From Candidatus Odinarchaeia archaeon (GTDB lineage: Archaea; Asgardarchaeota; Odinarchaeia; Odinarchaeales; Odinarchaeaceae), in contig JAHQXC010000019.1 in NCBI GenBank assembly GCA_029856525.1, forward strand, positions 1-18,908: a DNA stretch of 18,908 bases. Reading direction: 5' to 3'. Positions 1 to 18,908 of the stretch are shown one piece after another; position 1 is the first letter of the stretch, and each line of letters starts with the position of its first letter. The translations under genes and the position numbers were made by a program. The notes beneath the pieces are model-generated. The model saw only the letters and a list, made by a program, of their open reading frames with translations. It was not told the DNA's origin and searched no databases.

Positions 1-174
1 AAAGACACTCTCCGCTTCTTTTTATTATATACACGTGGTGTATCATTTAGCTGAAGCCTCAGCTTTTAGTTTAACTAAAATATTAATAAAAAAGATTATA
101 AACCTTGTTTTTAAAATACCTGTAGCACAGGTTTCATTCAACTATCAGCTGTTTTCTTCAACGATCTAAGATTA

Positions 175-287
175 GCTTCAGGGATCCCTCTGATAGGAGG
201 GTTAGAGCCGTCTTATATCGGTGAGCGCTAGGCCTGCTTTGAGAACTCTGCGGGTAGAAGACCGGTAATCTGTGTTCCTGTGGAAGC
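175..287 (+). ncRNA. Candidate structured non-coding RNA (unassigned family)
   Basis: 181-300 is 55% GC (66/120 by hand count) versus 17% for 61-120. Manual pairing gives a closing helix 175-185/274-287 and internal hairpins 186-201 (GAUA, GNRA-type loop), 207-222 and 228-257. TATA-like TTATAAA at 96-102. No match by eye to tRNA, 5S, SRP or RNase P motifs. Confidence 0.25.
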
Positions 288-308
288 CGGGTGATTCGCA
301 AATTTAGA

Positions 309-1058
309 CTAGAAGATTTTAGGTACAACCTCATAGTGTTTTCTGAAAGCATTCGGTTTTTTAACAACTATCAGCCCTGTATAATCGATGTTATACATTC
401 GAATCATATACTTTGACATCAGCTTCTGGTATTTTTTTAAGGGTGTATCCTTCTCTACTTGATTTAATACTTTATCATTTCCCATCTTCTTACGCTGTCT
501 TAAATATCTGATTAAACCATCTATCAGCTGCTGAACGACACCTCTCAAATAAGCCTGCTCCCGTTTCCATCTATCATGGTCTTCATAATAGTATTCAGCT
601 ATTTTTATAGCGATCCTCCTTCTAAGCAGCATTGCAAAACCGAGCACAGATGTACCTATCGCATACATCGCCAGGCCTATATATAATATTAGCCTGTCAA
701 GGGTTAGAAAAAGACTCGCTATAACTATTGATGAAGCCACTAACATTAATATTAACCCGGCTATATGAGTGAGTATGCGAAGCGTCATCATCTTGTTAAC
801 GTTAGGTATATTCTTAGGGAATGTACCGATCCTCCATAAGACTTTCCGTATATTCTTCCATTTCTCCGCGAAAGCCCTGCCTAGAACCCCTTTCTTAATA
901 TTATCGTCTAATCTTCGAAAATCAGGACACCTGTTGATTCTATAACCGTCTATAAGCGATATTATATTCAATAAAATATTTATTTTTGTAATTTTCTGAA
1001 AGCCGAGCGGCTCAGTGACCTCTCTCTCAGTTCCTCTCTCAACCTCGCTCATGAACAT
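309..1058 (-). CDS. Hypothetical membrane protein with two central TM helices
   Basis: 249-aa ORF filling the space up to an AT-rich divergent promoter region. Two hydrophobic segments (ILTHIAGLILMLVASSIVIASLFL; LILYIGLAMYAIGTSVLGFAMLL) are followed by basic RRR. No recognised family. Start could be ATG 1058 or ATG 1052. Confidence 0.75.
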   Translation of the reverse strand: MFMSEVERGTEREVTEPLGFQKITKINILLNIISLIDGYRINRCPDFRRLDDNIKKGVLGRAFAEKWKNIRKVLWRIGTFPKNIPNVNKMMTLRILTHIAGLILMLVASSIVIASLFLTLDRLILYIGLAMYAIGTSVLGFAMLLRRRIAIKIAEYYYEDHDRWKREQAYLRGVVQQLIDGLIRYLRQRKKMGNDKVLNQVEKDTPLKKYQKLMSKYMIRMYNIDYTGLIVVKKPNAFRKHYEVVPKIF

Positions 1059-1189
1059 CCCTTAACTGTTTCCCCTTTTTAATTATATTTTATCCTATTA
1101 AATCTTTATCAATGTTCTCTAATTTAACTTTGATTATTCTCTCTTATAGTTTATAAATTATTTCATGAAATTCTTTTAAAACCATACTT

Positions 1190-1228
1190 AAAGTTATATA
1201 ATAGTTTTATCATGTTTCTCTGAGAGGT
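1190..1228 (+). promoter_or_regulatory. Putative BRE/TATA promoter and Shine-Dalgarno for gatE-gatD
   Basis: AAAG followed by TTATATAA (1194-1201) about 35 nt upstream of ATG 1235; GAGGT at 1224-1228. Confidence 0.5.
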
Positions 1229-1234
1229 AGTTTT

Positions 1235-3151
1235 ATGGGTGACGAGCGGTTTGATTACCGGAAACTCGGGTTTAAAGCAGGTTTAGAAATCCATCAGGAG
1301 CTTAACTTAAAAAATAAATTATTCTGTAAATGCCCTAATATACTGCAGAAGGGTGAACCTGACTATATAATTAAGCGTTTCTTCCGCCCGGTGATGGGGG
1401 AGATGGGAGAGTTTGATAAGGCGATGTTAACCGAGTATGAGAAGAATAGAACTGTGGTTTACGAAGGATTCTACCAGTCAACTTGCACTTATGAACTAGA
1501 TGAGACACCGCCTATTCAAATAAACGAGGAGGCTGTTGAGACAGGTTTAACTCTAACACTATTACTTAAAGGCACTCCTGTAGATGAACTTCATGTTTGC
1601 AGAAAAAATTATTTAGACGGCTCGGTTACATGCGGCTTTCAGAGAACTGTTATAGTAGGCTTAAACGGTGTGATACCGCTTGAAAACAAGATTATCCCTG
1701 TGACGAGTATCAGCGTCGAAGAGGATGCGGCTAGAAAAATATCTGAGGAGAACGGTGTCATCCGATACCGGTTAGATAGACTCGGCATTCCTCTAGTAGA
1801 GTTGGTTACAGCCCCTGTTTTAGAGAACCCGGAGGAAATATATGAAGCCGCTTATAGGATAGGCCTCCTGCTTCGAGCTACAGGTAAGGCTAAAAGAGGT
1901 ATTGGAACTATCAGACAGGATATAAATCTGAGTATAGAAGGCGGGGCTAGAGTGGAGCTTAAAGGTGTTCAGAAACTTGAATGGATTAGCCGGCTTGTTG
2001 AAGCTGAAATTCAACGACAACTCTCTTTAATAGATATTAAGAGGGCGCTTCTAGAACGGGGTGGTTCACCTGAAACCCTAGTCTATAATCCTGTAAACTT
2101 GTCTAAGCTCTTCGAAAAAACTAAATGTAAGCTTGTCTCGAATAGTCTAAGACAGGGTAAACAGGTTTTAGGTATCCGTCTCCCATACTTTAAAGGTCTT
2201 CTAGGTAGAAAAGTTCAACTAGATAAATCCTTCGGGTTTGAAATAGCTGAGAGAGTTAACGCTATAACCGGGCTTAAAGGAATAATCCACTCTGATGAAC
2301 AGCTTTCTAAATACGGGTTTGAAGAGCATGAAATAGGGGAGGTTAATTCAACGCTGGGTTTAGGTCAGATGGATGCGTTCGCTCTTGTCATAGGAGAGCT
2401 TGAACGAGCTGAGAAAGCTGTTAAAATAATACTGGATAGATGTCGTCTAGCATATATAGGTGTCCCGTTAGAAACCAGGCGTGTTTTAGAGGATGGTTCA
2501 AGCCGTTTTGAGCGTGAAATCCACGGCGGTGCTAGACTCTACCCTGACACTGATACACCTCCTATTAAGATTACCGTTGAGAGAATAAACTCTATTAAGC
2601 GTAGCCTCCCCCCATATCCATGGGAGGTTGAGAAAACCTACTCGGAGAAATATAGTTTACCTGTTAAAGTAATCCGGGAGCTAATATTAGAGGATAAAAT
2701 AGATTTATTTATTAAAATAGTCGACGAATTATCTGTCGATCCAATACTGGTCTCTAAAACATTGCTTGAAACAATGAAGGCGCTTCAACGCGAGAACCCT
2801 GATTTTAAAGAAATCTCCGATGATAAAATATTCGCGGTGTTTAAAACTCTTAGAGATGGTAGAATCGCTAAGGAGGCTGTGGAGGAGGTTATGAGAGTAT
2901 TAGGCTCAGATGAAGCGATCACACTGGATACAGCGCTGGAGAAGCTGGGTTTACGTCAGATTACAGTTGAAGAGCTGGATGAAATAATCAGGGAGTGTGT
3001 GAACGCTAATCTTAAACTTATCAAGGAGAAGGGTGAACGCGCGTTCACTCCTTTAATGGGGGAGGTTATGAGAAAGGTTCGCGGAAGAATTGACGGTCGT
3101 GTGGTTTCAGAGCATCTTAGAAGAGAGCTTAACCGAATCGGCGGTGAATGA
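1235..3151 (+). CDS. gatE: Glu-tRNA(Gln) amidotransferase subunit E
   Basis: Motifs GLEIHQEL, KLFCKCP, GFQRT, EEDAAR, LDRLGIPLVE, GIGTIRQDIN, RVELKGVQ, ARLYPDTDTPP; AspRS-like insertion (GLKGIIHSDE); C-terminal YqeY-like tail (LMGEVMRKVRGRIDG). Confidence 0.97.
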   Translation: MGDERFDYRKLGFKAGLEIHQELNLKNKLFCKCPNILQKGEPDYIIKRFFRPVMGEMGEFDKAMLTEYEKNRTVVYEGFYQSTCTYELDETPPIQINEEAVETGLTLTLLLKGTPVDELHVCRKNYLDGSVTCGFQRTVIVGLNGVIPLENKIIPVTSISVEEDAARKISEENGVIRYRLDRLGIPLVELVTAPVLENPEEIYEAAYRIGLLLRATGKAKRGIGTIRQDINLSIEGGARVELKGVQKLEWISRLVEAEIQRQLSLIDIKRALLERGGSPETLVYNPVNLSKLFEKTKCKLVSNSLRQGKQVLGIRLPYFKGLLGRKVQLDKSFGFEIAERVNAITGLKGIIHSDEQLSKYGFEEHEIGEVNSTLGLGQMDAFALVIGELERAEKAVKIILDRCRLAYIGVPLETRRVLEDGSSRFEREIHGGARLYPDTDTPPIKITVERINSIKRSLPPYPWEVEKTYSEKYSLPVKVIRELILEDKIDLFIKIVDELSVDPILVSKTLLETMKALQRENPDFKEISDDKIFAVFKTLRDGRIAKEAVEEVMRVLGSDEAITLDTALEKLGLRQITVEELDEIIRECVNANLKLIKEKGERAFTPLMGEVMRKVRGRIDGRVVSEHLRRELNRIGGE

Positions 3152-4536
3152 GAATGGAGTTCGACGACTTCCTGAAAGGTTATAGGGGTAGTCTGCGGGC
3201 TATGTTAGAGTCCGCTGGAGCTAGAATATGGAGTGTTATAAGAATAGTTAGAGATAATCAAATATTTGAGGGTGTTTTACTGCCTAGAAGCGAGTTAGAC
3301 GACGATCAGCATATTAATTTAAAACTTAAAAACGGGTATAATATCGGCGTTAAATACACTTCTAACATGAGAATAGAGGTTTTAGATTATAAACCAGCCT
3401 CCTACCGTTTACCGGAGAAGGAAATAATCTTCAACCCTAGTAAACCTAATATAACTTTAATCGGAACAGGCGGCACGGTTGCTTCAAGACTCGATTATAA
3501 TACAGGCGCTGTTATACCGGCTTTCACACCATCCGAATTATTCTCAGCCGTCCCTGAAATAGCTGAGATATGTAATTTAACACCGAAACCTGTTATGAGC
3601 ATTCTATCAGAGAATATGAAGCCTGAAGACTGGGTTAGAATAGCTAAAGAAGTGGATAAAGAAATCTCAGGAGGCTCGGTTAAAGGAATTATTATAGCGC
3701 ATGGCACGGATACCATGACTTATACGGCTTCAGCGATCGCTTTTATGCTACGTAACCCGCCTGTGCCGATCGTATTCGTAGGAAGCCAGCGGAGCTCTGA
3801 TAGACCCTCCAGCGACGCCGCGTTTAATCTCGTTAACGCGTGTATTTTCGCTTCTGAGAGTAACGTCGGAGAGGTTGTTGTATGCATGCACGGCTCTAGC
3901 AGCGATAACTATGCTTTAATTCACAGGGCTACTCGTGTTAGAAAAATGCATAGCAGTAGAAGAGACGCTTTTAAATCTATAGGGTCAATCCCCCTCGGTA
4001 AAATTGAAGACGGTCGTATTCAAATATTTTTAAAAAATTATAATATCGCCGGTAGTAAAAGATATGACCCCCAGATTTCACTGGACTCTAAGGTTGCTTT
4101 ACTATACTTTCACCCAGGTATGGATCCGGGTTTAATAGATTATTTCATAGATAAAGGCTATCACGGTATTGTATTAATAGGGACAGGTTTAGGGCATGTA
4201 TCCGAGTCTCTGATCCCGTCTATTAAAAGAGCTGTAGATAGTAGAATACCGGTTTTAATGACCACTCAGACTATCTGGGGTTACACTGGATTAAATGTTT
4301 ATGAAACCGGTAGGAAACTGTTAGCCGCCGGCGTGATACCCTGCTCTAATATTCTCCCTGAAGTAGCGTATACAAAATTAATGTGGGTTCTCACTCAAAC
4401 AGATGATTTAGAGATGATCCGTAGTTTAATTAACACGAATATGGCCGGTGAAATCCTGGATAGAGAAGAGTATAACGGTTTCATAGTTCTTCAAGGTGTT
4501 GAGCGCGGCTTGGAGAATATTCTAAAAAATATTTAA
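3148..4536 (+). CDS. gatD: Glu-tRNA(Gln) amidotransferase subunit D (asparaginase-like glutaminase)
   Basis: N-terminal GatD domain (LKLKNGYNIG), TGGTVASR, HGTDTM, GSQRSSDRPSSDA, KMHSSRRDAF; ATGA overlap with the gatE stop. Confidence 0.97.
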   Translation: MRMEFDDFLKGYRGSLRAMLESAGARIWSVIRIVRDNQIFEGVLLPRSELDDDQHINLKLKNGYNIGVKYTSNMRIEVLDYKPASYRLPEKEIIFNPSKPNITLIGTGGTVASRLDYNTGAVIPAFTPSELFSAVPEIAEICNLTPKPVMSILSENMKPEDWVRIAKEVDKEISGGSVKGIIIAHGTDTMTYTASAIAFMLRNPPVPIVFVGSQRSSDRPSSDAAFNLVNACIFASESNVGEVVVCMHGSSSDNYALIHRATRVRKMHSSRRDAFKSIGSIPLGKIEDGRIQIFLKNYNIAGSKRYDPQISLDSKVALLYFHPGMDPGLIDYFIDKGYHGIVLIGTGLGHVSESLIPSIKRAVDSRIPVLMTTQTIWGYTGLNVYETGRKLLAAGVIPCSNILPEVAYTKLMWVLTQTDDLEMIRSLINTNMAGEILDREEYNGFIVLQGVERGLENILKNI

Positions 4537-4583
4537 TAAAATAAAAATATATTAGAATGGAATTCTCGAATAAGATTAGAAAT

Positions 4584-4877
4584 TCACTGGGTTTTCTCAG
4601 CTTCAACCTCTTCCATTTCCTCTTCAAGCTCCTCTATAGGAATCGGAGGCGGCGTAGTCATCATAGTATAGCCGATCCATGCCGCGATCGCCATAATTCC
4701 TATAATCGCGAGCCATAAAGGTATGGCTAAAGCCCATTGATAGTTCGCTAGAAGAGTGTTCCCGAGCGGGAGAACATCCGGTAGTAAAGGCACGAGGATA
4801 ACCCAGTAAGTGTACCCTATTATAATTATAACAGCTACTATAAATATTATAGCGCCGTAAGCTTTATCCTTAGCCAT
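4584..4877 (-). CDS. Small 2-TM membrane protein, DPM2-like (dolichol-phosphate-mannose synthase / GPI-GnT regulatory subunit family), with acidic C-terminal tail
   Basis: 97 aa; AGGAGG SD 7 nt upstream. The pattern D-x3-G...YTYWVILVP...ALAIPL...IGYTM parallels human DPM2 as recalled (YTAWVILLP...AVAIPL...ISYVM). Manual alignment only. The CDS itself is near certain; the family call is moderate. Confidence 0.65.
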   Translation of the reverse strand: MAKDKAYGAIIFIVAVIIIIGYTYWVILVPLLPDVLPLGNTLLANYQWALAIPLWLAIIGIMAIAAWIGYTMMTTPPPIPIEELEEEMEEVEAEKTQ

Positions 4878-4953
4878 CAGTGTTCCTCCTATATTGTAAA
4901 ATATAAGTTGCTTACAAGTATAAATGGTTTATGCTTTTAAACATTTAGCAGCT

Positions 4954-6090
4954 CTACAAGCTGACGCTTCTCCGTCTAATCTTACTAACCAGTCTGCTTA
5001 TACCCGGGTCGACTCTAAGAGATAAAGCGTAGTAGTAGGTTAACCACATTAAGGGGATAGCGTAAAGCGCAGGGGATAGCAAATCCCCTATGTAACCGTT
5101 TAACTCGCATTTTATAAAATCATATGGACTGGTTAATATAATTTTATCCGCTCCAGCGTATTTCCTCCACATTCTAGCTATGTATCTAGCTGTGTTTATT
5201 ATATTCTCAGTTGCGAAGGAGCTGTGAGGGGTGAGTAGTATAAGCGGTTTTTTAACCGGGTTTTCAGGTTCAAGCGTCTCTACTAGACTGTGAACGAATT
5301 CCTCTGTTCTAATATGGCATGCATCCTGTTTACAACCCTCCATGAACATGATTAAAGCCTGTTTAACAGCTATTAAATATCTGATTCCATCCCCTAAAAC
5401 ATAGAATGTTTCACCGCGGTGTTTTACTAGTTCAACAGCTGTTTTCTTAGCCCACTCTATGATCTTAGAATTTTTAGCAGTCTCCTCGATGATACCTGGA
5501 AGTTTCTCTCTCTGAATTTTTTTAAGATTCAACGCTTCAGGTGTATTTATAACTGTTAGAAGCAGATCGTTTAGTAAGGCTAAACTGGTTTGAAATGTTG
5601 AAGTTGATATTAACGGTTTCTCAGGATACTTCACTGTATGAGTGTTAAGTATAATACTGTTACCTGTTTTTAAATCATAGATTGAGCCAGGTGCAGGTTC
5701 TTTAAGATTCGTTATCCATACAGCTAGTTTTATTTTCGGACTCAGTTTTTTGAAAACCTGGATTGTATCATATGTGGCTCCTGACTGTGAGAGAAATATG
5801 ACAGCGCTATCCTCATCTATCATCAAACTCTGTTCAAGCAGGAAGCGTGAATGATATACTTCGATCGGTTTCTTAGAGAAATAACGCCAAACTATTTTTG
5901 AAATACGCGGTATAATATATTTATCCCCTGCTCCTGTGAGAATAATATTCGAGCATTCTCTAAGTTTACTAGCCGCCTCCTCTATTCTCCCCTCCTCTAA
6001 TTTTAAAGTATTCTTAACGCTTTCACCCAGTGTTAAAATATTCTCTTTAACTCCGAGTTTATCGTATTCAGCTTCTAATTCATCCCACAA
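4954..6090 (-). CDS. Stand-alone double-SIS sugar-phosphate isomerase-family protein (GlmS isomerase domain-like, no glutaminase domain)
   Basis: SIS motifs TGAGD, FLSQSGATYDT, ISTSTF, second SIS VLGDG...ALIMFME...EEFVHS, C-terminal VDPGISRLVSK. TTG start with GGTGG SD; 12 bp after the mutase stop. Confidence 0.85.
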   Translation of the reverse strand: MWDELEAEYDKLGVKENILTLGESVKNTLKLEEGRIEEAASKLRECSNIILTGAGDKYIIPRISKIVWRYFSKKPIEVYHSRFLLEQSLMIDEDSAVIFLSQSGATYDTIQVFKKLSPKIKLAVWITNLKEPAPGSIYDLKTGNSIILNTHTVKYPEKPLISTSTFQTSLALLNDLLLTVINTPEALNLKKIQREKLPGIIEETAKNSKIIEWAKKTAVELVKHRGETFYVLGDGIRYLIAVKQALIMFMEGCKQDACHIRTEEFVHSLVETLEPENPVKKPLILLTPHSSFATENIINTARYIARMWRKYAGADKIILTSPYDFIKCELNGYIGDLLSPALYAIPLMWLTYYYALSLRVDPGISRLVSKIRRRSVSL

Positions 6091-6102
6091 TTTAATCCAC
6101 CG

Positions 6103-7476
6103 TTAAACAGTTAATTCTCTCATCGAATCGTTTACTAAATCCACTCCCCATTTAGAAAGCTGCTCCGCTTCTTTCTGAGAGTATGATTCAGCGTAGCATC
6201 TTATGATCGGCTCAGTTCCAGAGGCTCTTATTAAAACCCATCCTTTATCCGCGTATATTTTAACTCCATCGGTTGTATCTAACTTGTAGTTTTTCAGGTT
6301 CTCCTTCAACTTATTTAATAGTTTTTCTTTTAAACTATCAGGGCATGAAATTTTTTTCTTGACTTGGTAATATTTCGGAAGCTTTTCAATTAACTTCGAC
6401 AGGGATTCACCTGTTTCAGCTAAATATTCAAGCATTAGCATAGCCCCCATCGCGCCGTCTCTAACATACTGGTGTGGAGCATAGAATATGCCACCGTTCT
6501 CTTCACCGCCGATAACGCCATTCACCTGCTTTAAAGTTCTCGCCACGATTACACTGCCGACTTTTGTTGTAATAAGCTGGCCGCCGTATTCTTCAACCAC
6601 GTCTTTCACTATATTAGATGTAGCTATCGGGGTTACCACCCTCCCTCCCCCATTTTTTAACAGCGTTTTAACTACTAGCAGCGCGAAGCTTTTATCACCG
6701 GTTATAAACCCGCCTTTCTCATCGACGAATACCACACGATCCGCGTCACCGTCATGCGCTATACCTATATCCGCGCCTATTTCTTTAACGGTTTTTTTAA
6801 GAAGAGTCAAACTTTCATCGTTAGGTTCAGGTGATCTCCCAGGGAAGAACCCGTCTAAATTAGAGTTTATTGTAATAGTTTCACATCCGGCTAGTGTTGT
6901 AAGATAAGGTGTCACCAAGCCTCCGACACCGTTACCGGGGTCAACGACCACTTTTAAACCTGATTTTTTAATTAAATCCACGTTCACTTTTCGGATTATA
7001 CTCTCCATATAATTTTTTAAAATATCTCCCCCTCTCTCATAGCCTCCTATAAGCCGCCAGTTAACGTTAACATAGTTATTCGAAAAATAGATTCTTTCAA
7101 TCTCCTCCTCCTCTATTGTTGAAATCTCCACTCCATCAGATCCTACAACCTTCACGCCGTTAAATTCAGGTGGATTATGTGAAGCGGTTATGATAACAGC
7201 GCCGCGCGCATTTAACTCTCTAGCAGCGTATTGAATAGCCGGTGTAGGCGCTAACCCTACGTCGATGATATTCACTCCCGTTGATAGCAACCCTGAGATG
7301 ACAGCGTTTTTTAGCATTAAACCGCCGGCTCTCCCATCTAAGCCTACTAGTATAGGCCCTGTTTTGAAATATGTTCCTATAGCTTTACCTATTTTAAGAG
7401 CGAATTCAGCTGTTATATCTATGTTCACTACACCGCGTATACCATTCGTTCCGAATAATCTGTTCAACCCTATCAT
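6103..7476 (-). CDS. glmM: Alpha-D-phosphohexomutase (phosphoglucosamine mutase or PMM/PGM)
   Basis: FGTNGIRG, phosphoserine loop ITASHNPPEFNG, metal loop DGDADR, sugar loop GEENGG, C-terminal IRASGTEPIIRCYAES. Substrate specificity (GlmM vs PMM/PGM) cannot be fixed from motifs. Confidence 0.88.
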   Translation of the reverse strand: MIGLNRLFGTNGIRGVVNIDITAEFALKIGKAIGTYFKTGPILVGLDGRAGGLMLKNAVISGLLSTGVNIIDVGLAPTPAIQYAARELNARGAVIITASHNPPEFNGVKVVGSDGVEISTIEEEEIERIYFSNNYVNVNWRLIGGYERGGDILKNYMESIIRKVNVDLIKKSGLKVVVDPGNGVGGLVTPYLTTLAGCETITINSNLDGFFPGRSPEPNDESLTLLKKTVKEIGADIGIAHDGDADRVVFVDEKGGFITGDKSFALLVVKTLLKNGGGRVVTPIATSNIVKDVVEEYGGQLITTKVGSVIVARTLKQVNGVIGGEENGGIFYAPHQYVRDGAMGAMLMLEYLAETGESLSKLIEKLPKYYQVKKKISCPDSLKEKLLNKLKENLKNYKLDTTDGVKIYADKGWVLIRASGTEPIIRCYAESYSQKEAEQLSKWGVDLVNDSMRELTV

Positions 7477-7549
7477 CTCTAATCTGCTTTCGTTACATTT
7501 ATATTTATTAAAATATTAATGCTTTTTCAGATGGAAGTATAATTATTAT

Positions 7550-7591
7550 TAGAAAAATTTAAATTCGAAAAGTGAATGGTATTACCGGGGT
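7550..7591 (+). promoter_or_regulatory. Putative promoter and SD for monocistronic rps19
   Basis: AGAAAA + TTTAAA (7558-7563) in an AT-rich 121-bp divergent gap; GGGGT just upstream of ATG 7598. Confidence 0.45.
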
Positions 7592-7597
7592 AGTTTT

Positions 7598-7993
7598 ATG
7601 CCGCATGAATTCACTTATAGAGGGTTTACTCTAGAAGAATTACAGAAAATGAGCATGGACCAGTTTATCACGTTACTCCCCAGCAGGTATAGGAGGAGTT
7701 TGAAAAGAGTATCTCAGCAGCAGAAAAAATTTTTAGAGAAGATAAGAAGGATCAAGTCTTCAGGTAAAGGCAATGTTAAAATAAGAACGCATATCAGGGA
7801 GGCTGTAATCCTACCGGAGATGGTGGGGTTAACTATTTACGTGCATAACGGTAAAGAGTTTCTCCCAGTTGAGATAACCCCTGATCATATAGGCCATTAC
7901 CTCGGCGAGTTCGCGCCGACATGCAAGAAAGTGGTTCACGGTAATCCTGGTATAGGTGCAACCAAGTCCTCGCTGTACGTGCCTCTGAAATAG
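7598..7993 (+). CDS. rps19: 30S ribosomal protein S19 (uS19)
   Basis: FTYRG...IRTHIRE...ILPEMVG...VHNGKEF...[12 protein letters not shown]...[14 protein letters not shown], archaeal uS19 signature. Confidence 0.97.
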
Positions 7994-8003
7994 AGAATAT
8001 TCT

Positions 8004-8795
8004 TCAACTATAAGCGAAGAATCTTCTATCATTTCTCTTCACTTTCAGCGGGTAGTTGAATAGCTCGCTTATATTCTCAGACGTTAACACCTCATCTATC
8101 AGACCAGCCTTCATAACTTCACCTTTCTTTAAAAGCAGCGCGTTAGTGAAGCTGGAAGGTATCTCTTCAAGATTGTGAACGACTAGAATAACCGTTACAT
8201 CTAATCTTTCACGGCTTAGCTTATCTATTAAGTTAAGCATCCGCTCCCGGCTCGGTAGATCTAAGCCCTGGCACGGTTCATCTAATAATAGGAGGCTAGG
8301 GTTAGCCATTAAAGCTCTTCCGATAAGGCTTCTTTGCTGTTCCCCTCTTGAAAGATTATTAAATTTCTCATATTTTATTTTAGAGCAGTCTAGAAAGTCG
8401 ATTATGCTCTCAGCGTATTCTAAATCCTCCCGTGAGGGTTTATCATATAAGCCGAAGCTTGCGAATTTACCTGATAATATAACTTGTAGGAAACTATTAT
8501 TCTGGGGAATACACTGAAGCAGATCCGGTGATACGAAGCCTATTCTCTGTCGTAGAACTCTGAGATTAACTTCTCCGAATAAGTAGCCTAATACTTTAAT
8601 CCTACCGCTAGAAGGCCAGATATACCCGGAGATCATTTTCAGTAATGTTGTTTTACCGGCTCCATTCTCGCCTAGAATAACCCATCTTTCACCCGGTAAA
8701 ACCCGCCAAGATACGTTTCTAAGAATTACACGATCCCCTCTAATATAATATATGTTTTCAAATTCAACTGCACAGTTATTTGACAATTTAAGCAC
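8004..8795 (-). CDS. Single-domain ABC ATPase (ModF/YlmA-like), no adjacent permease
   Basis: Walker A GENGAGKTT, Q-loop region GFVSP, signature LSRGEQQR, Walker B LLLLDEP, H-loop VVHN. Alternative start TTG 8786 has a GGTG SD. Confidence 0.9.
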   Translation of the reverse strand: MLKLSNNCAVEFENIYYIRGDRVILRNVSWRVLPGERWVILGENGAGKTTLLKMISGYIWPSSGRIKVLGYLFGEVNLRVLRQRIGFVSPDLLQCIPQNNSFLQVILSGKFASFGLYDKPSREDLEYAESIIDFLDCSKIKYEKFNNLSRGEQQRSLIGRALMANPSLLLLDEPCQGLDLPSRERMLNLIDKLSRERLDVTVILVVHNLEEIPSSFTNALLLKKGEVMKAGLIDEVLTSENISELFNYPLKVKRNDRRFFAYS

Positions 8796-8800
8796 CGTGA

Positions 8801-8808
8801 TAAAAAAA
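8801..8808 (-). terminator. Putative oligo-T archaeal terminator after ferredoxin
   Basis: T7 run (plus strand 8802-8808) about 15 nt after the ferredoxin stop on the minus strand. Confidence 0.4.
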
Positions 8809-8822
8809 TAAGGGGGTAAAGG

Positions 8823-9050
8823 TTAAGTGACTTCTATCGCTTCCACCGCGCAGCTTTCAGCGCCGTCTCTAGCACATTTTTCAAGCTCTTTCCCCACTTC
8901 TCCTATGCTATATTTATCAGACTGCTCCTTCAAGTATTTAGCTACTATCCTTGACTTCCCTTCGTCATCGCTTTCATAAACGTCGGGGCATATAGAATAA
9001 CAGGTTCCGCATGCTATGCATAATTCACGGTCAACTTTTACTTTAACCAC
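8823..9050 (-). CDS. Single-cluster [4Fe-4S] ferredoxin (Pyrococcus/Thermococcus type)
   Basis: CIACGTCYSICP plus C-terminal CARDGAESCAVEAI; GTG start with AGGAGG SD at 9058-9063. Confidence 0.93.
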   Translation of the reverse strand: MVKVKVDRELCIACGTCYSICPDVYESDDEGKSRIVAKYLKEQSDKYSIGEVGKELEKCARDGAESCAVEAIEVT

Positions 9051-9144
9051 TAGTAAGCCTCCTAATAATATAGTTGTAAAATAATAGTAAGCGCAACATT
9101 TTTATATCTTACTATATTTTCTCAATGTAGCTAGACCTGACTTG

Positions 9145-9190
9145 CTGAAAAACTTTTAAAAGTTTACCAGCAATCATCGTTATAATAAAA
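9145..9190 (+). promoter_or_regulatory. Putative promoter of the rpl22-rpl15 operon
   Basis: GAAAAAC+TTTTAAAA near 9147-9161 and TTATAATAAAA near 9180-9190 in the divergent gap; which is used is unknown. Confidence 0.4.
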
Positions 9191-9221
9191 AGTAGTGGAT
9201 AATGTAGTAAAAGGTGCGAAT

Positions 9222-9710
9222 ATGCCTAAATTCCGTTACTCAATAATCGGGATAGACCCGGATACCACAGCTAAGGGTAGTGCACGCGAGGTTCACGCCT
9301 CACCTAAAGAGACGAGAGAGCTTTGCGCTGCTATTAAAAATATGAGGTTAAATGAGGCTAAACAATATCTTGAAGATGTTATAATGAAACGTAGACCTGT
9401 AGCATTTAGAAGATATAAGAAAAAGGTGCCTCATAAGCGGGGTCTAGATAAATGGTATGCGGGTCGTTACCCTGTTAAATCAGCTATCGAAGTATTGAAG
9501 GTTCTCCAGAATGTTGAAGCTAACGCTGAGGCTAAAGGACTTGACGTTGACGGTTTAAAGATAATTCACGCGGCTGTTCATAGAGGACGCTGTATTCGTA
9601 AAGCGATTCCAAGAGCTTTTGGAAGAGCTACACCCTATTATGAATGTTTAATTCACATAGAGATCGTAGCCTCCCAGCTCGGTGTAGGGGAGATAGAGGA
9701 GGTTTCATGA
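9222..9710 (+). CDS. rpl22: 50S ribosomal protein L22 (uL22)
   Basis: HASPKETRELC, YKKKVPHKRG, AGRYPVKSA, PRAFGRATP. Start moved from GTG 9195 to ATG 9222 (AGGTG SD at 9212-9216). Confidence 0.96.
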   Translation: MPKFRYSIIGIDPDTTAKGSAREVHASPKETRELCAAIKNMRLNEAKQYLEDVIMKRRPVAFRRYKKKVPHKRGLDKWYAGRYPVKSAIEVLKVLQNVEANAEAKGLDVDGLKIIHAAVHRGRCIRKAIPRAFGRATPYYECLIHIEIVASQLGVGEIEEVS

Positions 9711-10489
9711 ATATGCCTGCTAAAACACACTTTGTTCAAACCGGATTGAAGCATACTGAAATAGACGCTTTCCTCGCTAAAGAGTTAAGTAAAGCAGGTT
9801 ACAGCGGTGTGGATATTCAGAAAACACCTTTAGGAGCTAGAGTTATAATATACGCTGAACGCCCTGGAATAGTTATCGGAAGATCTGGTAAGAATATAAA
9901 AGATTTAACAACTATTCTAGAGGAAAAATTCGGTCTTGAAAACCCTCAGATAGAGGTTAGTGAATTAGAAGTACCTGAACTTAAAGCACGGGTTGTGGCT
10001 AATCTACTAGTTCAGAGATTGGAGCGAGGAGACCATTTTAGAAGAGCCGCCTACGCTATCATGCGCAGGGTTATGGCTGCAGGTGCTAAAGGTGTTGAAA
10101 TAAAGATTTCAGGTAAGCTTTCAAGCGAGAGAGCTAAATACCAGAAGTTCCGCGACGGTGTTGTCTGTAAAGCCGGTGAACCAGCCATGCGTTACGTAGA
10201 TTACGCTGCTCTCCAAGCTTATCTTAAGCCTGGTATTATGGGTGTTCAAGTAAAAATAATGCCTCCTGACGTTGAGATGCCGGATGTTATTAAAATAAAA
10301 CCGCGCGAGGAGCCTACGCCTGTTAAAGAGGGTCTTGAACCATCCCAGACTATTGAGGAACCTGTTAAATCTGAGAGCATGGAACCAGCAGCTTCCAAGA
10401 ATGAAGTGCAAGCTGAGGGTTCAGAGGAGTCGGAGCCCCCTCAAGAGGCTAAACCTGAGTCTACTATTGAAGAATTAAAGGAGGAGTAG
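9707..10489 (+). CDS. rps3: 30S ribosomal protein S3 (uS3) with acidic C-terminal extension
   Basis: KTPLGARVIIYAERPGIVIGRSG, KGVEIKISGKL, PGIMGVQVKIMPP. Start set at ATG 9707 (ATGA overlap, GGAGG SD). Confidence 0.97.
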   Translation: MNMPAKTHFVQTGLKHTEIDAFLAKELSKAGYSGVDIQKTPLGARVIIYAERPGIVIGRSGKNIKDLTTILEEKFGLENPQIEVSELEVPELKARVVANLLVQRLERGDHFRRAAYAIMRRVMAAGAKGVEIKISGKLSSERAKYQKFRDGVVCKAGEPAMRYVDYAALQAYLKPGIMGVQVKIMPPDVEMPDVIKIKPREEPTPVKEGLEPSQTIEEPVKSESMEPAASKNEVQAEGSEESEPPQEAKPESTIEELKEE

Positions 10490-10491
10490 AA

Positions 10492-10707
10492 TTGGCGATA
10501 TACCGGATGAATCAAATCCGCGGCATGAGCGATGAAGAACTTGATAAAAAATTAGAGGAACTATACGCAGAACTATCGCAGCAGAGAGTTCTCATAGCAG
10601 GAGGAGGCGCTGTCGAAAATCCTAGTAGAATCAGATTGCTGAGAAGAACTATAGCTAAAATTTTAACAGTTAAAAACGAACGGTTAAAGAAACCGGAGGT
10701 CAAGTAA
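10492..10707 (+). CDS. rpl29: 50S ribosomal protein L29 (uL29)
   Basis: IRGMSDEEL...ENPSRIRLLRRTIAKILTV; TTG start with GGAGGAG SD. Confidence 0.95.
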   Translation: MAIYRMNQIRGMSDEELDKKLEELYAELSQQRVLIAGGGAVENPSRIRLLRRTIAKILTVKNERLKKPEVK

Positions 10708-10708
10708 A

Positions 10709-10987
10709 GTGCGCGATGAAATCGCTCAAAAAAATATTTTAACGCTTATAGGCTCCGAGATTAAAATAGTCGGGTCTTCGGATAGAAGCCTTAAAGGTTT
10801 AACAGGTTTAGTGTTAGATGAGACTAAAAACATGATAATTATGAGAAAAAATACGCGGATCCTTAAGATTCCTAAAAAAGCGGTTAAAATCATGTTTAAA
10901 CAGAAATCACAGCGTATAACAGTTAACGGCGCTCAGCTGATAGGATTACCGGAGAATAGGATAAAAAACTACTATGGGAGGGGTTAA
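10709..10987 (+). CDS. rnp1: Ribonuclease P protein component 1 (aRpp29/POP4)
   Basis: LIG...SSDRSLKGLTGLVLDETKNM...IPKK...F...G..LIGLPENRIK; canonical position between rpl29 and rps17; GTG start with GGAGGT SD. Confidence 0.88.
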   Translation: MRDEIAQKNILTLIGSEIKIVGSSDRSLKGLTGLVLDETKNMIIMRKNTRILKIPKKAVKIMFKQKSQRITVNGAQLIGLPENRIKNYYGRG

Positions 10988-10990
10988 ATC

Positions 10991-11326
10991 TTGCGTAATA
11001 TTGGTGTAGACGTTAAACCGCCTAAAAATGAATGCGATGATCCTAAATGTCCATTCCACGGCTCTCTTCCTATAAGAGGGAGAATAATGGAAGGCGTGGT
11101 GACAGGTGTAAAAATGATGGAGACGATAACAGTTAGACGCGATTATCTATGGTATGTTAAAAAATATAAAAGATATGAGAGACGTCACACTCAGATTTCA
11201 GCCCATCTACCAGGCTGCATTGAAGTTAAAGAAGGGGACCGTGTTAAAATAGCGGAGTGCCGTCCGCTCTCTAAAACTGTAAGTTTCGTTGTAATTGAGA
11301 AAATGGAGGATAACGCGAATGTCTAG
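10991..11326 (+). CDS. rps17: 30S ribosomal protein S17 (uS17)
   Basis: RNIGVDV.PP...[36 protein letters not shown]; TTG start. Confidence 0.97.
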
Positions 11327-11807
11327 TAAACCTGATAAAGCTCAGAAGAAAGCCCCGGTTACGAAAGCCGCTAAAGCCGGCGGGGCTAAAAGAGCTAGAA
11401 GAAAGATTGAATTAATTATTAAACCGAAGATATCCAGGGGTTTATCAGTAGGCTCCTATATAAAATGCGCTGATAATTCAGGCGCTAAACTATTAAAAAT
11501 AATCAGCGTCCTCGGGTATAAAGGCCCAATCAACCGATTACCTAACGCTAGTGTAGGCGACATGGTCGTCGTCTCAGTTAAGCAGGGAACCCCTGAAATG
11601 AGAAGGCAGGTCTTAAACGCGGTTATCATCAGGCAGAGGAAACCATATAGACGGCCAACCGGCGAGTGGGTTCAATTCGAAGATAACGCCGCCGTCATAA
11701 CCTCACCTGTAGGTGAACCTAAAGCCTCCGAGATCAGAGGCGCTATGGCTTTAGAGGCTGCTAGCAGGTGGCCTAGGCTCGCATCCGCGGCTAGCACTGT
11801 GGTTTAA
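11319..11807 (+). CDS. rpl14: 50S ribosomal protein L14 (uL14) with Lys/Ala-rich N-terminal extension
   Basis: [31 protein letters not shown]...FEDNAAVI. Start set at ATG 11319 (GGAGG SD 11305-11309). Confidence 0.96.
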
Positions 11808-11822
11808 GGAGTTTGATAGGAT

Positions 11823-12188
11823 ATGATATCTAGAAAACCGTCTAAGCAAAGAAAAATATTATTCGCGCTCCCCCATCATAGAAGAGTTAAGCTAATGGAG
11901 TGCAGGCTAAGCGATGAACTAGCTGAAGAGTTAGGTGTGAGAAGGCTTCCGATAAGGAAAGGAGACAGTGTAATGGTTATATCCGGGGAGTTTAAAGGCA
12001 GTGAGGGAACTGTTACAAGAGTTGATAGGAAAAACTACACTATCCGAGTTAAAGAACTTTCAATTGAGAAAGCTGACGGTGCTGAATACAATGTCCCCAT
12101 CCACTACTCTAACGTAATTATTACGAAGATAGAGAAAGATAAATGGCGTTCAAAGATAATAGAGCGCCGCGCCGCTAAAGGAGGATAA
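11823..12188 (+). CDS. rpl24: 50S ribosomal protein L24 (uL24)
   Basis: KPSKQRK, KOW motif RKGDSVMVISGEFKG, PIHYSNVIITK. Confidence 0.95.
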   Translation: MISRKPSKQRKILFALPHHRRVKLMECRLSDELAEELGVRRLPIRKGDSVMVISGEFKGSEGTVTRVDRKNYTIRVKELSIEKADGAEYNVPIHYSNVIITKIEKDKWRSKIIERRAAKGG

Positions 12189-12192
12189 GATT

Positions 12193-12954
12193 ATGGGTAA
12201 ACTCGGTCCTACACTCCACCTTAAAAGATTAAACGCTCCAAGACTATGGAGAATACCGCGTAAAACAGTTAAATTCGCAATAAAAACCACACCAGGCCCG
12301 CATAAAAAAGGCTTGTATCTACCTTTAGGAATGATTATTCGAGATATACTCGGCTACGCTAAAACATTGAAAGAAGTAAAATATATTTTAACGAATAAAA
12401 TGGTTTTAATAAACGGTAAACCGCGTGTAAACTACAGGTTCCCTGTCGGATTAATGGATGTAATTGAAATACCGAAAACCAAGGAAGCATACAGAGTTTT
12501 AATCAACCCTAAAGGGTTCATACTACACCCTATACCTAAAAAAGAAGCTTCAGTAAGGTTATGCATGATAATGAATAAAACATCCGTTAAAGGCGGCCAC
12601 ATACAGCTTAATTTAAGCGACGGCTCTAATATTCTAATAAAAGTTAAAAACCCTGAGAAACCTGTTGAAGATAAATACCATACTAAAGACTCTCTTCTAA
12701 TAAATAACGCTGATAATAAGATCAAAGAACACATCCCGTTAAAAGAGGGCTCTTATGTATTAATCTTCGCCGGTAAAAGCATGGGTTACACAGGGGTTGT
12801 TAAAAATATAACTAAGCATCCAGGCCCCTTCGCCAGCGTGGTAACCGTGTCAACAGAAAACCAGGGTGAAGTTACAACAGCTTTAGAATACGTATTCCCG
12901 ATCGGCGTGGATAAACCTTTAATCTCCCTACCAGAGGTGTCAGCGAATGAGTGA
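12193..12954 (+). CDS. rps4e: 30S ribosomal protein S4e (eS4)
   Basis: HLKRLNAP, PGPHK, FPVGLMDVI, VKGGHIQLNLSDGSN, YVFPIG. Confidence 0.97.
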   Translation: MGKLGPTLHLKRLNAPRLWRIPRKTVKFAIKTTPGPHKKGLYLPLGMIIRDILGYAKTLKEVKYILTNKMVLINGKPRVNYRFPVGLMDVIEIPKTKEAYRVLINPKGFILHPIPKKEASVRLCMIMNKTSVKGGHIQLNLSDGSNILIKVKNPEKPVEDKYHTKDSLLINNADNKIKEHIPLKEGSYVLIFAGKSMGYTGVVKNITKHPGPFASVVTVSTENQGEVTTALEYVFPIGVDKPLISLPEVSANE

Positions 12955-13486
12955 GAGAGATATCTTAAACGATTGGAATAGTAATCCTATGAGGAAACCT
13001 AGATTAGCGAGTGTAACCGTTAATATAGGAGTCGGAATGTCAGGTGAAAAATTAAATAAAGCGTTAACAGTATTAGAGACTATAACAGGCCAGAAACCTG
13101 TAGCAACCTTAGCTAAAAAAAGTGTCCGAGACTTTTCTATTAAAGCCGGTGAAAGAATAGGCGCTAAGGTTACTCTGAGAGGCAGTAAAGCTGAAGAATT
13201 CTTGAAAAAAGCCCTCGAAGTTGTAGAGTATAAAATCCCTGAAAGCCACTTCGACCCTTATGGAAACGTTTCATTCGGGATAAAAGAGCATATTGAAATT
13301 CCAGGAGCTGAATATGATCCTGAAATCGGTATATTCGGCATGGATGTATGTATCACTATCGAGCGCCCAGGGTATAGAATTAAAAAACGGAGAGTCTTCA
13401 AAAGAAAGATACCGATCTCTCACCGGGTTAAGAGAGAGGAGGCTATCCTCTTCATGAAAGAAAAATTTGGAGTTAAAATAGAGTAA
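12947..13486 (+). CDS. rpl5: 50S ribosomal protein L5 (uL5)
   Basis: NPMRKPR, VNIGVG, IGAKVTLRG, FDPYGNVSFGIKEHIEIPG.EYDPEIGIFGMDV. Confidence 0.97.
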   Translation: MSERDILNDWNSNPMRKPRLASVTVNIGVGMSGEKLNKALTVLETITGQKPVATLAKKSVRDFSIKAGERIGAKVTLRGSKAEEFLKKALEVVEYKIPESHFDPYGNVSFGIKEHIEIPGAEYDPEIGIFGMDVCITIERPGYRIKKRRVFKRKIPISHRVKREEAILFMKEKFGVKIE

Positions 13487-13498
13487 AGGTGAGTGAAG

Positions 13499-13645
13499 AT
13501 GGCGGCGAAAACTTACGGTAAAGGTTCTAGAACATGTAAACTATGCGGAACCCATCAAGCGATTATTAGACGGTATGGTTTAAACATATGCCGTCGCTGC
13601 TTCAGAGAACAAGCTAAACAAATAGGCTTTAAAAAATACAGTTAG
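13499..13645 (+). CDS. rps14: 30S ribosomal protein S14 (uS14, zinc type); not in the supplied ORF track
   Basis: Hand translation [48 protein letters not shown] (48 aa), CxxC...CxxC; AGGTGA SD; canonical position between rpl5 and rps8. Confidence 0.96.
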
Positions 13646-13655
13646 GTGAGGTTAC

Positions 13656-14048
13656 TTGACGTTAATGGACCCGTTAGCTAACGCATTATCTAATATAATT
13701 AATAGAGAGCGGATAGGTAAAAAAGAGTGTATTATCGCGCCAGCCTCCAAGCTTATCGCAAACACTCTTAGAGTTATGCAGAAGACAGGTTACATAGGAG
13801 AATTCGAGTATGTTGACGACGGGAGAGCTGGCAAATTCCGTGTTCAATTATTAGGAAGAATAAATAAATGCGGTGTGATAAAACCCAGATACCCTGTTAA
13901 ATACAGTGAGCTTGATAAATGGGAGAGTGAATTCCTCCCCTCAAAAGACTTCGGAATACTCCTCATCACAACACCTCAAGGCGTTATGAGCCACCTAGAA
14001 GCTAGAGAGAAAAAAATCGGCGGCAGACTATTAGCTTACGTATATTAG
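13656..14048 (+). CDS. rps8: 30S ribosomal protein S8 (uS8)
   Basis: [45 protein letters not shown]; TTG start with AGGTGAGG SD. Confidence 0.97.
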
Positions 14049-14058
14049 AGGGATCCTG

Positions 14059-14628
14059 ATGGTTAAAGTAGATTATAGCGAGAAATTGATAAGTATCCCT
14101 GCCGGGGTTAACGTGAATATAGAAGGGAAGATTATCACAGCCACCGGTCCTAAAGGAACAGTGAAAAAAGACTTCACAGCCGCACCGTTCAAATTTGAAA
14201 TAGTAGATAACGCTGTGAAAATTTATAAGAATAATTTAAATAAGAAAGAGCTTGCAATGCTAGGGACGCTAGCGTCACATGTGAAAAACATGTTTACCGG
14301 TGTAACTAAAGGTTATACGTATAAGATGAAAATAGTTTACGCGCACTTTCCTATAACTGTTAAAGTAGCTGGCCCAGATAAACTTCAAATCGAAAACTTC
14401 GGCGGGGAACGCTACCCTAGAATAGCTAAAATACTTGAAGGCGTCTCAGTTCGCGTTGAAGGAGATGATTTAATAATTACAGGCGCTGATAAAGAAGCAG
14501 TCTCACAGACAGCGGCTAATATTCAACAAACCTGTAAGATCAGAGATAAGGATCCGAGAGTCTTCATGGATGGCATATACGTATACCAGAAACTTGAAGG
14601 TGATGAAATCTTCTGGAAGCTTATCTAA
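14059..14628 (+). CDS. rpl6: 50S ribosomal protein L6 (uL6)
   Basis: GPKG, YKMKIVYAHFPI, NFGGE, AANIQQ...DPRVFMDGIYV. Confidence 0.97.
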   Translation: MVKVDYSEKLISIPAGVNVNIEGKIITATGPKGTVKKDFTAAPFKFEIVDNAVKIYKNNLNKKELAMLGTLASHVKNMFTGVTKGYTYKMKIVYAHFPITVKVAGPDKLQIENFGGERYPRIAKILEGVSVRVEGDDLIITGADKEAVSQTAANIQQTCKIRDKDPRVFMDGIYVYQKLEGDEIFWKLI

Positions 14629-14640
14629 CGGTGAAATAAT

Positions 14641-15312
14641 ATGAGTGAAATTAGCAAACTTATTAAACTTAGAGCGAAAATTAAAAGCCGTAAGCCGGCT
14701 TTCATAAGACAGGAGAGCTGGAAGTATAAGAGGCTAAGCGAAGCATGGCGGAGACCGCGTGGTTTAGACAACAAGGTTAGAAAATGTAAAAAAGGTTATA
14801 TTAAAATGCCTAACATAGGCTACCGGTCTCCTAGAAAGGTTAGAGGTTACCATCCTACGGGTAGAGTTGAAGTTCTGGTTGAAAACATTAAGCAGCTTGA
14901 TCTCCTAGACCCGGCTAAACATATTATCAGGCTTTCATCAAAGCTAGGGATGCGTAAGAAAACCGAGATAGTTCAATTAGCTCAAGAGAAAGGGTTACCG
15001 ATAACAAATCTACCTTTAAAGAGAGCTGAAACCCCTGAAAAATGGGAGAAGCTGACAGAGCTTGAAACAGAGGAGTTAAAACCGGAGCTAGATGAAAAAT
15101 ACGTGGAGGAGCTTGAAGCGGAAGGAGCGCTTGAAGGCCTACCTGAATACGAAGTTGAAGAAAAAGAGAAAGCCGGTAAACCTGAGAAAACCGCTAGGAA
15201 AACCAAGGCTTCTAGGAAGAAAGAGGAAGCTAAATCTAATCTTAAAGAAGGAGAGCAGAGTAAGACAGGTAAAAAATTAAAGCGAACTGTGAAAAAGGTT
15301 GATGAAAAATGA
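14641..15312 (+). CDS. rpl32e: 50S ribosomal protein L32e (eL32) with about 100-aa charged C-terminal extension
   Basis: FIRQESWKYKRL...WRRPRGLDNK...PNIGYRSP...HPTG; the core ends near residue 123 of 223. Confidence 0.96.
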   Translation: MSEISKLIKLRAKIKSRKPAFIRQESWKYKRLSEAWRRPRGLDNKVRKCKKGYIKMPNIGYRSPRKVRGYHPTGRVEVLVENIKQLDLLDPAKHIIRLSSKLGMRKKTEIVQLAQEKGLPITNLPLKRAETPEKWEKLTELETEELKPELDEKYVEELEAEGALEGLPEYEVEEKEKAGKPEKTARKTKASRKKEEAKSNLKEGEQSKTGKKLKRTVKKVDEK

Positions 15313-15758
15313 GTCTTAGACCTCAGAAAGAGCTTGCAGCTAAAATATTAAAAGTTGGTAAAAGCAGGGTTTGGATCGACCCTAATAGAATCGACGACGT
15401 TATGATCGCTATAAGAAGACAGGATATTAAGAAGCTAATACATGAAAAAGTAATAGCTAAGAAACCTGCTACAAGCATAAGCAGAGGTAGAGTTAGAGTA
15501 AACTTAGAGAAGAAGAGGAAAGGGCTTAGAGTAGGTCCAGGTTCTAGAAAAGGCGGTAAATTATCAACTATACCAGAGAAAAGAATATGGATTTATAGAA
15601 TAAGAAAACAGCGTGAATATCTTAAACAGCTTAGAGACAGGCGGCTGCTATCCACTTCTAATTATAGAATGCTATATTTAAGAGCTAAGGGCGGGGAGTT
15701 TAAGTCACTAGCCCAGCTTAAAGCATTCATCACACAAAACAAGCTTTTAAGGAGATAG
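15309..15758 (+). CDS. rpl19e: 50S ribosomal protein L19e (eL19)
   Basis: LRPQKELAAKILKVGKSRVWIDP, GPGSRKG, YRMLYLRAKGGEFK; ATGA overlap. Confidence 0.97.
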   Translation: MSLRPQKELAAKILKVGKSRVWIDPNRIDDVMIAIRRQDIKKLIHEKVIAKKPATSISRGRVRVNLEKKRKGLRVGPGSRKGGKLSTIPEKRIWIYRIRKQREYLKQLRDRRLLSTSNYRMLYLRAKGGEFKSLAQLKAFITQNKLLRR

Positions 15759-15762
15759 AAAT

Positions 15763-16422
15763 ATGGCTAAAGGTCCAGAATACCGTGTTCAATTCAGACG
15801 GAGAAGAGAAGGTAGAACAAACTATTATCTCCGTAGAAGATTATTAATGTCAAGGTTAACTAGATTCGTTGTCAGAAAAAGTTTAAACCATTTAATAGTT
15901 CAGTTGATAACCCCTAAAATCGGCGGAGACCAAACCGTGGTGACCGTTAACACTAAAGAGCTTCAGACAAGATACGGCTGGAAGGCTGGAACAGGGAATC
16001 TGCCCGCAGCTTATTTAGCAGGATATCTAGCAGGTAAAAGAGCTCTCGCTAAAGGTGTTGAAAAAGCGATACTTGACATCGGATTATACCCCTGCGTGAA
16101 AGGTTCTAGAATCCTCGCAGCGCTTAAAGGAGCTTTACAAGCCGGTTTGAAAATACCTGTAGCCGAAGAGATTCTACCAAGCGATGAGAGAGTTAAAGGA
16201 GTTCATATTAAAGAGTACTATGAGAAAATAGTCGGCAACCAGTTGAAAGCTGGTAAAAACCAGTTTGCTAAAATCTTAGCCGCCGGCGTCGATCTTTTAA
16301 AATTACCTGAACATTTTGAAGAAGTACTTAAAAATATTGATCAAAGTTTTCAAATAGAGAAAACCACCAGTGGAAAGACTTCTAAAAAAACTGTTAAAAT
16401 CTCTAAGGGAGGTCGTAGCTGA
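15763..16422 (+). CDS. rpl18: 50S ribosomal protein L18 (uL18)
   Basis: YRVQFRRRREGRTNY, GNLPAAYLAG, AILDIGL, ALKGA..AGL.IP. Confidence 0.97.
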   Translation: MAKGPEYRVQFRRRREGRTNYYLRRRLLMSRLTRFVVRKSLNHLIVQLITPKIGGDQTVVTVNTKELQTRYGWKAGTGNLPAAYLAGYLAGKRALAKGVEKAILDIGLYPCVKGSRILAALKGALQAGLKIPVAEEILPSDERVKGVHIKEYYEKIVGNQLKAGKNQFAKILAAGVDLLKLPEHFEEVLKNIDQSFQIEKTTSGKTSKKTVKISKGGRS

Positions 16423-17046
16423 ATGTCAAACCTCGATGAATGGCAGCCGAAAACAAGGCTTGGAAGAATGGTGAAGGAAGGTAAGATTACAAATATAGAA
16501 GAGGTTTTCAGACTCTGCCAACCGATTAAAGAAGTGGAAATAGTAGACTCCCTCCTACCTAATCTTCAAGAAGAGGTTATAGACCTCAACTTAGTTCAGA
16601 GGCAAACCGACGCCGGTGAAATAGGGCGTTTTAAAGCTTCAGTGATTGTTGGAAACGGGGACGGCTACATCGGGTTCGGTGAAGCTAAAGCTAAAGAAGT
16701 TGGACCGGCTATAAGACTTGCAATAATTAAAGCTAAGCTTAATATCAGACCTGTGAGAAGAGGATGCGGAAGCTGGGAATGCGGATGCGGGACACCTCAC
16801 TCTCTACCTTTTAAAACCGAGGGGAGGGCTGGAAGTGTAAGACTTACTTTAAAGCCGGCTCCTAAAGGTGTCGGCCTCGTAGTAGCTGACAGCATTAAAC
16901 TGGTATTAAGACTGGCTGGAATAAAAGACGTGTGGTGCTGGAGTAAAGGTCATACTAGAACCACTTTCAACTTCGCTAAAGCAGCTTACGATGCTTTAAA
17001 AAACACGTATAATATTATGACGCCTAAAGAATGGGAGCGTGCGTGA
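16423..17046 (+). CDS. rps5: 30S ribosomal protein S5 (uS5)
   Basis: [52 protein letters not shown]. Confidence 0.97.
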
Positions 17047-17530
17047 AACTATGGAAGCTAATAAAATTTTATCCGTCATACGTATAAGGGGAACAGTCGA
17101 CGTGAACTATGAAATAGAGGATACGCTGAAAATGCTTCGCCTACATAAACCGAATCACCTTGTTTTAATAGACAACAGACCTTCCTATGTGAAAATGCTT
17201 CATAAAGTAAATAATTATGTAGCATGGGGGGAAGTCTCAGCGGAGATGATTGAAAAACTTCTAAGAGAAAAAGGGAGATTGAAAGGTAATAAACCGTTAA
17301 CCGACGAGTATTTAAAAAATAATTCAGAATTTAACTCGATAAATGAGCTGGCTAGAAAAATCTACGAGCTTAAAGCGAAAATCACTGATGTAAAGGATTT
17401 AAAACCCGTGTTCAGATTACACCCGCCTACAGGCGGCTTTAAAAACTCTAAGAAAAAACCTTATAATTTAGGCGGCGTCTTAGGTTACCATGGGAAAGAT
17501 ATAGAAACCCTGATAAATAGAATGATATAG
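17039..17530 (+). CDS. rpl30: 50S ribosomal protein L30 (uL30, archaeal long form)
   Basis: [39 protein letters not shown]. Start is GTG 17039 or ATG 17051. Confidence 0.96.
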
Positions 17531-17551
17531 CGTAAATCGAGGTAGAGGATA

Positions 17552-18136
17552 TTGTCTGAGAATGACGAAGATAGGAGAAAAAAGAAGAGATGGTGGGAGG
17601 AAGACTCTTTTGACGAATTCGAAGACGTAGATGAATTATTCAAGAAGCTAGCTGAAGGATTCTTCAACCTGCCTAAATTAAGTGAAATGATCGAAAGCAT
17701 TCTAAAAGAATTCGAACAGGATAAAGAGAAATTCATGAATTTAAAGGAACCCCTCTTCTGGGGTTTTTCCATAACCAGAGGCCCGGATAATAAGCCGGTT
17801 ATAAGAAAACTCGGTAATATAGAGCCTGGTGAAGAGAAAGCTATTGTTAAAGAAGAGCGGGAGCCCCTCGTAGATATATTAAGCGAGGGCAAAGAAATAG
17901 TGGTGATCGCTGAACTACCCGGCGTTGAAAAAGATCAGATAAATCTGAAAGCTACAGATAACTATCTTATATTAAATGCAACCGCACCGCAGAGGAAATA
18001 TTATAAGAAAATAGATTTCAAAGAGAGAATAGACCCGAGCAGCGCTAAAGCGGTTTATAAGAATGGCGTGCTAGAAGTTAGATTCAAAAAACTCGACGCT
18101 TCAAACACTTCCGGAGCTGAAATAAAAATACAATAG
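17552..18136 (+). CDS. hsp20: Archaeal small heat-shock protein Hsp20 (alpha-crystallin domain)
   Basis: GFSITRGPDNKPVIR.LGN, EREPLVDI, VIAELPGVEK, AKAVYKNGVLEV; TTG start with GAGGT/AGAGGA SD. Confidence 0.93.
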   Translation: MSENDEDRRKKKRWWEEDSFDEFEDVDELFKKLAEGFFNLPKLSEMIESILKEFEQDKEKFMNLKEPLFWGFSITRGPDNKPVIRKLGNIEPGEEKAIVKEEREPLVDILSEGKEIVVIAELPGVEKDQINLKATDNYLILNATAPQRKYYKKIDFKERIDPSSAKAVYKNGVLEVRFKKLDASNTSGAEIKIQ

Positions 18137-18155
18137 AAGATTAGAGGAGGTTTCT

Positions 18156-18599
18156 ATGGCGCTTAGATTCACTAAGAAAGTTAGAAAATATCGTGGTGGA
18201 AGAACCTACGGTTATGGTAGAGTCGGACAGCATAGGAAAAGCGGTATGAAAGGCGGTAAAGGATTCGCTGGAATGAAAAAACATGGTAAAAGCTGGATAT
18301 TAGCTTATATGCCGGACTACTTCGGTAAACGCGGATTCAAAGCCCCATCCACTATGACCTCTATAGTTAAACCGATAACACTTAGAGAACTAGACTACCT
18401 TGTAAAACGTTTAGGTGTCAGCTCAACCTCTAAAACTCAGCTTCCCACTATAAATCTTAAAGAACACGGATATAACAAGCTTCTATCAACAGGCTACCTG
18501 TCAACTCCGCTAGAGATCATTGTTGAAAAAGCGACAGCTAAAGCTGTAAGCAAAGTTGAATCAATAGGCGGCAGAGTCATAATAACCGCTGGAAGATAG
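18156..18599 (+). CDS. rpl15: 50S ribosomal protein L15 (uL15)
   Basis: KKVRKYRGGRTYGYG..GQHRKSG..GGKG.AG, FGKRGF, KVESIGG; GGAGGT SD. Confidence 0.97.
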   Translation: MALRFTKKVRKYRGGRTYGYGRVGQHRKSGMKGGKGFAGMKKHGKSWILAYMPDYFGKRGFKAPSTMTSIVKPITLRELDYLVKRLGVSSTSKTQLPTINLKEHGYNKLLSTGYLSTPLEIIVEKATAKAVSKVESIGGRVIITAGR

Positions 18600-18666
18600 A
18601 AAATACTTAGTTAAATAAAATATTAAGCCTAACGCTTCAATTTCAAAGCGCACGGGTTGAACTCTA

Positions 18667-18908
18667 ATGGTTAGATTCCTTGAAGTCTTCAAACCTTTAA
18701 TGCGAATAATGCCGGAGGTTAAACTCCCTGAGCGTAAAGTATCTTTTAAAATGAAGATACTTTACACCATTCTCATCTTGATAATCTATCTTATAATGTC
18801 GAATATCCCTTTATGGGGGATCCCTGTAGGAACAGGATCTGATTATTTCTATTACTGGCGGATATTATTCGCTTCAAACCGTGGAACGCTCACAGAGCTG
18901 GGTATAGG
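18667..18908 (+). CDS. secY: Preprotein translocase SecY/Sec61alpha, 5' partial (runs off window)
   Basis: Hand translation MVRFLEVFKPLMRIMPEVKLPERKVSFKMKILYTILILIIYLIMSNIPLWGIPVGTGSDYFYYWRILFASNRGTLTELGI; canonical position after rpl15. Confidence 0.95.
   Translation, partial: MVRFLEVFKPLMRIMPEVKLPERKVSFKMKILYTILILIIYLIMSNIPLWGIPVGTGSDYFYYWRILFASNRGTLTELGI

Follow-up and report, generated by a model that had tools for sequence, protein, structure and literature searches.

A small archaeal membrane hairpin protein related by sequence to the eukaryotic glycolipid subunits DPM2 and PIG-P

The closest described systems involve two small eukaryotic proteins. DPM2 (PF07297) is a regulatory subunit of both the type-II dolichol-phosphate-mannose synthase and the GPI-GlcNAc transferase (GPI-GnT), and PIG-P (also Gpi19; PF08510) is a subunit of the second of these complexes. 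Both are endoplasmic reticulum (ER) subunits that are essential or linked to disease. Human DPM1 has no transmembrane (TM) helices and requires DPM2 and DPM3, and in eukaryotes it is DPM3, not DPM2, that tethers DPM1 (PMC5526996). The type-III Dol-P-Man synthase of P. furiosus (PDB 5MLZ) carries a TM domain made of two helix hairpins, which are said to correspond in topology to DPM2 and DPM3 (PMC5526996). DPM2, PIGP and PIGY are considered homologous (PMC13478489). According to a 2008 survey, the GPI-GnT accessory proteins had not been detected in archaea (PMC2446393); more recently, DPM2 and PIGP were traced to a pre-LECA duplication within a family that comes from archaea, with a supplementary table that gives PF07297 an 'Asgard' sister lineage and lists DPM2 and PIGP as LECA nodes (PMC12872463, Nature, December 2025).

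The window examined here is the whole stretch of 18,908 nucleotides of contig JAHQXC010000019.1, from an Odinarchaeia (Odin) assembly of 1.32 Mb in 127 contigs that is 93% complete. On its minus strand, an ORF at 4584..4877 (stop codon included, ATG at 4877) encodes a 97-aa protein of the DPM2/PIG-P superfamily; the peptide quoted in the first-pass annotation, which was made from the letters alone, corresponds to residues 3-75 of this translation. Homologues that are 64-98% identical carry the labels Odinarchaeota or Odinarchaeia. A Shine-Dalgarno-like AGGAGG can be read 7 nt 5' of the ATG (4885..4890, minus strand). The 76-nt gap between this gene and the SIS gene that precedes it contains a TATA-like TTTATAC (4918..4924, minus strand), which is a possible promoter of its own, and a second AT-rich candidate promoter box (4898-4906, minus strand). 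A simple bacterial promoter and terminator scan, which carries little weight for an archaeon, returned nothing.

The hairpin gene belongs to a co-oriented trio, and the order GlmM-SIS-hairpin is kept in four closely related (Odin-like) genomes. The first gene of the trio, at 6103..7476 (minus strand), encodes an archaeal phosphoglucosamine mutase, GlmM (TIGR03990, 566.6 bits against a cut-off of 439). The second, at 4954..6090 (minus strand), is the 5' co-oriented neighbour of the hairpin gene and encodes a 378-aa double-SIS protein with a Pfam SIS domain. This protein, whose gene starts 12 nt 3' of GlmM, lacks a glutaminase domain and matches residues 260-587 of the 601 residues of GlmS at 55 bits, far under the cut-off. 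Its likeness is to the isomerase half of GlmS only (GlcN6P synthase/deaminase-like), and it may be a GlcN6P synthase that depends on ammonia, or else a deaminase. On the other side of the hairpin gene lie GatE and GatD, in convergent orientation.

Members of the archaeal family were assembled into a 91-member alignment (A1). The consensus begins with M-x-K-D-x-x-x-G and continues through TM1, a variable loop, W-A-x-x-I-P and TM2, ending in A-W-I-G-W-T-M-x-T-T-P-P-P-x-P-I-E-E and an E/K-rich tail. Positions G8, W67 and G69 are invariant, and at least 90% of members share D4, I64, I68, T71, T75, P76 and P78. The family hallmarks are thus the N-terminal D-x3-G and the boundary motif WIG[WY]TMxTTPPPxPIEE with the charged tail that follows; in the Odin protein the strongly conserved boundary motif WIGYTMMTTPPPIPIEE leads into a charged helix. 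AlphaFold2, run with A1, confidently predicts a hairpin (pLDDT 88.5) with helices at residues 2-31 (TM1), 48-74 (TM2) and 81-96 (the acidic tail helix), and by this model the Odin protein is a small two-TM membrane hairpin.

Both termini of the hairpin, of which the N-terminal one is short and bears the D-x3-G, are probably cytoplasmic. For the C-terminus, we infer this orientation because natural fusions carry a C-terminal helix-hairpin-helix (HhH) domain, a domain type of cytoplasmic nucleic-acid-binding proteins. The fused members are P0093, P0104 and P0128 (two TM helices with HHH_5) and P0111 (two TM helices with DUF4332/HHH_5); in each the HhH domain lies beyond a long charged linker, and one member is labelled Kariarchaeaceae. 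From their domain content, these fusions could serve to tether nucleic acid to the membrane. A different arrangement is seen in P0139 (181 aa, NCBI source), a tandem DPM2-like hairpin with two matched stretches that scores 39.9 bits against DPM2 and has no WIGWT motif. A 339-aa frame in genome G316 was rejected as a further fused form, being a high-GC open frame that overlaps a neighbouring gene.

In public databases, family members are named 'hypothetical protein' or 'transcriptional regulator'. The second type of name, including 'predicted DNA-binding transcriptional regulator', is attached to P0024, P0034 and P0038 and to Atlas clusters. Since no DNA-binding domain was detected in the family members scanned, the HhH fusion forms excepted, this naming looks like a propagated misannotation.

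The first-pass annotation had proposed a resemblance to human DPM2; the comparison was made here with the Pfam DPM2 model. PF07297 scores 44.8 bits on the Odin protein (E 1.5e-11), well over its curated gathering score of 27.3, and aligns residues 4-74 with profile positions 2-71 of 75. As a control, the same model was applied to 14 well-known genomes translated in six frames, and in none of them did it exceed its cut-off. The Odin protein resembles DPM2 in its size class, its two-TM hairpin, an N-terminal acidic-x3-G, a TM1 rich in aromatic residues and a TM2 with A-x-x-I-P at its start and I-x-Y-x-M at its end, and the setting is also similar in that the Odin genome encodes a TM-less, DPM1-like GT2. 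Unlike DPM2, the protein continues past the matched part of the 75-position profile with a conserved TTPPPxPIEE motif and a charged tail helix. A second difference is that no DPM3 (PF08285) came up in the 93%-complete genome, where an unrelated 564-aa frame is the best match (E 0.17), and for this reason the Odin protein is not filed as DPM2 proper.

The resemblance to PIG-P is equally well supported. The PF08510 model scores 35.3 bits on the Odin protein (E 1e-8) and spans profile positions 3-85 of 121, with positions 86-121 unmatched; as its gathering score of 39.3 is missed and the C-terminal region is not covered, the Odin protein does not classify as PIG-P proper. Run exhaustively over 1.84 billion cluster representatives, phmmer returned 262 clusters (50% identity) at E ≤ 1e-3 and reached P0169, a true eukaryotic-type PIG-P, at E 7.3e-6. 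P0169, named 'phosphatidylinositol glycan class P protein' by JGI, is a full-length PIG-P (120.9 bits on PF08510, profile positions 2-121 of 121). Composition-adjusted BLASTP between the Odin protein and P0169 gives E 2e-13, and hhalign of A1 against P0169 gives a probability of 96.8% (E 2.3e-10) over 78 columns. The shared features follow one another collinearly: an acidic-x-x-Y/x-G at the N-terminus, the TM1 aromatics, a W-A-x-A-x-P where TM2 begins and a G-Y-x-x-x-[ST]-T-x-P-P where it ends. A word-indexed search with P0169 for eukaryotic PIG-P relatives returned P0169 alone.

To control for composition, 1000 shuffled versions of P0169 were made in which residues were permuted only inside each segment (N-terminus, TM1, loop, TM2 and tail). 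The A1 profile scores 45.6 bits on the real protein; for the shuffled versions the mean is 1.0 bits and the highest score 12.2. In the reverse test, P0169 against the Odin protein, the real score is 43.1 bits and the maximum for the segment-shuffled Odin protein is 10.5. The similarity is therefore significant, collinear over both TM helices and not explained by composition, and on this sequence evidence the 97-residue Odin protein is genuinely related to both DPM2 and PIG-P. The suspected DPM2 homology thus holds, with a Pfam match that goes beyond generic TM composition and agreement among pairwise, profile-profile and shuffle tests, and the motifs that had been picked out by eye coincide with conserved positions of A1. 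The small archaeal proteins with WIGYTMxTTPPP, which the first-pass annotation had mentioned, are also real, as the 262 clusters attest.

The place of the family in eukaryotic evolution can be taken from the literature. By the published PF07297 tree, adopted here as it stands, the Odin protein belongs to the lineage that was later duplicated into DPM2 and PIG-P, and a protein that branches before the duplication is not an orthologue of DPM2 alone (PMC12872463). The idea that the archaeal family may be the prokaryotic root of DPM2 is consistent with the published Asgard placement of PF07297, and has to be reworded in that the Odin protein is a relative of both proteins and not a DPM2 orthologue. 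The Asgard sister lineage and the DPM2/PIGP duplication are already in print (PMC12872463), so that the evolutionary connection between Asgard archaea and eukaryotes, published in outline, is not new. In the literature searched, no description was found of the motif of the archaeal family, of its range outside Asgard or of its function. What is of value here is the description of the family, its range beyond Asgard and a testable pairing with a TM-less GT2.

The range of the family is wide. The A1 profile detected the gene in 275 of 301 sampled Asgard genomes, including 87 of the 90 of high quality; 65 of 70 genera have it, and most genomes carry a single copy. When GTDB species genomes were scanned on the basis of the motif, 520 loci were confirmed. 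Bathyarchaeia supply most of the best 80 of these, and the rest are from MAGs of Odin, Jord, Baldr and other Asgard archaea. Among genomes of the Bathyarchaeia phylum, which in GTDB is Thermoproteota and was sampled around one complete Bathyarchaeia genome, 94 of 101 carry the gene. These carriers include 72-aa tail-less forms in 1.6-Mb single-contig genomes, which are suspected to belong to ammonia oxidisers. In three Euryarchaeota, M. jannaschii, H. volcanii and M. acetivorans, the Pfam DPM2 model did not reach its cut-off. Given its presence in those 94 genomes, the family is broadly archaeal and not an Asgard-only signature protein, and the initial framing as a eukaryotic-signature protein proves too narrow. 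An archaeal counterpart of the GPI-GnT accessory proteins is instead a near-universal core gene in Asgard and in the Bathyarchaeia phylum (compare PMC2446393). One more piece of the ER glycolipid machinery is thereby anchored in the archaeal ancestor, and archaea with few partners offer simple systems for studying how the hairpin acts.

Little can be learned from most gene neighbourhoods. The conserved neighbour seen most often is S-adenosylhomocysteine hydrolase, present at 53 of the 80 loci that rank best among the 520, mostly in Bathyarchaeia; its gene lies directly 5' of the hairpin gene on the same strand (loci L013-L092). This adjacency has no link to glycosylation and no functional reason for it is seen, which counts against a role as a glycosyltransferase accessory. 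Further neighbours are housekeeping genes. Three unrelated lineages have sugar-nucleotide or amino-sugar genes next to the hairpin gene, and these give weak hints at sugar metabolism. In Odin they are GlmM and SIS, in Jordarchaeia a gene for a CE4 polysaccharide deacetylase, and in one genome of the Bathyarchaeia phylum (L101) a gene for a sugar-phosphate nucleotidyltransferase. In no lineage examined does a glycosyltransferase adjoin the hairpin gene.

One Asgard family (f14), whose sequences resemble a protein labelled Heimdallarchaeota, has a second hairpin paralogue in 11 of 12 genomes. Examples on the minus strand are found at 1489-1806 of locus L108, 1477-1755 of L109 and 1414-1734 of L110, with further f14 loci at L111-L121. 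The tail motif of this second copy is T-x-E-P-[IV]-R-x-[TS]-Y-[ED]-x-A-Y-E. In four genera it overlaps or adjoins a gene for a PlsC-type acyltransferase (PF01553, 242-258 aa), and at L110 its convergent neighbour is a UbiA prenyltransferase; from this gene order, a role with lipid enzymes that is wider than glycosylation is suggested. Pfam favours DPM2 for the canonical f14 copy in two of the three tested (33.5-34.6 bits) and PIG-P for the second copy in three of the six tested (26-30 bits, sub-threshold), while neither model matched the other copies tested and the scores of the two paralogues against the true PIG-P P0169 overlap and are thus not decisive. Since the two paralogues lean toward DPM2 and PIG-P respectively, the split between these proteins, or a parallel one, might, though with low probability, have begun before eukaryotes.

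The candidate partners in the Odin genome are few. Seven genes belong to GT4 and just two to GT2, the first of the GT2 genes encoding a 585-aa PgaC/NodC-like synthase. The second encodes a protein of 246-251 aa with a basic C-terminus and no hydrophobic or TM segment. In NCBIfam it is matched best by polyprenyl-phosphate sugar synthases (PpgS, AglJ and Dol-P-hexose transferase), and its single PDB match at E ≤ 1e-10 is to the catalytic domain of the P. furiosus Dol-P-Man synthase (residues 27-241 of 374). Among its best 120 matches, nearly all named relatives are 219-263 aa in length, with one of 310 aa. Seven Asgard lineages are represented among these relatives, which include Odin, Hod, Baldr, Jord, Frey and Hermod as well as other Asgard MAGs. 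The many GT2 paralogues of Bathyarchaeia blur any co-occurrence of the hairpin with a single GT2.

The best explanation overall, which we consider to have nearly an even chance of being correct, is that the hairpin is a genuine archaeal member of the DPM2/PIG-P group that would serve as an accessory or anchor of a lipid-linked-sugar transferase. In such a mechanism the hairpin would sit in the membrane as the accessory or anchoring subunit, a function that we propose tentatively. We infer that the best candidate partner would be the only TM-less GT2 of the DPM-synthase type in the genome (246 aa). Such pairing would keep the enzyme at the membrane surface and help it to use polyprenyl phosphate, a split arrangement like that of the eukaryotic type-II DPM synthase, in place of which Thermococcales have a fused transmembrane domain. 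As the TM hairpins of the P. furiosus enzyme are considered equivalent to DPM2 and DPM3 (PMC5526996), the Odin pair could be a split form of the same machine; this is the most economical reading of the data, though we hold it with less than even confidence. The match of the Odin GT2 to the catalytic domain of 5MLZ is in line with it. Unlike the situation in 5MLZ, the Odin hairpin is the product of a separate gene and not a fused domain, and it shows no sequence similarity to the TM domain, against which the family profile gave no match even at E ≤ 10. No fusion of a hairpin with a glycosyltransferase was seen among the family members, the fusions seen being with HhH/DUF4332; this and the lack of a DPM3 match both count against a GT2-accessory role. 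When the Odin GT2 (alignment A3) and the hairpin (A1) were co-folded, the score was 0.00 in a run without controls, which counts neither way.

The alternative that survives best, although it is on balance unlikely, is that the hairpin is a general membrane adaptor, a housekeeping scaffold or tether with varied cytoplasm-facing partners, such as lipid-synthesis enzymes, that would dock on the TTPPPxPIEE tail. In that case the part played by DPM2 and PIG-P in glycosylation would be a eukaryotic specialisation. A gene that is near-universal, usually single-copy and placed among unrelated housekeeping genes would fit such a function, as would the HhH/DUF4332 fusions and the position of the f14 paralogue next to a PlsC-type acyltransferase in four genera and UbiA at one more locus. 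The conservation pattern also fits, being strongest in the probably cytoplasmic boundary motif and tail, which are tied to no known enzyme. However, both eukaryotic descendants work in lipid-glycosylating complexes, and the simplest inference is that the ancestor did likewise. A TM-less GT2 of the DPM-synthase type, which needs a membrane partner or anchor, is moreover widespread in the same Asgard lineages.

A more far-reaching proposal is that the free-standing hairpin and the TM-less GT2, as they occur across Asgard, are the direct prokaryotic precursor of the eukaryotic accessory system of DPM synthase and GPI-GnT or, more broadly, that the hairpin is an ancient adaptor on which soluble lipid-modifying enzymes (GT2 or PlsC-type acyltransferases) would dock. 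We consider this improbable, with perhaps a small minority chance of being right.

It is less probable still that the hairpin has a PIG-P-like role, as a GlcNAc-transferase subunit acting on an inositol phospholipid, which would make it an ancestor of GPI-GnT and not of a DPM-type synthase. The two-TM hairpin is shared with PIG-P and the alignment runs from an N-terminal Y-G to the T-x-P-P extension; the motif at the end of TM2 and this extension (G-Y-x-x-x-[ST]-T-x-P-P) fit PIG-P better than DPM2, and in A1 the members that match PIG-P outnumber those that match DPM2 (54 and 44 of 91, at E ≤ 0.01). The metabolic setting is also suggestive, in that a myo-inositol-1-phosphate synthase is encoded in the genome and the products of the adjacent SIS isomerase and GlmM genes act on amino-sugar phosphates en route to UDP-GlcNAc. 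The GlmM-SIS synteny, however, is limited to the four closely related genomes, and the C-terminal third of the PIG-P profile is replaced in the Odin protein by the acidic tail. Unlike the setting of PIG-P, the 93%-complete Odin genome also gave no match at E ≤ 1 to the PIG-A N-terminal domain (PF08288) or PIG-C/GPI2 (PF06432), and PIG-L was not found in it either.

Structure comparisons do not bear on the choice between these readings. Foldseek of the AlphaFold2 model against the Swiss-Prot AFDB and PDB returned generic helical hairpins only (E > 1). With VIA-align, the best Z among 48,161 chains is 7.7, and the TM hairpin of the GT2 enzyme GtrB (Z 7.2) is tied with unrelated coiled coils; for this hairpin fold, fold searches are uninformative. 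Sequence searches of the PDB with the Odin protein and with the family profile gave no match to DPM2, to PIG-P or to the TM domain of the P. furiosus synthase. A weak, sub-threshold match to Phage_holin_3_6, another two-TM family, in 52 of the 91 members of A1 is read as background. A chance resemblance, with the ORF being an ordinary hydrophobic hairpin or a non-gene and the DPM2 match a matter of TM composition, could draw on this holin match and on the generic fold hits, but is ruled out by the curated Pfam threshold, the 14 control genomes and the shuffles, by motifs that are collinear at four places of the alignment, and by conservation in hundreds of genomes together with a strong ribosome-binding site.

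Several other features of the window were noted in passing. A 249-aa ORF at 309-1058 (minus strand) has no Pfam or NCBIfam family at E < 0.001. Within a large ribosomal-protein cluster on the plus strand (about 9195-18599), a 194-aa ORF at 17552-18136 (plus strand) has a weak HSP20 match (27.3 bits). The uS19 gene, at 7598-7993 (plus strand), lies apart from this cluster, separated from it by an ABC-ATPase gene in the opposite orientation (8004-8795, minus strand) whose best match is ModF-like. This layout of uS19, ABC-ATPase and ribosomal-protein cluster is conserved in related Odin genomes (L013 and L014).
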